Below are positions 1-64,000 of a stretch of DNA of 64,000 bases, piece after piece; positions within the stretch are counted from its first letter, which is position 1, and each line of letters begins with the position of its first letter. Made by a program: the position numbers and the translations under genes. The DNA is from an uncultured Acidobacteriota bacterium (GTDB lineage Bacteria; Acidobacteriota; Terriglobia; Terriglobales; Acidobacteriaceae). Below the pieces are notes generated by a model. That model was not told where the DNA came from. It was given only the letters and a program-made list of their open reading frames with translations, and searched no databases. Location: contig CAVXXV010000004.1 of the NCBI GenBank assembly GCA_963765755.1, positions 259,036 to 323,035 on the forward strand, given 5' to 3'.

Positions 1-1
1 C

Positions 2-625
2 GTGTTCTCGCCCAATGGTATGACCAACGCCACCTGGGTCGACCTCACCAAGCCGAATGCGCCGGTGTGGCACTTCCTCTCCAACTTCCTGTACGCCGAC
101 TTCATCCTCAACAATCAGATCAAGACACCGGCGGCTCGCTTTCCAATCAACCTGATTCTCGAGTACGAGAACAACCTCAATGCGTCGGACCATCCGTTCG
201 ACAACTCAGCGCGCAGCGGTTGCACCCAGGATCCGGTCACTCTGATTGTGACCTGCACCAGCAGCAAGCCGTCCGTCAACACGAGCCTGGGGAAGCAATC
301 GCACGTCTACCTGATCGATGCCAGTGTGGGCCAGCAGAAGAACAAGGGCGACCTGCAGTTCGGATATGCCTGGCTCAGGCAGGAACAGGATTCCGTGATC
401 GCGTCGTTCGCGGAAAGCGATCAACGCGCGCCAACGAACATCCTGCAGCATCGTATCTACGCTCTATGGAAGCTTCGTCAAAACACGGTGGCGGGATTCA
501 CGTGGTGGCACGGACGTGCGCTCAACAGCAATCTCTTGAACGCACCTCTGGCGGCCGGACTGAAAGCGGGGCAGATAGAACCCTGGCTCAACCGGTTGCA
601 GTTTGATCTGATCTACACGTTTTAG
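2..625 (+). CDS. C-terminal part of an outer-membrane beta-barrel (porin-like) protein; 5' end lies outside the window
   Basis: The ORF is open to the window edge. It ends ...LQFDLIYTF, and a terminal aromatic residue is typical of OMP barrels. It lies upstream of polyphosphate/phosphate genes, so a phosphate porin is possible but unproven. Confidence 0.45.
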   Translation: MFSPNGMTNATWVDLTKPNAPVWHFLSNFLYADFILNNQIKTPAARFPINLILEYENNLNASDHPFDNSARSGCTQDPVTLIVTCTSSKPSVNTSLGKQSHVYLIDASVGQQKNKGDLQFGYAWLRQEQDSVIASFAESDQRAPTNILQHRIYALWKLRQNTVAGFTWWHGRALNSNLLNAPLAAGLKAGQIEPWLNRLQFDLIYTF

Positions 626-785
626 GTAGCGATGTCTTGCGGGCAGTGAACTTGGGAAGGCGCCACCTTTCAGGATGGCGCCTCACTTCTTCCGCTGCTG
701 CAGAGACGGCTCTACGCAGCCGAAATCCTCCCATTCCCCTGCAAAAGCGCGATTTCTCGAGGCTGTTTTATACTGTAGTTTCGTC

Positions 786-1172
786 ATGACGACCAAGGCT
801 CTTACCGTGTGGGTTTTCGTGCTGGTGGCGCTTTCTACCGGTCACGGTGCTCAACGAGAATGGGTAACGGGAAAAATCCTTGGCGTGCAGCAACACGAAC
901 GCGACCGGGTTCAGCTCTACATCGTCAATACGCCGATCATGACCGAAGACCCCTACTTCACGATTGCGGTTGACGTGAATGGGATGCGCTACGAAGGCGA
1001 ATTTCTCCCGCATACGATGCGCGAGTTTAGTCCCGGCTTCTGGAATGCGGGAGAGAGCGTCGTGCTGCGTCTGGACAAGCATTTCATGTATCTGAAGCGG
1101 GAAGATGGGTCGGAAGCGAAATTCCTGATAATCGACAAGGCTCCTTTACACTCGGCGCGGAATCTTCCCTAG
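786..1172 (+). CDS. Small secreted hypothetical protein
   Basis: An internal ATG at 786 gives MTTKALTVWVFVLVALSTGHGAQ, which looks like a signal peptide. I recognise no family. Confidence 0.45.
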   Translation: MTTKALTVWVFVLVALSTGHGAQREWVTGKILGVQQHERDRVQLYIVNTPIMTEDPYFTIAVDVNGMRYEGEFLPHTMREFSPGFWNAGESVVLRLDKHFMYLKREDGSEAKFLIIDKAPLHSARNLP

Positions 1173-1174
1173 AT

Positions 1175-3334
1175 ATGGCCCGTCCATTACTCGATAACCC
1201 GTCGAACTTCATTAACCGGGAACTGTCCTGGCTCGCCTTCAACCAGAGGGTCTTGGAAGAGGCTTCGGACCTCAACAATCCGCTGTTGGAGAGGCTGAAG
1301 TTCCTCTCCATCTCCGCGAGCAATCTCGATGAGTTCTTTGAAGTGCGGGTGGCATCCCTGGTGCAGCAGATCGAGGATGGCTACAACGAAGGCGCGGCCG
1401 ATGGCTTGACTCTGGTGGAAGAACGGGACCGGATCAACCGCGAAACGCACGACTTCGTTGACGATCAATATGATTGCTGGAACGGGCATCTGAGGCCGCG
1501 GCTGGCGGAGCACGGGATCCGCGTGCTCGGTTTGCATGAACTGGATACGGCCGCCAAATCTTTTGTCGAGGCGTACTGCGAAAGGGAACTCGATCCACTT
1601 CTGACCCCGGTGACGGTCGATCCCTCGCATCCTTTTCCGCGGGTGATCAACAAGGCATTGTGCGTGGCTTTTCTGCTGCGCCGGCGACGGCGCTCGGCGA
1701 TGACTTACACGGGCGTAGTGACGGTGCCGCGGGCGTTACCGCGCCTGATCCGGCTGCCCTCTGAAGATACTGACGATTTTATCTTCCTCGCGGATCTGGT
1801 CGCCTTCCACGCGGCGCGGATGTATCACGGGTATGACATCGTGTCGTCGGCGGCATTTCGTGTCACGCGCAACAGCAATCTTTATCTGGCGGAAGAAGAG
1901 GCGCGGAGTTTGCTCGAGTCGGTTCGTGCTGAACTTCACAACCGGCGTAAGGGCGATGCCGTCCGCATGGAGATTGAGGCGGACGCAGACCCGGAAATCA
2001 TCGAACGATTGCGGGGCGTGTTCGAACTGGATCCGTGGCAGGTGTTTTCCGTGAATGGACCGGTCAACCTCTCGCGGCTCTTCAATGTGTACGAACAGAC
2101 CAAGCATCCGGAACTGAAGTTCAAAACATTCATCCCTCGGGAATTGCGGTTAACGGCCAAATCCCAAGACTTATTTGAGGAACTCAGGCGGCACGATGTT
2201 TTGCTGCATCATCCGTACGATTCCTACGACTCGGTGATCTCGTTTATCGAGTCGGCGGCAGAGGACGATCGGGTTCTGTCCATTAAACAGACTCTGTACC
2301 GCACCAATGAGCATTCGCTTATCGTGCCGGCGCTGATTGCGGCGGCCGCGAAGAAAGAAGTGACGGCGGTTGTCGAATTAAAAGCTCGCTTCGATGAGGC
2401 GTCGAATATCCGCTGGGCGCGGGACCTGGAAGATGCCGGCGTGCAGGTGTTCCATGGCCTGGTGGGACTGAAGACACACTGCAAGCTGTCGCTGCTGGCG
2501 CGGCGGGACCCGGATGCGGTAACGCGGCGTTACGTGCACATCGGGACGGGAAACTACAACGCCACGACGGCTCGCATCTACACCGACCTGAGCCTGCTGA
2601 CGGCGGACCCGCAAATCACGAGCGCAGTTCACGACGTGTTCAGTTTCCTCACGGCGTACGCGGAAAATCCCAGCTACTCGCCCTTGCTGGTGGCGCCTCT
2701 GGACCTGGCCGAGAAATTGCACGGGCTGATCGCGCGCGAGGCGGATCACGCGCGGCAAGGGCGGCCGGCGCGCATCATCGCCAAAATGAATGCGCTGCTC
2801 GACAAGAAGGTGATTTTGGCGCTATACGAGGCTTCTCAGGCGGGGGTCGAAATTGACCTGCTGGTACGGGGCATCTGCGCGCTGCGACCCGGCGTGCGCG
2901 GCATCAGCGACCGGATTAAAGTACGCAGCATTGTGGGACGTTTTCTTGAGCATAGCCGTATTTTCTATTTCGCCAACGCAGGCGAGGAAGAGGTCTACAT
3001 CGGCAGTGCGGACTGGATGCCGCGTAATCTGTACGAGCGGGTTGAGGTTCTTACGCCATTGAAAGATCCGATGGCCGTCGAGCGCGTCCGGCAGGAGATG
3101 CTAGAGGGCTATCTGGCCGACAATCTGAAAACGCGCATTCTGGCGAAAGACGGCACCTATCATCGGGTTTGGCAGATTCCTGGCAAACGCGGCGGAAAAG
3201 CGCCGACGGGGGCCTCTGCGTTCAACGCTCAGGAATTTTTTATTGCGCTGGCAGATGGCAAACAGCCTTTGCAAACGATTCCGGCTCCGGCAGCACGAGC
3301 CCGACGGCGCAGCACGGTCGGAAAGGACAGTTAG
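1175..3334 (+). CDS. ppk1: Polyphosphate kinase 1
   Basis: 719 aa. The N-terminus FINRELSWLAFNQRVLEEA is classic PPK1, and the length and the PLD-like C-terminal domains fit. Confidence 0.95.
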   Translation: MARPLLDNPSNFINRELSWLAFNQRVLEEASDLNNPLLERLKFLSISASNLDEFFEVRVASLVQQIEDGYNEGAADGLTLVEERDRINRETHDFVDDQYDCWNGHLRPRLAEHGIRVLGLHELDTAAKSFVEAYCERELDPLLTPVTVDPSHPFPRVINKALCVAFLLRRRRRSAMTYTGVVTVPRALPRLIRLPSEDTDDFIFLADLVAFHAARMYHGYDIVSSAAFRVTRNSNLYLAEEEARSLLESVRAELHNRRKGDAVRMEIEADADPEIIERLRGVFELDPWQVFSVNGPVNLSRLFNVYEQTKHPELKFKTFIPRELRLTAKSQDLFEELRRHDVLLHHPYDSYDSVISFIESAAEDDRVLSIKQTLYRTNEHSLIVPALIAAAAKKEVTAVVELKARFDEASNIRWARDLEDAGVQVFHGLVGLKTHCKLSLLARRDPDAVTRRYVHIGTGNYNATTARIYTDLSLLTADPQITSAVHDVFSFLTAYAENPSYSPLLVAPLDLAEKLHGLIAREADHARQGRPARIIAKMNALLDKKVILALYEASQAGVEIDLLVRGICALRPGVRGISDRIKVRSIVGRFLEHSRIFYFANAGEEEVYIGSADWMPRNLYERVEVLTPLKDPMAVERVRQEMLEGYLADNLKTRILAKDGTYHRVWQIPGKRGGKAPTGASAFNAQEFFIALADGKQPLQTIPAPAARARRRSTVGKDS

Positions 3335-3339
3335 GCTGA

Positions 3340-3870
3340 ATGATTGTTTACTTCCTGCGTCACGCGAATGCGGGGGAGCGCCTTGCATCGCCGAAGAAGG
3401 ATGAAAAACGCGGCTTGGATAAAGAAGGCATCGAACAGTGTGGTTACGTGGGACGGGCGCTGGCCGCACTCGACGCGCAAGTCGACGCCATGATCTCGAG
3501 TCCCCTGAAGCGCGCCACCCAAACCGCGTCGCTGGTCGGCAACGAAATGGGCTTCGAGGGTAAGCTGCAGATCGAGCCCGCACTCCGGCCCCAAGGGACG
3601 TTCGCCGACTTCCGCAAGGTGCTCGATAAGTACGCGAAGCTCGAGGCCATTATGGTCGTGGGCCATAATCCGAACCTGAGCGAGTTTCTCGGGAGGGTCG
3701 TCAGTCCTACCGGATGCGAAGCTGCGATGGAATTGAGGAAGGGCGCGGTTGCCAAGGTGGAATTGCGAAGAAGTTCGGGATCGCTTTCCTGGTGCCTCAC
3801 TCCGAAAATTGTCCGATCGCTTTACGCAGCGGCGGCCGAGAGTTCCCGCCCGAAGAGTTCCCGGAAATAA
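3340..3870 (+). CDS. sixA: SixA-type phosphohistidine phosphatase (histidine phosphatase superfamily)
   Basis: FLRHANAG (RHG-type catalytic His motif), SSPLKRATQTA, VVGHNP; about 170 aa. It starts 5 nt after ppk1. Confidence 0.7.
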   Translation: MIVYFLRHANAGERLASPKKDEKRGLDKEGIEQCGYVGRALAALDAQVDAMISSPLKRATQTASLVGNEMGFEGKLQIEPALRPQGTFADFRKVLDKYAKLEAIMVVGHNPNLSEFLGRVVSPTGCEAAMELRKGAVAKVELRRSSGSLSWCLTPKIVRSLYAAAAESSRPKSSRK

Positions 3871-5354
3871 TCGCGGTCTTTTTCAATCGCCCACAGTTCT
3901 AAATCCACCCCTACCCGGCGGCGTGACATTAGCGTCATCATGACGGCTCCATCGCGAACGCTGACGCGAGCCTTCTGCACTGCGCGGCTTCGTCCGAGAT
4001 TCATGGACCGCGCCAGGCGTAGAAGCATGGAAGCCTTGGCGATGTATTCCTGATTGATTGGCAATAGTCCCTTAAGGCTACTGTCTCCGGGCGTGGGGCG
4101 GGACTTGCCAAGATAGCGGGCGATGGCGGCGATGATGCGACGCTGCTCGGGGGTGTATCCGAGAATTTCCGAATTGGAAATGATGTATTGGGCGTGGCGA
4201 TGGCGGCCATTGCGGTTCACGTAGTCGCCGACTTCATACAGCATGGCGGCAGCCGAAAGCCACTCTCGATATTCCGGGGGCAGTTGGTGCACCGACTTCA
4301 ATGCGGAAAACAGTTCCATCGCCGAGTCGCGCACTTGCAGCGCATGAGCCATGTCGACGCGGTAATGGTGGACGGCCTGCTGCAGTGAATCCCAGCGTTC
4401 GGATTCGATCTGGCGGCCAGAGCGCGTGCTGCGATCATATTCGGCGGCCATCTGCGCGAGCAGTCCATCGCGCAGGCCGAGCGGTGAATAACGGAACGAG
4501 CGCAGCTGGCAACGTTCGACCAACTCCCGGTACACCATCGCGCCCGCCACGATGATTTCTGCGCGCCGCGGGCCGATGCCTTCTATCTTTTTGCGTTCCT
4601 CGAGCGGAAGGCGGCTGATGAGCTTCGCGAGTCGTTTCATTTCGGTTGCCGAAACGGTCAGAGTGCGGCTTTTTCCCGAAGGACGGATCAGGTGATGGGC
4701 AGACGCCGCGAGAGCCGCCGCTGTTCCTGAGGTCGCAAGCGCGACCTTGACGCGGGACGCGACGATCCGTGCCGAGGCGCGTCCCACCTCGCGCGCAATG
4801 AACCCTCGCATGCGTTGCAACTCGCCTTTGCGAGGCGGATCGTGGCCGAGAAATTCATTGGTGAGCCGCACTGCGCCCAGCGGCAGGCTGACCGTGTCGC
4901 GGATATGTCCTCGACGAGAAACAGTCAGCTCGCAGCTGCCGCCGCCCAAGTCGATCATCAACACGGTGGAGGTGCTGAGGCGAAGGTTGGCGACCAGGCC
5001 GAGGTGGATCAGCCGGCCCTCTTCCAGGCCGGAGATGATATCGACCGTCCACCCCGTGGCCGAACGCACCCATTCCAGAAAAGCCTGCGAGTTTCGGGCA
5101 TCGCGCAAGGCGCTGGTGGCGACGACGCGAACCGAGTCAGTCCCCAATCGTTGGGCCGTGCGATGGAAGCGGCGCAGCACCTTGACGGTTTCCGCCATCG
5201 ACTCGGGCGACAGGAAATTGGAGCGAAAAACGCCTTCCCCCAAACGAGTGACCTCGCGGTCTTCGTGAATTGCGTGGAGGCGGCGGCCGCGCAGACGGGC
5301 AATCTTAAGGCGGACCGAGTTCGAACCGATATCAACCGCGGCGAAGACGGGCAT
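3822..5354 (-). CDS. ppx: Exopolyphosphatase / Ppx-GppA family phosphatase
   Basis: N-terminus AAVDIGSNSVRLKIA (ASKHA fold) plus a C-terminal HD-like region; 510 aa. Confidence 0.9.
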   Translation of the reverse strand: MPVFAAVDIGSNSVRLKIARLRGRRLHAIHEDREVTRLGEGVFRSNFLSPESMAETVKVLRRFHRTAQRLGTDSVRVVATSALRDARNSQAFLEWVRSATGWTVDIISGLEEGRLIHLGLVANLRLSTSTVLMIDLGGGSCELTVSRRGHIRDTVSLPLGAVRLTNEFLGHDPPRKGELQRMRGFIAREVGRASARIVASRVKVALATSGTAAALAASAHHLIRPSGKSRTLTVSATEMKRLAKLISRLPLEERKKIEGIGPRRAEIIVAGAMVYRELVERCQLRSFRYSPLGLRDGLLAQMAAEYDRSTRSGRQIESERWDSLQQAVHHYRVDMAHALQVRDSAMELFSALKSVHQLPPEYREWLSAAAMLYEVGDYVNRNGRHRHAQYIISNSEILGYTPEQRRIIAAIARYLGKSRPTPGDSSLKGLLPINQEYIAKASMLLRLARSMNLGRSRAVQKARVSVRDGAVMMTLMSRRRVGVDLELWAIEKDRDYFRELFGRELSAAAA

Positions 5355-5523
5355 GGTGGAGATGCGTTCCCGATTCTAATGGAATCGCTGGTAGCTCAGA
5401 ATAAAACCTCGAGCCGGCTGAGGACGCATTCAGCCCCGAAGCAGGCTGGCGGCACCAACGGCAAATGTCTGTAGCGCAAGTGCTTTTAACACTCCTGTAA
5501 CACGTTTCTGTTAGGGTCCAGCC

Positions 5524-6546
5524 ATGGCGAACCAAGCCCTGTTTCGCCCGCATCCGGCGGGGCCACAGCCAGTGGCAGGATCGCATCCCAAAATGCGTAC
5601 GAGTCCGCTGCTGAACTCCTCCGACGGAGTGTTCGCTGACAGGGCTTTTGGATGGGTGATCTTAGGGTGCGCGTTGGTTGTTCTTTTGATCCTGGCGCTC
5701 ATCGTGTGGCAACTGGTGAGCCGTTCCCAGTTATCCTGGCACGCATTTGGCTGGAAATTCTTCTGGGGGCAGGATTGGGATCCGGTTAACGATCAGTATG
5801 GCGCCCTCCCATTCGTTTACGGGACCATCGTTTCTTCACTGCTGGCTCTGGTGATTGCCATACCCCTGGCGGTTGGCGTCGGTGTATTCACCACCGAAAT
5901 GTGCCCGAAGTGGCTGCGCGGCCCGCTCTCCTTTACGACTGAGTTGCTGGCTGCGATCCCGAGCGTGATCTATGGGCTGTGGGCGATCTTCGTGCTGGTT
6001 CCGATTCTGCGGAACTATGTAGAACCATTTCTCGGAAAAACGCTGGGTTGGACAGGGCTGTTCGAGGGTGCGCCGTTCGGAATCGGAATGCTGGCCGCGG
6101 GAATCATCCTGGCCATCATGATCATCCCGATCATCTCTTCGATCACGCGCGAGGTGCTGCAGGTCGTGCCGCAGCACCAGAGGGAAGCGGTGCTTGCACT
6201 GGGCGCGACCCGGTGGGAGATGATTCGCATCGGCGTCCTGCGCAATGCGCGCGCCGGAATTGTGGGGGGAATCATTCTTGGCCTGGGCCGCGCATTAGGT
6301 GAAACGATGGCCGTCACCATGGTGATCGGGAACCGCCCGGAAATTGCGAAGTCCCTGTTCGCTCCTGGATACACCATGGCCAGCGTGCTGGCGAACGAAT
6401 TCAGCGAAGCGGCGGGCGACTTGTACCTTTCCGCACTGATCGAAATTGGTCTGGCGTTGTTCCTGGTCACGATCATCGTGAACGCTCTGGCACGTTTTAT
6501 GGTATGGAGCGTAACGCGTGGACAACCTGCGAGGGCCCGTGCCTGA
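5524..6546 (+). CDS. pstC: Phosphate ABC transporter permease PstC
   Basis: Multi-TM protein with the EAA-type loop ALGATRWEMI, in pstC-pstA-pstB-phoU order. The start is uncertain; Met24 at 5593 is an alternative. Confidence 0.9.
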   Translation: MANQALFRPHPAGPQPVAGSHPKMRTSPLLNSSDGVFADRAFGWVILGCALVVLLILALIVWQLVSRSQLSWHAFGWKFFWGQDWDPVNDQYGALPFVYGTIVSSLLALVIAIPLAVGVGVFTTEMCPKWLRGPLSFTTELLAAIPSVIYGLWAIFVLVPILRNYVEPFLGKTLGWTGLFEGAPFGIGMLAAGIILAIMIIPIISSITREVLQVVPQHQREAVLALGATRWEMIRIGVLRNARAGIVGGIILGLGRALGETMAVTMVIGNRPEIAKSLFAPGYTMASVLANEFSEAAGDLYLSALIEIGLALFLVTIIVNALARFMVWSVTRGQPARARA

Positions 6547-7420
6547 TCCCGCCCAGCCGGTAACTCCTAGACTCGAAATCAGCCTGTGGAGAAGGATTGC
6601 GGATCACGGTGCCACCCTGTTCGCCGTTTCGACCGTGATCATTGTTCTGACGCCCCTAGTGGCGGTTTTTGCGTACCTCGTCATCAAGGGGATCGGGTCG
6701 GTGAACCTGGCGTTTCTGACGCAGACCCCGAAGCCACCCGGAGAAATCGGCGGTGGCATGGCCAATGCGATTGCCGGATCGGTGTTGATTCTTTCGATTG
6801 GCAGCCTGCTCGGCGTGCCCCTGGGGATTGGGGCTGGCATCTACCTGGCGGAGTTCGGAAGGAACCGATTCGGAGACATGGTTCGTTTCGTCTCGGATGT
6901 GCTGAACGGCGTTCCATCCATCGTAATCGGCATCGTGGCGTATGCGCTCGTGGTGCTGCGACAGAGGCATTTCTCGGCGCTCGCGGGTGGCGTGGCTCTC
7001 GCCATCATGATGGTTCCGACTATCACCCGGACAACAGAAGAGATGCTGCTGCTGGTCCCCAACGTGTTGCGCGAGGCCGCCTACGGATTGGGCGTACCCC
7101 GCTGGCGCACAACCATGTCGATCACTCTGCGCACGGCAACCTCGGGCATCATCACCGGAGTCATGCTGGCCTTTGCCCGCGTGGCAGGAGAGACGGCTCC
7201 GCTTTTGTTCACAGCCTTCGGGAACCAGTACTGGAACTGGCATCTGGACCAGCCCACGGCGGCATTACCGTTACAGATATTCACGTATGCGATTTCGCCA
7301 TACGATGATTGGCACAGACAGGCCTGGGCGGGGGCGCTGGTACTGATCATCCTGATTGTGTCGGCGGTGGCGGCCGTACGCTTTGTAGTGCGGCGCGGAA
7401 CTCTCGGAGGAGTCGCCTAG
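6518..7420 (+). CDS. pstA: Phosphate ABC transporter permease PstA
   Basis: Multi-TM permease with the loop [16 protein letters not shown] start overlapping the pstC 3' end. Confidence 0.9.
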
Positions 7421-7422
7421 CT

Positions 7423-8181
7423 ATGGGAGTTGGGATCCAGGTCGAAAACCTGAATGCCTGGTATGGCAAGACCCAGGCGCTCCACGAAATCAACCTGAAA
7501 GTAGAGGCCAATCATGCTACCGCCCTTATCGGCCCATCGGGCTGCGGCAAGTCGACGTTCATCCGGTGCCTGAACCGTATGCACGAGACCAGCCCCGAAG
7601 CGCGGGTGGAGGGCAAGGTAAAGATCGGCGAGTACGACGCGTACGAAGGAACGTCGGCCACCAAGCTGCGCCGCCGCATCGGCATGGTCTTTCAAAAGCC
7701 AAACCCATTCCCGACCATGTCGATCTACGATAACGTTGCGGCGGGACTCAAGCTCAACGGCTATCGCGACCGGAAGCATCTCGACGACGTGGTGGAAAAA
7801 TCCCTGATGTCGTCGGCGCTTTGGGACGAGGTGAAGGACCACATCCACAAGAAGTCGGGGGCGAGCCTTTCCGGCGGCCAACAGCAGCGCCTTTGCATTG
7901 CGCGTGCCCTGGCGGTTGAACCCGAAGTGCTGTTGATGGATGAGCCGTGTTCGGCGCTTGATCCCATCTCGACGGGCAAAATTGAAGAACTCATTTTCGA
8001 ACTGAAGGCGCAGTACACTATCGTAATTGTGACGCACAACATGCAGCAGGCAGCCCGGGTCGCCGAGTACACGGGATTCTTTCTTCTGGGGCGCCTTATC
8101 GAGTACGACAAGACGGAGAAGATTTTCACCAATCCCTCGGACAAACGCACCGAAGACTACATCACAGGCAGGTTTGGATAA
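7423..8181 (+). CDS. pstB: Phosphate ABC transporter ATP-binding protein PstB
   Basis: The ATG at 7423 lies directly after the pstA stop. Walker [10 protein letters not shown], signature LSGGQQQRL, Walker B LLMDEP. The longer track ORF start at 7309 lies inside pstA. Confidence 0.95.
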
Positions 8182-8891
8182 TGCGTAGCCGATTTCAACA
8201 GGGACTCGACGAATTGCGCCAGAAGCTGCTTCGGATGGGAGGACTCGCCGAACAGGCGGTGGATCGCGCTTGCCAGGCGTATCTGGATCGCGATCTGACC
8301 CGCTGCCAGATGGTGCTGGAAGGCGAGACCCAGATCAACATCTCCGAGCGCGAGATCGACGAGCTGGCGTTTGATATGCTCGCCATGCAGCAGCCGATGG
8401 CGGTGGATCTCCGCTTTATTCTCGCCGTCACCAAGATCAATGCAGACCTCGAACGCGTGGGGGACCAGGCCGTGAACATCGCGGAACGCGTGATGGATAT
8501 GGTCGCGCTGCCCGCAGTTGACCTTCCAGTGGATATCGGTCGGATGTCAGCGGCGGTCAGCGCGATGGTGCGGCGCGCACTCGAATCATTCATCGAGGCC
8601 AAGGCCGAGCTGGCACAAGCGGTGCTTGAAATGGATAACGTGGTCGACCGCATGCGAGATGAAGCCTTCATCGTGCTGGTGAAGACCATGAATGAGCGGC
8701 CGGAAACGACCCGGCAAGCGCTGGATGCCTTGTTGGTGGCGCGCAATCTCGAGCGCGTGGCCGATCATGCCACCAACATCGCCGAGGACGTGATTTTTTG
8801 GGTGCGCGGCGCCGACGTCCGACACAATGCTCCGCAAGAACCCAACGGACAGGAACAAGCGGTGCAGCGCGCGGCCAGCGAAACCCACTAG
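8181..8891 (+). CDS. phoU: Phosphate signalling complex protein PhoU
   Basis: Duplicated PhoU repeats (DLERVGDQAVNIAE and NLERVADHATNIAE). TAATG overlap with pstB. Confidence 0.9.
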   Translation: MRSRFQQGLDELRQKLLRMGGLAEQAVDRACQAYLDRDLTRCQMVLEGETQINISEREIDELAFDMLAMQQPMAVDLRFILAVTKINADLERVGDQAVNIAERVMDMVALPAVDLPVDIGRMSAAVSAMVRRALESFIEAKAELAQAVLEMDNVVDRMRDEAFIVLVKTMNERPETTRQALDALLVARNLERVADHATNIAEDVIFWVRGADVRHNAPQEPNGQEQAVQRAASETH

Positions 8892-8914
8892 CCCGCCGAG
8901 ATTGCAAACCTATG

Positions 8915-8950
8915 AGCCGGTCAGAGATACTGACCGGCTTTCTGTTTTTT
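8915..8950 (+). terminator. Rho-independent terminator after phoU
   Basis: AGCCGGTCAG-agata-CTGACCGGCT followed by TTCTGTTTTTT. Confidence 0.6.
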
Positions 8951-8954
8951 GGAG

Positions 8955-11789
8955 ATGATTGTCGCGAAGCTAAGGGAGGAATCTGTGCGAAGGGCAATTG
9001 TTTTTACGATTGGACTGCTTCTGAGCGGAGCCCCGTCAATGTGTCAGGACAAGACAGCCAAGGCGCCGATTCAACTTCCCACCAGCAAATCGCTCGCGGC
9101 CGACACCGGCCGGATTTCGCCGCTGAACAGTTTCCCGGCAACGATTGCGCTTAGTCCCGACGGGCATTATGCGGCGATGGTACACGCAGGATATGGAACA
9201 CAGGACAGTCGCGGGAGGCAGTCCATCTCGATCGCCAATCTCAGCAACGGCCAGGTAAAGGATTTTCCAGACGATCGCCTGGCTGAGGAATCCCACCAGA
9301 GCTATTTCGTGGGACTCGCGTTCAGTGTGGATGGTAGGCACCTGTACGCTTCGCTGGGATCGATCACGGACCCGACCGGTTCAAAACCCGGCGACACGGG
9401 AAATGCAATTGCTGTTTACAGTTTTAGCGAAGGCAAGGTTGCTCCGGAACGATTGATCAAGATCGCGCCGACCAAGTTGGCCGCGGGAAAGCTCGTTGCC
9501 CGTGGCTTATTCAATACGCCGGAGGGTACGGCGATCCCTTATCCGGCGGGACTGGCCGTCGTCGCTTCCGAGGAGGGGGAGCGGCTGGTGGTGGCCAACA
9601 ACTACTCCGACAGCGTAATCCTGATCGACGCAACCAGCGGACAGGTCGTGCACCAGTTCGATTTGAGCACGAACCGCATGATTCCTTCGGCGTATCCCTA
9701 CACGGTAGTCGTGGCGCGCGATGGGCGCAGGGCCTGGTGCAGTCTGTGGAATGCCTCGCAGGTTGCGGAACTGGACCTGGCGAGTGGCGAGGTTGTGCGC
9801 CGGATCTCGTTGCGCAAGCCGGAATCGGACACCGCGCCCGGATCGCATCCGACCGCGCTCCTTTTGAGTCCGGACGAGAAAACGCTCTATGTAACGCTCT
9901 CAAATGCAGACCAGGTGGCAGCGATCTCCACTGCGGATGGAACTCCCACGCGCTGGTACTCGACCCGGCTTCATGGACAAGCGTATGGCGGCACCTCGCC
10001 GGTAGCGCTGGCCATCTCAGGCGATGGAAAGCAGTTGCTGGTGGCAACAGCCATGCTGAATTCGATTGCCGTATTTGACTTGACCGGGAGCAGAGAAGGC
10101 GCTGCCCAAGCGCCTCAGGAAGCCGCGGGTTTCATTCCCGCAGATTGGTATCCCACGGCCCTCGCGGTGCATGGCGATGACCTGTGGATTGCCACCGCGA
10201 AGGGACGCGGCACCGGACCGAACAACGGGCAGAACGGAATTCCACCCGGGCGAAGACGTCGTGACCATCCCTACATTGCGACGCTACTCTATGGATCGCT
10301 GGGACGCGTGCACTATGCCGATGCCAGCAAGAAACTCGCCGACCTTACACGGCAAGTCGAGGAAGGGAACCGGCTGCATGCGGATGCCGGGAAGTTCCAG
10401 TTTGCCGGCGGCGCCAATCCCATCAAGCACGTGATTTACATCATCAAGGAGAATCGCACCTACGATCAGATTTTCGGCGACATAAAAGAAGCGAACGGCG
10501 ACCCATCGCTGACCATGTATGGACGCGACATCACTCCTAACGAGCACAAGCTCGCATTGCAGTTCGGAATCTACGACAATTTCTACGACAGCGGGGAAGT
10601 CTCGGGTAACGGGCATGACTGGTCTACCGCTGCCATTTCGACCGATTACACCGAAGCGAACTGGCAGGTTACGTATCGCGGTCAAGAGCGCACGTATGAT
10701 TTCAGCGGATCGGTGGCGGAGGAATATCCGGCCGAGCGCGGCATTCCGAATGTGGACTCCCCACAAACTGGATATTTGTGGGTGAACGCGGCAGCTCATG
10801 GAATCACCTATCGCGACTACGGCGAGTTCATTGATAGCGAATTCTGCCCGATCAAGACGCCGGATGCTTCTCCGAAGGAGGGCAACCCGCAGCCGCAGAT
10901 TTCTTGTGAGCATGACGCGATCCGGAAAGGAGAGCCATTGCCGGCCGGGCTGGGGGATCCCAAAGGTGGCCCGAGTCCTTACCCGTGGCCGATTCCGTTG
11001 AGCACGCAGACCAAGGCCACGATGCCCGAACTGCAGGAGCACACTGATCTTGCGTACCCGCCCTTCAACGTCGACTACCCGGACCAGTTGCGCGCAGACG
11101 AGTTCCTGAACGAGTTTCAGGGTTTTGTTCAGGCAAGAAAAGATGGCAAGGGGGAGCAACTGCCGAGCCTGGTGATCATGCACTTGCCCAACGATCACAC
11201 GGGGGGCACGCGGGCAGGGAAGGCCGCGCCCACCGCTTCGGTCGCGGACAATGATCTTGCGTTAGGCAGAATCGTGGAAGCGGTCGGACACAGTCCGTAT
11301 TGGGATGACACGGCGATCTTCGTGTTGGAAGATGACGCGCAGGATGGCGTGGATCACGTGGACGCGCACCGCTCGGTGGTGCTGGTAATCAGCAAGTACG
11401 CGCCCCGCTCAGGCGATAGTCCTGTCCTTGAACATCGCTTCTTTACCACCGCGAGCGTTGTGCACAGTGTGGAAGAACTCCTTGGCTTGCCCCCGATGAA
11501 TGTGAACGATGGGTACGCGCCGCTGATGGTCGGATCCTTCTCGGGAGCAGGGAATCAGGCGCCATTCGCGGCGGACACTTCGAATCGCGAGAATGGCCTG
11601 ATCTACAAAGTGAATGCGGCGGCCGCGAAAGGCGCGAAAGCTTCGTCTCGGATGGACTTCACGCGGCCGGATGCGGTGGATACGCGTGTGCTGAATGCAA
11701 TTCTGTGGCGCGAACGCAAGGGCAACATCAAGATGCCGGCAGCAAAACACACCGTAATCCCGGCAGGTCTGAAGCCTGATGATGACTAA
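8955..11789 (+). CDS. Secreted fusion of a beta-propeller (YncE/YVTN-like) domain and a phosphoesterase-family (PlcN/AcpA-type) domain
   Basis: N-terminal signal-like RRAIVFTIGLLLSGAPSMCQ and repeated propeller-like blades. The C-terminal half has IKHVIYIIKENRTYDQIFGD, typical of the phosphoesterase family. The track start at 8949 is TTG; the first ATG is at 8955. Confidence 0.8.
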   Translation: MIVAKLREESVRRAIVFTIGLLLSGAPSMCQDKTAKAPIQLPTSKSLAADTGRISPLNSFPATIALSPDGHYAAMVHAGYGTQDSRGRQSISIANLSNGQVKDFPDDRLAEESHQSYFVGLAFSVDGRHLYASLGSITDPTGSKPGDTGNAIAVYSFSEGKVAPERLIKIAPTKLAAGKLVARGLFNTPEGTAIPYPAGLAVVASEEGERLVVANNYSDSVILIDATSGQVVHQFDLSTNRMIPSAYPYTVVVARDGRRAWCSLWNASQVAELDLASGEVVRRISLRKPESDTAPGSHPTALLLSPDEKTLYVTLSNADQVAAISTADGTPTRWYSTRLHGQAYGGTSPVALAISGDGKQLLVATAMLNSIAVFDLTGSREGAAQAPQEAAGFIPADWYPTALAVHGDDLWIATAKGRGTGPNNGQNGIPPGRRRRDHPYIATLLYGSLGRVHYADASKKLADLTRQVEEGNRLHADAGKFQFAGGANPIKHVIYIIKENRTYDQIFGDIKEANGDPSLTMYGRDITPNEHKLALQFGIYDNFYDSGEVSGNGHDWSTAAISTDYTEANWQVTYRGQERTYDFSGSVAEEYPAERGIPNVDSPQTGYLWVNAAAHGITYRDYGEFIDSEFCPIKTPDASPKEGNPQPQISCEHDAIRKGEPLPAGLGDPKGGPSPYPWPIPLSTQTKATMPELQEHTDLAYPPFNVDYPDQLRADEFLNEFQGFVQARKDGKGEQLPSLVIMHLPNDHTGGTRAGKAAPTASVADNDLALGRIVEAVGHSPYWDDTAIFVLEDDAQDGVDHVDAHRSVVLVISKYAPRSGDSPVLEHRFFTTASVVHSVEELLGLPPMNVNDGYAPLMVGSFSGAGNQAPFAADTSNRENGLIYKVNAAAAKGAKASSRMDFTRPDAVDTRVLNAILWRERKGNIKMPAAKHTVIPAGLKPDDD

Positions 11790-11909
11790 AAGACACTTTG
11801 CGTTCTTTGCGGATTTTGTTCGCGAACTCGGCGGTTAAGAGCCTTTAACCGCAAAGCTGGCGAAGAAGATCGCGCGAGGAGGCAAAGAAATCGTTTGCGC
11901 GCGATCACT

Positions 11910-13316
11910 ATGAAACACGACAAACACTTTCGCGGAACGCGCGTCGTCGCTCTTCTTATTCTGCTGACGTCTGCGGTTCTTCTCGCCAACGTCGATCCCA
12001 AGAAGGGCCGGGTCACGGCGAATCCGACCAGCGGCAATCGATACTCCTTCGAACAGGAAGTCGACTACGGGCGGCAGGCGATTCCGGAAATTGAAAAAGA
12101 ACTGCCGCTGTTGCCGGTCGATCATCCAATTTCGAAGTACATCAACGCGCTTGGCAACCAACTGGCGGCGAAGGCTCCGGGCTTTAAATTTCCGTACACG
12201 TTTCGGGTTGTGAATCAGAAAGACATCAATGCTTTCGCCCTGCCGGGCGGCCCAATCTACGTGAACACGGGGACGATAGCGACGGCCAGCGAGGCGGAAC
12301 TTGCGGGAGTAATGGGACACGAAATCTCGCACGTCGTTATGCGGCATTCCACGCGGCAAGCATCACGGCAGAGCAAGGCTTCGATTCCGCTGGCAATCCT
12401 GAGCGGGGTACTGGGAGCAAGTGTTGGTGGATGGGCGGGATCGCTGGCGCAGATGGGAATTTCGATCGGCGCGGGCTCGGTGTTCACCAAGTATTCGCGC
12501 GAAGCGGAGACCGAAGCCGACATGGTGGGCGCGCAGATCATCTACGACACAGGCTTCGATCCCCGCGCGATGGTGACGTTCTTCCAGAAACTCAAAGAGC
12601 AGCAGGGAAGTGGCGGCGGCCCGAGCTTTCTGGCGTCCCATCCGGACCCGGGAAACCGCGCCCGCGACGTGGCATCGATCCTGTCTCGATTTCCCTTGAA
12701 GAAATATCAGCAAGGCGACAGCGCTGAGTTTGTTGCCGCGAAAAAAGCGCTTTCGAGCATAGGGCCGGAGAAGGTCGAAGCCCCCAATGTCGCCGTTCCG
12801 ACAATCGCTCTCCGGCGTTTATCCGCCAAGGAGCTTTCGGTGGACAGCCTCAAGCCATACGAGCACAGAGCGTTCCGCGTGTCATATCCGGCGAACTGGG
12901 AGATCGTTGGGGATCCAACCTCGTCGGTGACCCTGTACCCCAGGGGTGGGGCCGACCGCGAGACGGTCGCTTACGGGACGATTGTCAGCGCCTTTACTCC
13001 AGGGAGCGGCGGGACGGAACTGGGTGAAGCGACCCGCCAGTTGATCAATTCCATCCGGGATACGAACCCGGCATTGCGGCAGACGGGGAATCCAGTCAAT
13101 CTGACCGTCGGCGGACGAGCAGCAAAGAGCGTCGAGATGCTGGGAAACTCGGCGATCCGGGAGAAGGGGCAGGCGATTCCGGAGAGGATCCGGCTAGTGG
13201 CCGTACGCGGGAAGGGCAGCCTGATTTTGTACTTGGTGTTCATTGCTCCCAACGCCGATTTTGACGGGTTGCGACCGACATTTGACCGGATTTTGCGGAG
13301 CTTTACAGTCAGATAG
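11910..13316 (+). CDS. M48-family zinc metallopeptidase, secreted
   Basis: HEISHVVMRH (HExxH) and AFALPGGPIYVNTG, with a hydrophobic N-terminus. The track start at 11895 is TTG; the first ATG is at 11910. Confidence 0.8.
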   Translation: MKHDKHFRGTRVVALLILLTSAVLLANVDPKKGRVTANPTSGNRYSFEQEVDYGRQAIPEIEKELPLLPVDHPISKYINALGNQLAAKAPGFKFPYTFRVVNQKDINAFALPGGPIYVNTGTIATASEAELAGVMGHEISHVVMRHSTRQASRQSKASIPLAILSGVLGASVGGWAGSLAQMGISIGAGSVFTKYSREAETEADMVGAQIIYDTGFDPRAMVTFFQKLKEQQGSGGGPSFLASHPDPGNRARDVASILSRFPLKKYQQGDSAEFVAAKKALSSIGPEKVEAPNVAVPTIALRRLSAKELSVDSLKPYEHRAFRVSYPANWEIVGDPTSSVTLYPRGGADRETVAYGTIVSAFTPGSGGTELGEATRQLINSIRDTNPALRQTGNPVNLTVGGRAAKSVEMLGNSAIREKGQAIPERIRLVAVRGKGSLILYLVFIAPNADFDGLRPTFDRILRSFTVR

Positions 13317-13517
13317 GCACCATTAGCCTGCCCGGGCATCGTTTCCCAACGGTTATGTGACTGAAATGTCGCCAAAATCTTACATCTCAGTACTCGCTTT
13401 CCAGATAACCTCCTATGTCCTTTCGGCGTCCAACTCATGAGAATCGTTAGGAGTTCCACATTCGACCGGGCGTATAATTTCCTCAAGCGGGGCCCGGGTC
13501 CAGGGCAGGAGTTGGTT

Positions 13518-14798
13518 ATGAAGTTTCGCCTCTCACCAGGAGTGGTCGTTCTTTCGGCGCTGCTGTTTGTCGTCCCGGCGTTCGCCCAACAAGATTCCAA
13601 GAACACTACCGACGATTCGGCGCCCTCGGTAAAGCAAGGGACACCGGACCAGAAGGCGGAAACTCCCACGGATCAGGAGAGTCCTGCGGCCAAGCCCAGT
13701 TCTCCGACCCAGACATCGACTCCCGCTCCTACCGCAAAGACTCCTTCCGATCCCACCGCAAAAGCTCCCTCGGATCCGACAGCGAAGACACCCGCTGACG
13801 CTGACGGGAAAGACACGCCGCCGAAGAAAGAGCCAACCGCCATCGCGCAGCCCGACGACAGCAACGTGAAGCACGATGGTAGTAAGAACGATGTAAACGC
13901 CATCGGAAATCGTAAAGTCGGGGGCCGCGGGCTGGGCGACTGGTACTCGCTCGAAGGCGAGATCCGCATGGGCAAGCAGTATGCCCAGGAAGTTGAAGCG
14001 ACGTCGAAGCTGATTCGCGATCCGGTGATTACTGAGTACGTGAATCGCATCGGGCAGAATCTGGTGCGTAATTCCGATGCTCAGGTTCCGTTCACGATCA
14101 AGGTTGTGGACTCGGACGAAGTGAATGCCTTCGCGCTGCCTGGCGGGTTCTTCTACGTGAATTCCGGCCTGATCCTGGCGGCCGATGAGGAGTCGGAACT
14201 GGCGGGCGTGATGGCGCACGAGATCGCGCACGTTGCGGCGCGGCATGCCACGCGGCAGATGACGCGCGCGCAGTGGGCCAACATCGGAACGATCCCGTTG
14301 ATCTTCGTGGGTGGTGGTATCGGTTACGCCGTACGTTCCGTGGCCGGTCTGGCTTTACCCATGGGCTTCCTGGCATTCTCGCGCAGTTTCGAGTCGGAAG
14401 CCGATTACCTGGGACTGCAGTACATGTACAAGGCGGGCTACGATCCGAACGCTTACGTAGCGTTCTTTGAAAAACTGCAGGCGCGCGAGAAGAAGAAAGC
14501 GGGCACGCTGGCGAAGGCGTTTTCTACGCATCCGCAAACGCCGGACCGGATCACGAAATCACAAGAAGAGATCGGCCGCATTCTTCCAGCGCGCCAGCAA
14601 TACATCGTGACAACCTCGGAATTTGGCGACGTGAAAGCCCGGCTCGCGAGTCTCGAAAACCGCCGCAAGGTGGTGGATGACAAGGGTGGCAACAAGCCCA
14701 GTTTGCGCCGGGCGTCAACCACTGACAAATCCACCGATAAGAATGGCGACAAGGGCGGCGACGATGATCGACCCACTCTTCACCGCCGTGATGACTAA
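13518..14798 (+). CDS. M48-family zinc metallopeptidase, secreted, with a low-complexity linker
   Basis: The ATG at 13518 is preceded by AGGAG. Signal peptide MKFRLSPGVVVLSALLFVVPAFAQ, HEIAHVAARH, AFALPGGFFYVNSG, and three 8-aa repeats PTAK(T/A)PSD. Confidence 0.8.
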   Translation: MKFRLSPGVVVLSALLFVVPAFAQQDSKNTTDDSAPSVKQGTPDQKAETPTDQESPAAKPSSPTQTSTPAPTAKTPSDPTAKAPSDPTAKTPADADGKDTPPKKEPTAIAQPDDSNVKHDGSKNDVNAIGNRKVGGRGLGDWYSLEGEIRMGKQYAQEVEATSKLIRDPVITEYVNRIGQNLVRNSDAQVPFTIKVVDSDEVNAFALPGGFFYVNSGLILAADEESELAGVMAHEIAHVAARHATRQMTRAQWANIGTIPLIFVGGGIGYAVRSVAGLALPMGFLAFSRSFESEADYLGLQYMYKAGYDPNAYVAFFEKLQAREKKKAGTLAKAFSTHPQTPDRITKSQEEIGRILPARQQYIVTTSEFGDVKARLASLENRRKVVDDKGGNKPSLRRASTTDKSTDKNGDKGGDDDRPTLHRRDD

Positions 14799-14825
14799 TT
14801 CCACGATTTTCTACAAGTAGAAAAA

Positions 14826-14858
14826 CCGGCAGCCCACGGGCTGCCGGTATCGTTTTCT
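14826..14858. terminator. Stem-loop terminator between convergent genes
   Basis: CCGGCAGCC-cacg-GGCTGCCGG followed by TATCGTTTTCT. Confidence 0.65.
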
Positions 14859-14885
14859 GATCGCGAATTTAACGCTGACTTGTTG

Positions 14886-15119
14886 TTAGCCAGCTTCCTT
14901 GGTCGCGAGAGAACGCATCGCACTGGCATGATTGCGAGTGCCGGAAACGACTTTCATCTCTTGCCAGTCGTAGGGGAATTCCTTGCCGCACTCGAGACAG
15001 ACCACGTATGTTCCGGTCAGCATTGCCGCCTGGTTGCGGCGCGACCCGGGTTTTAACGTGATCGGAAAACTGTACTGCAGGTGCCAACAGCCAAAGAGCG
15101 CGTCAATTACCTTCCCCAT
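14886..15119 (-). CDS. Small hypothetical protein with a putative zinc-ribbon (CWH...CLEC)
   Basis: 77 aa from the internal ATG. Cys/His pairs GCWH and CLEC. No family recognised. Confidence 0.4.
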   Translation of the reverse strand: MGKVIDALFGCWHLQYSFPITLKPGSRRNQAAMLTGTYVVCLECGKEFPYDWQEMKVVSGTRNHASAMRSLATKEAG

Positions 15120-15315
15120 TGCGAGACCTCCCCAGAACCACAAATGTTCAGTAGTGCAAGGCAGCAGCCAACTCCGGACAAATACTTAGATTCGGATACC
15201 GGAGAAAAGGTTCGACTTGGACGCAGGGTTAGCTCTGTCCAAAACCGAACAAAGGAAAACTCTTGCACACAATGACCTTAAATTTTGTCAGGAAGAATCG
15301 CGGGGGGATTTGTTG

Positions 15316-15570
15316 CTAGAAACTCTCCTGGGTCTTTTTTCGCTGCTGGCATTTCGACATGATCGCCGAGCGAAGCCGGGTACGAAGGTCGTCGGGTAGT
15401 TCGTACAGCTCAGAGTCCCGATAGATCTCAATGGTCTTCTTGGTGGTGTCACAGACCACGTAGCAGTTGTGGCACCAAGCCAAGTGATCCTCGAGTTCGG
15501 ACTTGGTCCGATCATCGAGTGCGCCGTCTAGATAATTTGTCAGCTCTTGCAGGAATTCAGAGCATTTCAC
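15316..15570 (-). CDS. Soluble zinc-binding anti-sigma factor (ZAS, RsrA-like)
   Basis: 84 aa with no TM segment and the H-x3-C-x2-C motif HLAWCHNC. Its start overlaps the sigma-factor stop by 4 nt. Confidence 0.7.
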   Translation of the reverse strand: MKCSEFLQELTNYLDGALDDRTKSELEDHLAWCHNCYVVCDTTKKTIEIYRDSELYELPDDLRTRLRSAIMSKCQQRKKTQESF

Positions 15571-16196
15571 TTTTGGCCATCTCCGCTCTCACGTTTCTTG
15601 AAGTAGCGGCTGAGCCGCTCCCGCAGTTGCAGGCGGGCCCGCAACAACCTTGATTTCACCGCGGGGATGCTGAGGCCCAAAGCCTCGGCCGTCTCCTCGG
15701 TGGAAAGTCCTTCCACATCTCTCAGGACGAAAACCGTCCGGAAACTTGGTGGTAAACCCTGGATCGTCCGCGTCAAGATGTCTTTCAACTCTGCTTGCTT
15801 GTAGAGTTGCTCGGGGTTCGGACTCCAGTCCGCGATCTCGCGGGGAACCGAATCCTCTTCGGTCTTGACGTCCTCGTCCAGCGAAACCGTGCGCTCGGGC
15901 CGCCGGCGGCGCAATTTCATCAGCGCCTCGTTCACGGCAATCCGAACCAGCCAGGTGTAAAACTTCGACTGCCCCTGGAATTGTTCCAGGTTGCTATAGG
16001 CCTTCAGGAATGCGTCCTGGACTACATCTTCCGCATCTTCCCGGTTCTGCGTGATGTGCTGAGCGATACGAAAAACGTTTCGATCGTACCGCTTGACCAG
16101 TTCCTCAAACGCAGAGACTTCGCCCTTCTTGGCCGCCTGGACCAGCGCCAGTTCGTCGCTAACGGGCTCACCTATCTTTGGTTGGATGGTGCTCAT
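15567..16196 (-). CDS. ECF-type RNA polymerase sigma-70 factor
   Basis: Region 2 (DAEDVVQDAFLKAY) and region 4 HTH (LSTEETAEALGLSIPAVKSRLLRAR). Confidence 0.9.
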   Translation of the reverse strand: MSTIQPKIGEPVSDELALVQAAKKGEVSAFEELVKRYDRNVFRIAQHITQNREDAEDVVQDAFLKAYSNLEQFQGQSKFYTWLVRIAVNEALMKLRRRRPERTVSLDEDVKTEEDSVPREIADWSPNPEQLYKQAELKDILTRTIQGLPPSFRTVFVLRDVEGLSTEETAEALGLSIPAVKSRLLRARLQLRERLSRYFKKRESGDGQK

Positions 16197-16445
16197 TCTT
16201 AGTCCGATGCAGTATTTTGCGAGGCTCTCGCTGATTGGCGAGTTGTTATTCTACTTGGTAACCAAGGTTTCTGACGAGTGCTTTTGCCGTATCCGGGCGG
16301 GTGCGCTTTACGATAAATTTTATGGGGTCGCCGGGCACACCGGGGAACACGTCCTAAAGGCACCGGAAGTTGCAGCGCAAGTACCGTATAATCAAGGGTT
16401 AGCTGGGTAGTTCGGCAGAGTCTTCCCGAGAATTACCGAGAATTC

Positions 16446-17579
16446 ATGACAGACGCGAACGAAGTTGGACAGATTGTCGAGCGTGTGGTCACGCAGGTCC
16501 TGCAAGGGCACCTTTCGCAGATCCGCGAAGAACTGGTGCGTCGCGTTCTTGAAGAGTTGCCGCAGGGAGCCATGGATGGGGCGGCGCACGAAGGATCGAG
16601 CGGCGCCGGTCCAGTAGATTTGTTGCGTGGCGTGGCTGCGATTCACGCCGGTGCCACACAAAAAGAGATTCTCCGCGCGTTGCTCGACAGCGTTGCCCAG
16701 CATTCCGGGCGCACCGCTCTGTTCGTGATTAAAGGCGGCCTGGCAACCGGCTGGCAGGGTCGAGGCTTCGAAGATAATGACGCCGTCAAGGACTTCACGC
16801 TCGATACATCGCGCGGGTTGCCGGAGCGCGTGCTGCACGAGAAAGCGCCTTTCAGCGGACAGGTCCTTGACATGGACCCGAGATTCATCGACCGCTTTGG
16901 CGGTCCGGCTGACGATCACATCGTGATGCTGCCGTTGCTTCTGAAAGACAAAGTTGCGGCTCTCGTGTATGTGGACTGCGGGCTGGATAAGAATCGCCTG
17001 GACACGGCATCGGTAGAACTGCTGGTGGTATCGACCAGCGCATGGCTGGAGCTGGTTTCGCTTCGCAAGCAAGCTCCGCGCGAACCGGCGCCTTATGCTG
17101 ACACCGTTCCGGCAGCTCCTTCGATGCAGGGGACTCCGAGCTTCAACGACCCATTCGCGGGCCATGCTCCGCGACACACCGCGGCGGCCGCCGCAGCGTA
17201 CGAAGCTCCATCCGAGTCTGCACATGCGGAAGTCGTATCGGTCGCAGCGGCGGCTGCCGGGGTGGATCCAGGCGCATCCATTAGCCATGCTGGCGCCGCA
17301 CTCAGCGAGGAAGACGCGGACGTTCACCGCAAGGCGCAACGCTTCGCCAGACTTCTCGTGGACGAGATCAAGTTGTACAACCAGGCCAAGGTCGCTGAAG
17401 GCCGCAAGAACAAAGACCTGTATGACCGATTGAAAGAAGACATTGACAAGAGCCGCGCCACTTTCAAGAAGCGTTATGGAAACACGGTGGCGGCCAGTGT
17501 GGACTACCTCCAGGCGGAACTGGTACGCAGCCTGGCGGAAGACGATATTTCAGTGATGGGCGCCAATTTCCGGCGATAG
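16446..17579 (+). CDS. Conserved hypothetical protein (possible GAF-like middle domain, charged helical C-terminus)
   Basis: Its composition looks protein-like, whereas the Arg-rich antisense ORF 16392-17339 does not. No family securely recognised. Confidence 0.55.
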   Translation: MTDANEVGQIVERVVTQVLQGHLSQIREELVRRVLEELPQGAMDGAAHEGSSGAGPVDLLRGVAAIHAGATQKEILRALLDSVAQHSGRTALFVIKGGLATGWQGRGFEDNDAVKDFTLDTSRGLPERVLHEKAPFSGQVLDMDPRFIDRFGGPADDHIVMLPLLLKDKVAALVYVDCGLDKNRLDTASVELLVVSTSAWLELVSLRKQAPREPAPYADTVPAAPSMQGTPSFNDPFAGHAPRHTAAAAAAYEAPSESAHAEVVSVAAAAAGVDPGASISHAGAALSEEDADVHRKAQRFARLLVDEIKLYNQAKVAEGRKNKDLYDRLKEDIDKSRATFKKRYGNTVAASVDYLQAELVRSLAEDDISVMGANFRR

Positions 17580-17582
17580 ATT

Positions 17583-19934
17583 GTGAGCGTGTTGTCCTCC
17601 CGTACGTTCATTTTGTGCATCGTTGCAGGGATCGGGTATGGATCTCTGTGTGTTCCCCCGCACGCCTTCGGAAGGCAAGCCGACAGTGCTGCTACCTCGG
17701 GGACGCATAAGCCTGCTCCCAAGGCAGCCGGCCCGAAGTCGGGGAAGGCGCAATCCAGCAAGTCCAAGAGTACGCATGCTCCCGCAACCAAGAGCGCGGC
17801 CGCCAAAAAACGCAAGCGGCGCATGTCTCCGCGCGTGCAGCGTATCCGCCAGGCCTTTGTGGCCTCGGCGAGCCTGCGTCCCATGGCGCAACAACTTCTT
17901 CAGGAAAGAACTCCGGCAGCCTATGCCGGCGTGACCGCATATGCCCAGCGCCACTCCAAGGAAGACGCCGGCGCGCTGGCGTGGCTGGCAATTGGATACG
18001 CGCATGTTCTCGATCATGATTACGCGAAGGCCATCGATCCGCTAAATCACGCCAAGCCCAAGGCCGGCGATCTCGGCGACTACGTTGCGTACTACCTGGG
18101 CAGTTCCTACCTGCAGACGGGAAGGACGGCCGAGGCAGTCGCGACGCTGGCGGACTTCAGCAAAAACTATCCGGATTCGTTGCTTACGAAGGATGCGCAC
18201 GTGGTGTATGCGGGCGCGCTGGTGGCTGACAACCGTGCTGCGGAAGCGGCCGCCCTGCTCGAAGGCGATCGCGTCCCGGCACGTGCGGATGTGGAGCTTG
18301 GTTTGGGCCGTGCCTATGCGGCCATGGGACAGACAGAGAAAGCCGTGGCGGCGCTGCGCAACGTGTACTACCGCATGCCGACGAGCCCTGAAGCCGATAC
18401 GGCGAATACGGAACTGAAGAAGCTCACGGGCAGCATTTCTCCATTGTTGCTTACCGAGCGCCGCACCCGGGCCGACTTGTTCGCGAAGGGCAAACGGTAC
18501 AGCGACGCGGCCACCGAGTACCGCGATCTGCTCGACGAAGTGAGTCCCGACGACCGACCTTCACTGCAACTGGCTTTGGCAGCTGCTCTTCAAAAGAGCG
18601 GGCGTAGCAAAGATGCGAAACAGGTTCTGAATTCCACGCCCGACAGCACGCCGGAGATTGCGGCCCAGAAACTTTACCTGTTGGGCGAAGTGGCTCGTGC
18701 GGCAGACGATGACGAGGGCTTCCTGCGCTTGCAGGCGCAGCTCAGACAATCCGCACCCGCCAGTCCGTGGCTGGAGCAATCGCTGCTGGCTGCGGGCAAC
18801 GTCTACCTTCTGCGGCGAGACTACGATAAGGCGATTGACGCGTACCGGGAAATGCAGCAGCGCTTTCCCAACGGCGCGCGCGCATCGTACGCGCACTGGA
18901 AAGTGGCGTGGCTGAGCCTGCGCCAGGGACGGAACGAAGAAGCCAAGCAGGAGTTCGATCAGCAGGTCGCGCTCTATCCGGCTTCCGGAGAGGTTCCGGC
19001 GGCATTGTACTGGCGTGCGCGGCTCGCGGAAGAAGACAACGAACCGAACAAGGCGCGGGCCTACTACGAAAAGCTCTCGGATCGGTTCAGGAATTTCTAT
19101 TACGCAGAGCTCGCCCGACAGCGCCTGAAAGCACTGAAGCCGACGACCGAGCCCGTACAGTACGCGCTACTCGATCGGGTGCCTCCCCTTGACCTGTCGG
19201 GAAAAGTGACTACGAGCGAGCCTCCCGCTGAAGACTTGCACCTACAAAAGGCGCGACTTCTTGAGAACGGCGGCCTTGTCGACTTTGCCGTGCGTGAGAT
19301 CCAGGCGGCTCCGCCCAGCGAAGAAGGGAACTGGTCGCTGGCGGAAACCGCCCGTCTCTATCAGGACAGCGGGCGTTACGATCGCGCCATCCAAGTCATG
19401 AAACGCGGCGTGCCCAACTACTTTGCCGTGGATGTGCCCGAGTTGCCGCGCCCTTACTGGGAGGCTCTATTCCCGAAGGCCTACTGGGGCGACTTGAAGC
19501 GCTTCTCGACCGAGAACGAGTTGGATCCCTATCTCGTAGCATCGCTGATCCGTCAGGAATCCGAATTCAATCCGAATGCGATCTCTCGCGCGAATGCCGT
19601 CGGTCTGATGCAGTTGCTGCCGGTTACGGGAAAAAAGGTGGCGAAAGAAGTGAAAATGCATCACTTCAGCCCCAACCAGCTCTACACGCCTACCGTCAAC
19701 CTCCAGTTGGGTACACGCTACTTCAAGAGCATGGTCGACAAGTTCGGATCATTCGAGTATGCACTCGCAGCCTACAATGCGGGTTCGGATCGTGTCGAAG
19801 ATTGGCTGGCGCAAGGCAAGTACCGCGACCCGCAGGAATTCGTCGAATCCATCCCATTCACCGAGACGCGCGAGTACGTGCAAGCGATCATGCGCAATGC
19901 GAATGTTTATAAGCAGCTGTATGGAACGCCGTAG
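17583..19934 (+). CDS. Soluble lytic murein transglycosylase (Slt70-like, TPR/superhelical N-domain)
   Basis: The C-terminal SLT domain has SLIRQESEFNPNAISRANAVGLMQL and AAYNAG. GTG start, signal-like N-terminus. Confidence 0.85.
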   Translation: MSVLSSRTFILCIVAGIGYGSLCVPPHAFGRQADSAATSGTHKPAPKAAGPKSGKAQSSKSKSTHAPATKSAAAKKRKRRMSPRVQRIRQAFVASASLRPMAQQLLQERTPAAYAGVTAYAQRHSKEDAGALAWLAIGYAHVLDHDYAKAIDPLNHAKPKAGDLGDYVAYYLGSSYLQTGRTAEAVATLADFSKNYPDSLLTKDAHVVYAGALVADNRAAEAAALLEGDRVPARADVELGLGRAYAAMGQTEKAVAALRNVYYRMPTSPEADTANTELKKLTGSISPLLLTERRTRADLFAKGKRYSDAATEYRDLLDEVSPDDRPSLQLALAAALQKSGRSKDAKQVLNSTPDSTPEIAAQKLYLLGEVARAADDDEGFLRLQAQLRQSAPASPWLEQSLLAAGNVYLLRRDYDKAIDAYREMQQRFPNGARASYAHWKVAWLSLRQGRNEEAKQEFDQQVALYPASGEVPAALYWRARLAEEDNEPNKARAYYEKLSDRFRNFYYAELARQRLKALKPTTEPVQYALLDRVPPLDLSGKVTTSEPPAEDLHLQKARLLENGGLVDFAVREIQAAPPSEEGNWSLAETARLYQDSGRYDRAIQVMKRGVPNYFAVDVPELPRPYWEALFPKAYWGDLKRFSTENELDPYLVASLIRQESEFNPNAISRANAVGLMQLLPVTGKKVAKEVKMHHFSPNQLYTPTVNLQLGTRYFKSMVDKFGSFEYALAAYNAGSDRVEDWLAQGKYRDPQEFVESIPFTETREYVQAIMRNANVYKQLYGTP

Positions 19935-19973
19935 AGAGTTTCGAGCTTAACCCTTAACGTCCCAGCTGCAGTT

Positions 19974-20462
19974 CTAGCCAACTTTTCCTTCCGCTGGGGC
20001 TTTCGTAAACATGATTTCGTACACCAGCAACCCCGCGCCGATCACGATGGCGCTGTCGGCTACGTTGAACGCTGGCCACTGGTAGGAGCGTACGTAGAAA
20101 AGCAGGAAGTCGGTGACGTGGCCGGCGGTAAGACGGTCCCAGAGGTTGCCGATCGCTCCTCCCAGGATCAGTGAAAGTCCTATACCCGTAGTCGATAGCG
20201 TGTGGCTGTTTTTCCAGAGCAGCATCGAAACCACGATCAGCGCGATCACCGAGAAGAGCACCAGCGTTCCCACCGTCCAGGGCGACGATGAGTCGGCGAA
20301 AAGGCCGAACGCGGCGCCGCGATTTTCCAGATGGGTGAGGCGGAAAAACCCGGGAATAATCTGGATTCCGTCGTGCAGGGGAATGTTGCGTTCCACAGCC
20401 AGCTTGGCCAGACGGTCCAGCAGCACAACGAACGCGGCGATCAAGAGGTGAAATTTTCGCAT
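19974..20462 (-). CDS. lspA: Lipoprotein signal peptidase II
   Basis: FNVADSAIVIGAGLL and NRGAAFG motifs, four TM segments. The ATG at 20462 is preferred over the upstream GTG at 20492. Confidence 0.9.
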   Translation of the reverse strand: MRKFHLLIAAFVVLLDRLAKLAVERNIPLHDGIQIIPGFFRLTHLENRGAAFGLFADSSSPWTVGTLVLFSVIALIVVSMLLWKNSHTLSTTGIGLSLILGGAIGNLWDRLTAGHVTDFLLFYVRSYQWPAFNVADSAIVIGAGLLVYEIMFTKAPAEGKVG

Positions 20463-20498
20463 GGGGGACGAACTGCTTATCTCGGCCCGCACTAGGGC

Positions 20499-23324
20499 CT
20501 ACTGTTCACCTTCGATTTCTCTCAACACAGCACTGCAACGTTCGCAGACGGTCGGGTAGTTCTTGTTCTCGCCGACGTGCACGGAATAATTCCAGCAGCG
20601 CTCGCACTTCTGGCCGTCGGCTTTGCTGACGCTAACCGATACAGCACCGGTGCCATTGCCGGATTTCTTTTCCTCGAGTGTAACCGCCGACACGATGAAG
20701 ATGTAGCGCAGTTGATCACGGTAACGTGACAGCACGGAATAGACGGGTTCTGAGGCCATCACCTTTACTTGCGCCTCTACGGCCTTGCCGATCTGCTTAG
20801 CGTTGCGCGCTCCTTCCAGATCCTTCAGAACCTGCTCGCGCACGGAACGGAGGGTAGCCCAGTCCTCGAGCTGCTTCGGGTCGTCGGGAACATTCACAGT
20901 GCCGAAGATTTCTTCTGCTTTCGGAAACAACGCCGTGTGCACGGTCGAGGGACGACCGGCGGTCTGCGGCAGATATCCCCAAACTTCCTCGCAGGTGAAG
21001 CTCATGACAGGGGCCAGCAGCCGCACCATGGCTTCGAGGATGCGCCAGATGGTGGTCTGGGCGGCGCGGCGTCCTGGTGAATTTGGAGCCGAGGTATACA
21101 ACCGGTCTTTGAGCACGTCAAAGTAGAACGCGCTCAACTCCACAGCGCAGAAATTCAAGACGCGCTGGTAGATCTTGTGGAAGGCAAACTCGTCGTACCA
21201 GCGGACCACGTCGCTGGCCAAAGCAGCCGCCTGGCGCAGCATGTACTGATCGAGCGCTTGCAGTTTGTCGAACGGCAGGGCATCGCGCGTGGGGTCAAAG
21301 TCGTACAGGTTGCCCAGGCTGTTCTTGAAGAGATTGTTGCGGATCGTACGGTAGTTCTCCGCGATGCTCTGCATCAGGCGCTCGGAGCCGACGACGTCTT
21401 CGCGAAAGTCGACGGAGGCTACCCAGAGCCGGACGATTTCGGCGCCCAGGCGGTTGGAGATGTCGACTGGGTCGACGTCGTTGCCGCGCGACTTGGACAG
21501 CGCCTGGCCATTTTCATCGAGCGTCCAACCAACGGTCGCGACATGCTTGTAGGGCGCGTGATTCTCGGTGCCGACTGTGCAAAGCAGGGAAGAATGGAAC
21601 CAGCCACGATGCTGGTCGCCGCCCTCCAGGTACAAGTTCGAAACCGGCGGATACTGCGGTTCGGCAGCGCGCAGGGCGAGATAGCTGGAACCGGACTCGA
21701 ACCACACATCGAGGATGTCCATTTCCTTCTTGAACGTCGTTCCCTGGCAATGCCCGCAAGTCGTCCCTGCAGGGACCAGAGTGTCGGCTTCCGGCGTGTA
21801 CCACGCATCCGCCCCGGCGCGCGCAAACAGTGTTTCTACCGAGCGGTTCACCGCAGGGTTCATTAACGGCTTGCCGCATTTCTCGCAGAGGAACACCGCG
21901 ATCGGTACTCCCCAGATGCGCTGGCGCGAGACGCACCAGTCGGGACGCGTGGCGATCATGTTCGCGATGCGGCCTTCACCCCAAGCCGGATCCCATTTGG
22001 CTTTGCTGATTTCCTCGAGTGCGCGCGAACGCAGCGTTCCGCCCGCCATGGGTGTTTCCATCGAGATGAACCATTGCTCGGTCGCCCGGAAGATGATCGG
22101 GTTATGGCAACGCCAGCAATGCGGGTACGAATGCTCGATCTTCTCCGTGTGCAAAAGCACGCCGCGGGACTTTAGTAATTCGACGATGGAGGCATTGGCG
22201 TCGAAAACTCTCTTGCCTTCGTATTCGGGGAGGCCCTCGCGCAGAATGCCCGCTTCGTCCACCCGCGAAGTGGCGTCCAGGTCGTATTTCAGGCCGGTGA
22301 CAAAATCGTCCGCGCCGTGCGAAGGCGCCGTGTGTACCACGCCCGTCCCGGTATCCATGGTCACATACTCAGCGAGGACGCCAAGAACATTGCGATCCAG
22401 GAAAGGATGACGGAAATTGACTCTCTCCATCTTGCGTCCGGGGAAGCGTACGATCTCGGTCGCACCGGCAAGACTGCATTTAGCAATCACATCCTGGGCA
22501 AGCTTTGCGCCCACGATGTAGACCTCGCCGCCGGATTCGAGCGCGACGTACTCTTCGTCGGGATGAAAAGCCACTGCCATCGATGCGGGCAAGGTCCAGG
22601 GGGTCGTGGTCCAGATGATGGTGAAGACTTTCTTCCCACGCAACGACGCGTCGATCGCCGAGGGATCATCCGCCATCGCATACTTCACCCACACGGTCGG
22701 GCTGGTGTGGTTCTCGTATTCGACTTCCGCTTCGGCGAGCGCCGTTTTATCGTAGATGCACCAGTAGACCGAGCGCAGGCCCTTGTACACGAATCCGTGC
22801 TCGAGGAACGAGTAGAACGTGCGCAGCACGATCGACTCGTACTCGGGAGTCATCGTGGAATAAGGGTTGTCCCAGCGTCCAAAAACACCAATGCGCTTGA
22901 ATTGCCCGCGCTGCAGGTCCAGAAACTTTTGAGCGTACTTCCGGCACTCCAGGCGAACCTCGGTGGGATTTAGCTGGAGCTTCTTTTTGCCCAGTTGCTG
23001 GTCGACTTTGATCTCGATCGGGAGGCCATGGCAGTCCCATCCTGGGACATAGGGCGCATCAAACCCGCTCATGCTTTTGGACTTCACAATGAAATCCTTC
23101 AGGCACTTGTTCAGGGCGTGCCCAAGGTGCAGGGCGCCGTTGGCGTAGGGTGGCCCGTCGTGCAGGACATACACCGGCAAGCCCTTACGCGCTTCCTGGA
23201 TGCGCTTGTAAATGTCCGTCTCTTCCCAGCGAGCCAGTATTTTTGGCTCGTTTTGCGGCAAATTGGCTTTCATGGGGAAGTCAGTTTTGGGAAGATTGAC
23301 GGTCGTCTTGAGCTCAAGCGGCAC
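20499..23324 (-). CDS. ileS: Isoleucine--tRNA ligase
   Basis: TVNLPKTDFPMKANLP N-terminus, HLGH, KMSKS-like KSRGN, and a C-terminal Zn-finger CxxC pair. The GTG at 23324 (preceded by AGGAGA) gives 941 aa, comparable with E. coli IleS. The track ORF extends to 23495. Confidence 0.93.
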   Translation of the reverse strand: MPLELKTTVNLPKTDFPMKANLPQNEPKILARWEETDIYKRIQEARKGLPVYVLHDGPPYANGALHLGHALNKCLKDFIVKSKSMSGFDAPYVPGWDCHGLPIEIKVDQQLGKKKLQLNPTEVRLECRKYAQKFLDLQRGQFKRIGVFGRWDNPYSTMTPEYESIVLRTFYSFLEHGFVYKGLRSVYWCIYDKTALAEAEVEYENHTSPTVWVKYAMADDPSAIDASLRGKKVFTIIWTTTPWTLPASMAVAFHPDEEYVALESGGEVYIVGAKLAQDVIAKCSLAGATEIVRFPGRKMERVNFRHPFLDRNVLGVLAEYVTMDTGTGVVHTAPSHGADDFVTGLKYDLDATSRVDEAGILREGLPEYEGKRVFDANASIVELLKSRGVLLHTEKIEHSYPHCWRCHNPIIFRATEQWFISMETPMAGGTLRSRALEEISKAKWDPAWGEGRIANMIATRPDWCVSRQRIWGVPIAVFLCEKCGKPLMNPAVNRSVETLFARAGADAWYTPEADTLVPAGTTCGHCQGTTFKKEMDILDVWFESGSSYLALRAAEPQYPPVSNLYLEGGDQHRGWFHSSLLCTVGTENHAPYKHVATVGWTLDENGQALSKSRGNDVDPVDISNRLGAEIVRLWVASVDFREDVVGSERLMQSIAENYRTIRNNLFKNSLGNLYDFDPTRDALPFDKLQALDQYMLRQAAALASDVVRWYDEFAFHKIYQRVLNFCAVELSAFYFDVLKDRLYTSAPNSPGRRAAQTTIWRILEAMVRLLAPVMSFTCEEVWGYLPQTAGRPSTVHTALFPKAEEIFGTVNVPDDPKQLEDWATLRSVREQVLKDLEGARNAKQIGKAVEAQVKVMASEPVYSVLSRYRDQLRYIFIVSAVTLEEKKSGNGTGAVSVSVSKADGQKCERCWNYSVHVGENKNYPTVCERCSAVLREIEGEQ

Positions 23325-23662
23325 GCGGCAAATTTCTCCTAAATGGTTGATTTTCATTATAGGGAGGGAGCGAAAGTACGTCCATTGAGGCCGGACAGGA
23401 GTACCTAGGTCGTGTATCAATGGGACTTCGAAATGTACTGTCGAATTATGAGAAAAAAAGTGTACAATTTTCATCGACTGTAGTTCTTGCCGCATCTAAC
23501 CGTCTGAATCGAATGGGGAAGGGGTAGCCGTGCGAGCGGCACTGTGGTTGCTCGAATTAGCTGAGTGAAGCAGGCAACTTGGTAGAGCGAGCGATCATCA
23601 GGTAAAGAAGCAGCGGTCTACCCAGCCAGTGCGAGACAAACAGAAGTTACCGTTTCTCAGTT

Positions 23663-24904
23663 ATGGCACCAGAAAATCAGCTTTCCGATCATCGCGAGCC
23701 AGAGTTAGATTTACTCCTGCCTAAAGGCACGCTCGATGTGCCGCTATGGAAATCACTGTTCGCGAGCATTGATGCTGCGCTGTTCCCCAAAAAACTTCCG
23801 CCTCTGGTACTGACCTCGAGGCCCGAGGCGCAAGGCGAGCTTTGGGGCGAGCGTCTCACGCGACCATGGTGGCAGTCGGTGTTCAGCAACCTGCGGGACG
23901 TGGTGTTCCCGCCGAAGTTGCCGCCGCTGCAGCTGACTTCAACCCCGGTCGAAGGCGAGAATGCGCTGGACGACGATCTCGCGCTCCCGTGGTACCGGTC
24001 GCTGTTCTCGAACCTGAAAGACGCATTCTTCCCGGAGAAACTGCCGCCGCTTGTGTTGACCTCCAAGCCCGCTGCGGTACGTGATATCTGGGGGTTCTAC
24101 AATTACAAGAAAAATGGCGCGCTGGCCTCCACCGGCGTGCACGTTGTGCTGATCGCATTGCTGATTGGCGGAACGATGTATGCAAACCGGGCTGTGACCG
24201 TGGTGAAAAAACAAGGTCCGGTCATGCCGCTGCTGTCGGACGCAGACATTCCGCCCCTGCCGCCTTCCAAGACTCAAGTCGGTGGCGGCGGCGGTGGTGG
24301 CGATCGCGACAAACTGGCCGCCACGAAGGGCAGACTGCCCAAGTTGGCGATGGAGCAGATCACGCCGCCCATGGTGGTGGTGCGCAACGAGAATCCCAAA
24401 CTGCCAGTTGAGCCTACCGTCGTCGTTCCTCCACAGATCAAGCTCGCGATGAACAACATGCCGAATCTCGGCGATCCTATGGCTGCGATTCCGAACGGTC
24501 CGCTTTCGAATGGCACGGGATCGGGCGGAGGCATCGGCTCTGGTTCCGGAGGCGGCGTGGGCTCGGGTGAAGGGCCGGGCGTCGGTCCGGGGCGTGGTGG
24601 TGGCATCGGCGGCGGCGTTTTCCACGTGGGTGGAGGCGTTTCTGCTCCCAAGCCCGTGTTCTCCCCGGATCCTGAGTATTCGGAAGAAGCGCGCAAGGCG
24701 AAGTATCAGGGAACGGTTGTTCTCGGGCTCGTCGTAGGACCTGATGGCCGTCCGCGGGACATGAAGGTTCTGCGCAGCCTGGGACTTGGTCTGGATGAAA
24801 AAGCTATCGAGGCTGTGAAGAACTGGCGCTTCGATCCGGCCGTGAAAGATAACAAGCCGGTGGCCGTGTATATCAGCGTGGAAGTGGATTTCCGGTTGTA
24901 CTAA
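23663..24904 (+). CDS. TonB-family energy transducer with an extended repeat-containing cytoplasmic N-terminus
   Basis: One TM segment (VHVVLIALLIGGTMYA), a Pro/Gly-rich spacer, and a C-terminal TonB domain (EEARKAKYQGTVVLGLVVGPDGRP...AIEAVKNWRFDPA). Confidence 0.8.
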   Translation: MAPENQLSDHREPELDLLLPKGTLDVPLWKSLFASIDAALFPKKLPPLVLTSRPEAQGELWGERLTRPWWQSVFSNLRDVVFPPKLPPLQLTSTPVEGENALDDDLALPWYRSLFSNLKDAFFPEKLPPLVLTSKPAAVRDIWGFYNYKKNGALASTGVHVVLIALLIGGTMYANRAVTVVKKQGPVMPLLSDADIPPLPPSKTQVGGGGGGGDRDKLAATKGRLPKLAMEQITPPMVVVRNENPKLPVEPTVVVPPQIKLAMNNMPNLGDPMAAIPNGPLSNGTGSGGGIGSGSGGGVGSGEGPGVGPGRGGGIGGGVFHVGGGVSAPKPVFSPDPEYSEEARKAKYQGTVVLGLVVGPDGRPRDMKVLRSLGLGLDEKAIEAVKNWRFDPAVKDNKPVAVYISVEVDFRLY

Positions 24905-24927
24905 GATTTTCGAGCTTGGTTTGCATC

Positions 24928-24957
24928 AGGACCGCGGCGTGCGGTCCTTTTGCTTTT
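24928..24957 (+). terminator. Rho-independent terminator after the TonB-like gene
   Basis: AGGACCGC-ggcgt-GCGGTCCT followed by TTTTGCTTTT. Confidence 0.6.
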
Positions 24958-25024
24958 AGGGAGGAGAAGCTTTTACCACAGAGGACACGGAGGAGCACGG
25001 AAGAACCCCTAACGAGCGCGCTCT

Positions 25025-25873
25025 TTATTCCTTAAGATCTACGTGCTCGACCGAATTTATGGGATGGCCCAGAAAATTGGGACCGAGACGGCGGAACTTC
25101 TCTACCGAGTCAGTGGCGAAAAACTGCAGGTAGGGTGATTGTCGTTCGGGTGGAACGTCTCCATGAAGGTCACGAATTTTCTGCGCGACCGCGAGCGCAG
25201 TGGAGTGTGCTGAGTCTACGACACTGACTGTGCCCGGCGCGGTTCGACGCAACAGGGGCTTGATCAGCGGGTAATGAGTGCAGCCCAGCACCAGGACATC
25301 AGCATCGTGGAAGCCATCACCGAACGCGTCGTTTAAATAAATCTTAGCTACCTCTTCGGTGACCGGGTGATTCACCCAACCTTCCTCCACCAACGGAACG
25401 AGCAACGGGCAAGCCTTCTCGCGGGCTGCGATGCCGCGCCGCTCCAAAGCCTTCAGGTAGGCGTGGCTGCTGACGGTTGCCTCCGTGCCGATCACCACCA
25501 CGCGACGAGCCTTGCTGGCGGCGGCGGCCTGCTCGGCGCCAGGTTCGACTACGCCGATCACAGGAACTTTCGCGGCGCGGGTGATCTGATCGAGCGCCAG
25601 CGCGGTTGCGGTGTTGCACGCAATGACGAGAAGGGTCGCGGACTGGCCTTCCAGAAAATGCGTGGCTTCCACCGCGTACTTGGCGACCGTTTCCACCGAT
25701 TTGGATCCGTAGGGAAGGCGGGCCGTATCGCCGAAGTAGAGATAGTCGGCACCTGGAATCAGCGCCACTAGTTCTTTGAGCACGGTGAGGCCGCCGAAGC
25801 CAGAGTCGAACACTCCAATGGTTGGTCTGGGCGCTGGGGAAGTCATCGTCAATTTCATCATAAAGGATGTCAT
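25025..25873 (-). CDS. murI: Glutamate racemase
   Basis: IGVFDSGFGGLTVL, CNTA and GCTHYP motifs. The start could be Met10 at 25846. Confidence 0.9.
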   Translation of the reverse strand: MTSFMMKLTMTSPAPRPTIGVFDSGFGGLTVLKELVALIPGADYLYFGDTARLPYGSKSVETVAKYAVEATHFLEGQSATLLVIACNTATALALDQITRAAKVPVIGVVEPGAEQAAAASKARRVVVIGTEATVSSHAYLKALERRGIAAREKACPLLVPLVEEGWVNHPVTEEVAKIYLNDAFGDGFHDADVLVLGCTHYPLIKPLLRRTAPGTVSVVDSAHSTALAVAQKIRDLHGDVPPERQSPYLQFFATDSVEKFRRLGPNFLGHPINSVEHVDLKE

Positions 25874-25993
25874 GCGGATATCGTGTGCTGCGCATGGTTC
25901 GCTTGATCAACTCTGCGCCCGCGACCCAATGGCAGGTCCATACAGGCTGGTGCGATAGAATCATCCCTCGACGATTCCCGTCCGAGGTGTTCC

Positions 25994-26716
25994 ATGCGCA
26001 TTCTCGTGCTCAGCATCGCGGTTGCATTAGGCTGCTCTACGCATGCCGCCGCTCAGTTTGACGAGATACTGAAGAAAGCTGGAGACACACTCGCGCACGG
26101 CAACACCGCCGGCCTGAGCGACGACAAGATCATCGCGGGCCTCAAGCAGGCTCTGCAGGTGAGCACAGGGAAAGCGGTGGCGCTCACCGGCAGGCCCGAC
26201 GGCTTCCTGAAGAATCAAGCCATCAAGATCCTGCTGCCACCCAAACTCGAGACTCTTGGCCGAGGCATGCGTATGCTGGGCATGGGAGCGAGAGTCGACG
26301 AACTTGAAGTCGGAATGAACCGTGCGGCCGAGCAAGCCACTCCGCAAGCCAAGCAGATTTTTCTCTCCGCGCTTCGCAAGATGACTTTCGACGACGCCCG
26401 CCAGGTGCTCACCGGAGGCGACACCGCAGCCACCGATTACTTCAAGCGCAGCAGTTCCGGCGATCTCACGACCACCTTCTCACCCATCGTCCATCGCTCC
26501 ATGGAGCGCGTGGGCGTCGTTCAGCAGTACAACCAGGTGCTCGCCAATGCGCCCGGCGGCAACGCTCTCGCCGGGCAATTCGACATCGACAAATATGTAG
26601 TCGGCAAAACGCTGGACGGCCTCTTTCTCATGTTGGGAGAAGAAGAAAAGAAAATCCGCAAGGATCCTGCCGCCCAGACCACAGCGTTATTGAAGGAAGT
26701 TTTCGGCAGAAAGTAG
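25994..26716 (+). CDS. DUF4197-family secreted protein
   Basis: Signal peptide, then [22 protein letters not shown] and [25 protein letters not shown], matching my recollection of the DUF4197 pattern. Confidence 0.75.
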
Positions 26717-26778
26717 TTAAGAAGTTACGACGCGATGCGCACGCGCATCGGGCAGGCTGCGGCACCGGTTGAAACTTT

Positions 26779-28017
26779 CTACCGCCCGGTCTTGACGCTG
26801 GCCTGCTCCGAGAGATCGGCTGCCTCTTCTCCCAGGACTTTCCCTCCGCAGCAAGGCCCCGGCGGGATGGGCGCGCCGTGCGGGCAGGTCTTCGGGTGTC
26901 CAAGGAACGAACAAATCTTGTCAGTCGCGCCGGGCGAGAGGATGTGCTCGAACTTGCAGGCTTGTTCTTCGATCTCGGTTTCGCTGTCCATGGCGAGACT
27001 GTCGGTGAAGAGGCGTTCCGCCAGTCTGTGCCGGCGAATGATGCTGCCGGCCTTGTCGCGTCCGCGCGGCGTCAGGGTGACCAGGGCGCTGCCATCGGGA
27101 ACGAAAATTCCCTGCGGACGCATGGCATCGTGACATGGGTTGATGAAAGGCTTGTGCCGGTGAGATTCCGGTGGATGGGGACTGGTAATCACGAGTCCAA
27201 GCTCGGACATCTTTTCCACGGCGATGCTGACGGGCAGGGCACCGTGCATTTCCATGCGTCCCAACTCGGCCCGTTCACCGTGTTCTTCCATGACCCATAG
27301 TTCCTCGAGGATTTCGTCGAACTGCTCCTCGTCGGCCAGAGCAAAGACTTCCTGCGCGGCGATCTTGCCGTGGTGTAACTCGATACGACGGTCGGCGAGT
27401 CTTGCCACGACGGGATCATGCGTAACCATCACAATGGTGCGTCCCTGCTGGTGAAACTCGCGCAGCAGGCGCAGCACAATTTCCTCGTTCTGCGCGTCGA
27501 GATTACCGGTCGGCTCATCGGCCAGGATGATTTTGGGATCGTTAATCAGCGCGCGCGCAATGCAGACGCGCTGCTGCTCGCCACCCGACAGTTGCGAGGG
27601 CACGTGATGGCAGCGGTCTTTCAATCCTACGCGCTCCAGCGCGTCGAGCGCCTCCTTCTCATCGGTCATGCTGTGGAAGTATTGCGCGAGCATGACGTTC
27701 TCGACTGCCGTCAGATAAGGGATGAGGTGAAACTGCTGAAAGACGAAACCAATCTTTTCGGCGCGCACGCGATTCAACTCAGCGGCGGAGATGTCGGCGA
27801 CGTCCTGTCCGTCGAGCCAGATTTCGCCGCTGCTCGGACGATCGAGGCAGCCGATCAGGTTCACCAGCGTCGACTTGCCGGAGCCCGAAGGGCCCATAAT
27901 CGAGACCCATTCACCCGGGTCAACGGTCAGCGAGAAGTCATCCAGCGCCCGGATGGTGCCGCCGTTTTCCTCGGCCTTGGCGGGATAGAGGCGGCTGATT
28001 TTCTTAAGCTTGATCAC
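26779..28017 (-). CDS. ABC transporter ATP-binding protein (MacB/LolD-like) fused to a C-terminal DtxR/IdeR-like metal-sensor module
   Basis: [25 protein letters not shown] and VTHD in the first ~225 aa. The remainder has [16 protein letters not shown] and CPHGAPIP, as in the DtxR family. Confidence 0.85.
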
Positions 28018-28019
28018 CT

Positions 28020-29174
28020 TTACTCTCCTTTCAAGATGATAGCGGGTTGAACACGCCGGAGCATCGACATTGGGACGATGGCCGAGAGCAGCGCCACTGC
28101 GATGCTTCCGACGAGCACCACAGGAAACACACTGAAGCGCGGAACGACCGGGGCATTGAAGTTGACGCGGCCGATCCAGGCCGCGATGCCGATGCCGACC
28201 AGGAATCCCACGACTGCGCCCACCGCGCCGAGCGCCGCGGCTTCGGCGGCGAAAAATCCGCTGACCAGTCCTTCCGATGCCCCCAGCGCTTTCATGATGG
28301 CGAAGTCTTTACGGCGATCGAAGACCCAGCCTGTCAACGTGGCGAGCACGCAAAGAGCGGCGGTCAATACGATCAGAACTGCGGCTGCGTAGAGGGTCGC
28401 GCGCGTTTTCCCGAGAACGCGGGCTTCGCCTTCCACAATCTGGCGGACGGGTCGCACATCGGCAACCGGAAGCGCACCGGCAAGACGGCTGACGACACCG
28501 TTGATCTCCTCGGCAGATCCGGTAGCGGCGATTTCGATGGTCGAGGGATGAATCCCGCTCCATCCGGAGAACTCGGCCATGGGAAGGTAAACCCGGCTGT
28601 CTTCGGCAGCCCCGGTTTGCAGCGTGCCTGCGGTCTTCAGGTTAATGGTTCGGCCCAGAAAGCTGAGATCGAACGCCTTGCCATCTGGCGAAACCACGGA
28701 GAGGGCTCGCATTCCCACGAGTGCTTCGCCCGAAGCAGAAGGCCAGGCGCTCACCGACCACCAACGATTGAGCTTCTGGATGCGTTCAAAATCCGTGCCG
28801 ACCACGACGACAGATTGGCCATTCGAAGTACGCGCCACCAGGTACGCGAAGGGAACAGCCATCCCGCGGCCGGCCAGGACTGTTTCCGCTTTACTGATTG
28901 CGTCCGGGGGCAGGGAAGTGCCGTCTTTCCCGACCACTACTACGTTCGCGCCGTAACTGCGAAATTCCTTGCGAAGCTTGGCTTGCACGTCGACGTAAAG
29001 ATTCATCATGGCGGTGGCCACTGCGGCTGCAACCACCATCGCCAACAAGGCCGACGCGGCACGCCCGCGGCGCAGTACGGCGGCGCGCAGCAACATGCGC
29101 AGAAACATGGATGTGTGGGGCGAGGCGGCGCGACGCTCGGCTACGCTTGGGATAACTTGCGTTGTGCTGTTCAT
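28020..29174 (-). CDS. ABC transporter permease, FtsX/MacB type
   Basis: An N-terminal TM, a large periplasmic domain and a C-terminal FtsX-like 3-TM bundle (DFAIMKALGAS). Confidence 0.8.
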   Translation of the reverse strand: MNSTTQVIPSVAERRAASPHTSMFLRMLLRAAVLRRGRAASALLAMVVAAAVATAMMNLYVDVQAKLRKEFRSYGANVVVVGKDGTSLPPDAISKAETVLAGRGMAVPFAYLVARTSNGQSVVVVGTDFERIQKLNRWWSVSAWPSASGEALVGMRALSVVSPDGKAFDLSFLGRTINLKTAGTLQTGAAEDSRVYLPMAEFSGWSGIHPSTIEIAATGSAEEINGVVSRLAGALPVADVRPVRQIVEGEARVLGKTRATLYAAAVLIVLTAALCVLATLTGWVFDRRKDFAIMKALGASEGLVSGFFAAEAAALGAVGAVVGFLVGIGIAAWIGRVNFNAPVVPRFSVFPVVLVGSIAVALLSAIVPMSMLRRVQPAIILKGE

Positions 29175-30436
29175 GCGTCGCCTCGCAGGGCAAACACAGG
29201 ATCAAACTTCACGGCGCGCCGGATGGCTGCCGCGCTCCCCGCAAAAGTCACAATCACGGCGATCGCCATAATCACCGGAAACAACACGGGCTGGATCGTA
29301 ATCTGCGCATCAAAGATCGAATACCCGATCCGGTGCGCCAGCCAGGAGCCGGTGAAAAAGCCAATCACCCCGCCGAGAAGCGCGAGCAACGTGCTCTCCG
29401 CGAAGAACAGGGCTGCGACCGCAACATTGCCTGCGCCCAAAGCCTTCATCAATCCAACTTCGCGGCGGCGCTCGAAGATGGCTGTGGCCATCGCCGCCGA
29501 GACTGCCAGGGCGGACGCGAACAGGGCAGCCAGGGTGATGAGCAGCATCAGGCCCTTGATGCGCGACAGCACCGTACCTTCGTTCTGCGCCACCTGCCGA
29601 ATCTGCTCCGCATGAGAATGCGGAATGGCTTCCTGCAACTGGTAGGCAATCGACTGCACGTAGGGCGAGCAGTACCAGCGATCCCACAGTTCGCCGCTCA
29701 TGGTCTTGGGGTCGCGCCGTGCCAAAGCATCTTCGGGCTTGGTCAGCGCGCTCACGTAGACGCGGCGCACCGCGTCGGGCTTGCCGAGAAGCAGTTGCGC
29801 CACCGGAAGGGGCGCGACAATCTGGTCATCTTCGGTTCCCCCGGTTGAGAGAATTCCTGCAACGCGATGATTCTGCCCGCCGATGGTGAGGGTGTCGCCG
29901 CTGTGAAGTTCCAGCTTCCGTGCGAGATGCTCGCCCAGCAGCACATCGCTGGATTGTTCCCCCGGCCAGGAGCCGTCAACCTTCCACCAGGGATGGGTGT
30001 TCTTAACACCAGTGGTGAACTGTTCCTTGCCGAAAGCGAGAGGCTTCGCGAAGTAGGTCCCCAGCAGCGTTACGTCCTGCGTGCGTCCCGAACTACCGAG
30101 CGAAACATTCACCGGCAACATGGGCGAGAAGCCCAGAATGTTATGGCGCCAGAAGGTGCCCTTGATCTTGGGCAGGTCGGCTTCGCTGAGAAAGTTGCCA
30201 TCGCTCGGCGGCTTGAGGTTGACGCCCCCGATCTCAACATCGATGGTGTCTTCCTGCGGTGTGACCAGCAGGTTGGCGCCGTAACTGCGCAGCTCGCGAT
30301 TAATCTTGTCGCCAATATCGGTGGCCACGGCGATCATCGCGGTCGCGACTGCGACGCCCAGGGTGATGGCAATTCCGGCCAGCAGCTTGCGGCGCTTCTG
30401 CCGACGAAAACTTTCGTAGAGGAGCCGTGCGAACAT
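29171..30436 (-). CDS. ABC transporter permease, FtsX/MacB type (paralogue)
   Basis: Same architecture (EVGLMKALGAG). 4-nt overlap with the downstream permease. Confidence 0.8.
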   Translation of the reverse strand: MFARLLYESFRRQKRRKLLAGIAITLGVAVATAMIAVATDIGDKINRELRSYGANLLVTPQEDTIDVEIGGVNLKPPSDGNFLSEADLPKIKGTFWRHNILGFSPMLPVNVSLGSSGRTQDVTLLGTYFAKPLAFGKEQFTTGVKNTHPWWKVDGSWPGEQSSDVLLGEHLARKLELHSGDTLTIGGQNHRVAGILSTGGTEDDQIVAPLPVAQLLLGKPDAVRRVYVSALTKPEDALARRDPKTMSGELWDRWYCSPYVQSIAYQLQEAIPHSHAEQIRQVAQNEGTVLSRIKGLMLLITLAALFASALAVSAAMATAIFERRREVGLMKALGAGNVAVAALFFAESTLLALLGGVIGFFTGSWLAHRIGYSIFDAQITIQPVLFPVIMAIAVIVTFAGSAAAIRRAVKFDPVFALRGDA

Positions 30437-30439
30437 GGG

Positions 30440-31687
30440 CTATTTCTGGAAGAACCTGGTCTGGGCAGCTACGTCCGCTTCCTTGAGGATGACAGCGTCG
30501 GCGGTAGTTTCGGCCTTCAAGGGGATCGGGTTGCAGCCACCCGGCATGCCTACCGATTGCGGATTGATGGGGGCCGCGCAGTTTTTGCAGACTACGCCGG
30601 TCGTGCCCTTGTAGAAGCCAACCGATCCGCAAATCTCGCAGGCATCCAGAACCGTGGCAATTTTGCCATCCGGCTTCTGATAAAGCCAGAAGCGCACTTC
30701 TACTCCGTTCTCAGATGCCCGGTAGAAATGGATGTCGCCATCCGAGACCTGGTTGAGCGGAATCGACGCCTCTCCATTCTGGAATGCGATCTCGGCAGCT
30801 TTTTGCGGCTGACTCAGGCTCTTGGCATAGATAAATTCCGCCGTGACCAGCATGATGAACAGGAAAGAGCTGACGTAGACCGATCCCATCCATAGACGCT
30901 CGCGGCGGGCCGTCCAAAGCGCCTTGCGTCGCTCGGCAGGCGTGACCGCTTCAGGCGCTGGCTGGCGCGACTTCACCTCGAACAGGACCATCAGGGCGGC
31001 CAGCGCGAAAATCGTGATGAAGAAAAAGACGTCGTTGCGGACGATCGGCCCGATCATGGCCATTTCCTGTTTGGAGGAAGGCAACACGCCGTTCTCCGAC
31101 AATTCGTGCAGGCCGCTGATGATGAGCTGAGCGGCGACGAACCACAGAATGACCGTGGTCACGCGGAAGAACTTCTGCAGGTTGATGCGCACGCTGCCCT
31201 TCACAAACATCACGCCAAAAGCCACGGCGGAGAGCACGCCCAACAGGGTACCGATAAAGGTCATCAGTTCCGTCGAATTCAAAGTCACGCCGGCCAGCGT
31301 CAACACTGTCTCGACCCCTTCCCGCAATATCATGAGGAAGATGAACAGGAAGACCCCGACGCGCGAGCTTTCGCTGGCCAGCGACTGGAGTTTGCTCTCG
31401 ATTTCACCCTTCATCTTTTTGCCGGTACGCATCATGAAGATGATCATGGTGATAACGAAGAAGGCTGCGGCCAGCATGACCCAGCCCTCGACGATGTCCT
31501 GGTTGAGGCTGAGCCGCGATACGAGGACGGCGACCCCGATGCTTCCGACGAAAGCGGCTCCCATGCCGGCATAGACTGACCGGCGCAGGTCGGTCCGCCC
31601 GATCTTGGCCAGATAGGCGAGGGTAATACCCACAATCAGGGCGGCTTCGACGCCCTCGCGCAAGGTAACTATGAAGGCCTGCAGCAT
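30440..31687 (-). CDS. FTR1-family iron permease fused to a DUF2318-type Cys-rich domain
   Basis: The ATG at 31687 gives MLQAFIVTLREGVEAAL. A second REGVET motif is present, then multiple TM segments, and a C-terminal CEICG...CKNC...GGCNPIP. Confidence 0.8.
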   Translation of the reverse strand: MLQAFIVTLREGVEAALIVGITLAYLAKIGRTDLRRSVYAGMGAAFVGSIGVAVLVSRLSLNQDIVEGWVMLAAAFFVITMIIFMMRTGKKMKGEIESKLQSLASESSRVGVFLFIFLMILREGVETVLTLAGVTLNSTELMTFIGTLLGVLSAVAFGVMFVKGSVRINLQKFFRVTTVILWFVAAQLIISGLHELSENGVLPSSKQEMAMIGPIVRNDVFFFITIFALAALMVLFEVKSRQPAPEAVTPAERRKALWTARRERLWMGSVYVSSFLFIMLVTAEFIYAKSLSQPQKAAEIAFQNGEASIPLNQVSDGDIHFYRASENGVEVRFWLYQKPDGKIATVLDACEICGSVGFYKGTTGVVCKNCAAPINPQSVGMPGGCNPIPLKAETTADAVILKEADVAAQTRFFQK

Positions 31688-31709
31688 AGGAAAGTGCCCG
31701 ATACCATTT

Positions 31710-31724
31710 TGAAAATGAATTTCA
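31710..31724. promoter_or_regulatory. Candidate Fur-box-like 7-1-7 inverted repeat upstream of the iron permease operon
   Basis: TGAAAAT-G-AATTTCA, compared with TGATAAT-n-ATTATCA, lies 23-37 nt upstream of the ATG inside an AT-rich patch. Confidence 0.3.
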
Positions 31725-31829
31725 ATTTCAACTTTATTAGGATAGCGTGGGCTGCGCCGGGGCGTCAACGCATGAGATCACGCGCCGGTGTGATCTGTAT
31801 CACGCCAAAGGGCTTGCCCCTTCGGGCCT

Positions 31830-32516
31830 CTACATCCGCCGGATAAAGCTCCGGGCTTGTTCGAGTTCCGGAAACAGCTTTTCTTCGGCCTGGAATTCCG
31901 GGGAGTGCACACAACGCCGGCTGCCATTCAGCTTTACGGGATGCCGCAGGTGCAGCATCTCGTGGTAGACGATGTACTCGACCGCGTAGCGGGGAACTTT
32001 CGGATGGTCGAAGATGCGGCTCACGATAATGGCATTGTGGGCTGGATCGTAGTGTCCCAGCAGGTTGCGGGCGCGGGTCTGGCTCCAGCTCATCTTCGGC
32101 CGAGCCTGCATGCCTCCGAAAAATCTCAGGTTCAAGCTCTCAAAAATTGAGTCCAGGTCATAAAACGAACCACGAGGCGATGCCAGCCGTTTCCGGCCGC
32201 GCAACTGCCGGACGAGGTGAGCCTTCCTGCGCAGCTCCGGGCTATGCACGTACTTTCGATAACGCACCGAATGGGCCGGAGCAATCTGCTTCCGGTACAT
32301 CTTGGCGAGCAGGATGTGAGCAATCGCGCGCAGCACCGGCTCGGGAGCGCCTTCGAGCAAGTCGGAGAGCCGCACCAGCAGCTTGCCCTCGCGTAGGCGG
32401 ATTGTATTGTTGACGTTGGCGAACGGGAAGAATTGCACCGTAAGGGCAGGCGACGGAGTCTCGGGCCGAAGGTCGCGATAGCTCTCGAGGAATATTGTGA
32501 GGATACTGTCTCTCAC
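31830..32516 (-). CDS. YgjP/DUF45-like (M48-related) HExxH metallohydrolase
   Basis: VEYIVYHEMLHLRH followed by HSPEFQAEEKLFPE, resembling the DUF45 layout. Confidence 0.55.
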   Translation of the reverse strand: MRDSILTIFLESYRDLRPETPSPALTVQFFPFANVNNTIRLREGKLLVRLSDLLEGAPEPVLRAIAHILLAKMYRKQIAPAHSVRYRKYVHSPELRRKAHLVRQLRGRKRLASPRGSFYDLDSIFESLNLRFFGGMQARPKMSWSQTRARNLLGHYDPAHNAIIVSRIFDHPKVPRYAVEYIVYHEMLHLRHPVKLNGSRRCVHSPEFQAEEKLFPELEQARSFIRRM

Positions 32517-32612
32517 GCAGAGGCTAGCGTAGCACGATCTGTTGTGGATTCTGGTTTGCAGATCGCAGTCCCAGGCGTTGGCAAAAGATGTTCGCCAATC
32601 CAGCGGGCGGGA

Positions 32613-33149
32613 CTACGATTTGCTTTTCTTCTTGTGCTTCCACAATTCCTCTTGATCGGCCTGGAGCTTGCGATGATCGCTCGTGCTGTTGTCCACGGTT
32701 TCAAGCGCATCGGATAGGATGAACTGATACTGGGCGACGTCTTCCTTGGAAGAACGCGCATCGTCCTTGAGAGCCCGAAGCTTCGCTTGAAATTCAGTAT
32801 CGCCCTCGACCACCCAGCGGAGCGCCTTCCGCAAGTCCGATCTGCGGCCCTCAAAGTTGTCCAGGTTGTCATTCAACTCGTTGTAGACCGACAGGAAATC
32901 CTCGAGCATCTGATGCGTCTGGCCCGGGCGGTCCTTCACCTTGGGATCCGCTCTCATTTGCTCCAACTTCACCAACCGGGCGCGCGCGAACTGCACGTAC
33001 AGCTTCATGCGCGGCTCCGGCTCGACGGCCGAATCACGAAGCAGGTCGATTTCCTCCTGGGTCAGCGGATCGGACCGGCGCTGCGAGCGGGCGGGCATGA
33101 TCGACAAGCATGCAAGGAAAATAAAGCTGAAAACGAATCGCATTTTCAT
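32613..33149 (-). CDS. Secreted helical hypothetical protein
   Basis: Signal peptide MKMRFVFSFIFLACLSIMPARS and a charged helical body. Its start overlaps the upstream gene by 4 nt. Confidence 0.5.
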   Translation of the reverse strand: MKMRFVFSFIFLACLSIMPARSQRRSDPLTQEEIDLLRDSAVEPEPRMKLYVQFARARLVKLEQMRADPKVKDRPGQTHQMLEDFLSVYNELNDNLDNFEGRRSDLRKALRWVVEGDTEFQAKLRALKDDARSSKEDVAQYQFILSDALETVDNSTSDHRKLQADQEELWKHKKKSKS

Positions 33150-33598
33150 TGTGGATTCTTGCCGAACATGCGGTGGAGCAGATCGCTATCGATTTTATCC
33201 AGGCGCTCGATTGCTGCCTGCACTGTGGCCTGGTCGTCGAAGGGAAGCCCACGCTTGATGTCGGTGAGCCGGCGCGCCATCCGCCGGACTGAGATCTCGA
33301 TATTCTTGATGCGGCGGCCCGTCTGGTCAGCGGCTTGTTGCGCCTGTTCGGTATAGGAAACGACTTCGTGAATCGCGGCGACGGCCTCTTCCGTCTTTCC
33401 GGCAGTGTAAAGCTTGTCGGCGTTCTCGACCTGCAACTCGGCCACGCGGACGCTAAGCGCGGCGCGGTCGTCGGGTTTGGCGTTCTGCAGCTTGGCCTTC
33501 AATTGCTCCAGGCTAAGCTCTTTCGTAAATCCGTAACCAATGCCTACAGCCGTGAGCATCGCGAGAATCGTGCCCCACCTTCGCATACGTTCGTTCAT
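33146..33598 (-). CDS. Membrane-anchored helical hypothetical protein
   Basis: The ATG at 33598 forms an ATGA overlap with the stop of the TPR gene. N-terminal TM WGTILAMLTAVGIGYG. Confidence 0.5.
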   Translation of the reverse strand: MNERMRRWGTILAMLTAVGIGYGFTKELSLEQLKAKLQNAKPDDRAALSVRVAELQVENADKLYTAGKTEEAVAAIHEVVSYTEQAQQAADQTGRRIKNIEISVRRMARRLTDIKRGLPFDDQATVQAAIERLDKIDSDLLHRMFGKNPQ

Positions 33599-34914
33599 TT
33601 CTTCGGCTCGATCGTGATCAAGCGGTGCCGAGCCTGCCACTCCTGATCAGGATACTTCCCATTCGCCACTTGCAGGAAAAGATGATAATTAGCCGCAGCC
33701 TGATGAAAGTCGCGAAGATGATCATAAGCTGTGGCGCGCATGAAATATCCCACGGGAAGTTCCGGCAAAAACTTGGCGCGCATGTCCAGGGCCTGGATCG
33801 CGACCGGATAATCTTTGGCCTCATTGGCCGCGATGGCTAGATCGCCATAGGCGGCGCCCCAATCGGGCTTCAGCTTCACGGCACTCATAAATTCCTGCTC
33901 CGCCGCGGGGAACTTCTTCTGCTTCATCAGGGCCTGCCCCAGCTTGTGATGGAGTTCAGGATTCGCCGCGTTTGTCGAAAGCAACGAGCGGTACATGGCC
34001 TCGGCTTCCGCGAACTTGCCGGCCTCCAATAAGACGTCTGCCAGATCGCCTTGCGCCCCGACGTCGCCGGGCGCAATCCTCAGACCAGCCTGCAGCTCCG
34101 CCGCTGCTTCGTCATATTTCTGATCAGCAGCCAGAACACGACCGAGTTGAACATGAGGAGCAGCCTCGTTCGGGCGCTGGCTCACCACCTTGCGCAAGTA
34201 CTCTTCAGCTTCCGGAAAGCGCTGGCCTCGCATGTAGATATTGGCCAGGCCCACGAGCGCATCCTGCGACGAAGGATCGAGCACGAGGGCCTGTTTGTAC
34301 TGTTCTTCGGCATCGGCGAACTTGTTCGCCTTCTCCAACAACAATCCCGCCGAAAGACGGGGCTCGGGGTCTTTGGGCTGAAGGGCAGCGGCTTGGCGGA
34401 AGGCTTCCACGGCAGCGTCCGGATCTTGCTCCTCGAGCAAGTGCCCAAGCCCCAGCCATGCCCGAGCGTGCCCCTCGTCCACGTGGCTTTGTGGCTTAAG
34501 CTTGGTTGCGGCTTTTAGAAAGTCCTCAGCTCCGGGCTTCTTATTCTTGGCCAGAGTAAGTCCAAGGTTCAAGTTTGACTCGAACACGTCAGGCTTGGCG
34601 CTGACGGACTGGCGATAGGCCTCGATGGACTCCTCGTTCCTGCCCAGCGCGTTATAGACGAAGCCGAGATCAAACCAGGCTTGATAATTCGCAGGCTGTG
34701 CGCCCACGACTTTTTTAAGGAGCGACTCGGCGGCGGCAAAGTTCTTCTTCTCGATGGCTGTCTCGGCCTGTGCGAGCTCCGGTGGCTGGGATTGATCGGG
34801 TTCGGCCACGCGATGGTGGCGCACCGTCTTGCTGCTGGAGGTTTGCGCGGAAAGGGACGCAGCGATAAGCAGGACTACGCTCAGGATGCACCGCAATGGT
34901 CTATTTGTGGCCAT
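33595..34914 (-). CDS. Secreted tetratricopeptide-repeat (TPR) protein
   Basis: Signal peptide MATNRPLRCILSVVLLIAASLSAQ and more than 8 TPR-like 34-aa units. Its start overlaps the uvrA 3' end. Confidence 0.75.
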   Translation of the reverse strand: MATNRPLRCILSVVLLIAASLSAQTSSSKTVRHHRVAEPDQSQPPELAQAETAIEKKNFAAAESLLKKVVGAQPANYQAWFDLGFVYNALGRNEESIEAYRQSVSAKPDVFESNLNLGLTLAKNKKPGAEDFLKAATKLKPQSHVDEGHARAWLGLGHLLEEQDPDAAVEAFRQAAALQPKDPEPRLSAGLLLEKANKFADAEEQYKQALVLDPSSQDALVGLANIYMRGQRFPEAEEYLRKVVSQRPNEAAPHVQLGRVLAADQKYDEAAAELQAGLRIAPGDVGAQGDLADVLLEAGKFAEAEAMYRSLLSTNAANPELHHKLGQALMKQKKFPAAEQEFMSAVKLKPDWGAAYGDLAIAANEAKDYPVAIQALDMRAKFLPELPVGYFMRATAYDHLRDFHQAAANYHLFLQVANGKYPDQEWQARHRLITIEPKK

Positions 34915-37834
34915 TGGAACCGAAAGTTCCATATCCATTGAGCACAGCAGCGAGATATTTTCCCGTGTATGAATTGGGAAGCTTGGCAATCGTCTCTGGT
35001 GTCCCGGTCCCCACCACGTAGCCACCCCGTTCCCCGCCTTCGGGGCCGAGATCAATCACCCAATCGGCCGTCTTGATGACCTCGAGGTTGTGCTCAATGA
35101 CGACGATGGAGCCCCCTGCGTCAATTAGACGGCGGAAAGCCGAAAGAAGTTTGCTGACGTCGTCGAAATGCAATCCCGTGGTCGGCTCATCGAAGATGTA
35201 GAGGATCCTTCGCTTTCTTTGCAGGCCGCTCCCACCCGCCGATGGACGCCCGATTTCACGGGCTGCCGGCTGCAGGTGGGCCGCCAGCTTCATACGCTGC
35301 GCTTCGCCTCCAGAGAGGGTGGTAGCCGATTGCCCGAGGCGCAAGTACCCGAGGCCGACCTCCTCCAAGACCCTGAGCTTTTCCGTAATCTTCGGGACTT
35401 CGGCGAAAAACTTCAGCGACTCCTTCACCGTCAGATTCAAGACTTCATGGATGTTCTTGCCTCGATAGCGAACATCCAGAACCTGCGCCTTGTAACGCGT
35501 CCCCTTACACTCCTCGCACACCAGTTCCACGTCCGCAAGAAACTGCATTTCGACCGTAACCGTGCCGTCGCCCTGGCAGGTTTCGCAGCGGCCTCCCGGA
35601 ATGTTGAATGAGAAGTGTCCCGCGCTGAACCCGCGCTTTTGCGCCTCGGGAAGGGAGGCAAACAAATCGCGGATGGCGTCGAACGCCTTGATGTAGGTAA
35701 CCGGGTTCGAACGTGGAGTGCGCCCGATCGGAGACTGATCGACGAGCACCACCTCATCAAGATAGTCCTCGCCTTCAATGCTGTCCCACTGCGCCGCGAG
35801 CGGCTGCGTGCCATTGGTCCGCTTTTTCGCGCTGCACACCGCATGGTAGAGCACGTCATGCAGGAGACTCGACTTGCCTGAGCCGGAGACCCCGGTGATC
35901 GCGACAATCATCCCCAGCGGAATATTCAGGTCGATGCCCTTCAGGTTATGGGCCCGTGCTCCACGAATCTTGATCTGTTGCGGCCCGGGCTTGCGTCGGT
36001 TGGCTGGGAGCTGGATCCGCAATTCTTCCGCGAGGTACCGGCCGGTGAGGGAAGCAGGATTCTTCTTTATCTCGGCATAAGTCCCGGTCGCGATCACTTT
36101 CCCACCGTTTTCGCCCGCCCCCGGCCCCAGGTCGAGAATCCGGTCCGACGACTTCATGATGTCGGGATCATGCTCGACCACCAGGATCGTATTTCCCAGA
36201 TCCCGCAGATTGTGCAGGATCTTGATCAGCCGGTGAGTATCACGAGAATGCAGGCCAATGGAGGGCTCGTCAAGAACGTAGAGTGTCCCGACCAACCGCG
36301 AGCCAAGCGACGTCGCTAGCTGAATGCGTTGCGCTTCTCCTCCCGAAAGCGTCGAGGCCAGCCGATCGAGCGTCAGATACTCCAGCCCCACATCGTTCAG
36401 GAAGCGAAGCCGCTCGCCAATCTCCACCAGCAACTTGTCTGCGATGGCCGCTTCCTGCGGACGCAGGTCAAGCGACTGGAAGAAGTCCGCGGCCTGCTCG
36501 ACGGTCATGCTGCAAACCTGGCAGATATTGCGCCCGTTAATCTTGACCTGTTGCGCCTCCGGCCGCAGACGCGCACCGCCGCACGTGGTGCACACGGAAT
36601 ACCCGCGGTAGCGGCTCAGGAACACCCGCACGTGCAGCTTGTATTTCTTGCGCTCCAGGTGGGCGAAGAAGCCGCGCACTCCCGGGAATTTTCCTTCGCC
36701 GTCCACGACCAGCTTCTGATGTTCCGGATCGAGGTCCGACCAGGGCACATCGAGCGGGAGCTTTGCTTGTTTTGCGAAGCGACGCAGTTCCGTGAAGAGT
36801 GGCCGATACTTGGGCTTGGTCCACGGCTCGATCGCGCCGTCGTTCAGTGACTTCGACTTGTCGGGAATCACCAGGTCGAGATCGAAATCGATCGTATTTC
36901 CGAAGCCCTGGCAGCGTGGGCAGGCTCCGTACGGGTTATTGAATGAAAACAGGATTGGCTCGGGTTCTTCATAGCGTATGTGATCCTGTTTGCACTCGAA
37001 ACGCTGGCTGAACCGCAATCGCTGGGGAGCTTCGCCTTCGCGTGGCGCCGTCTCAAAGATCACTTCGCCGGATTCGCGATAAGAAGTTTCAATGGCATCC
37101 ACAATGCGTGCGCGGGCATCGGCCGCGACCACCAGGCGGTCGGTTAGCACAAATACAGGCGCGGCGAAGTTGATGTCGAGCAACGACTCTGGAGTTGAGA
37201 ATTCATAGATCTGCCCGTCCTGGTATAGGCGATTGAAGCCCCGCGTGCGCAGATCGAGCAGACGAGTCTTCAACAGATCGCTGGGAAGCCGGGAGAGCTC
37301 GGCGCTCGCTTTCTTGCGTCGCGTTGTTTTCTTCTCAGCCTCGAGCGGGCGGGCGCTCTCCGGCTGAACAGGGAAGAACACCTGCAGACGCGTTTCCTCT
37401 TCCATGGCGAGAATTGCGTCCGCAACCTCATCCACCGCATCCTTCTTCACTTCCTGGCCACACTTCAGGCAGTAGGTGCGCCCGACTCGAGCAAACAAAA
37501 GTCGCAGGTAGTCGTAAATTTCGGTGGCAGTGGCGACCGTCGAGCGTGGATTGCGTGTGGAATTCTTCTGCCGGATGGCAACCGCTGGCGCGATGCCGTC
37601 GATCTGGTCCGCTTCCGGCTTCTCTATGCGCTCCAAAAATTGCCGCGCATAGGCGGAAAGCGATTCGACATAGCGTCTTTGGCCCTCGGCGTAAATCGTG
37701 TCGAACGCAAGAGACGATTTCCCGGACCCGGATACACCAGTAACTACGGTCAGCGTATTATGGCCGATCGTGAAGTCGATATTTTTCAGGTTGTGGACGC
37801 GTGCGCCGCGGACAACGATGGAGTCTGTGGACAT
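34901..37834 (-). CDS. uvrA: Excinuclease ABC subunit A
   Basis: 977 aa, two ABC ATPase modules (GVSGSGKSSLAFDT, GVSGSGKSSLLHD) and zinc-finger CxxC pairs. Confidence 0.97.
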   Translation of the reverse strand: MSTDSIVVRGARVHNLKNIDFTIGHNTLTVVTGVSGSGKSSLAFDTIYAEGQRRYVESLSAYARQFLERIEKPEADQIDGIAPAVAIRQKNSTRNPRSTVATATEIYDYLRLLFARVGRTYCLKCGQEVKKDAVDEVADAILAMEEETRLQVFFPVQPESARPLEAEKKTTRRKKASAELSRLPSDLLKTRLLDLRTRGFNRLYQDGQIYEFSTPESLLDINFAAPVFVLTDRLVVAADARARIVDAIETSYRESGEVIFETAPREGEAPQRLRFSQRFECKQDHIRYEEPEPILFSFNNPYGACPRCQGFGNTIDFDLDLVIPDKSKSLNDGAIEPWTKPKYRPLFTELRRFAKQAKLPLDVPWSDLDPEHQKLVVDGEGKFPGVRGFFAHLERKKYKLHVRVFLSRYRGYSVCTTCGGARLRPEAQQVKINGRNICQVCSMTVEQAADFFQSLDLRPQEAAIADKLLVEIGERLRFLNDVGLEYLTLDRLASTLSGGEAQRIQLATSLGSRLVGTLYVLDEPSIGLHSRDTHRLIKILHNLRDLGNTILVVEHDPDIMKSSDRILDLGPGAGENGGKVIATGTYAEIKKNPASLTGRYLAEELRIQLPANRRKPGPQQIKIRGARAHNLKGIDLNIPLGMIVAITGVSGSGKSSLLHDVLYHAVCSAKKRTNGTQPLAAQWDSIEGEDYLDEVVLVDQSPIGRTPRSNPVTYIKAFDAIRDLFASLPEAQKRGFSAGHFSFNIPGGRCETCQGDGTVTVEMQFLADVELVCEECKGTRYKAQVLDVRYRGKNIHEVLNLTVKESLKFFAEVPKITEKLRVLEEVGLGYLRLGQSATTLSGGEAQRMKLAAHLQPAAREIGRPSAGGSGLQRKRRILYIFDEPTTGLHFDDVSKLLSAFRRLIDAGGSIVVIEHNLEVIKTADWVIDLGPEGGERGGYVVGTGTPETIAKLPNSYTGKYLAAVLNGYGTFGSNGHK

Positions 37835-37928
37835 CTGCTAAAGGGACCGCCGCAAGCCCGAAGCCGGCCTGATTGCAGCTATTGGTACGGTGTACAGGAC
37901 AGGCTGGCGAGCTTACGGAATCTCTCTA

Positions 37929-38099
37929 TTATACGGCACGCGACAGGGATGGCTCGGTGAGACGGTCGTCAGCGCGGCGGTTTTGTGGAAGTGGGATATT
38001 AGGGTGGCGAGGCGCGAAGATAAGCGCGAGCATCGCGCCCACGCCAACTCCCGCAAGCAAAAACGTCACCGCGGTGCGGGGATCGTATCGCGTTTGCAT
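37929..38099 (-). CDS. Small YtxH-like membrane protein
   Basis: The ATG at 38099 is preceded by GGAG. The TM segment FLLAGVGVGAMLALIFAP resembles the YtxH N-terminus. Confidence 0.4.
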   Translation of the reverse strand: MQTRYDPRTAVTFLLAGVGVGAMLALIFAPRHPNIPLPQNRRADDRLTEPSLSRAV

Positions 38100-38178
38100 G
38101 GCAACTCCTAAATGAAGCGGCGTACCCGACACAGCGTCGTGCACGCCGCGAACTTACGAATTGATCAGCGTGGTTGGG

Positions 38179-38550
38179 TTAGGAGATCCCCTGGATGCTG
38201 TCCACGTGGATCACGTTGGTGGACGAATCCAGAGTTCCGGTCACCTTCACCTGCTTGCCTTCGTACTCCTTCACCTTGCTGTCGTCGTCAACCTTGTAGC
38301 TGACGTTCGCCGAAGAATCCTTCAGCATCATCGCGCCCTTTTCCTTCACGATCGTTCCCGTGAATTCTTTGGAGCTCTGGGCCGAAGTGGGTGCGGACTG
38401 CGCTGCGCCCGGCGCGGGTTGCGACTGGCTCGGCTGTGTTGCCTGCGGGTCGCTCTGACCCGGCTTCGCGTCTTGCGCATACAGCGAACCCATGGTGGCC
38501 ACGCCCAAGGTAAGGGCTAATACTGATCCGCGGATAAAGTAGTTCTTCAT
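38179..38550 (-). CDS. Small secreted protein (DUF5818-like)
   Basis: The ATG at 38550 is preceded by GGAGGAG. Signal peptide, Gln/Pro-rich linker, then FTGTIVKEKGAMMLKD...GKQVKVTGTLDSSTNVIHVDSI. Confidence 0.6.
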   Translation of the reverse strand: MKNYFIRGSVLALTLGVATMGSLYAQDAKPGQSDPQATQPSQSQPAPGAAQSAPTSAQSSKEFTGTIVKEKGAMMLKDSSANVSYKVDDDSKVKEYEGKQVKVTGTLDSSTNVIHVDSIQGIS

Positions 38551-38596
38551 GAAACTCCTCCTGGAAGAAAATGTCGCTGCTGTTGCAGGACTAAAG

Positions 38597-38612
38597 TGCA
38601 AACGGCGTGCCA
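38597..38612 (-). promoter_or_regulatory. Sigma-54 (-24/-12) promoter candidate for the 38550 gene
   Basis: The minus strand reads TGGCACGCCGTTTGCA, a full match to TGGCACG-N4-TTGCW. Its -12 end is about 47 nt upstream of the ATG. Confidence 0.55.
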
Positions 38613-38819
38613 AAGCGTCCCGAGCCGTTGCACATTGAGAAAGTGCTTTGCTTCTCGCGTTCTGCTGTGGTGGTCATGAAATTTAAACTTCATCGCGTGC
38701 AAAACTTTCTTGGCAGAATTTTCCACAGCAGCGACAATCTGTCCTACAGGCAGCGCAAAAACTACATAAAAACAGAACCATTGCGAACTTCTACCGTGAA
38801 TCAAGGAGCGCAATGCTTT

Positions 38820-38835
38820 TGGCACTCGTGATGCA
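38820..38835 (+). promoter_or_regulatory. Sigma-54 (-24/-12) promoter candidate for the 38907 gene
   Basis: TGGCACTCGTGATGCA has GG and GC at the correct spacing and one mismatch in the -12 element. It ends about 70 nt upstream of the GTG start. Confidence 0.5.
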
Positions 38836-38906
38836 ATGGAACATGGGTAAGCCATTTTTGCGCATTGGATGCTTGCTCGCATGTCTAGTGTGCCAGGAGG
38901 CCACGA

Positions 38907-39473
38907 GTGGATTCCCAGCCAAGCAGGTCGGCGGCCTACGGAATTTTTCCGCTGGACGCTCGTCTTGATCAGATTGTGAGTTCGCTCAACGCGGCCGGTT
39001 TTGAAACGAGTACCATCTGTGTCTTCCTTCCGCCTACGCACCCGGTTGCTGATGAGGTCCGCAGCGTGAAATCGTCTTCGGGTGAATTGTCCCAAGAACA
39101 CGAATACGATCGCGTGGTGGCATGGCTTGCGACCTTAGGCGGAGTGGTGATTCCGGACGTCGGCTTCTTCGTAGGGGCGAGTGGGTATCTGCATGCAGTG
39201 GCCTGCGGCATATGCCGGCCCGGCGACAAAAGCACCGGAGCATTGGCCAACCTCGGAATCCCGTCAGACGCGGCAATGCGCTACGAAGCCCGGACCCGGG
39301 AGGACGCCAGTCTGGTATTTGTCCGTTGCGATGGATCGGCGCAGTCGGAGTGGGCGCGAGAGATTCTACGTTTGCTGCGTGCGGAAGAAGTGTGCGTACT
39401 GGGAGAGCAGGCGGAGATGGAGTGTGATCCGCCGTCTGCCGATTCAAATCTGATTATGTTCCGGCCGACGTAG
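38907..39473 (+). CDS. Hypothetical protein, possibly general-stress YflT/DUF1269-like
   Basis: GTG start 6 nt after AGGAGG. N-terminal YGIFP...LNAAGF and a later LGIPSDAAMRYEARTREDASLVFV resemble YflT-type repeats. Confidence 0.45.
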   Translation: MDSQPSRSAAYGIFPLDARLDQIVSSLNAAGFETSTICVFLPPTHPVADEVRSVKSSSGELSQEHEYDRVVAWLATLGGVVIPDVGFFVGASGYLHAVACGICRPGDKSTGALANLGIPSDAAMRYEARTREDASLVFVRCDGSAQSEWAREILRLLRAEEVCVLGEQAEMECDPPSADSNLIMFRPT

Positions 39474-39481
39474 GCTGGAGT

Positions 39482-39712
39482 CTATTGACGTTCCTGATCG
39501 CGGCGGCGTCCGTATCGAAATGCCAGCCCCACTCCAATACTCATAAAGCCCAGCGGCGGAAGCAGCAGCACGAGCACGCCACGGCTGATGGCGCGCTGGC
39601 CGTCCTTAGTGGCGCCGCTGGCATTCGCGTAGCACATTGCGCAACCTTGTCCGAAGGCAGGCATCACCCACAGACCCATCGTCAGGATCGAGATGGCAGC
39701 GGCTTTCTTCAT
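39482..39712 (-). CDS. Small membrane protein with a CxxC motif, coupled to the oxidase operon
   Basis: The ATG at 39712 forms an ATGA overlap with the subunit IV stop. Signal peptide or TM, GCAMCY, then a second TM. Confidence 0.45.
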   Translation of the reverse strand: MKKAAAISILTMGLWVMPAFGQGCAMCYANASGATKDGQRAISRGVLVLLLPPLGFMSIGVGLAFRYGRRRDQERQ

Positions 39713-40023
39713 TTCACTCCCAGCTGGATGATGCGGTTTGCATCCCGGAAGAAGAAGATCCACATCAACGCGAAGCAGGCCGTGACAGAAATCGTCAGCA
39801 GCCACCGCATTGAGGGCACCTCCGATTTCAGGTGCATGAAATACATCGTGATCAATCCGGCTTTGACCACGGAGAGGACCAGCAGAACCTCCAGCATCTG
39901 TACGGGCTGCAGTACTTGCCGGTAAGCGAGTACCACTTCAACCGCGGTGAGAAGCAGGAGTGCGGCCCACACCCACAGATAAGTTGCCTTGCTGTCTCCG
40001 TGTGCTGCAGTCGTGTCATGCAT
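39709..40023 (-). CDS. Cytochrome c oxidase subunit IV (bacterial CoxD-like)
   Basis: 104 aa from the ATG at 40023, three TM segments, positioned after subunit III. Confidence 0.65.
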   Translation of the reverse strand: MHDTTAAHGDSKATYLWVWAALLLLTAVEVVLAYRQVLQPVQMLEVLLVLSVVKAGLITMYFMHLKSEVPSMRWLLTISVTACFALMWIFFFRDANRIIQLGVK

Positions 40024-40046
40024 CGTAGAGTTCTCCGTTGGTTCAA

Positions 40047-40802
40047 CTACACCTTGGTAGACATTAGATAGACCAGCGGGAAGATAAACATCCAGACCAG
40101 ATCGACGAAGTGCCAATACAAACCAGCGACCTCGACGTCATTGGCATCATAATCCTTGGGTTTCAGGAACAGCACCACAGCTGACACGATTGCGCCCACC
40201 AGCAGCACGTGAATGCCGAGGTGGAAAACGCTGTCTGCTGGCGTAGCCAGCCAGCCGATCAGCCACAGCCCGAGCAGCACCGGCAAAAACTTTTTCCGCA
40301 GAGCAATGACGCCCAGATAGATCACTCCAATGGTGACGTGCAGCATGTGCATTCCGGTCAAGGTAAAGAACGTCCCGCCAAATAGCGGTACGGAGGACCA
40401 CGGATTGCCGGAGGGAGTCATCTTTTCGGCGATCAGCTTGGTCCACTCCATCCCGTGCAGCACGGTAAACGCTGCGCCAAAGAACATCGTGGCCAGCAGC
40501 CAGTTTCGGGCCCAGGGCTTGTCTCCGCGATTCGCGGCCATCACCGCCAGCACCATGGTCAACGAACTCGACAGCAGGCAAGCGGTCATGACGGTGGCAT
40601 TGGCAATGCTCTCTTTGCCAAACGGCGTCGGCCACGCTGGATTGGAAATGCGGCCGTAGCTGTAAGCAAAGAGCAGGGCTCCGAAGGTCAGGGAATCGGA
40701 GGCGAGGAACAGCCACATGCCAATCTTCTTCGAATAGGTGCCAAACAGGGACGGTTCGAACTCGCCCTGTGCGTTATGAGCCACATGCTGCACCGTTGCC
40801 AT
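40047..40802 (-). CDS. ctaE: Heme-copper oxidase subunit III
   Basis: 251 aa, multi-TM, with [17 protein letters not shown] at the C-terminus typical of subunit III. Confidence 0.85.
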
Positions 40803-40824
40803 CGTCAGGCGTCTCCTTGGAGAG

Positions 40825-41577
40825 CTATCGAACGATCATCAGCAAAACCAAAATATAAATCCACAGCAATGCCATGAAATGCCAGTACCACGCAGTGACA
40901 TCGACCACGATTCTCTGAGCCTCGATCGGCTTGTGCATCAGCCATGCCGAGGCCCCCGCATAGACCAGCGCAATGATCCCGCCAGCCAGGTGGATCGCGT
41001 GGGTTGCAAAAAGCAAGTACGTGAACGAACTGCTCGGGCTGGTGTTCACGAAGAAGCTGTGCGAGCGCAAGACATCCCACAACACGAGCTGTCCGGCGAG
41101 AAATCCCAGCCCGAGAACCACAGTCATTCCCAGCCAAGGGAACCCTCGCTCGTCGCCCAGTGAAACGCCAGGAATCGACTTCACCGGAGCCAGCGCCGCT
41201 CGCCTGGCAATCGCGCGGCGCGCAAACTCAATGGTCACGCTGCTTAACAGGAGGACGAAGGTATTGACCATCAGCAACGTCCACGGCAGGCGAAGCGTAA
41301 TCCAGTCCCGGGAATACGTGTTTGTCTGCGCGTCAAAAGAGGGCAGCCCTTTGCGCACGAGCAACGCGCTGGTAAAGCCCACGAACAGCATGAATACGGC
41401 CGTCAGTCCCAGCACCAGTCCTAGCCGGGCCCGGCGCAGGCGCTCGCCGTAATTGAACGCGCCATTACTAGCGCCGTCGTTCCCATCGCCCCCGCCGCCG
41501 TATGACGGAGGACTCCCGCCTCCCGCATCGCGGGATCCCGGGACTTTGATTGCAAGATTCGGAGCCAAGGTCGACAT
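40825..41577 (-). CDS. Second heme-copper oxidase subunit III-family protein
   Basis: 250 aa with C-terminal [17 protein letters not shown] and a Gly-rich N-terminal extension. Confidence 0.75.
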
Positions 41578-41590
41578 ACCCGTTTCTGGT

Positions 41591-43324
41591 CTAGTGCGAT
41601 GCTCCGATCGCCGGATCGGTTTGCATCACAAAATCGCGCGCCGCTCCAGGAACTGCGTATTCGTACGGACCGTTATGCACGACCGGCGTGTGCCCAGCGA
41701 AATTGTCGTGCGGTGGAGGGGTGGCGGTCGTCCACTCCAGGGTGGTCGCATCCCAAGGGTTGTCCGTTGCTTTCGTCCCTTTGAGCATGCTCCAGAACAG
41801 ATTGAAGACGAAGATAAGCTGCCCCCCGATCGTAATGAAGGCCGCGTACGTCATGAACTTCTGTACGGGGATCAGCGGATGCAGGTAGGCCAGTTCGGTC
41901 AGCTGCGAGTAGCGTCGCGGATGACCGGCCATGCCCAGATAGTGCATGGGCATGAAAATGGCGTAGGTGCCGATGAAGGTGATCCAGAAATGGATCTTGC
42001 CCATCCCCTCATTCATCATTCGGCCGAACATCTTGGGGAACCAGTAATAGGTCGCCGCGAAAATTCCAAAAATGGCCGCAACGCCCATGATCAGGTGGAA
42101 GTGGCCGACGACGAAATAAGTATCGTGCAGGGGAATATCGAGCGTAGGCTGTGCCAGGAACGGCCCGCTCAGGCCACCGGACACGAACAAAGACACAAAG
42201 CCAATGGCAAACAGCATCGGCGTATAGAACCGCACGCGACCCTTATAGAGGGTGCCCAGCCAGTTGAATGTTTTGATCGCCGAGGGAACGCCGATCGCCA
42301 TGGTCAGCAGCGAGAACGCAAATGCCGAGTACGGGCTCATCCCGCTCATGAACATGTGATGTCCCCAGACCATGAAGCCCAGGAACCCGATGGCCAGCAT
42401 CGCGTACACCATCGCGCGATAACCGAAAATCGGCTTGCGCGAGAACGTCGACAGCACCTGCGACGCCACGCCCATGCCGGGCAGAATCGCGATGTATACC
42501 TCAGGATGCCCGAAGAACCAGAACAAGTGCTGCCACAGCAGGGGCGATCCGCCCTTGTGCGCAGTTAATTGCCCGTTGATCACATCCACGGGCACGAAGA
42601 AACTTGTGCCCAGGTTGCGATCCATCAAAAGCAGAATGCCCGCTGAGAGCAGAACTCCGAACGCCAGCAGTCCAAGAATTGCGGTGATGAACCATGACCA
42701 CACGGTTAGCGGCATGCGCATCATCGTCATGCCCCGGGCGCGCAGGTCGAGCGTCGTCGTGATGAAGTTCAGCGCGCCCATTAACGACGCGGCGCAGAAG
42801 ATCGCGATGCTCGTGATCCAAAGATCCGCGCCCAGTCCCTCGCCTGGCCCCGCAGACTGAATTGCGCTCAATGGCGGATAACCCGTCCAACCATGCAGAG
42901 GCGCGCCGCCCGCCACAAAGAACGAAGCCAGCATGATCACGAACGCCACGAACGTCGTCCAGAACGACAACATATTCAGGACTGGGAACGCCATGTCGGG
43001 CGCACCAATCTGAATCGGCAGGAAGTAGTTGCCGAAACCACCCTGCGGTGCCGTGGTCAGCACGAAGAACACCATGATGGTGCCGTGCATGGTCAGCAGG
43101 CTAAGGTACGCTTCCGGCGCGATATGTCCGACGAGCGGCAGATTCGCTTCGGGCCAGATCAGGTGAATGCGCATGAATAACGACAGGACCATGCCCACCC
43201 ACACCGCCGTCAGTGCCAGGAAAAAGTACTGGATCCCAATGATCTTGTGATCGAGGCTGAAGATATATTTCCGTATAAAGCCCTGCGGGGCCGCGTGCGC
43301 GTGCGCCACTTCCGAGGTAGCCAT
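41591..43324 (-). CDS. ctaD: Cytochrome c oxidase subunit I
   Basis: The ATG at 43324 overlaps the subunit II stop (TAATG). FFGHPEVYI, GMPRR-like HPRRY, 12 TM segments. Confidence 0.95.
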   Translation of the reverse strand: MATSEVAHAHAAPQGFIRKYIFSLDHKIIGIQYFFLALTAVWVGMVLSLFMRIHLIWPEANLPLVGHIAPEAYLSLLTMHGTIMVFFVLTTAPQGGFGNYFLPIQIGAPDMAFPVLNMLSFWTTFVAFVIMLASFFVAGGAPLHGWTGYPPLSAIQSAGPGEGLGADLWITSIAIFCAASLMGALNFITTTLDLRARGMTMMRMPLTVWSWFITAILGLLAFGVLLSAGILLLMDRNLGTSFFVPVDVINGQLTAHKGGSPLLWQHLFWFFGHPEVYIAILPGMGVASQVLSTFSRKPIFGYRAMVYAMLAIGFLGFMVWGHHMFMSGMSPYSAFAFSLLTMAIGVPSAIKTFNWLGTLYKGRVRFYTPMLFAIGFVSLFVSGGLSGPFLAQPTLDIPLHDTYFVVGHFHLIMGVAAIFGIFAATYYWFPKMFGRMMNEGMGKIHFWITFIGTYAIFMPMHYLGMAGHPRRYSQLTELAYLHPLIPVQKFMTYAAFITIGGQLIFVFNLFWSMLKGTKATDNPWDATTLEWTTATPPPHDNFAGHTPVVHNGPYEYAVPGAARDFVMQTDPAIGASH

Positions 43325-44130
43325 TACTGTTTCTCCGCCTCCCGTGCGGCTAGCCACTTGTCGAAGTCTTCCTGGCTGACGACCTTCAACATGCCGTGCA
43401 TCTTGTAGTGCCCCAGCCCGCACAGTTCCGCGCAGGCAATCTCGTAGTCGCCAATCTGCGTGGGCGTGAAATGCATGTGAATAGCAAGCCCAGGCACCGC
43501 GTCCTGCTTGAAGCGCATGTTCGGCACGAAGAAGCTGTGGATCACGTCGACGGCGCGCAAGGTCAAATCCACTTGCCGGTTGACGGGGAGGAACATCGTG
43601 CCCGTCACGACATCATCCTTCGCCGCCGGATCGCCTGTGTCGAGGCCGATCGCCGCTTCGCTGCCCGAGGAAGGGTCCATCAGCTTGGGACTGGTCAACC
43701 CGAATTTTCCGTCAGCTCCCGCGTACCGGAAGTACCAGGCAAACTGCATGCCCGTGACCTCCACCGGAATCGCGGAAGCACTGGCCGGCTCGAAGCGCTC
43801 GGCCGCCCAGATCTTGCTGCCCATCAGGTTCATCCCGACAAACAGGATGGCCGTCAGCACGGTCCACACAATCTCCATCGTCGTGTTGCCGTGCGAGTAG
43901 TCAGCCGGCGCCGTGGTTTTGCGATCCCGGTACATCCACACGAACAATCCAAGGGAGCATTGCGCCAGAACGAACACGACTCCCATAATGATGTAGGTGT
44001 TGACGAACTGGTGATCGATGCCGGCGGCTGCCGCGGACGCGCCGGTCGGGAGCCACCACGGGTGCCAGATAAAGAAGTATGTGCTGACGAAGGTGATCAA
44101 CCAGATAACCGCCAGAAGAGCAAGGCCCAT
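43324..44130 (-). CDS. ctaC: Cytochrome c oxidase subunit II (CuA, no fused cytochrome c)
   Basis: CuA ligands HSFFVP and CAELCGLGHYKMHG, with two N-terminal TM segments. Confidence 0.9.
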   Translation of the reverse strand: MGLALLAVIWLITFVSTYFFIWHPWWLPTGASAAAAGIDHQFVNTYIIMGVVFVLAQCSLGLFVWMYRDRKTTAPADYSHGNTTMEIVWTVLTAILFVGMNLMGSKIWAAERFEPASASAIPVEVTGMQFAWYFRYAGADGKFGLTSPKLMDPSSGSEAAIGLDTGDPAAKDDVVTGTMFLPVNRQVDLTLRAVDVIHSFFVPNMRFKQDAVPGLAIHMHFTPTQIGDYEIACAELCGLGHYKMHGMLKVVSQEDFDKWLAAREAEKQ

Positions 44131-44309
44131 CTACAACGACCTCCAAGGGTCGATTTTCCGCACACCGCAGCGCGAAAGAAACGCAAAACTGCGGATGGCC
44201 GGGAAGTCTATCACAGCCGTATGTGACAAACGCAAGCTTCGCGTTTGTTGCCAGGCACGTTCGGTACGTCACCGAACATTCGACAGGCACACGCTACAAT
44301 CATCGCGGT

Positions 44310-44780
44310 ATGTCAACCAAAACCCGCGGCCGCGGTCACGACACCCGCTATGTACGCCTGCAGAAAAATTATTGCTTCGCCTGCGGCAAGAACAATCCCG
44401 AAGGCATGCGCCTGAAATTCACTTACGACGAAGAGCGCGACTGTTTTGTCTGCCGCTTCCGCCTTGGCAAACGCTTCACGGGGCCGCCCGGCCATTGTCA
44501 CGGCGGAATTATCGCGACCATTCTCGACGAAGCCATGGGCAAGGTGAACAAGCTGCGACACGTGATCGCGCTCACATCTGAAATCACAGTGAACTATTTG
44601 AAGCCAGTCCCGCTGAACAAGCCGCTGCGTGTGGAATCCCGCGAAGTGAAAGTGCAAGGCCGCAAGCACATCAATATGGCTGAGATTCTGAATCAGAAAG
44701 GCGAGCCCCTCGCCCGCAGCAAAGGCCTCTTCATAGCGATCGACCCGAAAAAGATGTTCGCGAAGTACGTCGACAAATAG
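44310..44780 (+). CDS. PaaI-family hotdog-fold thioesterase
   Basis: CFACGKNNPEGMRLKF and GHCHGGIIATILDEAMG. The ATG at 44310 is preferred. Confidence 0.8.
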   Translation: MSTKTRGRGHDTRYVRLQKNYCFACGKNNPEGMRLKFTYDEERDCFVCRFRLGKRFTGPPGHCHGGIIATILDEAMGKVNKLRHVIALTSEITVNYLKPVPLNKPLRVESREVKVQGRKHINMAEILNQKGEPLARSKGLFIAIDPKKMFAKYVDK

Positions 44781-44834
44781 TCAGTGGACGGCGAGAGCAC
44801 CCGCCAATTGATACCCAAACCCGCTCCCAAAAAC

Positions 44835-46301
44835 TCACCCCAACACCCGCGCCAACTCCTCTACCCCGCGCCTCAGCTCCCGCGGATCTACCGCCGCAAA
44901 TCCCAATACCAGGCCCTCGCGTCTCGAACGCCCCGACGCGTACACGTCCAACGGAACGACCTCCACCTGCCGACCCGCGGCCAACTCCGCCACCCGCCGA
45001 GCCCGCAACCCGCGGCGCAGCCAGCCCACCGTCTGCAGTCCGGCCTCTACGCTGGAAATCTCCAGAGAATCCGCAAGCTTGGTCTTTGCGCTCTCCAACA
45101 AGACTTGCAGCCGCTCCGCATAGATCTCGCGCATTCGCCGAATGTGCCGTGCGAAATGCCCTTCCGTGATGAAGTCGCACAGGACCGCTTGCTCGAGAAG
45201 AGGAGGATGATGTGTACTCACCGATTCTGCCGCCGCGAACACGTCGACCATCTCCGGAGGAACGACCAGGTACCCAAGACGCAGGGCAGGGAACAGCACT
45301 GCGCTAAAGCTGCCCGCAAAAATGACTACGCCCGACCGATCAAGCCCCTGCATCGCCGGAATCGGCCGCCCTGAGTAGCGATACTCGCTGTCGTAATCAT
45401 CCTCGAAAATCAGCGTTCCCGAACGTCGCGCCCACTCGAGCAGTGCGAGCCGCCGGCGCAGGCTCATGGTTACGCCGAGAGGGAACTGGTGACCGGGCGT
45501 CACGTAAACGAGCCGCGGCGAGCTCCACTTCTTGCGACCGCTCTCGAGTGCGAGCCCTTCTGCATCAACCGGCACGCGGCGAATACTCGCCCCCAGCGCA
45601 CGGAAAACGACGCCGGCCCCGGGATAACCTGGCTCCTCCATCCAGACCGACTCTCCGGGATTCAGCAAGATGCGCGCCGTGCGATCGAGCGCTTCCTGCG
45701 CGCCCGAGAGAATCAACACCTGGTCCGCCGTGCACTTCACACCTCGCGACGAGTTCAGGTACGCCGCGACCGCCTCCCGCAGCGGTCGGTAGCCCAGCGC
45801 CTCTCCGCCTGCCAGCAGACTGGCCGATACGCGACGCAAGCGCCGTGCCGCCACCTGCGCCCACAAATCTGTGGGAAATAAATCCAGAGCCGGCTGATTC
45901 GCGCGAAACGCCCGAATCGGGCGAGCGGCGGTCCCGCGGAAGGGCTGCAAACGCCGCGCGTAAGAAGACAACGCGATCCGCCGGTGCGGCAGCCTTTTTT
46001 CCAGATGAGGTCCGCGAACATCCAGCAGGTGCTCGGGCAGCACCTGGCTCACATACGTACCCGATCCCGACCGCCCCTCGACGTACCCTTCCGACTTCAG
46101 CTGATCAAACGCCGTGACGATGGTCGCCCGCGAAAGCCGGTAAGCGGATGCCAGATCGCGCGTAGCCGGCAGCCGAAACCCCGGCTTGAGCCGTCCGTCG
46201 AGGATCGCGGAACGTAGTTCTCCGTATAGCCAGCGATAAAGATTCCCCCGCGCCGGCGGGGCCGGCAGGCTCAACGGAAACGCAGTAATCTCGCGGGCCA
46301 T
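44835..46301 (-). CDS. pdxR: MocR/GabR-type GntR-family regulator with aminotransferase-like domain (PdxR-like)
   Basis: N-terminal wHTH (LPATRDLASAYRLSRATIVTAFDQL) plus a fold-type-I domain (FEDDYDSEYRY, GSFSAVLFPALRLGY). Divergent from pdxS-pdxT. Confidence 0.8.
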   Translation of the reverse strand: MAREITAFPLSLPAPPARGNLYRWLYGELRSAILDGRLKPGFRLPATRDLASAYRLSRATIVTAFDQLKSEGYVEGRSGSGTYVSQVLPEHLLDVRGPHLEKRLPHRRIALSSYARRLQPFRGTAARPIRAFRANQPALDLFPTDLWAQVAARRLRRVSASLLAGGEALGYRPLREAVAAYLNSSRGVKCTADQVLILSGAQEALDRTARILLNPGESVWMEEPGYPGAGVVFRALGASIRRVPVDAEGLALESGRKKWSSPRLVYVTPGHQFPLGVTMSLRRRLALLEWARRSGTLIFEDDYDSEYRYSGRPIPAMQGLDRSGVVIFAGSFSAVLFPALRLGYLVVPPEMVDVFAAAESVSTHHPPLLEQAVLCDFITEGHFARHIRRMREIYAERLQVLLESAKTKLADSLEISSVEAGLQTVGWLRRGLRARRVAELAAGRQVEVVPLDVYASGRSRREGLVLGFAAVDPRELRRGVEELARVLG

Positions 46302-46528
46302 AAGAGTGGTATGGAAAGAATACCGTAAATGGATGGTCTAACAATACCAATCTTGAGATAGGCTATTTCTAAATGTATCCTGGCAGTCTCACGCAGTAAG
46401 CTGCCGAGAGCGAGTGCGCGAGCACGCCGGGAAGGGCACGAGTTTACTCGTGCTGCAACGATTGGGTTTGCGTAGCGCTTCAGCGCCTGAGGTGAGCTTC
46501 ACCTCGCGCCACATTTTGTGATGAAAGG

Positions 46529-47470
46529 TTGACTCCCATGGCAGACACGAACGGATCCCGCAACGGCCACTCCACCAGCCTCCGCCTGAAAACCGGCCTC
46601 GCCGAAATGCTGAAGGGCGGCGTCATCATGGACGTCACCGACGCCAAGCAAGCCGAAATCGCGGAGCGCGCCGGAGCGGTCGCGGTCATGGCGCTCGAGC
46701 GCGTGCCCGCCCAGATTCGTGCCGAGGGCGGCGTAGCTCGCATGGCATCGCCGAAAAAGATTCGCGAGATCATGGCCACCGTGTCGATCCCGGTCATGGC
46801 GAAGTGTCGCATCGGCCACTTCGCCGAGGCACAGATCCTCGAAGAACTGGGCGTCGACTACATCGACGAGTCCGAAGTGCTGACGCCGGCCGACGAAGCC
46901 CATCACGTCGATAAGCACGCCTTCAAAGTCCCGTTCGTCTGCGGTGCGCGCAACCTGGGCGAAGCTCTGCGCCGTATTGCGGAAGGCGCGGCCATGATCC
47001 GCACCAAGGGCGAAGCGGGTACCGGCGACGTCGTGCACGCCGTCAAGCACATTCGCCAGATTGTTCAGGAAATGAAAATCCTGACTGTGCTGGGCGAAGA
47101 AGAGTTGTACGCCAAAGCAAAGGAACATGGCGCGCCCTACGAACTGATCCGTATGGTCGCGAAAGAAGGGAAGCTGCCTGTGCCGAATTTCTCCGCCGGC
47201 GGTATCGCCACACCAGCCGACGCGTCGCTGGTCATGCAGCTGGGGGCGGAGGCCGTTTTCGTGGGCTCCGGTATCTTCATGAAGAACTCCACCGAGTTCG
47301 CCGACCCGGTCGAAGCCGAGAAGCGCGCCAAGGCCATCGTCCGCGCCGCCACCCACTATCAGGACCCTAAAGTATTACTTGAAGTCAGCGAAGACCTGGT
47401 GGGCGCGATGAAGGGCCTCGCTGTATCAGGCTTGGACGAAGCTCATATGCTACAGACGAGGGGCTGGTAG
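46529..47470 (+). CDS. pdxS: Pyridoxal 5'-phosphate synthase lyase subunit PdxS
   Basis: [23 protein letters not shown] and TKGEAGTG are highly conserved PdxS motifs. The start may be Met4 at 46538. Confidence 0.97.
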
Positions 47471-47556
47471 TACAGAGCTCTCTCAGCTTTCAGCCGTCCA
47501 GCTCTCAGCTGGAATTTGAGATGCTGACGGCTGTCAGCTGGAGGCCGAAAGCTCCT

Positions 47557-48117
47557 ATGACTATCGGCGTTCTAGCCATCCAGGGCGATTTCGACGCCCA
47601 CAAGAAACGGCTCGAAGAGCTGGGAGCCGACGTAATCCTCGTCCGCAAGCCCGAGCAATTCGACCAGATTGACGGCCTGGTGATCCCGGGCGGCGAGTCC
47701 GGCGCGTTCCTGAAAATTCTTGGCGCGCAGGGTTTCGCAAAGCTCAAGGAATTCGTCCGTGTGAAGCCCACCTTCGGCACCTGCGCGGGCGCCATCATGC
47801 TCGCCAAGGAAGTCACCAACCCGCCTCAGCCCGGCCTGGGCGCGCTCGACATCCGGATCCGCCGCAACGCCTACGGACGCCAAGTCGATAGCTCGATTCG
47901 TACCGGAATGCTCGGCGAGTCTCCGTTGGAAATGGTGTTCATCCGCGCGCCGAAGATCGAGCATTTGGGCCCGGGCGTGCAAGTGATGGCTACGGAAGGC
48001 AACGATCCGGTAGTCGTACGAGAAGGAAAGACCATGGCCGCCACGTTCCACCCCGAGCTCAGCGAGGATACTCGCGTCCATCAAGCCTTCCTCGATCTGG
48101 TCAATAACGGAGCATAG
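47557..48117 (+). CDS. pdxT: Pyridoxal 5'-phosphate synthase glutaminase subunit PdxT
   Basis: MTIGVLAIQGDF, GTCAGAIML, FHPEL. The ATG at 47557 is preferred over the track start. Confidence 0.95.
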   Translation: MTIGVLAIQGDFDAHKKRLEELGADVILVRKPEQFDQIDGLVIPGGESGAFLKILGAQGFAKLKEFVRVKPTFGTCAGAIMLAKEVTNPPQPGLGALDIRIRRNAYGRQVDSSIRTGMLGESPLEMVFIRAPKIEHLGPGVQVMATEGNDPVVVREGKTMAATFHPELSEDTRVHQAFLDLVNNGA

Positions 48118-48119
48118 AT

Positions 48120-48350
48120 ATGTTCCCCATGGCGGGCTTGCTGCTAATCTTTATTCCCGCCGGGGGCCTTCTCCTGGCTCTCTTGCTGTGCTTTGTAAAA
48201 GAGCTACGCTTCCTGGCAACATTCGCCTTTTTCGTTCCCCTGGTCGGTGCCTATTCCGCCTTTGCTGGTTTCTGGGCGTTCGGCATCGCCATCGAACGCG
48301 CGGGCCTTAACGCTGGGTGGTTGCACTTTCCTGCTGGCTTGGTTTGTTAG
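48120..48350 (+). CDS. Possible small two-TM membrane protein
   Basis: A hydrophobic 76-aa ORF 2 nt after pdxT. No homology recognised. Confidence 0.3.
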   Translation: MFPMAGLLLIFIPAGGLLLALLLCFVKELRFLATFAFFVPLVGAYSAFAGFWAFGIAIERAGLNAGWLHFPAGLVC

Positions 48351-48456
48351 GTGGCGGCGCCATTGGAAGTGTCCTCGGTTTGGGCATCGCTTTTGGACTC
48401 GGTCGCGTAGGCCGTCACCTGCTGCTCATCTACCCCAGAAAATAATTTCGCTCCCC

Positions 48457-48485
48457 CTTGACATCCTCTTCATGTAACCGTACAG
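48457..48485 (+). promoter_or_regulatory. Sigma-70-type promoter candidate of the ArsR-family gene
   Basis: TTGACA-17 nt-TACAGT. The -10 element ends 9 nt before the ATG, implying a leaderless or near-leaderless mRNA. It overlaps the palindrome GTAACCGTACAGTTAC (48473-48488). Confidence 0.45.
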
Positions 48486-48494
48486 TTACGCATT

Positions 48495-48911
48495 ATGCGG
48501 AACCAAACGGTTACGTATTCTCCGGAAGCCACTTTCAGCGCCCTGGCCGATCCGACCCGCCGGGCCGTGCTCGACCTGTTGCGCAAAGGCCGCCAGCCGG
48601 CCGGACAGATAGCCCAGGCATTTCCGATCTCCCGGCCTGCCATTTCGAAGCACCTGCGTCTTCTACGGCGCGCACACCTGGTCAACGAGCATCGCGAAGG
48701 CCGCAACCGCTTTTATCACCTCAATCCCGAGCCCCTGCGCGCGGTGGATTCATGGCTGGAGCAATACCGCAGCTTCTGGTCGACGAGTTTGGCGAGCCTG
48801 AAGACCTTTGTGGAAGCGGAATATGCGAAGGAAATCGCCGCCGCTCCAGTGAAGGCCTCTGCGCATCGCGCACACAGAAAGGTCAAACAAAAACGGAAAA
48901 AAATGGAATAA
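48495..48911 (+). CDS. ArsR/SmtB-family transcriptional regulator (Cys-free)
   Basis: ALADPTRRAVLDLL...ISRPAISKHLRLLRRAHLV...REGRNRFY. The protein contains no cysteine. Confidence 0.85.
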   Translation: MRNQTVTYSPEATFSALADPTRRAVLDLLRKGRQPAGQIAQAFPISRPAISKHLRLLRRAHLVNEHREGRNRFYHLNPEPLRAVDSWLEQYRSFWSTSLASLKTFVEAEYAKEIAAAPVKASAHRAHRKVKQKRKKME

Positions 48912-48978
48912 AGCAAAGCGGGCCAGCAAGGTTGAGCCCGGCTTTCAAATTCAAAAAAAAATAAGGAGCTATCCAGAA

Positions 48979-49473
48979 ATGAATCACCTACGCATCGCCG
49001 CCTCGCTGTTATTGCTCATGATCACTCCGGTCTTCGCCCAATCCGACGCCAAGTCGACTTTCGAACATCTGAAGTCGCTGAACGGCAGCTGGGAAGGGAA
49101 GGCCAACAACGGAAAACCCGTGAGGCTAGTCTTCCGTTCTACCTCGGGCGGATCTGCCCTGGTGAGCGAGATCATGGGTGATGAAGACATGATCAGCGTG
49201 TTTCACATGGACAATGATCGCATCCTCATGACGCATTACTGTGCGGCCGGAAACCAGCCGCGCATGCAGGCCAGTTCCTCGCCCGATGGCAAGACCGTAA
49301 CGTTTACCTTCGTGGACGGCACCAACCTGTCCAGCCCCAAGGCGGGCCACATGAACTCGCTGGTCATCGGCATTCCCGACGCCGACCATCACACCGAGGA
49401 CTGGACGTTCGTACAGGACGGCAAAGAAACCAAGGAACATTTCGAAGTGGTGCGCACTAAGGCTGCGATGTAA
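48979..49473 (+). CDS. Secreted hypothetical protein
   Basis: Good RBS (AAGGAG) and signal peptide LLLLMITPVFAQ. The family is not securely recognised. Confidence 0.55.
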   Translation: MNHLRIAASLLLLMITPVFAQSDAKSTFEHLKSLNGSWEGKANNGKPVRLVFRSTSGGSALVSEIMGDEDMISVFHMDNDRILMTHYCAAGNQPRMQASSSPDGKTVTFTFVDGTNLSSPKAGHMNSLVIGIPDADHHTEDWTFVQDGKETKEHFEVVRTKAAM

Positions 49474-49498
49474 TCGCAGCGCATTCGAGGACTTCCTC

Positions 49499-49960
49499 AT
49501 GGCCAAGGCAATCATCACCCCCGACCGGGATGCGGTGGTCTCGGAAATCGAGATCGCCGCTCCACCCGAGCGAGTATTCCAGGCGCTCATCACTCGCGAG
49601 CAGGCGTTGCAGTGGGGCGCCAACGAGGCCTTTCCGATGACTCGCTGGGAACTCGAACCGCGTGTTGGCGGCAGCTGGCGATTCACGTCGCACGAAACCG
49701 CTACTGCGACGGACTATGACCATCACGGCAAGATCGTCGAATTCGATCCGCCACGGACGATGGCCTATACCTGGCACGCGAACTTTCATAAAGACCCATC
49801 GCACCCTACCCTGGTGCGCTGGGAACTGACGCCGACCGCGACCGGGACGCGCGTGAAAGTCACGCATAGCGGTCTCGCCAACATGACGGATGAGCGCAAC
49901 GCCTACCGTCAGGGTTGGCCCGGGTTGCTGGACGCTCTCAAAATACTCTTGGAGAAGTAG
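49499..49960 (+). CDS. SRPBCC-superfamily protein (AHSA1/Aha1-like), paralogue 1
   Basis: EIAAPPERVFQAL...VRWELTPTATGTRVKVTHSGL...GWPGLLDAL. Confidence 0.8.
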   Translation: MAKAIITPDRDAVVSEIEIAAPPERVFQALITREQALQWGANEAFPMTRWELEPRVGGSWRFTSHETATATDYDHHGKIVEFDPPRTMAYTWHANFHKDPSHPTLVRWELTPTATGTRVKVTHSGLANMTDERNAYRQGWPGLLDALKILLEK

Positions 49961-49972
49961 TGGAGGAATGTT

Positions 49973-50446
49973 GTGGCCTCAACTGTGATTACACCCAACC
50001 AGGACACACTGGTCAGCGAAATTTACGTCGCCGCGCCGGCTACCCGCATTTTTCAAGCCCTTGTCGATTCGTCGCAGGTCCTGCAATGGTGGACCGGCGA
50101 CGACTGCCAGATCGAGTCTTTCTCAATTGAGCCGCGTGAAGGCGGCCGCTGGACCTATGACACCAAGCCGACCAAGCTCAACATCAACGGCATCAGCAAA
50201 TTTCATTGCGACGGCGAAGTCCTCGAGTACGATCCGCCTCGCGTGCTCAGCTACACCTGGATCGCTAACTGGCACGATCGCCCGACGCAACGCACCGTCG
50301 TCCGCTGGGAACTGGCGGCGAGCAAGGGAGGCACCCTCGTTCGCGTCACGCACAGCGGCCTGGCTCAACTGCCCGTCGCGCGCAAGGACTACTCCGGCGG
50401 ATGGCCCGGTGTCCTGCGGGACCTCAAGAAGTTTGTGGAGAAATAG
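49973..50446 (+). CDS. SRPBCC-superfamily protein (AHSA1/Aha1-like), paralogue 2
   Basis: GTG start 6 nt after GGAGG. VRWELAASKGGTLVRVTHSGL...GWPGVLRDL. Confidence 0.8.
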   Translation: MASTVITPNQDTLVSEIYVAAPATRIFQALVDSSQVLQWWTGDDCQIESFSIEPREGGRWTYDTKPTKLNINGISKFHCDGEVLEYDPPRVLSYTWIANWHDRPTQRTVVRWELAASKGGTLVRVTHSGLAQLPVARKDYSGGWPGVLRDLKKFVEK

Positions 50447-50459
50447 AAAGGATCGCTCT

Positions 50460-50996
50460 ATGGCAACCGTCGCCCTCACTCCCGACCATGACACCATCGA
50501 AGCCGAAATCTTCGTGGCTGCGCCGCCCGAACGAGTTTTTCAGGCAATCACCGACCCCAGCCAGATGCCACGCTGGTGGGGACAAGCCGGCATGTACCGC
50601 ATCACCGAGTGCCAAGCCGACCTTCGTCCCGGCGGAAAGTGGCACAGCATCGGGGTCGGCGCCGACGGCACCTCGTTCCGTGTGCACGGCGAATACCTTG
50701 AGGTCGATCCACCACGCCTGCTCGTCCACACCTGGACGGCCAGCTTCAGCGATACTGCCGGTACGGTGGTGCGCTGGGAACTCGAGGCACGTCCGGTTCA
50801 CAACCTGCAAGCGCAGGGGCCTCACAAAGCTGGCACTGGCACGGCTGTTCGGTTGCGCCACTCTGGCTTCGCCGGAGACGAGAAGGCTTGCAAGGATCAC
50901 GGTGAGGGCTGGAAGCGCGTGCTGGTCTGGATGCAAGCCTTTGCCGAGGCCGGCGAGACGATTGACACACGCGAGCCCCTGCAGTCAGCTGGTTGA
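50460..50996 (+). CDS. SRPBCC-superfamily protein (AHSA1/Aha1-like), paralogue 3
   Basis: The ATG at 50460 gives MATVALTPDHDTIEAEIFVAAPPERVFQAI. The longer track ORF from 50061 overlaps paralogue 2 in another frame. Confidence 0.8.
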   Translation: MATVALTPDHDTIEAEIFVAAPPERVFQAITDPSQMPRWWGQAGMYRITECQADLRPGGKWHSIGVGADGTSFRVHGEYLEVDPPRLLVHTWTASFSDTAGTVVRWELEARPVHNLQAQGPHKAGTGTAVRLRHSGFAGDEKACKDHGEGWKRVLVWMQAFAEAGETIDTREPLQSAG

Positions 50997-51026
50997 CCCG
51001 CGCGATGACGTGGGATCAGGAGCCGG

Positions 51027-51569
51027 CTACTTCACGCCCTTCTCCGGATCCCACGATCCCTGCAGCTTGCGGACGAAAACAATCTGGCCGATGTGGTACG
51101 CGTTGTGGGTTCCAATATGCGCGATGTCGGAATACCAGTTGGCCAGTTTCTTTTCGTCCGCGGCCTCCACTGCTTTCTCCCATTCCGCCATCACTTCGTC
51201 CAGCTGTTTCACAATGCTTGACCACTGCTTCGCGTCGAACTTGTCGAACGTCTCTTCGTTGTTCCCGCTGAACTTCGAGGGCTCGTCGCCTTTAAACTTC
51301 GTCAACTCGCGCTGGTTCCAGAACACCAGGTGATATGCAAGCTGTCCCACTGAATGGTTGCCGCTCCCATCCTTCCAGCTCGCCTGTTCGGGAGTCAGTC
51401 CGGCGACGGCGGTATTGGCATCCACGAACCAATCTTTCGTGTTATGCGTAGTGCGTAGCTGTTCGAGGAGAAGCGTCTTCATCGTGTAAGGTTTTGCTGG
51501 AGGCTTCTGCATCTGTGCCCCAGCGCTCAACGACAACGATAAAACGACCAGCACAATAGCTTTCTTCAT
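51027..51569 (-). CDS. DinB-superfamily protein, secreted
   Basis: Signal peptide MKKAIVLVVLSLSLSAGA, plus LAYHLVFWN and HNAYHIGQI His motifs. Confidence 0.75.
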   Translation of the reverse strand: MKKAIVLVVLSLSLSAGAQMQKPPAKPYTMKTLLLEQLRTTHNTKDWFVDANTAVAGLTPEQASWKDGSGNHSVGQLAYHLVFWNQRELTKFKGDEPSKFSGNNEETFDKFDAKQWSSIVKQLDEVMAEWEKAVEAADEKKLANWYSDIAHIGTHNAYHIGQIVFVRKLQGSWDPEKGVK

Positions 51570-51740
51570 GAAGGTCCTTTCTTGATCAGAATTTAAGAAC
51601 AAAAACTGAAGCTCGCCTTTTGGCGAAGCGGGACGAGCACGACTTTAGTCCTGCCGAACGCTGAAAACACAGGGGCCGAAGTCCTTTAGACGCGCACGCA
51701 CCCAAATTGCGAGCAAACCCTGCGATATACTGGACCCAGG

Positions 51741-53069
51741 ATGGCCGCAACTCCCGACAAGAAGTTCTACCTCGAAACCTTCGGATGCCAGATGAATGTC
51801 CATGACTCCGAGAAGGTCATTGGGACGCTCATTTCCGAGGGCTACCGCCAGGTCGAAACCGTCGAAGAGGCCGACCTCGTGCTCTATAACACATGCTCCA
51901 TTCGCGATAAAGCCGAACAGAAAGTCTTTCACCGTCTCGCCGACTACAAGAAATATCAAAAAGAAGGCAAGGTCTTCGGAGTGCTGGGCTGCGTCGCCCA
52001 GCAGGAAGGCGAAAAGATTTTCGAACGCGCCCCGCACGTTTCCATGGTGTGCGGCTCGGCCTCCTATCGCAATCTTTCGCAAATGCTAGTGCAAATCGAA
52101 GCCGGCAGCCGGCGTGTTACCGGCCTGGACGACCGCCAGACCGACGAGTGCTTCGAAACCGAATTCACCTCGCGCACCAATCCGCACCGCGGCTACATCA
52201 CGATCATCGAGGGCTGCGACAAGTTTTGTGCCTACTGCGTCGTCCCATTCACGCGAGGCAAGGAACGCAGCCGAACCTCGGACTCGGTCCTCGCCGAAGC
52301 CCGCCAGATGGCCGATCTCGGCTACACCGAAATTCAGTTACTCGGGCAGAACGTCAATTCCTACAAGGATCCGGCAGGGAAGAAGTCATTCGCCGAACTG
52401 CTCGCCTCGGTCGGCGAAGTCCCCGGCATTCGCCGAGTGCGTTTCACCACCTCGCACCCGCGCGACTTCGGTCGGGACATCGTCGATGTTATCGATACTG
52501 TTCCCACGCTCTGCGATCACATCCATCTGCCAGTGCAAAGCGGCTCGAACCGAGTGCTCGACGTCATGCAGCGCCTCTACACGCGCGAGCAATACCTCGA
52601 ACGCATTGCATGGATGAAATCGGCCCGTCGTGATATCAGCCTTACCACTGACATCATCGTCGGCTTCCCGGGCGAGACCGAAGCGGATTTCGAGCAAACC
52701 CTTAGCCTGCTTGAAACCGTCGAATACGACGGCGTGTTCTCTTTCAAATATTCACCGCGGCCCAACACTCCTGCTTTGCAACTCGACGACGCCATTGCCG
52801 ACGGGGAAAAAGCGCATCGCCTGGCCGTCCTGATGGAGCGTCAGCGTGACATTCAGAAGCGGCGTAACGAGCGCCACTTGGGTCAGAATCTTGAGGTGAT
52901 GGTTGAAGGCAGGAATGACGCGCGTCAACAATGGATCGGCCGCACCTCGCAGAATAAGACCGCCAACTTCACCGCGCCTGATGGTGCAAATCCAACCATC
53001 GGCACCTACGTGCCCGTGCTGATTACCAGCAGGTTTCCCAACAGTTTGCTGGGAGAATTGGTGATATAA
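51741..53069 (+). CDS. miaB: tRNA (N6-isopentenyl-A37) methylthiotransferase
   Basis: FYLETFGCQMN, radical-SAM CDKFCAYC, C-terminal TRAM domain. Confidence 0.95.
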   Translation: MAATPDKKFYLETFGCQMNVHDSEKVIGTLISEGYRQVETVEEADLVLYNTCSIRDKAEQKVFHRLADYKKYQKEGKVFGVLGCVAQQEGEKIFERAPHVSMVCGSASYRNLSQMLVQIEAGSRRVTGLDDRQTDECFETEFTSRTNPHRGYITIIEGCDKFCAYCVVPFTRGKERSRTSDSVLAEARQMADLGYTEIQLLGQNVNSYKDPAGKKSFAELLASVGEVPGIRRVRFTTSHPRDFGRDIVDVIDTVPTLCDHIHLPVQSGSNRVLDVMQRLYTREQYLERIAWMKSARRDISLTTDIIVGFPGETEADFEQTLSLLETVEYDGVFSFKYSPRPNTPALQLDDAIADGEKAHRLAVLMERQRDIQKRRNERHLGQNLEVMVEGRNDARQQWIGRTSQNKTANFTAPDGANPTIGTYVPVLITSRFPNSLLGELVI

Positions 53070-53141
53070 GGAGGGCAGTCGCGCTGGTGAAAGCTTGAAC
53101 GCAAAGCAGGTAGCCGGATTCACGACCCCAGGGGTTTCACG

Positions 53142-53627
53142 ATGGAAGTAGAAATGAAAATTCGCGGCCTCATGATGGATCCCGTTACGAATATGCCCAT
53201 CGTGATTCTCAAAGACATCGGCAGCGACACGGTTTTGCCCATCTGGGTAGGCGTCTACGAGGCCAATGCCATCGCCCTCGAGATCGAGAAGGTCACCACG
53301 CCCCGGCCCATGACGCATGACCTGATCAAGAACGTGCTGGTTGGACTCGAGTCTCAGGTCCGGAAAGTGGTCGTCACAGAGTTGCGCGACGATACCTTCT
53401 TCGCTGTTATCTGGGTGGAGCGCGACGGCCGCATCATCAGCATCGACTCCCGACCTTCGGATGCATTGGCGCTGGCCTTGCGCGTCGATTGCCCGATCTT
53501 TGTAGAGGACGACGTTCTCAAGTCTTCCAAAGTCGCGGCCAGCAACTCCGAGCGCCTGACCCCCGAAGACCTCCGCAAGATGCTCGAAGACCTCAACGAC
53601 GAGGACCTTGGGCGATACAAAATGTAG
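53142..53627 (+). CDS. Bifunctional nuclease family protein (DUF151/BFN)
   Basis: LPIWVGVYEANAIAL...RPMTHDL...DSRPSDALALALR. Confidence 0.8.
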   Translation: MEVEMKIRGLMMDPVTNMPIVILKDIGSDTVLPIWVGVYEANAIALEIEKVTTPRPMTHDLIKNVLVGLESQVRKVVVTELRDDTFFAVIWVERDGRIISIDSRPSDALALALRVDCPIFVEDDVLKSSKVAASNSERLTPEDLRKMLEDLNDEDLGRYKM

Positions 53628-53757
53628 GGAATTGGGAAATTGAGTAATTGGGAAATTTAGTAATTTGGTAATCGGTAATTTGCAATCTTCATGCGAGACG
53701 CAGCTAACCTTCAAATTACCGATTTTCAATTCCTCAATTACAAAATTCCCCAGTTTC
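53628..53757. repeat. AT-rich composite element: 16-bp tandem units plus a 13-bp perfect inverted repeat
   Basis: Units AATTGGGAAATTGAGT / AATTGGGAAATTTAGT / AATTTGGTAATCGGT / AATTTGCAATC. AATCGGTAATTTG (53670-53682) pairs with CAAATTACCGATT (53712-53724). The right arm carries similar AATT-units on the other strand. Confidence 0.6.
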
Positions 53758-53769
53758 TCAATGTGATCG

Positions 53770-54081
53770 ATGGACCTCGCCGAACAACTCCAACGCATCT
53801 ATATGGCCGGCTTCGAACTGCAGACCTTCGATCGCTTTCCCAAGTGCGTCGGAGTCGTACGCGATAACTGCATCGCGATGCTGGTTCCTGGCGTCGATGG
53901 CTTTCAGATCCTGGGCGCTCCCGGGTGGCGCATGGGGGAAGCGATCGGCGTGCTCGTCGAAAGGAACGGGCGCCAAATCTTTCAGAACAAGCAGGAAATT
54001 CTGGAAGCCACACCCGAGCGTCTGGATAAGTTGCGCATCTTCAAGGAAGACTTGAAGAAATTAATGGACGGGCGGTCTTGA
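53770..54081 (+). CDS. Hypothetical protein
   Basis: A 103-aa ORF with an ATG start and protein-like composition. No family recognised. Confidence 0.4.
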   Translation: MDLAEQLQRIYMAGFELQTFDRFPKCVGVVRDNCIAMLVPGVDGFQILGAPGWRMGEAIGVLVERNGRQIFQNKQEILEATPERLDKLRIFKEDLKKLMDGRS

Positions 54082-54241
54082 TGTTTGAATACGGCGGCTG
54101 ATTCCGCACCCCCAGCTCCCCTTTTTTCACAACCTTCTGGTACCCGTCGCCATCCCACCGCAGCCCCATGATAGGCCTCGGGTCACGTCAGGGAACCGCC
54201 ACTCGTCGCGATTCATAGAGATCGGACTGCAAACAATCGAA

Positions 54242-55195
54242 ATGGATGCGTCGAAGGGGGCGGTAGAACATCCTCGTAAGCGGTCGTGGATTCAGCGAAT
54301 CTCGGCTCGCAACGGATTCCAGAAGGGAAGCGCGGCCCTTAAAGCCGAAGGCTCTCTGGCGGCTCTTCCGTCGTTCTTTATTGTGGGACCGCCGCGTACT
54401 GGAACCAGTTGGTTGCACGAGGTCCTGCGCGCGCGGGCAATACTTCCCGGGGCCACCAAGGAAACTCGTTTTTTCGATACCCATTTCCACCGGGGGCTGG
54501 AATGGTACCTCGCGCACTATCCGCATGCGACCAACGGTCGGCGCATTGGTGAAGTTGCTCCCACCTACTTTGCTTCGGTCGAGGCGCGAGAGCGCATCGC
54601 GCGACTCATTCCCAACGCTCGCGTCGTTTGCGTATTCCGCGATCCCGTGGAACGCATCCTGTCCCTCTACCGGGTGAAGCGCGCCTATGGGCTGATTCCC
54701 TGGAGCTTCGAGGAGGCGATTGTTGAGGATCCTGAATTCATAGACACGAGTCGATACAGCGAGAACTACCGGGCCTGGCAAAATGCCCTGGGATCCGAGC
54801 AGGTGCTGGCGACCGTTTACGATGATCTGCGGGACGATCCGCAGTCCTATGTGGATAAGCTTGTCGACTTCATCGGCGTGCCGCGCTTTACGCTGACCGT
54901 GTCGCAGTACCGTTCCATACACACATCCGAAAGCATGACGCACCCGCGGAACTACACCCGGACGCGCAACGCAACCCGGTTGGCTGACTGGCTCAAGGCA
55001 CAAAGGTTTGACAAGCTGGTGGCCGCAATCCGGGACTCACCCCTCCGGCAGTTCTTCCTTAGCGGCGGCCCGCCATTTAGCGAGCTACCTGCCGATCTTG
55101 CCGTCCGGCTTTACGAACGCTTTCGCCCGGAAGTGGAGAGTCTGGAAAGAATCCTGCAACGGGACCTGGTGGGCTGGAAATCGATAAGCGCGTGA
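54242..55195 (+). CDS. Sulfotransferase-family protein
   Basis: The 5'-PSB loop IVGPPRTGTSWLHEVL, and VCVFRDPVERILS (3'-PB region). Confidence 0.8.
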   Translation: MDASKGAVEHPRKRSWIQRISARNGFQKGSAALKAEGSLAALPSFFIVGPPRTGTSWLHEVLRARAILPGATKETRFFDTHFHRGLEWYLAHYPHATNGRRIGEVAPTYFASVEARERIARLIPNARVVCVFRDPVERILSLYRVKRAYGLIPWSFEEAIVEDPEFIDTSRYSENYRAWQNALGSEQVLATVYDDLRDDPQSYVDKLVDFIGVPRFTLTVSQYRSIHTSESMTHPRNYTRTRNATRLADWLKAQRFDKLVAAIRDSPLRQFFLSGGPPFSELPADLAVRLYERFRPEVESLERILQRDLVGWKSISA

Positions 55196-55450
55196 GTGCA
55201 TGGTCTCACAGCGCAGATTTCGAGTGCCCCTGATCTCGGAAGTGGCACAGCCGGGGAGTCTAGGTTCGTATATTTACATAATACCTGTTATCGGACATGC
55301 TGGCATTGTTGGTCCCCCCCGATCTAGATGCCCTGACCGAGGCGCATACCTCCACGGTTTCACAATGGGACACTATCACCGTGCCCTGTGACCTGAACCT
55401 GTTCCTCCTGCCTCCCCACCACCCTTAGGCTTGCCTGAGGAGACAAGACA

Positions 55451-57511
55451 ATGCTCACAGCACAGGATCTTCGCGGGTTCATCTGTCGTCTTGGTCCGGA
55501 GATTTTTGCCACTGCAGTGTTGGGAGGTCTAATGGGTTGTGGTGGCAGTGGCCCCAACACGGTTCAACCCCCTCCACCACCGTCCATCTCGGTCGCTATC
55601 ACTTCCCATCCCGCAGGGGTGAATGCTGGACTGAGCTACCAGTTCGTTGCCAGCGTTTTGCATGCCACGAACACGGCCGTTAGCTGGAGCCTTGCTTGCT
55701 CGGCGACTTGCAGCGGTGTTGCGATCGGTGTCGTCGCTCCCGACGGGACCTACTCGGCCCCAGCCTCTGTTCCGCAGCCAGTGGACCTGGTCGTGACCGC
55801 CACCAGCGCGGCTGATACGACCAAATTTGCCTCCGCACAATTCAGGCTGATGCCCGCGGTTCAGATCTCAATGGGACGCACACCCTCACAAGTGGTACTT
55901 GGTTTTGTCCAGCAGTTCACCGCCGACATACAGAACGATCTCGACAGCCGCGGCGTGCAGTGGTTTGTGGGCGACGTTGCCGGGGGGAACGCGACACTTG
56001 GAACAATCGATAGTCAAGGCGTCTACTCAGCGCCCACCGGCTCCTCTGAGATGATCATCGCCATCGTAGCTAGGTCGGTGACCGATCCGACCAAGACGGC
56101 CAGCGCCAACGTGACCCTTATTGTCAATACGCACCCAGATTTCACCGGCGCCTACACGTTCAGTTTCAAGGGGCCCGACGGCCTGGCCCTGACGGCGGCA
56201 GCTGGCACCATCCAGCTGGATGGCGCAGGACGCCTCTCGGCTACTCTCGACATCAATAGCGGTAGCGCGAACAATTTTCTGCCGGGCGTTTCTGTGACTG
56301 GCTTCTATGGATTCGAGCACGACAACCTGGGGCACGCAACGTTGACTTATAATGTCGGTCAGCAGACAGCAACGATGTCATTCCGCCTTGCGTTACTGAA
56401 TGATGCGGCGGCTCGCCTCATGGAGTTCGACACCCAAGGCATCGGCACCGGGATGATTGAGAAGCAGGCAGCCGCAGGGTTGAGCACATCGCTGGACGGC
56501 CCCCGGGTTCTTGCACTTTCCGGCCTCAACATCACTGGCCAGTACAATCCTCAGGTCAACATACTAGGCGTGCTTACCGGCGCCGGCGGCACCCTGAACG
56601 GAATGTACGACACCGCTGGTTATGACCAGACCCCTCTCACCGGTACTTATGCCTTCGGCACCACCAACACTCTCAGCCTGAACTTCCAGGGTTGGAACAA
56701 CAGTGTCCCGGTTCCCTTCCGCGTCTACCCGGTCTCATTGGATAAAGCATTCGTCATGTCGACCGGAATGCCCGTACTGTCTGGAGTCATTGAAAAACAA
56801 ACCGGGGGACCGTATTCCCTGGCAGCTTTCAAGGGCACCTGGGTTTTCTCCCTGCAGTCCACCGATTCCAGCTACCACTTGGCCGGAGTACGGCTAGTTC
56901 GCATCCAAGCGGACGGAAGCGGATCGAATGCAAGTGGGGACATGTACGATAACAACTCCTACTCGGTTCTCGATGGCCCGCCATATCCTGTTACATTCAC
57001 TCAATATCATGTTGCCGAGAACGGGCGCGGCAACGCCAACGCTCAGTTTGCGATGCCCGAACCGATCGTTTGGTATTGGGTTTCGCCAACGCGGGGCTAC
57101 ATCAAGTCCGCTGAGGGCAGCGGCGAGTTTTTCCGGCAGCAGGACACTCCTTTTACCCTGGCATCTCTGCAAGTTCCACTCTCGGTCTCGCTGTACGGCT
57201 TTTCTGATTTCTTCTTCCTGCCCAGGCAAGATTCTTATTTGGGGACAGGCATCCCGGACGGGACTGGTCAGTTTGTCCTCACAGCCTCTGAGGTTGATGT
57301 TAAAGATAGCGCCGAGCCTATCAAGTCCGATCTCACTTGCACAGGCACCTACACCATCGATAGCGGGGGTCGCGGCATTATTTCACTGGACACCGGACAG
57401 CTCGTTCTACGATTCTACGCTGTGTCGGACACTAAATTGTTGTTGATGCGCCCTGGCTATGACGTGATTGGAGTTGGTACAGCCGAACAACCATCGTTTC
57501 CTGCGAACTAG
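55451..57511 (+). CDS. Large lipoprotein with two N-terminal Ig-like (Big_2-like) domains and an uncharacterised beta-rich C-terminal region
   Basis: RBS GAGGAG, lipobox LMGC, and two ~90-aa repeats ending ...SAQFRLMP and ...SANVTLIVN. Confidence 0.6.
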   Translation: MLTAQDLRGFICRLGPEIFATAVLGGLMGCGGSGPNTVQPPPPPSISVAITSHPAGVNAGLSYQFVASVLHATNTAVSWSLACSATCSGVAIGVVAPDGTYSAPASVPQPVDLVVTATSAADTTKFASAQFRLMPAVQISMGRTPSQVVLGFVQQFTADIQNDLDSRGVQWFVGDVAGGNATLGTIDSQGVYSAPTGSSEMIIAIVARSVTDPTKTASANVTLIVNTHPDFTGAYTFSFKGPDGLALTAAAGTIQLDGAGRLSATLDINSGSANNFLPGVSVTGFYGFEHDNLGHATLTYNVGQQTATMSFRLALLNDAAARLMEFDTQGIGTGMIEKQAAAGLSTSLDGPRVLALSGLNITGQYNPQVNILGVLTGAGGTLNGMYDTAGYDQTPLTGTYAFGTTNTLSLNFQGWNNSVPVPFRVYPVSLDKAFVMSTGMPVLSGVIEKQTGGPYSLAAFKGTWVFSLQSTDSSYHLAGVRLVRIQADGSGSNASGDMYDNNSYSVLDGPPYPVTFTQYHVAENGRGNANAQFAMPEPIVWYWVSPTRGYIKSAEGSGEFFRQQDTPFTLASLQVPLSVSLYGFSDFFFLPRQDSYLGTGIPDGTGQFVLTASEVDVKDSAEPIKSDLTCTGTYTIDSGGRGIISLDTGQLVLRFYAVSDTKLLLMRPGYDVIGVGTAEQPSFPAN

Positions 57512-57638
57512 CCACCTTGCCATGGGAATCGCTGTCGCTCCGCCTGAAGGTGGCGATCGCATCTGAAGATCGGGTTTGCGCGTCACCCTAACCTTCACCT
57601 TGACGCTTCACGCATCGCCGCTGCACTATCAGGGCGCC

Positions 57639-58559
57639 ATGAAACTTCTTGCCATCGTCAGTTCCCTTCTCATTGCCATTTCTTGTACCGCGCAGAATGC
57701 TCCCCTCACGCGCCCGAAAATTCTCGGTGTCGCCCACATCGGGCTCCGGACCGACAACCTCGATGCTGCCCGCAAATTTTACGGGGGCGTGCTCGGCTTC
57801 CAGGAACCCTTCACTCTTAACAAGCCGCCCGACGAGGGCACCGGCCTCATGCTTACCTACTTCAAGGTCAACGATCATCAATACATCGAGGTATTTCCCG
57901 AACTCACCGATCCGAAACAGGATCGCCTGTCGCACATTTCCTTCGAGACCACCGACGCCGAACAACTCCGCGCCTACCTGGCCAGTAAAGGCGTAAAAGT
58001 TCCCGACAAGCTCGAGCCCATGCTCGACGGCAACCGCGGGTTCGATGTCTTCGACCCCGACGGTCACGACGTGGAATTCATCCAGTACATGCCCGGCTCA
58101 CTGCACAGCCGCAACTTCGGAAAATTTCTTCCCAGCACCCGCATCTCCGATCACATCATTCACGTTGGCGTCGTAGTCAGCGACCGCGCCGCGTCCGACC
58201 ACTTCTACAAAGACATTCTGGGCTTCAAAGAAACCTGGCATGGTGGCATGACCGACGATGCCACCGACTGGGTCGACATGCGCGTCCCCGACGGCACCGA
58301 CTGGCTGGAGTACATGCTCAACGTCCGCAACCCCGATCCCCAAGAGCTGGGCGTCATGCATCATCTGGCGTTAGGAGTTCCGAGTGTGAAGGCCGGCAAC
58401 GAAACGGTTCTAAAGCGCGGCCCCAAGCCGAGCGAACCCCCGCAGATCGGCCGCGACGGAAAGTGGCAACTCAACCTCTACGACCCGAACTTCACCCGAG
58501 TCGAACTGATGGAACCCAAATCAGTCCAAAAACCCTGCTGCTCCCCAATCATGGAGTGA
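57639..58559 (+). CDS. Secreted two-domain VOC (glyoxalase/bleomycin-resistance/dioxygenase) family protein
   Basis: The ATG at 57639 gives a signal peptide. GVAHIGLRTDNLDAARKFYGGVLGF and HVGVVVSDRAASDHFYKDILGF are two VOC modules. Confidence 0.8.
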   Translation: MKLLAIVSSLLIAISCTAQNAPLTRPKILGVAHIGLRTDNLDAARKFYGGVLGFQEPFTLNKPPDEGTGLMLTYFKVNDHQYIEVFPELTDPKQDRLSHISFETTDAEQLRAYLASKGVKVPDKLEPMLDGNRGFDVFDPDGHDVEFIQYMPGSLHSRNFGKFLPSTRISDHIIHVGVVVSDRAASDHFYKDILGFKETWHGGMTDDATDWVDMRVPDGTDWLEYMLNVRNPDPQELGVMHHLALGVPSVKAGNETVLKRGPKPSEPPQIGRDGKWQLNLYDPNFTRVELMEPKSVQKPCCSPIME

Positions 58560-58574
58560 GAAGCGCATCTCCCC

Positions 58575-58676
58575 AACTCTTGTCATCTGACTGTTGTCAT
58601 CGAACTCTTGTCATCTGACTTTAACGCTTGTCATCCTGAGCGCAGTGAGGCGCCAGCCGAACGAAGTCGAAGGACC
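58575..58676. repeat. Short-repeat cluster: TTGTCATC units at 14/14/20-nt spacing, leading into a GTCATCCTGAGCG...GAAGTCGAAGGACC element
   Basis: AACTCTTGTCATCTGACT occurs twice (58575-58592, 58603-58620). TTGTCATC starts at 58580, 58594, 58608 and 58628. The long element spans 58630-58676. Confidence 0.6.
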
Positions 58677-58729
58677 CCGCGGTTCCCGATCAATCCGAAG
58701 AAGTCGGGGAGCGGTTCCACCACGCGCCT

Positions 58730-59929
58730 TTGCCAATCCCTCGTTTTCCCAACCCAATTCCCAATGCTCCTGCCAACTGCTATATATCAGACATTCCAAA
58801 CGCTCACTTCTGGAGCACTCCAATATTCATTGCGAACCTCGAGGCCAACGGAGTGGCCGGCCGCCTCACTCACCTGAACTATGCTTTCGGCGGAGTGAAC
58901 AGCACGGGCTGCTTCATCGCCGATTCTTGGGCTGACTACCAGACTCCCTTCCTCCCCACCATTACCGGTCCCTACACCGGCCCGCTGTATGGCAACTTCG
59001 CCGCCCTGCAGCAGCTCAAGCAATTGCATCCAAACTTGAAGGTGTTGATCTCGCTCCTCGGGGCCGATGGATTCTCGGCAGCGGCCGCGACCGACGCCAG
59101 TCGCCAAGCGTTTGTGTCTTCCTGTATTGATCTGTTTATCAACGGCAACCTTGCGCCAGGCATCTCAGCCGGGGGTGTTTTTGATGGCATCGACATCGAC
59201 TGGGAATTTCCGACCGCCGCCGACAAGACCAACGCCACATTGCTGATGCGCGAATTCCGAAAGCAACTTGATGCTCTCGGCCGAGCCAACCACCGGCATT
59301 ACCTGCTGACCATGTTCGGCCCCGCGGGCGAGCAGAACTTCTCGAATATTGAACTGGCCAAGGTCGGCCGCACCCTCGACTTCTACAACGTGCAGGGCTA
59401 CGACTTCCATGGCACGTGGGAAACCTCGACCAACCACGCTTCCCCGTTGTTCGACAGCCCGCAAGATCCTGCCCGCGCCGACAACTTCTATCTTGACTAC
59501 ACAGTCAGCGCTTTCCTGAAGGCGGGTGTTCCTCCGCGCAAACTTGTCCTGGGAATACCGCTTTATGGCCGCGGCTGGACCGGCGTGCCCAGCACCAATC
59601 ACGGCCTCTACCAGACCTCCACCGGCCCCGCGCCCTTCGACCCGGCCGATTTCTTACAGACACCCGGAGTCGAGACCTACCTGACGCTCTCCACCGCGAC
59701 GAGTTCGGGATACAAAAGCTATTTGGATCGCCGCAGGCTGGCGGTCTGGCTCTACAACGAATCCACGCAAACCTTCTGGAGCTACGACGACCCCACCACC
59801 GTGCAGCTGAAAACGATTTACATCAACCGCGGTGGCCTGGGAGGAGCCTTCGTTTGGGCAGTCAAAGACGACGACGCCAATGCCACGCTGATCAAGACGA
59901 TGGCGAACGGTCTGCGCCGTCACAACTAG
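58730..59929 (+). CDS. Glycoside hydrolase family 18 (chitinase-like); 5' end uncertain
   Basis: LTHLNYAFG and the catalytic FDGIDIDWEFP. The track start is TTG, there is no in-frame ATG near the 5' end, and no signal peptide is visible. Confidence 0.75.
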   Translation: MPIPRFPNPIPNAPANCYISDIPNAHFWSTPIFIANLEANGVAGRLTHLNYAFGGVNSTGCFIADSWADYQTPFLPTITGPYTGPLYGNFAALQQLKQLHPNLKVLISLLGADGFSAAAATDASRQAFVSSCIDLFINGNLAPGISAGGVFDGIDIDWEFPTAADKTNATLLMREFRKQLDALGRANHRHYLLTMFGPAGEQNFSNIELAKVGRTLDFYNVQGYDFHGTWETSTNHASPLFDSPQDPARADNFYLDYTVSAFLKAGVPPRKLVLGIPLYGRGWTGVPSTNHGLYQTSTGPAPFDPADFLQTPGVETYLTLSTATSSGYKSYLDRRRLAVWLYNESTQTFWSYDDPTTVQLKTIYINRGGLGGAFVWAVKDDDANATLIKTMANGLRRHN

Positions 59930-59979
59930 CCGACGGGATTCGCAGCAAGTTAAAGTGTTCCTTAAGTCTAGGACAATGA

Positions 59980-60015
59980 GCGACCGGGTCAGTTGGCGTG
60001 ACGGTGCCCGGTCGC
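59980..60015. terminator. Possible bidirectional stem-loop between convergent GH18 and truB
   Basis: GCGACCGGG-18 nt-CCCGGTCGC. The loop is large and there is no clear U-tract. Confidence 0.35.
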
Positions 60016-60077
60016 GTGCCTTTCACGTTCGGATCATCACTCGCTTTTCCCGCAGAGCGCACCTTCCGCCGCTGGGA

Positions 60078-60992
60078 TCAGCTTGCGGCCGGTACCGCCG
60101 ACTCACCCGCCAAAACAATCTTCGGGTGAAAAAGAGTGCCGGCGACACGCGTGGCGATCGCAATCAACTCGGTCTGCCCGTAGAAAACTTTCACCTGCTT
60201 CGCTCGGGAAAACTCCGGAAGGTTCACCGCTCGCCCCATGCGGATGTGAGCGGCAATCTCGTCCGTCGCAGTCACCGATGGGATCTCGGGCAACAGTTTC
60301 CGCGGATGAACGCACAATTCATCGCAATTCCCTGCCCGCCACCCAGTCTCCAACTCCTCGAGAGTGTGAGCGTCCGCGATTCCAAACTCCGCAACACTCG
60401 TGCGACGCAGCGATTCGAGATGCCCTCCGCACCCGAGCGCACTCCCCAGGTCGTGAGCCACGGAGCGCATATAAGTTCCCGACGAAACCCGCGCCCGAAA
60501 CGTAGCCCGCTCGTTCACGTAGGACAGGATCTCAAACTCGAAGATTTCCACCTGGACGGGCGCGAGCTTCACTTCTTTCTTCTTGCGCGCGAGCTTGTAG
60601 GCAGGCACGCCCTGAATTTTCTTTGCCGAAAACGGCGGCGGCGCTTGTGCAATACTGCCGTGAAAGTGCTGCGCGAGTTGTCGCAAGTTTTCCAGCGAGG
60701 TCGATACCGCCTGCGGTTCGCTGGTCGCCTCGCCTTCCGCGTCGTAGGTATCGGTCGCAAAACCGAAACGGATCGTTCCCTCGTACCTCTTCTCCGAAGC
60801 GGTGTAGAACTGCGCCAGCCGGGTCAGATTTCCAAAGACGATCGGCAAAACCCCCGTCGCCAGGGGGTCGAGCGTGCCCAGGTGCCCGACTGCGCGCTGC
60901 TCCAGGATACGCCGCACTCGATTGACCATGTCGTGCGACGTGAAGCCCGGCGGTTTGTCGATGATCAGTACGCCATTCATGAGAAAATTCAA
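60078..60992 (-). CDS. truB: tRNA pseudouridine(55) synthase
   Basis: GVLIIDKPPGFTSHD, GHLGTLDPLATGVL, PUA-like C-terminus. Confidence 0.95.
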   Translation of the reverse strand: MNFLMNGVLIIDKPPGFTSHDMVNRVRRILEQRAVGHLGTLDPLATGVLPIVFGNLTRLAQFYTASEKRYEGTIRFGFATDTYDAEGEATSEPQAVSTSLENLRQLAQHFHGSIAQAPPPFSAKKIQGVPAYKLARKKKEVKLAPVQVEIFEFEILSYVNERATFRARVSSGTYMRSVAHDLGSALGCGGHLESLRRTSVAEFGIADAHTLEELETGWRAGNCDELCVHPRKLLPEIPSVTATDEIAAHIRMGRAVNLPEFSRAKQVKVFYGQTELIAIATRVAGTLFHPKIVLAGESAVPAAS

Positions 60993-61013
60993 GTCTACTT
61001 TACCTGATTCCTT

Positions 61014-61718
61014 ATGTTTCCTCTGCGCGACGATCAGCCGGTTTTCAGCACGCCATTCGTCACCTATTTCCTGATCGCCGTCAATCTGCTGATTTACTTC
61101 TTCGAGTGGCAGCTCGGGCTGCAGAGCCGAGGCCAGCTCAACGCGCTGCTCACCCAGTTCGGCGTGGTTCCCAGACTCGAAATCGGATTGCTGACAGGCA
61201 CCCCGGTCTTCAGTCCCGGCGCCGCGCTCCTACCGATCTTTACATCGATGTTTTTGCACGGCTCTCTGTTGCATGTGCTGGGAAACATGTGGATGCTCTG
61301 GATCTTCGGCGACAACATTGAAGATTATCTCGGGCACTTTCCGTACCTGGTTTTCTACCTGTTGAGCGGAGTAGCGGCCAGCCTTGCGCACATCATGTTC
61401 AACGCGAACTCGCGCCTGCCCAGCATTGGCGCCAGTGGGGCCATCGCAGGCGTCATGGGCGCGTACTTCGTCCTGTATCCGAAGGCGCGTGTGCTCATCT
61501 GGTTTCCCCCCATCTTCTTCTTCCCGATCCCCGCGTGGTTGATGCTGGGCTATTGGGGAGTGAGCCAGTTCCTCAGTGGGGCTGCCACCGCGATCGCAGA
61601 AACGACGCAGACGAGCGGCATTGCGTTTTGGGCGCACGTGGGCGGCTTTGTGGTTGGACTCTTGATGATCAAATTATTTCCGCAGCGTCGGAACCGGTAT
61701 CGCTATGGAACATGGTGA
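61014..61718 (+). CDS. Rhomboid-family intramembrane serine protease
   Basis: HVLGNMWMLWIFG, catalytic GASGAIAGVMGAY, and AHVGGF. Confidence 0.9.
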   Translation: MFPLRDDQPVFSTPFVTYFLIAVNLLIYFFEWQLGLQSRGQLNALLTQFGVVPRLEIGLLTGTPVFSPGAALLPIFTSMFLHGSLLHVLGNMWMLWIFGDNIEDYLGHFPYLVFYLLSGVAASLAHIMFNANSRLPSIGASGAIAGVMGAYFVLYPKARVLIWFPPIFFFPIPAWLMLGYWGVSQFLSGAATAIAETTQTSGIAFWAHVGGFVVGLLMIKLFPQRRNRYRYGTW

Positions 61719-61787
61719 TCTTTGACCACGTCCCAAAATGAAACTGCCCCGAAAATATTTCCAGAAAATCTGGCACTTTCCACACAA

Positions 61788-61803
61788 CGTTCCACGTGGA
61801 ACA
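61788..61803. promoter_or_regulatory. parS (ParB-binding centromere-like) site candidate
   Basis: CGTTCCACGTGGAACA matches the palindromic parS TGTTCCACGTGGAACA at 15 of 16 positions. The core 14-mer GTTCCACGTGGAAC is a perfect palindrome. Confidence 0.6.
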
Positions 61804-61817
61804 TTAAGGAATCAACA

Positions 61818-61843
61818 GTCATCCCGAGCGAAGTCGAGGGACC
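61818..61843. repeat. Short copy of the GTCATCC(T/C)GAGCG-GAAGTCGA(A/G)GGACC element
   Basis: GTCATCCCGAGCGAAGTCGAGGGACC equals the 58630-58676 element minus its 20-nt internal segment. Confidence 0.5.
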
Positions 61844-61875
61844 TTGTGTTTTCCACTTGAGCGGCGCTTAGCCCA

Positions 61876-62472
61876 CTAAACTCCGTTGGCGCGGTTGCGG
61901 ATGAGGGACAGGAATTCCGTTCGCGTCTCTTCTTCGTGGCGAAAGCAGCCGAGCATCGAGGATGTAACGGCGGACGAATGTTGCTTCTCGACTCCGCGCA
62001 TCATCATGCAGAGGTGGCGGGCTTCAATGACTACGCCTACACCTTGCGGCTCGATTACCTTCTGGATGGTCTCGGCGATCTGGGTGGTCAGGCGCTCCTG
62101 GATCTGCAGGCGCCGCGAGAACAGTTCGATCAGGCGCGGGATTTTGCTCAAGCCAATCACCTTGCCGTTCGGGATGTAGGCGACGTGTACCTTCCCGAAG
62201 AAAGGCAGCATGTGATGTTCGCAGAGGCTGAACATCTCGATGTCTTTGACGATGACCATCTCGTCATAGGTGACGGTGAAGAGCGCCTTCTTGAGTAGCG
62301 CTTCGGGGTCCTCGCGATAGCCCTTGGTGAGGAAGTCGTAGGCTTTGTGAACGCGCTCGGGGGTGCGGGCAAGACCTTCGCGGGTGGGGTCTTCGCCCAG
62401 GCGGACGATCATTTCGCGGACCAGGTCTTCATAGGTTGCGCTGGTGAGGGTTGAGGTTTCGGTTGTTTTCAT
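61876..62472 (-). CDS. folE: GTP cyclohydrolase I (FolE type I)
   Basis: [21 protein letters not shown] and [15 protein letters not shown]. Confidence 0.95.
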
Positions 62473-62502
62473 AAGTGCCTTTGGTTCGCGGCCGTTGCTG
62501 CC

Positions 62503-62590
62503 GCCCCTCCGGGGCTTGCATTTGCGTTTCGTTTACCCAGCGCTTCGCGCTGGGCTAATGAATTTCGCTGCCTCTGGCGGCTATCGCCAG
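62503..62590. repeat. Structured GC-rich spacer (three hairpins) between queD and folE
   Basis: GCCCC-tcc-GGGGC (62503-62515), CCCAGCGC-ttc-GCGCTGGG (62536-62554), CTGGCG-gctat-CGCCAG (62574-62590). Confidence 0.4.
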
Positions 62591-62642
62591 GACAACGCTC
62601 TGTCGGTTCGCGTCAGTCCCGAAGCTCTTTTCCTGATTCTCG

Positions 62643-63065
62643 TCAATCGCGCAGTTCTTTTCCTCCCGCGTAGGCGAAGGAGTTCATCATGGTTTCTTCC
62701 ATTCTTACTTTTTCTAGATGAGCGTGGCGGAAGCCCTGCTTCACTATTTCGTAGATGCGGATGCAGAGGTTTTCGGTCGTGGGTACTTGGTCTTTGAATT
62801 CAGGCAGCGTGTTCAGGTTCTGGTGACCGAAGCGTTCCAGGATTTCGGCGTGCACGAAGCCGTCGAGATCGGCCAGGTTGCAGACCATTCCGGTGGCGGA
62901 ATCAACCGTGCCGCTGACGGTAATCTCGACGTGGTAATTGTGTCCGTGGCCGTGGGGGTTGTTGCACTTGCCGTAGGTCTCGCGGTTCCAATCGTCGGGC
63001 ATCGCGTCGCTGTGCAGGCGGTGCGATGCGGAGAACAGGTAACGGCGGGTTAGGTGAGCCTTCAC
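62643..63065 (-). CDS. queD: 6-carboxytetrahydropterin / 6-pyruvoyltetrahydropterin synthase family protein (QueD/PTPS), copy 1
   Basis: GKCNNPHGHGHNY and TTEN motifs. GTG start in a GTGA overlap with copy 2. Confidence 0.8.
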   Translation of the reverse strand: MKAHLTRRYLFSASHRLHSDAMPDDWNRETYGKCNNPHGHGHNYHVEITVSGTVDSATGMVCNLADLDGFVHAEILERFGHQNLNTLPEFKDQVPTTENLCIRIYEIVKQGFRHAHLEKVRMEETMMNSFAYAGGKELRD

Positions 63066-63475
63066 GCGGCTTCTCCGTAGAAGTCGACAAACAGGTCCGG
63101 CGTCTCGTACACGCGGACACGGTGCAGTTGTGCGGCCTTGAGTTTGGGCGCGAGACGCTGCCAGATGGCGATGGCGATATTTTCCGTGGTCGGAATCTGG
63201 TGCAGGAATTCCGGCACTTCCTTGTTGAGGAAGCGGTGGTCCATCGCGTCGAGCACTTCGCGGTTCATGACGTCTTTCAGTTGCTTAAGATCGACTACGA
63301 AGCCGGACTGCGCGTCCACGTTGCCCTTCACCGTGACTTCGAGCGTGTAGTTATGGCCGTGGCCGTTCGGGTTATTGCACTTGCCGAAGGTGGCGCGATT
63401 CTGCTCTGGCGTAAACTGCGGATTGTGGTAGTAGTGCGAGGCGGCGAATTCGGCTTTACGGGTCAGGTAGACCAT
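63062..63475 (-). CDS. QueD/PTPS family protein, copy 2 (animal-PTPS-like)
   Basis: FGKCNNPNGHGHNY, MDHRFLNKEVPEF, TTENIAIAIW and VRVYETPD are very similar to eukaryote-type PTPS. Confidence 0.8.
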   Translation of the reverse strand: MVYLTRKAEFAASHYYHNPQFTPEQNRATFGKCNNPNGHGHNYTLEVTVKGNVDAQSGFVVDLKQLKDVMNREVLDAMDHRFLNKEVPEFLHQIPTTENIAIAIWQRLAPKLKAAQLHRVRVYETPDLFVDFYGEAA

Positions 63476-63484
63476 GACTCTCCA

Positions 63485-64000
63485 TTACGAAATCGGTTTG
63501 ATGCCGGCCGTGCCCGGATAGGTCCGCCCTTTCCACGCTACCGCCCCACGTGCATGGCGTAATCTGGAGCGCAGTAGCAGGTACGAGAACACGGGCAAGC
63601 CGAGAATTCCCAGGAAATTCGAACCCCACGAGAAATGTGCCGTCGCAATTCTCGCGACCGTCATTACGGGCACGATCAGGTAAAACACAGCATGTCGCCA
63701 GTCACCGGCAACGACAGACACGACACTGAAGGCCAGGCACGCCAGCACCAGAGAAAATTCGAGAGCGCGCCAGAGAGCGAGTGAGACGGTGGCCGGGAAA
63801 AGCAACCTGAGATTCTTGGTCCAGCCCTCGCGCATTTGCCCAAAGCCTCGGTACATGCGCGTGCGTACCGCGTCCCCGCCGTAGCGGAAACGAATTCTGA
63901 GGGAGGCGTTGCGAACGGCCCGGGCGAGGGCGACATCCTCGAGCAGCGAGGAGGCGACGGCGGCATGACCTCCTACCGCGTCGTAGGCTTTGCGCGAGAT
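63485..64000 (-). CDS. Family-2 glycosyltransferase, C-terminal part (5' end outside the window)
   Basis: The frame stays open to the window edge (…ISRKAYDAVGGHAAVASSLLEDVALARAV…MYRGFGQMREGWTKN) and is followed by TM segments. The track lists only the part from the first Met. Confidence 0.7.
   Translation of the reverse strand: MSRKAYDAVGGHAAVASSLLEDVALARAVRNASLRIRFRYGGDAVRTRMYRGFGQMREGWTKNLRLLFPATVSLALWRALEFSLVLACLAFSVVSVVAGDWRHAVFYLIVPVMTVARIATAHFSWGSNFLGILGLPVFSYLLLRSRLRHARGAVAWKGRTYPGTAGIKPIS

Follow-up and report, generated by a model that had tools for sequence, protein, structure and literature searches.

Among the closest described counterparts of the locus analysed here is the iron-uptake system FetMP-FetABCDEF of Campylobacter jejuni and Escherichia coli F11 (P19-cFtr1, cj1658-1665). 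Shared features are an FTR1 permease, a DUF2318 domain with the signature CxxC-x13-CxxC-x14-C, two FtsX-type permeases and one ABC ATPase in the operon, and a Fur-type box upstream. FetD is described as an ATPase with motifs for ATP binding and hydrolysis, with an extra domain unmentioned (PMC10783030). In C. jejuni, fetB, fetC and fetD are needed under iron limitation, and FTR1/P19-dependent uptake in pathogens requires the ABC module of FetBCD type, whose role is described as unclear (PMC10783030). A 2023 review of post-translational transporter regulation provides a precedent for sensor domains on ABC motors, in that MetNI and ModBC have ATP hydrolysis gated by ligand-binding domains at the C-terminus of their ATPases; DtxR is nowhere mentioned in it (PMC10710835). 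Our literature searches returned no account or test of an ATPase-DtxR fusion, in line with the original prediction, which knew of no experimental description of this architecture.

The locus lies on the minus strand of the 64-kb stretch of DNA that was analysed (hereafter, the window). It consists of four translationally coupled genes, in the order FTR1 permease with FtrD-like domain, FtsX-type permease, FtsX-type permease, and a fusion of an ABC ATPase to a DtxR/IdeR-like module. The first gene (30440..31687, minus strand) encodes an EfeU/FetM-type permease with a C-terminal, Cys-rich FtrD-like/DUF2318 domain (Pfam FTR1, 9.4e-40; FtrD-like, 7.8e-28), and its start is likely the ATG at 31687 rather than the TTG at 31768 of the ORF list. 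Its translation contains two REGVE motifs, corresponding to the two REXXE motifs of FTR1-family permeases, as well as CEIC-x13-CKNC-x14-C, which matches the CxxC-x13-CxxC-x14/15-C motif given for DUF2318 (PMC6083913). Iron presumably crosses the membrane through FTR1. Two FetB/C-like permeases of the FtsX/MacB type follow: permease A (29171..30436, minus strand; periplasmic MacB_PCD; Pfam FtsX 8.4e-17, MacB_PCD 3.1e-15) overlaps at its end by 4 nt with the start of permease B (28020..29174, minus strand; Pfam FtsX 1.3e-16; MacB_PCD 9.2e-06, slightly below the cut-off), and permease B stops 2 nt ahead of the GTG start of the fusion gene. As had been proposed, the fusion gene is the last of an FTR1 iron-permease operon (ORF list, Pfam), and two permeases with one ATPase is the composition of FetBCD. 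The operon is flanked by a SprT-like gene on one side and by DUF4197/MurI on the other. Genes for P19/FetP and for the thioredoxins FetE/F were found neither in the four-gene operon and its flanks nor at loci L081-L084; the operon differs from FetMP-FetABCDEF in this respect, and in carrying FTR1 and DUF2318 on a single polypeptide.

The fusion ORF (26779-28017, minus strand, GTG start) encodes 412 amino acids according to the ORF list and the translation. It was predicted to join an ABC ATPase to a DtxR/IdeR-like metal-sensor module, and Pfam placed both domains within it, with scores far beyond chance: ABC_tran at residues 25-170 (E=1e-37) and Fe_dep_repr_C (PF02742) at residues 316-385 (E=1.8e-25; 89-91 bits, cut-off 27). 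Public annotations call the fusion proteins merely ‘ATP-binding cassette domain-containing protein’, and C-terminal fragments on short contigs are mislabelled ‘Mn-dependent DtxR family transcriptional regulator’ by automatic annotation.

Residues 1-222 (27352..28017, minus strand) constitute a FetD-like, type VII ABC nucleotide-binding domain (NBD), based on ABC_tran and Foldseek. The Walker A motif (GPSGSGKS, 42-49), signature (LSGGEQQ, 143-149), Walker B motif (ILADEP, 164-169) and H-loop (VTHD, 198-201) are all present, and the catalytic motifs are invariant across 139 relatives. In Foldseek comparisons the NBD gave TM scores of 0.85-0.91 against the MacB NBD, MJ0796, LolD, FtsE and HrtA, with E. 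coli MacB (5lj9) as the best match (0.91). Its fold, nearest to MacB/LolD/FtsE, and the two adjacent FtsX/MacB_PCD genes place it among the type VII systems. No named equivalog was assigned, with NCBIfam scores (against cut-offs) of 212.3 (307.75) for LolD, 206.5 (264.85) for FtsE and 232 (966) for MacB. The original prediction took the ABC module for a metal importer; that view is not retained, since the module is a mechanotransmission system of the type VII (MacB/FtsEX-like) class. On sequence grounds, the ATPase is the putative FetD-type motor of a compact FetM/FTR1-DUF2318-FetBC-type iron-uptake cassette.

The module that follows the NBD, after a linker of ~5 residues, spans residues 228-390 and has the two-domain DtxR/IdeR fold, a winged helix plus a dimerisation/metal-binding domain. 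While the module was originally described as complete, this holds for domains 1 and 2 but not for domain 3, as the SH3/FeoA domain is missing. In sequence searches the C-terminal half of the protein matches residues ~39-136 of IdeR/DtxR (E=1e-14 with phmmer against PDB; 5e-18 with BLASTP against DtxR). Residues 223-412 as modelled by AlphaFold (pLDDT 84.9, pTM 0.75) could be superposed on crystal structures of two-domain IdeR/DtxR, with ~158 columns matched, a target-normalised TM of 0.74-0.80 and an rmsd of ~3.1 Å; in the full-length model (pTM 0.57) the inter-domain arrangement is uncertain. Domain 1 (residues 228-316; 27070..27336, minus strand), delimited by AlphaFold secondary structure and the match to two-domain IdeR/DtxR, comprises H1 (228-245), H3 (263-272) and wing strands at 276-280 and 311-315. 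At the tip of the wing, a His/Cys-rich insertion of 29 residues (~280-308; 27094..27180, minus strand) occurs only in the long (Terriglobia) form. The insertion is missing in 120 of 139 family members and model confidence is low over 285-308; its NPCHD and PHPP motifs are conserved among 73 Terriglobia sequences. Domain 2 (residues 317-390; 26848..27069, minus strand), the dimerisation and metal-binding domain recognised by PF02742, holds H330, E334, E350, C354, E357, H358, C369, H374, C378, H380, C389 and C390. The protein ends in a poorly conserved tail (residues 391-412 plus stop; 26779..26847, minus strand), with a mean column identity of 0.35 in the 73 Terriglobia sequences and pLDDT <50.

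The two halves of the module have diverged to very different degrees. PF02742 scores 89-91 bits in the fusion protein, close to the 95 bits of DtxR itself, whereas PF01325 has no match even at E<=10. The wHTH-like stretch noted in the original prediction is upheld at the level of the fold (AlphaFold, superposition) but not by Pfam. At E<=1, 29 of 30 family members lack a PF01325 match, compared with 72 bits for DtxR and 79 bits for IdeR, and across the family no part of the module is less conserved than the HTH (2.68 bits entropy). The HTH half has diverged past Pfam recognition, and the dimerisation/metal half is fully canonical. Within the Terriglobia, H3 (the ‘recognition helix’) is nearly invariant. 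Another placement of H3, derived from BLASTP/HMMER alignments, was dropped; AlphaFold and the short-form relatives favour the H3 and wing insertion given above. Residues 223-276 carry a charge of -12. A net-charge argument against DNA binding was also dropped, because DtxR and IdeR have a similar HTH charge, and the property does not tell the region apart from theirs. The dimer-interface hydrophobics L332, L336, F371 and L372 are >=90% conserved in the 139 members.

Conservation was counted over 139 diverse family members, with a separate set of 73 sequences for the Terriglobia long form. The original prediction listed equivalents of five DtxR ligands, and all five were located in the fusion protein: H330 (H79), E334 (E83), C354 (C102), E357 (E105) and H358 (H106). 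It also noted the missing H98 equivalent; Glu350 stands in its place and is still a possible ligand. The IdeR-type primary site, consisting of E/H235, C354, E357 and H358, is kept: C354 is found in 131 members, and E357 and H358 each in 136. Position 235, whose equivalence to M10 is based on a hand alignment plus MAFFT and is less certain than the others, is His in 74, Glu in 47, Asn in 13 and Asp in 3, for a total of 137/139 members. At the DtxR ancillary-site positions, E334 is invariant, position 330 (H79) is His in 81 members and Arg in 53, position 350 (H98) varies among D/E/H, and the domain 3 ligands are absent. In addition to E334, residues C369, H374, C378, H380, C389 and C390 are invariant in all 139 members, placing 4 Cys and 2 His within ~22 residues. 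C378-P-H380-G aligns to C123-P-H125-G of SloR, and the primary sensing site of MtsR (site 1) is formed by H76, E80, C123, H125 and E160 (PMC6698748). We predict a second site of the MtsR/SloR type (E334/C378/H380) that was missed in the original prediction and is more strongly conserved than the first.

An obvious concern is that assembly or annotation joined an ATPase gene to a downstream DtxR-family regulator gene. Nothing was found in favour of this, which has next to no likelihood: an uninterrupted single ORF is present at 73 of 80 GTDB species loci, independent genomes that include closed chromosomes, and the remaining 7 without a single ORF are accounted for by contig ends or long-read frameshifts. 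Among the matches listed from NCBI, ENA, JGI and Logan, PF00005 and PF02742 occur together in all 120+120 clusters at 90% identity, i.e., at least 240 protein clusters from four data sources, and the identical protein is also encoded on a 390-kb contig. The junction is genuine, the presence of a DtxR-fold module on the ATPase is confirmed and an assembly artefact is excluded.

The fusion is also widespread. Wherever the contig permits, all 80 Terriglobia loci have the same cassette of FTR1-DUF2318 permease, two FtsX permeases and fusion, so that the fusion does co-occur with FTR1/DUF2318, a point that the original prediction had put up for checking, and the four genes recur in Planctomycetes (Planctomycetota), Latescibacteria (Latescibacterota) and Bryobacteraceae MAGs. 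The module motif was matched in at least 587 GTDB species genomes. Its abundance among the Acidobacteriota of soils, and its occurrence in two or more further phyla, make the cassette a probable major route of iron acquisition in soils. A C-terminal sensor is not a general theme on such NBDs: among close NBD homologues with long C-terminal extensions, Pfam found no other sensor domain. These homologues include one adh_short chimera and several duplicated-NBD or MacB-fused proteins.

Upstream of the operon, a consensus scan located a sigma-70-like promoter (31739..31768, minus strand) with a -35 element TTGACG (31768-31763), an 18-nt spacer and a -10 element TATCCT (31744-31739). At 58 of 61 related loci, 5-7 nt separate the end of TTGACN-N17/18-TATCCT from a downstream operator, which in the window is the 23-bp near-palindrome TTGAAATTGAAATTCATTTTCAA (31709..31731, minus strand; 11-1-11, 20/23 self-complementary) and spans the predicted transcription start. 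The window contains a single copy (0 expected by chance). The operator is identical at 50 of 72 related loci and has <=2 mismatches at 61, with variable flanks. At 51 of 120 metagenomic loci, a palindromic form of it precedes a FUR-family gene (PF01475, E=1e-28) at a median distance of 33 nt, and the palindrome is also found ahead of further FTR1 operons and of a TonB-dependent receptor, none with the fusion nearby. Since the palindrome precedes autoregulated fur genes, FTR1 operons and a TonB-dependent receptor, the 23-bp operator is assigned to the Fur-family boxes. The idea that the fused winged helix reads this operator was given up as the leading interpretation in the light of the metagenome scan. 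Neither in the 64-kb window nor in the flanks of the 80 related loci was a free-standing Fur or DtxR gene found; the operon's Fur-type regulator is encoded elsewhere, except at a Planctomycetes locus, where a fur gene lies immediately upstream of the cassette. An Rfam scan of the whole window gave no RNA family at gathering score, ruling out a known riboswitch as the conserved leader element.

We propose, with somewhat better than even confidence, that Fur sets transcription of the operon and that the activity of the ATPase is gated by the fused DtxR-fold dimer in response to metal in the cytosol. The ABC module, heteromeric and of the FtsX/MacB type (type VII, mechanotransmission), would be driven by two ATPase copies, and a separate Fur-family repressor, bound to the 23-bp box over the transcription start, would set expression. 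The two fused modules may dimerise below the NBD dimer, and their IdeR-type site (E/H235 in helix 1, C354, E357, H358) may take up Fe2+, or a different divalent metal, from the cytosol. Metal could also be bound at the MtsR-type site (E334, C378, H380), with C389/C390 substituting for the absent FeoA-domain ligand. The metal-driven hinge between domains 1 and 2, which in the repressors moves the DNA-reading heads, might here move the NBDs and thereby gate ATP hydrolysis. High iron would inhibit the motor, a sign we infer from physiology alone, and the outcome would be rapid post-translational feedback on uptake above the slower Fur control. The identity of the metal, its affinity and the sign of its effect in the fusion are likewise inferred. 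The original prediction compared such gating with trans-inhibition in MetN and ModC; the comparison stands as an analogy but not as the same mechanism, since the ABC module is not an importer. Two observations count against this reading: a purely mechanical adaptor would not obviously explain the near-invariance of H3 in Terriglobia, and the H79 equivalent, as noted, is Arg in 53/139 members.

The other possibility raised originally was a repressor tethered to the transporter, in which the fused wHTH binds DNA and a metal-loaded DtxR dimer on the transporter silences the operon that encodes it, or other genes, reaching DNA at the membrane via co-transcriptional membrane insertion. The predicted winged-helix fold is complete, its H3 hardly varies within the Terriglobia, its HTH net charge is close to that of DtxR and IdeR, and an ultra-conserved palindromic operator does precede the operon. 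This operator, however, is a Fur-family box, found before autoregulated fur genes (51/120 loci) and before iron genes that are free of the fusion. At 10 Terriglobia loci where it is replaced or missing, H3 is identical, with no co-variation. Q43 is a base-contacting residue of DtxR, and its position is occupied by Ile265 in the fusion protein (MAFFT alignment). A 29-residue insertion within the wing of the long form also counts against DNA binding, as do the weak conservation of the HTH across clades and the lack of HTH-family signal in 29/30 members. On comparative grounds, the predicted gating of the ATPase by metal is favoured over the tethering of a repressor, given that the operator is a Fur-family box, that H3 is unchanged where the operator is replaced, and that the HTH half lacks a Pfam signal while the metal half scores like DtxR; we regard tethering as distinctly improbable. 

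The remaining alternatives concern what the module does for the motor. It might be a scaffold that only dimerises the ATPases or docks a protein, its Cys and His residues forming a structural zinc site with no sensing. The 4 invariant Cys and 2 His in ~22 residues resemble such a site, the dimer-interface hydrophobics are conserved, and MalK-type regulatory domains are constitutive dimers. The IdeR-type primary ligands would nevertheless be superfluous for a stabilising zinc site, yet are kept in 131-137 of 139 members, and the E334/C378/H380 triad matches a regulatory sensing site in MtsR. Furthermore, unfused FetD functions in C. jejuni without such a domain, so that dimerisation as such does not need the module. 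This alternative is unlikely, if the least so of those considered. Almost equally unlikely is a sensor of opposite sign, in which metal drives module dimerisation and hence ATP hydrolysis, or in which the module takes iron from FTR1 and passes it on. Metal promotes the dimerisation and activation of DtxR, and nothing in the sequence indicates the sign of regulation. CDF transporters, too, are activated by Zn-bound C-terminal domains (PMC10710835). Against this, uptake switched on by its own product would be positive feedback, unfavourable for a toxic metal, and the operon lies behind a Fur-type box, i.e., is expressed at low iron. Finally, C369, C378, C389 and C390 (with H374/H380) could ligate an Fe-S cluster or form redox-active disulfides, the motor then reading Fe-S or redox status and not free Fe2+. 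The invariance of Cys4(+His2) exceeds the needs of DtxR relatives, and redox chemistry in the pathway is indicated by the FtrD/DUF2318 domain of the partner protein and by the thioredoxins present in the C. jejuni counterpart; but C378 and H380 have mononuclear-metal precedents in MtsR and SloR, no known Fe-S motif spacing was recognised and Pfam gave no match to an Fe-S domain. We would assign this reading a small chance, and one as small to its extension, in which an Fe-S cluster or redox-active metal centre at Cys4His2 (C369, H374, C378, H380, C389, C390) gates the type VII motor by Fe-S/redox status and the signal is relayed to periplasmic DUF2318/FTR1. If so, it would be a new inside-out signalling mode made from a transcription-factor fold.

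If, instead, the preferred reading of metal gating is correct, a fold known from DNA-binding repressors alone would have become the allosteric domain of a membrane motor, iron sensing would be added to the regulatory domains exemplified by MetN, ModC and MalK, and the module would be the first cytosolic sensor that we could find on a type VII (MacB/FtsEX-like) ABC system. A motor wired to a sensor would also say that FetBCD-type activity must match cytosolic metal status. The fused sensor would be a built-in handle on the motor's job, accessible through ligand-site mutants and metal titrations.

Compared with known systems, the ATPase differs from FetD as described in carrying the DtxR-fold module. 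The module resembles DtxR/IdeR in its two-domain fold (TM 0.74-0.80), in a PF02742 score near that of DtxR, in the kept C102/E105/H106 ligands, in a ligand-capable residue at the M10 position and in the H79/E83 equivalents of the window protein. It departs from them in not being free-standing, in the lack of domain 3, in an HTH invisible to PF01325, in the change of H98 to Glu, in the extra invariant Cys/His, in the wing insertion of the long form and in an upstream operator that is probably Fur's. As in MtsR, SloR and ScaR, a C-P-H-G sequence follows the dimerisation domain and aligns residue for residue; H76, E80, C123 and H125 of MtsR site 1 correspond to H330, E334, C378 and H380, while the fifth ligand (E160), from the FeoA domain, is missing here and could be replaced by CC 389-390. 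Like MetN (C2 domain), ModC and MalK, the fusion has a further domain immediately after the NBD (residues 228-390), which occurs in two copies in each transporter and can dimerise, and its predicted ligand is chemically related to the substrate taken up. The fold is, however, that of a metalloregulator and not ACT-like or TOBE. Unlike MetNI and ModBC, the system belongs to the type VII mechanotransmission class and not to the type I importers, so that the metal sensed would not be a substrate translocated by the ABC module itself. Its NBD (TM 0.85-0.91) and FtsX/MacB_PCD partners ally it with MacB, LolCDE, FtsEX, HrtBA and YbbAP, but the top-scoring solved type VII NBDs (MacB, LolD, FtsE, HrtA and YbbA; 217-232 residues) are without a cytosolic sensor domain.

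The fusion ORF (window 26779-28017, minus strand) called in the original prediction is real, with a GTG start and 412 codons' worth of protein (412 aa), and it is, as had also been proposed, the last of four tightly packed genes headed by FTR1. The first gene, FTR1-FtrD (30440-31687, minus strand; 30440-31768 when read from TTG), has Pfam matches to FTR1 (9.4e-40) and FtrD-like/DUF2318 (7.8e-28), and each of the two middle genes, on the same strand, matches FtsX and MacB_PCD. Spacing within the operon is close: 3 nt between the end of the FTR1 gene and the first FtsX gene, a 4-nt overlap of the two FtsX genes, and 2 nt from the stop of the second to the fusion start. The ORF listing places the FTR1 start at TTG 31768, which overlaps the -35 element; translation almost certainly begins at ATG 31687 (MLQAF...), the position from which Pfam recognises FTR1. 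No P19/FetP or thioredoxin gene accompanies FTR1 in the window operon.

A convergent DUF4197 gene (25994-26716, plus strand; E=1.2e-72) lies between the operon and murI. A homologue is found at that place in 0 of 80 related loci, most of which run directly from the fusion gene to murI, and the gene looks like a lineage-specific insertion. Elsewhere in the window, 23663-24904 (plus strand) encodes a TonB_C-domain protein with three N-terminal tandem repeats of ~45 aa (P[LW]W/Y.S[LV]F[AS][SN][IL].[DA]..FP.KLPPL.LTS.P) ahead of a Gly-rich low-complexity linker, and 34901-37834 (minus strand) encodes a 977-aa UvrA-like protein whose Pfam matches, to the DNA-binding and interaction domains of UvrA, are only weak or partial and which may be a divergent UvrA paralogue.

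The fusion is widespread and strongly conserved. The best 120 clusters at 90% identity (88-97% identical; NCBI, ENA, JGI, Logan) all contain both domains. With each GTDB species represented by a single genome, a scan for the motif [LM][GDS]HPx[TAR]CPHG identified at least 587 species genomes encoding a relative, a number that may include unfused relatives, as the best 80 were inspected. These 80 are all Terriglobia-type MAGs, including closed chromosomes; the order FTR1-FtrD/FtsX/FtsX/fusion is kept wherever the contig permits, which answers the question, raised with the original prediction, of how far the fusion spreads and whether it travels with FTR1/DUF2318. A single fusion ORF is present in 73 of the 80, the other loci being contig ends or long-read frameshifts. 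Given this and the 120 two-domain clusters, the fusion is a genuine single ORF, and the chance that its junction is an artefact is negligible. An exhaustive search of 50%-identity representatives added six more diverged full-length clusters (351-401 aa), and the most distant of them, used in turn as the query, retrieved, among the matches listed, 120 shorter-form clusters (346-386 aa) with source labels of Acidoferrales, Bryobacteraceae, Planctomycetes and Latescibacteria. All three shorter-form members checked on contigs reside within the same four-gene cassette. Every genome found with the cassette is a MAG, and in none of the sources does the protein's name go beyond a generic ABC ATP-binding protein. 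On short contigs, N-terminal fragments are auto-annotated as EcfA2 or a glutathione-transport ATPase, and a C-terminal fragment (P0399, in the cluster of P0118) as a ‘Mn-dependent DtxR family transcriptional regulator’; such mislabelling could lead soil-metagenome surveys to overcount DtxR regulators.

The predicted MacB/LolD-type ATPase is borne out by an ABC_tran match (residues 25-170, 1e-37), a complete set of ATPase motifs and a modelled nucleotide-binding domain (NBD) that superposes on those of E. coli MacB, MJ0796, LolD, FtsE and HrtA with TM 0.85-0.91 (whole-protein AlphaFold model, mean pLDDT 80.2). In NCBIfam the NBD is nearest to MacB, LolD and FtsE, yet falls under every equivalog cut-off.

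The C-terminal half had been read as a complete DtxR/IdeR-like sensor; domains 1 and 2 of that fold are present, and the third is not. Fe_dep_repr_C (PF02742) matches residues 316-385 (1.8e-25), and residues ~290-390 align to IdeR/DtxR residues 39-136 (PDB search, E=1e-14; BLASTP against DtxR, 5e-18). Thus two of the three Pfam matches expected were obtained, ABC_tran and Fe_dep_repr_C; the DtxR N-terminal DNA-binding domain (PF01325) gave no match on the fusion even at E≤10. Modelled on their own with AlphaFold from 30 diverse relatives (pLDDT 84.9, pTM 0.75), residues 223-412 match two-domain IdeR/DtxR crystal structures over ~158 columns (target-normalised TM 0.74-0.80, rmsd ~3.1 Å), and the module therefore has both a winged-helix domain (H1, 228-245; H3, 263-272; wing strands, 276-280 and 311-315) and a dimerisation/metal domain, domain 2 (helices 317-340, 346-359 and 362-371). 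It has no SH3/FeoA-like third domain, and the linker from the last NBD strand to H1 is only ~5 residues long.

In the window's clade, a His/Cys-rich insertion of ~29 residues (~280-308; window 27094-27180, minus strand) occupies the wing tip. It is missing from 120 of 139 relatives, being confined to, and conserved in, the long Terriglobia form. Model confidence is low here, and the insertion may be an additional metal-binding loop. Its apparent identity as a recognition helix proved to be a BLAST/HMMER misalignment. In P0124, a 50%-identity representative of another fusion clade, a Cys-rich insertion (GPSHPLNCPLVNTGDCCTN, residues ~226-250) follows the NBD and precedes helix 1 of the module, and the H79 equivalent is Arg.

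The two domains of the module have diverged unevenly. The DtxR and IdeR controls score 95 and 108 bits on PF02742 and 72 and 79 bits on PF01325; the fused module reaches 91 bits on PF02742, yet PF01325 gives no match at E≤1 in 29 of 30 diverse members, and these 29 match no other HTH family. Across the family, column entropy peaks in the H2-H3 region (2.68 bits) and is at its minimum in domain 2 (0.77-1.04 bits). These patterns suggest that the metal/dimerisation function is retained and that the ancestral DNA-reading surface is not, at least in recognisable form.

In an alignment of 139 diverse members, the IdeR/DtxR primary-site equivalents C354, E357 and H358 are conserved in 131, 136 and 136, and position 235 (aligned with DtxR M10, an alignment-dependent equivalence) is H, E, N or D in 137. 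Among the ligands listed originally, those equivalent to DtxR C102, E105 and H106 hold up in these 131-136 members and E334 (DtxR E83) is invariant; H330 (DtxR H79) fares worse, being His in 81 and Arg in 53. The DtxR H98 position carries Asp, Glu or His. Also invariant, and absent from that list, are C369, H374, C378, H380, C389 and C390. The SloR motif C123-P-H125-G aligns residue for residue with C378-P-H380-G, as does the same motif in ScaR and Sulfolobus SSO2273, and the primary regulatory metal site of MtsR comprises H76, E80, C123 and H125 plus E160 from the FeoA domain (PMC6698748). Because both the primary-site equivalents and the MtsR/SloR-type residues are conserved, the fusion probably retains two sensing sites known from the DtxR family. 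As it lacks an FeoA domain, the missing ligand would most obviously come from the invariant C389-C390 pair, nine residues past H380.

Transcription of the cassette points to another regulator. The operator TTGAAATTGAAATTCATTTTCAA (31709-31731, minus strand) lies 44 nt ahead of the likely FTR1 start and occurs once in the window. It forms an 11-1-11 near-palindrome in which 20/23 positions are self-complementary. Of 72 related loci, 50 share it unchanged and 61 show at most 2 mismatches, with variable flanks; in 58 of the 61, a TTGACN-N17/18-TATCCT promoter ends 5-7 nt upstream, so the operator covers the predicted transcription start. A metagenome scan with a pattern that keeps the palindrome arms and leaves out, on both strands, the canonical FTR1-operon version recovered TTGAAA(A/T)TGAA-N-TTCA(T/A)TTTCAA at 120 or more loci (GC 30-75%). 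At 51 of the 120 loci listed, the adjoining gene, at a median distance of 33 nt, is of the FUR family (PF01475, E=1e-28). A palindrome shortly upstream of fur is the classic picture of autoregulation. FTR1(-FtrD) operons adjoin it at 17 of the 120 and a TonB-dependent receptor at 3. A penicillin-amidase-family gene does so at 21, in 20 cases divergent from fur; these pairs occur in Terriglobia-like contigs, and the amidase could be siderophore- or acyl-homoserine-lactone-related. At 9 high-GC loci the adjoining gene is a cytochrome-c-fused FTR1. In high-GC contigs (GC 0.70-0.75; L095, L104, L118, L139, L145, L155, L177, L189, L199, L203), the gene after the palindrome begins with a cytochrome c domain, and these contigs also gave an FTR1 homologue, a different FTR1 architecture under the same box type.

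Because the palindrome fronts fur genes, a fur gene lies directly upstream of the Planctomycetes cassette and a Fur site precedes the C. jejuni fetMP-fetABCDEF cluster (PMC10783030), we conclude that the window operator is a Fur-family box. Genes with no fusion protein nearby share such a box, and the operon can probably do without the fused winged helix for iron-responsive transcription. Operator recognition by the winged helix was rejected as the main reading on the grounds that, in ten Terriglobia loci where the operator is lost or replaced, H3 is identical in 10/10, and that elsewhere the palindrome fronts fur. The replacement in several of the ten is TTGCAAC-N3-GTTGCAA. This element takes the place of the Fur-type box in a minority of cassettes, lying upstream of FTR1 at loci L009, L014, L068, L010 and L005, and also at L083 (4350-4375), sometimes with a third GTTGCAA ~10 nt further on; one of these cassettes is in a Bryobacteraceae MAG, where the element touches the start codon.

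The original prediction offered two mechanisms. A tethered, operator-reading repressor is disfavoured by the Fur-family box and the unchanged H3, and the reading we favour, at somewhat better than even, is that the fused DtxR-fold dimer senses cytosolic metal and gates the ATPase, transcription being left to the Fur-type operator. An ABC ATPase of type VII, catalytically complete by its motifs, is joined to the module through a very short linker; strong purifying selection acts on the module's dimerisation helices and two metal sites, and the fusion always forms part of an FTR1-DUF2318-FtsX2 iron cassette with a Fur-type operator. Within the complex, the two copies would dimerise via domain 2, as DtxR-family proteins do. 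Metal site 1 would bridge H1 (position 235) to domain 2 (C354, E357, H358), site 2 would be formed by E334/C378/H380/(C389/390), and metal at both would fix the angle between domains 1 and 2. As H1 is tethered almost directly to the NBD, hinge motion would alter NBD separation or register and thereby gate ATP hydrolysis. A purely mechanical role does not account for the near-invariance of H3 within Terriglobia. Metal would presumably enter through FTR1, and that high metal inhibits is assumed from homeostatic logic only. The outcome would be two-tier control by two sensor families, Fur acting on synthesis and the DtxR fold on activity.

It is unlikely that the module is instead a purely structural or zinc-stabilised dimerisation domain. 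Ranking behind this is a metal-activated motor or iron acceptor, and lower again an Fe-S or redox centre built from the Cys4His2 constellation. The H3 near-invariance would better suit residual DNA binding, which we nevertheless consider the least probable of these roles, given the missing PF01325 matches (29/30) and the ten operator-changed loci with identical H3.

The literature searched holds no description of an ATPase-DtxR-fold fusion, and a 2023 review of transporter regulation (PMC10710835) does not mention DtxR, in keeping with the original statement that no experimental account was known. The module shares the DtxR-family fold by structure and matches PF02742, but it is not free-standing and has no recognisable DNA-binding domain, and for these reasons we do not class it as a DtxR-family repressor. 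The proposed action resembles that of the MetN and ModC regulatory domains, although fold and transporter class differ; MetNI and ModBC, the regulated transporters used here as mechanistic models (PMC10710835), offer an analogy, not an identity, because the ABC module is a mechanotransmission system, with metal presumably passing via FTR1. The cassette as a whole is a condensed relative of FetMP-FetABCDEF: FetP and FetE/F are missing from the operon, counterparts of FetB, FetC and FetD are present, and FetM is fused to the DUF2318 part of FetA.

What the first reader, a model, noticed from the sequence alone, without database searches (positions are those of the whole stretch)
38597..38835. 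Two divergent sigma-54-type promoters flanking an AT-rich region and driving small stress-like proteins
- **Minus strand:** 38612-38597 reads TGGCACGCCGTTTGCA, a perfect TGGCACG-N4-TTGCA. It is suitably placed before the secreted DUF5818-like gene (ATG at 38550).
- **Plus strand:** 38820-38835 reads TGGCACTCGTGATGCA, before the YflT-like gene (GTG at 38907, RBS AGGAGG).
- **Between them:** about 200 bp of AT-rich DNA includes the near-palindrome ATGAAATTTAAACTTCAT (38676-38693), a plausible enhancer-binding-protein site.
- **Missing partner:** no enhancer-binding protein gene is in the window, so the activator and its signal are unknown.
- **Significance:** two strong -24/-12 matches facing outward within 240 bp are unlikely to arise by chance.
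Basis: seen in the sequence. Interest (0 to 1): 0.6.

Follow-up and report, generated by a model that had tools for sequence, protein, structure and literature searches.

The report
Conserved back-to-back sigma-54 promoter pair
Two outward-facing promoters of the sigma-54 type sit between a secreted small OB-fold protein gene and a stress-protein-like gene in an uncultured soil acidobacterium; both are conserved in related genomes, so they are very likely real, but they are a new example of a well-known kind of switch.

Summary
Both motifs are at the stated coordinates. The genome has rpoN with an intact RpoN box and about 19 enhancer-binding proteins (bEBPs), none in the window or within 10 kb of this locus in 13 relatives.

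The genome holds only three perfect TGGCACG-N4-TTGCW sites. All three lie just upstream of small genes.

The divergent gene pair and both -24/-12 elements are kept in 11 congeneric genomes and three metagenome contigs. These include lineages whose synonymous sites are saturated. TGGC and TGCA are fixed while the spacer varies, which is the sigma-54 signature.

Family-wide, 34 of 41 DUF5818 genes from Acidobacteriota MAGs carry such a motif ending 41-72 nt before the start codon.

A better activator-site candidate is the dyad TGCAAAA-N14-TTTTCCA (38698-38725). It is unique in the genome and lies about 100-110 bp from each -24 element.

The "YflT-like" label holds only through paralogues.

Earlier notes of this scan report sigma-54 control of DUF5818-like proteins in other phyla.

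Verdict: a real feature and a new member of a known kind.

The parts
38597..38612 (-). -24/-12 element of the DUF5818 promoter: TGGCACGCCGTTTGCA. The inferred start site is near 38586, giving a 5'UTR of about 36 nt.
   Evidence: 18.3 bits, the top score in the genome. It is conserved at the same place in 11 congeners and 3 metagenome contigs.
38820..38835 (+). -24/-12 element of the 188-aa gene promoter: TGGCACTCGTGATGCA. The inferred start site is near 38846, giving a 5'UTR of about 61 nt.
   Evidence: 14.2 bits. TTTGGC-N8-TGCAA is conserved in 10 of 11 congeners, and displaced by 11 nt in G015. It is also present in L140, L141 and L142.
38179..38550 (-). Gene for a 123-aa secreted protein: signal peptide, Q/S/P-rich linker and a DUF5818 OB-fold domain.
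   Evidence: Pfam PF19135, E = 1e-8. The AlphaFold2 model has pLDDT above 90 for residues 61-121 with a b1-b2-b3-helix-b4-b5 order. All Foldseek matches are OB folds, including CcmE, YgiW and NlpE-C.
38907..39473 (+). Gene for a 188-aa protein that is a divergent relative of YflT/ActD-like proteins. It appears monocistronic and converges on the end of the cox operon.
   Evidence: No Pfam hit itself. About 31% identical to the paralogue at C21:9181-9687 (E = 1e-16), which hits PF11181 and PF11821. Public databases name its homologues 'hypothetical protein'.
38698..38725 (.). Candidate activator (bEBP) site: the dyad TGCAAAA-N14-TTTTCCA. Its centre is 99 bp from the -24 element on the DUF5818 side and 109 bp from the one on the other side.
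   Evidence: The arms are conserved in 7 of 12 genomes, with near variants in G017 and G008 (9 genomes), while the middle of the spacer varies. It is the only such dyad in the 5.2-Mb genome. Spacing to the Y side is 105-109 bp; to the D side it is 98-100 or 108-112 bp.
38676..38693 (.). Only the core TGAAATTT (38677-38684) is conserved.
   Evidence: Four distant genomes read TGAAATTTCA, a perfect 10-mer palindrome. The outer arms are not kept.
38628..38650 (.). Conserved block TTGCACATTGAGAAAGTGCTTTG, at -42 to -64 of the inferred DUF5818 start site. Its role is unknown.
   Evidence: Unique in the genome.
38719..38739 (.). Conserved block TTTTCCACAGCAGCGACAATC, which overlaps the right arm of the dyad. 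It also contains the -10-like hexamer GACAAT of the only sigma-70-like match.
38788..38802 (.). Conserved block CTTCTACCGTGAATC, at -58 to -44 of the inferred start site of the 188-aa gene. Its role is unknown.
37929..38099 (-). 56-aa small membrane-protein ORF downstream of the DUF5818 gene, possibly transcribed with it.
   Evidence: One search lists it as a 71-aa ORF with an internal ATG. A 56-61-aa gene is called at the same place in metagenome contigs. No Pfam hit.

Best explanation
The 356-bp spacer between the two genes holds two divergent sigma-54 (RpoN) dependent promoters.

**The two promoters.** RNA polymerase with sigma-54 would bind each -24/-12 element as a closed complex. Transcription would start near 38586 (minus strand) and near 38846 (plus strand). 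Initiation would need an AAA+ enhancer-binding protein encoded elsewhere in the genome. That protein would bind the conserved central DNA, contact the polymerase by DNA looping and open the complex by ATP hydrolysis.

**The activator site.** The best candidate is the dyad TGCAAAA-N14-TTTTCCA at 38698-38725, perhaps together with the TGAAATTT core.

**The products.** One promoter drives a secreted single-domain OB-fold protein (DUF5818), possibly with a 56-aa membrane protein. The other drives a YflT/ActD-like protein. The likeliest role is a co-regulated envelope or general stress response.

**Shown:** the motifs, their conservation and geometry, the presence of rpoN and bEBPs, and the family-wide link between DUF5818 genes and -24/-12 motifs.

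**Inferred:** the start sites, rpoN dependence, one shared activator, its site, and the inducing signal.
For: **The machinery is present**
- rpoN is present: PF04552, E = 2e-60. Its product carries the RpoN box RRTVAKYR.
- There are 19 full-length PF00158 activators.

**Background in this genome**
- Only 3 perfect consensus sites exist in 5.2 Mb, and all lie 5' of genes.
- Sites of 14 bits or more fall in the upstream, same-orientation class about twice as often as background (31% against 17%).

**Conservation**
- Both elements are conserved in position in the syntenic locus of 11 congeners.
- UvrA four-fold sites are only 34-42% identical in G005, G008, G015, G016 and G004, so this is selection and not recent common descent.
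- The per-column profile shows islands at TTTGGCA and TGCA, with a variable spacer and variable flanks.
- The same holds on metagenome contigs where the 188-aa protein is 41-58% identical.

**Family-wide link**
- 34 of 41 DUF5818 loci from many contexts have a motif of at least 11.7 bits ending 41-72 nt before the start codon. In control 305-nt windows the rate is 2.4%.

**Central dyad**
- It is unique in the genome and phase-conserved. The only spacing change on the DUF5818 side is +10 to +12 bp.
Against:
- The plus-strand site is only moderate (14.2 bits, about rank 63 genome-wide) and has A or G where the consensus has T at -14.
- Paralogues of the 188-aa gene elsewhere have no such motif. 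The pairs in G013 and G003 lack it on that side.
- No bEBP is linked to the locus.
- No other promoter in the genome shares the central blocks.
- The palindrome that precedes other DUF5818 promoters is absent here.
- My position weight matrix was written from memory of the published consensus, so its bit scores are approximate.
Confidence: 0.72

Rival explanations
1. Only the DUF5818-side promoter depends on sigma-54. The plus-strand TTTGGC-N8-TGCAA is conserved for another reason, such as a non-productive sigma-54 binding site or the site of another regulator. The 188-aa gene would then be read from a sigma-70-type promoter, for example TTGGCA-17-GACAAT at 38710-38738.
For: - The plus-strand site is weaker, at 14.2 bits.
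- Sigma-54 motifs are not a family trait of the YflT-like paralogues and are missing on that side in G013 and G003.
- There is one sigma-70-like match in the spacer, and its -10-like CAAT is conserved.
Against: - What is conserved is exactly GG-N10-GC with its T..C and T..A flanks, while the intervening bases vary. That pattern fits sigma-54 contacts better than a generic operator.
- The -35 hexamer of the sigma-70-like match is not conserved (TTGGCA, GCGACA, GCAACA, GCGATT). One such match is also what shuffled sequence gives (0.7 expected).
Confidence: 0.17
2. The conserved central blocks are not an activator site. They would instead serve a repressor or nucleoid protein, or encode a small product: the 53-codon ORF beginning with ATG at 38676, or a small RNA. 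In that case each promoter would be activated from other sequences or by different activators.
For: - The blocks match no known bEBP site.
- They are not shared with any other promoter in the genome.
- An ORF does start at the conserved ATGAAATTT (inside the 74-aa ORF at 38607-38831).
Against: - Substitutions in the block fall on all three codon positions, G018 has AAG in place of the ATG, and one- and two-base indels break the frame. Coding is therefore unlikely.
- There is no Rfam match.
- The position (about 100-110 bp from each -24 element) and the phase-preserving spacing are what an upstream activator site would show.
Confidence: 0.25
3. Both motifs are chance matches with no promoter function.
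For: - The count of near-consensus sites in the window is not significant on its own.
- The genome-wide number of perfect sites (3-4) is what base composition predicts.
Against: - Both are conserved in position across lineages with saturated synonymous divergence.
- All perfect sites lie 5' of genes.
- The same motif recurs at a fixed distance before 34 of 41 DUF5818 genes.
Confidence: 0.02

Closest known systems
zraP / zraSR divergent sigma-54 promoters of E. coli and Salmonella (ZraR-dependent; PMC4987338)
   Same: Two back-to-back sigma-54 promoters share one control region. One of them drives a small exported envelope-stress protein (ZraP there, the secreted DUF5818 OB-fold protein here).
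   Different: In zra the activator and its kinase are encoded by one of the two operons. Here no bEBP lies within 10 kb in 13 loci, and only 1 of 41 family loci has one within 8 kb. ZraP is a helical chaperone, not an OB fold. The signal here is unknown.
Canonical sigma-54 promoters (consensus TGGCACG-N4-TTGCW; for example glnAp2, pspA, Pu), from my own knowledge of the literature
   Same: GG and GC lie exactly 10 nt apart, the minus-strand site matches the consensus perfectly, and conserved sequence sits about 100 bp upstream.
   Different: The organism is an uncultured Terriglobales acidobacterium in which no sigma-54 promoter has been mapped. The plus-strand site has ATGCA instead of TTGCA. 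Both sites share an extended TTTGGC.
YgiW / BOF family of periplasmic OB-fold stress-induced proteins (PDB 1nnx)
   Same: A signal peptide is followed by a single OB-fold domain. YgiW is the only PDB sequence hit (E = 0.61, not significant) and is among the Foldseek matches.
   Different: There is no significant sequence similarity, and the Pfam family is DUF5818. YgiW is not known to me as a sigma-54 target.
Sigma-54-controlled DUF5818-like OB-fold proteins noted earlier in this scan in other phyla (e1-3147183, e1-3876738)
   Same: Small DUF5818-type OB-fold proteins, some of them exported, sit behind sigma-54 promoters.
   Different: Those notes describe a neighbouring activator and a regulon that includes chaperone genes. 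Here the activator is unlinked, I found no shared upstream site with other genes, and the phylum is different (Acidobacteriota).

Membership tests
sigma-54 (RpoN) dependent promoter | GG (-24) and GC (-12) dinucleotides exactly 10 nt apart within TGGCAC-N5-TTGCW | tested here: met
   Minus-strand site: 0 mismatches. Plus-strand site: 1 mismatch to TGGCAC-N5-TTGCW.
sigma-54 (RpoN) dependent promoter | The genome encodes RpoN with region I and the RpoN box | tested here: met
   PF04552, E = 2e-60. A 594-aa open frame contains RRTVAKYR.
sigma-54 (RpoN) dependent promoter | The genome encodes AAA+ enhancer-binding proteins (PF00158) | tested here: met
   19 full-length matches with E below 1e-64.
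sigma-54 (RpoN) dependent promoter | Correct orientation and a plausible distance 5' of a gene | tested here: met
   The motif ends 46 nt before ATG 38550 and 71 nt before GTG 38907.
sigma-54 (RpoN) dependent promoter | The -24 and -12 cores are conserved in orthologous loci while the spacer varies | tested here: met
   judged against the neutral baseline.
sigma-54 (RpoN) dependent promoter | Transcription start about 11-13 nt downstream of the GC element | not testable with these tools
sigma-54 (RpoN) dependent promoter | Expression depends on rpoN and on a cognate bEBP bound at an upstream site | tested here: inconclusive
   A conserved, genome-unique dyad lies 98-112 bp from the -24 elements. 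No bEBP could be assigned.
zraP/zraSR-type self-contained divergent sigma-54 module | The activator is encoded in one of the two divergent units | tested here: not met
   tblastn with a bEBP AAA+ domain gave no hit within +-10 kb in 13 loci.
Pfam DUF5818 (PF19135) | Match above the gathering score | tested here: met
   35 bits against a cut-off of 27, residues 64-120.
Pfam DUF5818 (PF19135) | OB-fold beta-barrel | tested here: met
   AlphaFold2 pLDDT above 90 over residues 61-121 with five strands and one helix. The top 50 Foldseek matches are OB folds (best E = 1.8e-3).
YflT domain family (PF11181) | Pfam match above the gathering score on the 188-aa protein | tested here: not met
   No family even at E = 10. 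Only the paralogues, about 31% identical, reach 26-30 bits.

The most novel reading that the evidence does not exclude
DUF5818 secreted OB-fold proteins are the signature output of a sigma-54-dependent envelope-stress response in Acidobacteriota, and possibly across several phyla as earlier scan notes suggest. This response would be comparable in role to Psp or ZraP but undescribed. At this locus it would be wired as a bidirectional promoter pair, fired from one central dyad by an unlinked activator, which also brings in a YflT-like protein.
Probability: 0.3. Interest if true: 0.55.

Novelty: new member of a known kind. Interest (0 to 1): 0.38.

Why it matters
- Almost nothing is known about sigma-54 regulons in Acidobacteriota, a dominant and mostly uncultured soil phylum whose genomes encode about 20 activators each.
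- This locus gives two well-supported sigma-54 promoters there.
- The family-wide link gives a first regulatory handle on DUF5818, a domain for which my full-text search found no paper.
- It also offers a defined DNA bait (38613-38819) for finding the cognate activator.
- The mechanism itself is textbook, so the gain is annotation and a lead, not a new principle.

Tried and rejected
- **Linked activator:** tblastn with a bEBP AAA+ domain found none within +-10 kb in 13 loci and one within 8 kb in 41 family loci. That is the chance level.
- **Shared upstream site:** the conserved central blocks occur nowhere else in the genome. Local alignment against the upstream regions of other good sigma-54 candidates stayed within the null distribution (best 24; null maximum 25).
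- **Palindrome TACRG-N6-CYGTA:** it sits at -125 to -136 before many other DUF5818 promoters but is absent from this locus and its orthologues. Its 20 exact copies in the genome match chance, and only the one at C11:124836 pairs with a good sigma-54 site.
- **Small ORF or small RNA in the spacer:** rejected. Substitutions are not biased to third codon positions, G018 lacks the start codon, indels break the frame, and there is no Rfam hit.
- **IHF-like sites in the blocks at -40 to -70:** by eye there is no convincing match to WATCAANNNNTTR. This was not pursued.
- **Direct family assignment of the 188-aa protein:** Pfam, NCBIfam and PDB sequence searches found nothing.
- **Literature:** no paper for DUF5818. 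Nothing useful on sigma-54 in Acidobacteria.

Full report
**Observation**

- The minus strand at 38612-38597 reads TGGCACGCCGTTTGCA. This is a perfect TGGCACG-N4-TTGCA.
- The plus strand at 38820-38835 reads TGGCACTCGTGATGCA.
- ATGAAATTTAAACTTCAT is at 38676-38693.

The flanking genes are also as described.
- A 123-aa protein starts at ATG 38550 behind GGAGGAG. It has a signal peptide and a DUF5818 domain (PF19135, 35 bits against a cut-off of 27).
- A 188-aa protein starts at GTG 38907 behind AGGAGG.
- The spacer is 48.6% G+C and its centre 45.9%, against 58.7% for the window.

**Is the machinery there?**

The window is C4:259036-323035 of a 5.2-Mb, 23-contig genome that is 93% complete.
- The genome encodes RpoN (PF04552, E = 2e-60) with the RpoN box RRTVAKYR.
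- It has 19 full-length sigma-54 activator AAA+ domains.
- None is in the window; the nearest are more than 100 kb away on the same contig.

Related loci all come from uncultured Acidobacteriota or Terriglobales MAGs.

**Chance**

Inside the window the count of near-consensus sites is not significant: 5 against 2.5 expected.

Genome-wide the picture is different.
- There are only three perfect TGGCACG-N4-TTGCW sites, about what base composition predicts.
- All three lie directly 5' of a small gene on the same strand. One precedes a small secreted TonB-C-like protein.

I scanned the genome with an approximate position weight matrix, written from memory of the published consensus.
- The minus-strand site ties for the top score in the genome, at 18.3 bits.
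- The plus-strand site scores 14.2 bits, about rank 63.
- Sites of 14 bits or more are in the upstream, same-orientation class 31% of the time, against 17% for weak sites.
- From the matrix alone the plus-strand site would therefore be about an even bet.
- A second site of that strength within a few hundred bp, on the opposite strand and facing away, is expected at roughly 0.003.

**Conservation**

The block uvrA, small ORF, DUF5818 gene, divergent 188-aa gene and cox operon is syntenic in 11 other genomes of the genus and on metagenome contigs.

Four-fold degenerate sites of uvrA give the neutral baseline.
- Two genomes are close: 81-83% identical.
- One is intermediate: 62%.
- G005, G008, G015, G016 and G004 are at 34-42%, which is essentially saturated.

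In the alignment of the 12 spacers both elements sit at the same place.
- DUF5818 side: TGGCACGCTGCTTGCA, TGGCATGCGGCTTGCA, TGGCACGGTGCGTGCA, TGGCACGGTGTTTGCA, TGGAATCGTGCGTGCA and others.
- Other side: TGGCAATCACGATGCA, TGGCCATCATGATGCA, TGGCACTCCCGGTGCA, TGGCCGGTCACATGCA and others. G015 has GGGCACCATGGCTGCA displaced by 11 nt.
- The per-column profile across nine non-close genomes shows two islands, TTTGGCA and TGCA, with a poorly conserved spacer and flanks. That is the contact pattern of sigma-54.
- Three metagenome contigs, where the 188-aa protein is only 41-58% identical, keep both elements.

**A family-wide link**

I checked 41 loci encoding DUF5818 relatives. They come from Acidobacteriota MAGs and one Binatia MAG, and lie in many genomic contexts.
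- 34 have a -24/-12 motif of at least 11.7 bits ending 41-72 nt before the predicted start codon, mostly 46-52 nt.
- The rate in random 305-nt windows of the same loci is 2.4%.
- The paralogue of this genome at C11:125028 has TGGCACGTCCCGTGCA in the same position.

So the DUF5818-side promoter is an instance of a general rule for this family in the phylum. Two earlier notes of this scan (e1-3147183, e1-3876738) report sigma-54 control of DUF5818-like OB-fold proteins in other phyla. I treat them as a lead that agrees with my independent count here, not as evidence.

**The products**

- *DUF5818 protein.* An AlphaFold2 model from 12 orthologues is confident (pLDDT above 90) for residues 61-121, with a b1-b2-b3-helix-b4-b5 order. 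All top Foldseek matches are OB folds, including the periplasmic CcmE, YgiW and NlpE C-terminal domains. Sequence search of the PDB gives only YgiW, at a non-significant E = 0.61.
- *188-aa protein.* It has no hit in Pfam, NCBIfam or the PDB, and public databases call its homologues "hypothetical protein". It is about 31% identical over nearly its full length to paralogues in this genome. Those paralogues reach PF11181 (YflT) and PF11821 (ActD). "YflT-like" therefore holds only indirectly.

**The control region**

Between the two -24 elements, which are 208 bp apart, several blocks are conserved against a diverged background.

| Window coordinates | Conserved sequence |
|---|---|
| 38628-38650 | TTGCACATTGAGAAAGTGCTTTG |
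| 38677-38684 | TGAAATTT |
| 38697-38709 | GTGCAAAACTTTC |
| 38719-38739 | TTTTCCACAGCAGCGACAATC |
| 38753-38760 | GCGCAAAA |
| 38788-38802 | CTTCTACCGTGAATC |

Its right arm CTTCAT becomes CTGCGT in relatives. Its core is conserved, and four distant genomes read the perfect 10-mer TGAAATTTCA.

The most widely conserved inverted repeat is TGCAAAA-N14-TTTTCCA at 38698-38725.
- Its arms are kept in 7 of 12 genomes, with near variants in two more, while the middle of the spacer varies.
- It is the only such dyad in the genome.
- Its centre lies 105-109 bp from the -24 element of the 188-aa gene in the nine genomes that have it.
- On the DUF5818 side the distance is either 98-100 or 108-112 bp.
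- The single length change on that side is thus about one helical turn. This is one event, so it is only suggestive of a phasing constraint.

The position, the symmetry between the two promoters and the uniqueness make this dyad my best candidate for the activator site. I give that about even odds.

**What I could not find**

- No bEBP is encoded within 10 kb in 13 loci, and only 1 of 41 family loci has one within 8 kb.
- The central blocks occur nowhere else in the genome and share nothing above chance with the upstream regions of other sigma-54 candidates.
- Many other DUF5818 promoters carry a palindrome TACRG-N6-CYGTA at -125 to -136 from the TGG. This includes the C11 paralogue of this genome and the DUF5818/YflT-like pairs of G013 and G003. 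This locus and its orthologues do not have it. It probably answers to a different or diverged activator.
- A small ORF or RNA in the spacer is unlikely.
- The only sigma-70-like match (38710-38738) is what shuffled sequence gives, and its -35 hexamer is not conserved.
Start sites and rpoN dependence are therefore inferred, not shown.

**Comparison with known systems**

The architecture works like known divergent sigma-54 pairs. The closest is zraP/zraSR, where ZraR drives divergent sigma-54 promoters and one product is a small periplasmic envelope-stress protein (PMC4987338). It is not a member of that self-contained type, because the activator is not encoded in either unit. No paper in the searched library mentions DUF5818.

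**Verdict**

- It is corrected for the proposed activator site and softened for the "YflT-like" and "stress" labels.
- This is a new member of a known kind. The modest extra interest comes from the family-wide sigma-54 link of an unstudied secreted OB-fold family in a poorly studied phylum.

Noticed in passing
L099-L139 (41 loci from genome contigs); also G000 C11:124961-124976: DUF5818-family genes across Acidobacteriota MAGs almost always (34 of 41) have a -24/-12 motif ending 41-72 nt before the start codon, whatever the genomic context. A bEBP lies within 8 kb in only one of them.
   Followed up: yes
G000 C11:124836-124851 (outside the window); L113, L115, L125, L127, L129, L135, L138 and others; G013 and G003 spacers (L039, L040): A palindrome TACRG-N6-CYGTA sits at a fixed -125 to -136 from the TGG of many DUF5818 promoters. 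It is probably the site of a dedicated activator. It is absent from the locus studied here.
   Followed up: partly
window 37929-38099 (-): A conserved 56-aa ORF lies between the DUF5818 gene and uvrA. Its segment FLLAGVGVGAMLALIFAP looks YtxH-like by eye, but it has no Pfam hit. A gene of 56-61 aa is called at the same place in metagenome contigs. It may be transcribed with the DUF5818 gene.
   Followed up: partly
window 38541-38567: The inverted repeat TTCTTC-N15-GAAGAA brackets the ribosome-binding site and ATG of the DUF5818 gene and is kept in 6 genomes. It could form a weak hairpin holding the RBS in its loop, but the arms are partly constrained by the first codons.
   Followed up: no
window 38855-38900 compared with G018, G010, G006, G002, G005 and G012 (alignment): In relatives the 5'UTR of the 188-aa gene carries an inverted repeat GCGCA...GTGCGC(A/C)A. 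This genome has lost the second arm through a deletion of about 11 nt.
   Followed up: no
window 23537-23552 (+): CGGCACTGTGGTTGCT (13.2 bits) lies 111 nt upstream of a gene on the same strand (about 23663-24904). It may be another sigma-54 candidate in the window.
   Followed up: no
G000 C5:252978-252993 (-), outside the window: TGGCACGTTAAATGCA (15.6 bits) overlaps the start of an LptB-like ABC ATPase gene about 2 kb upstream of rpoN.
   Followed up: no
G013 (L039) and G003 (L040): The DUF5818 gene and the YflT-like gene also occur as a divergent pair outside the uvrA/cox context. This suggests the two genes are functionally linked and not merely neighbours.
   Followed up: partly
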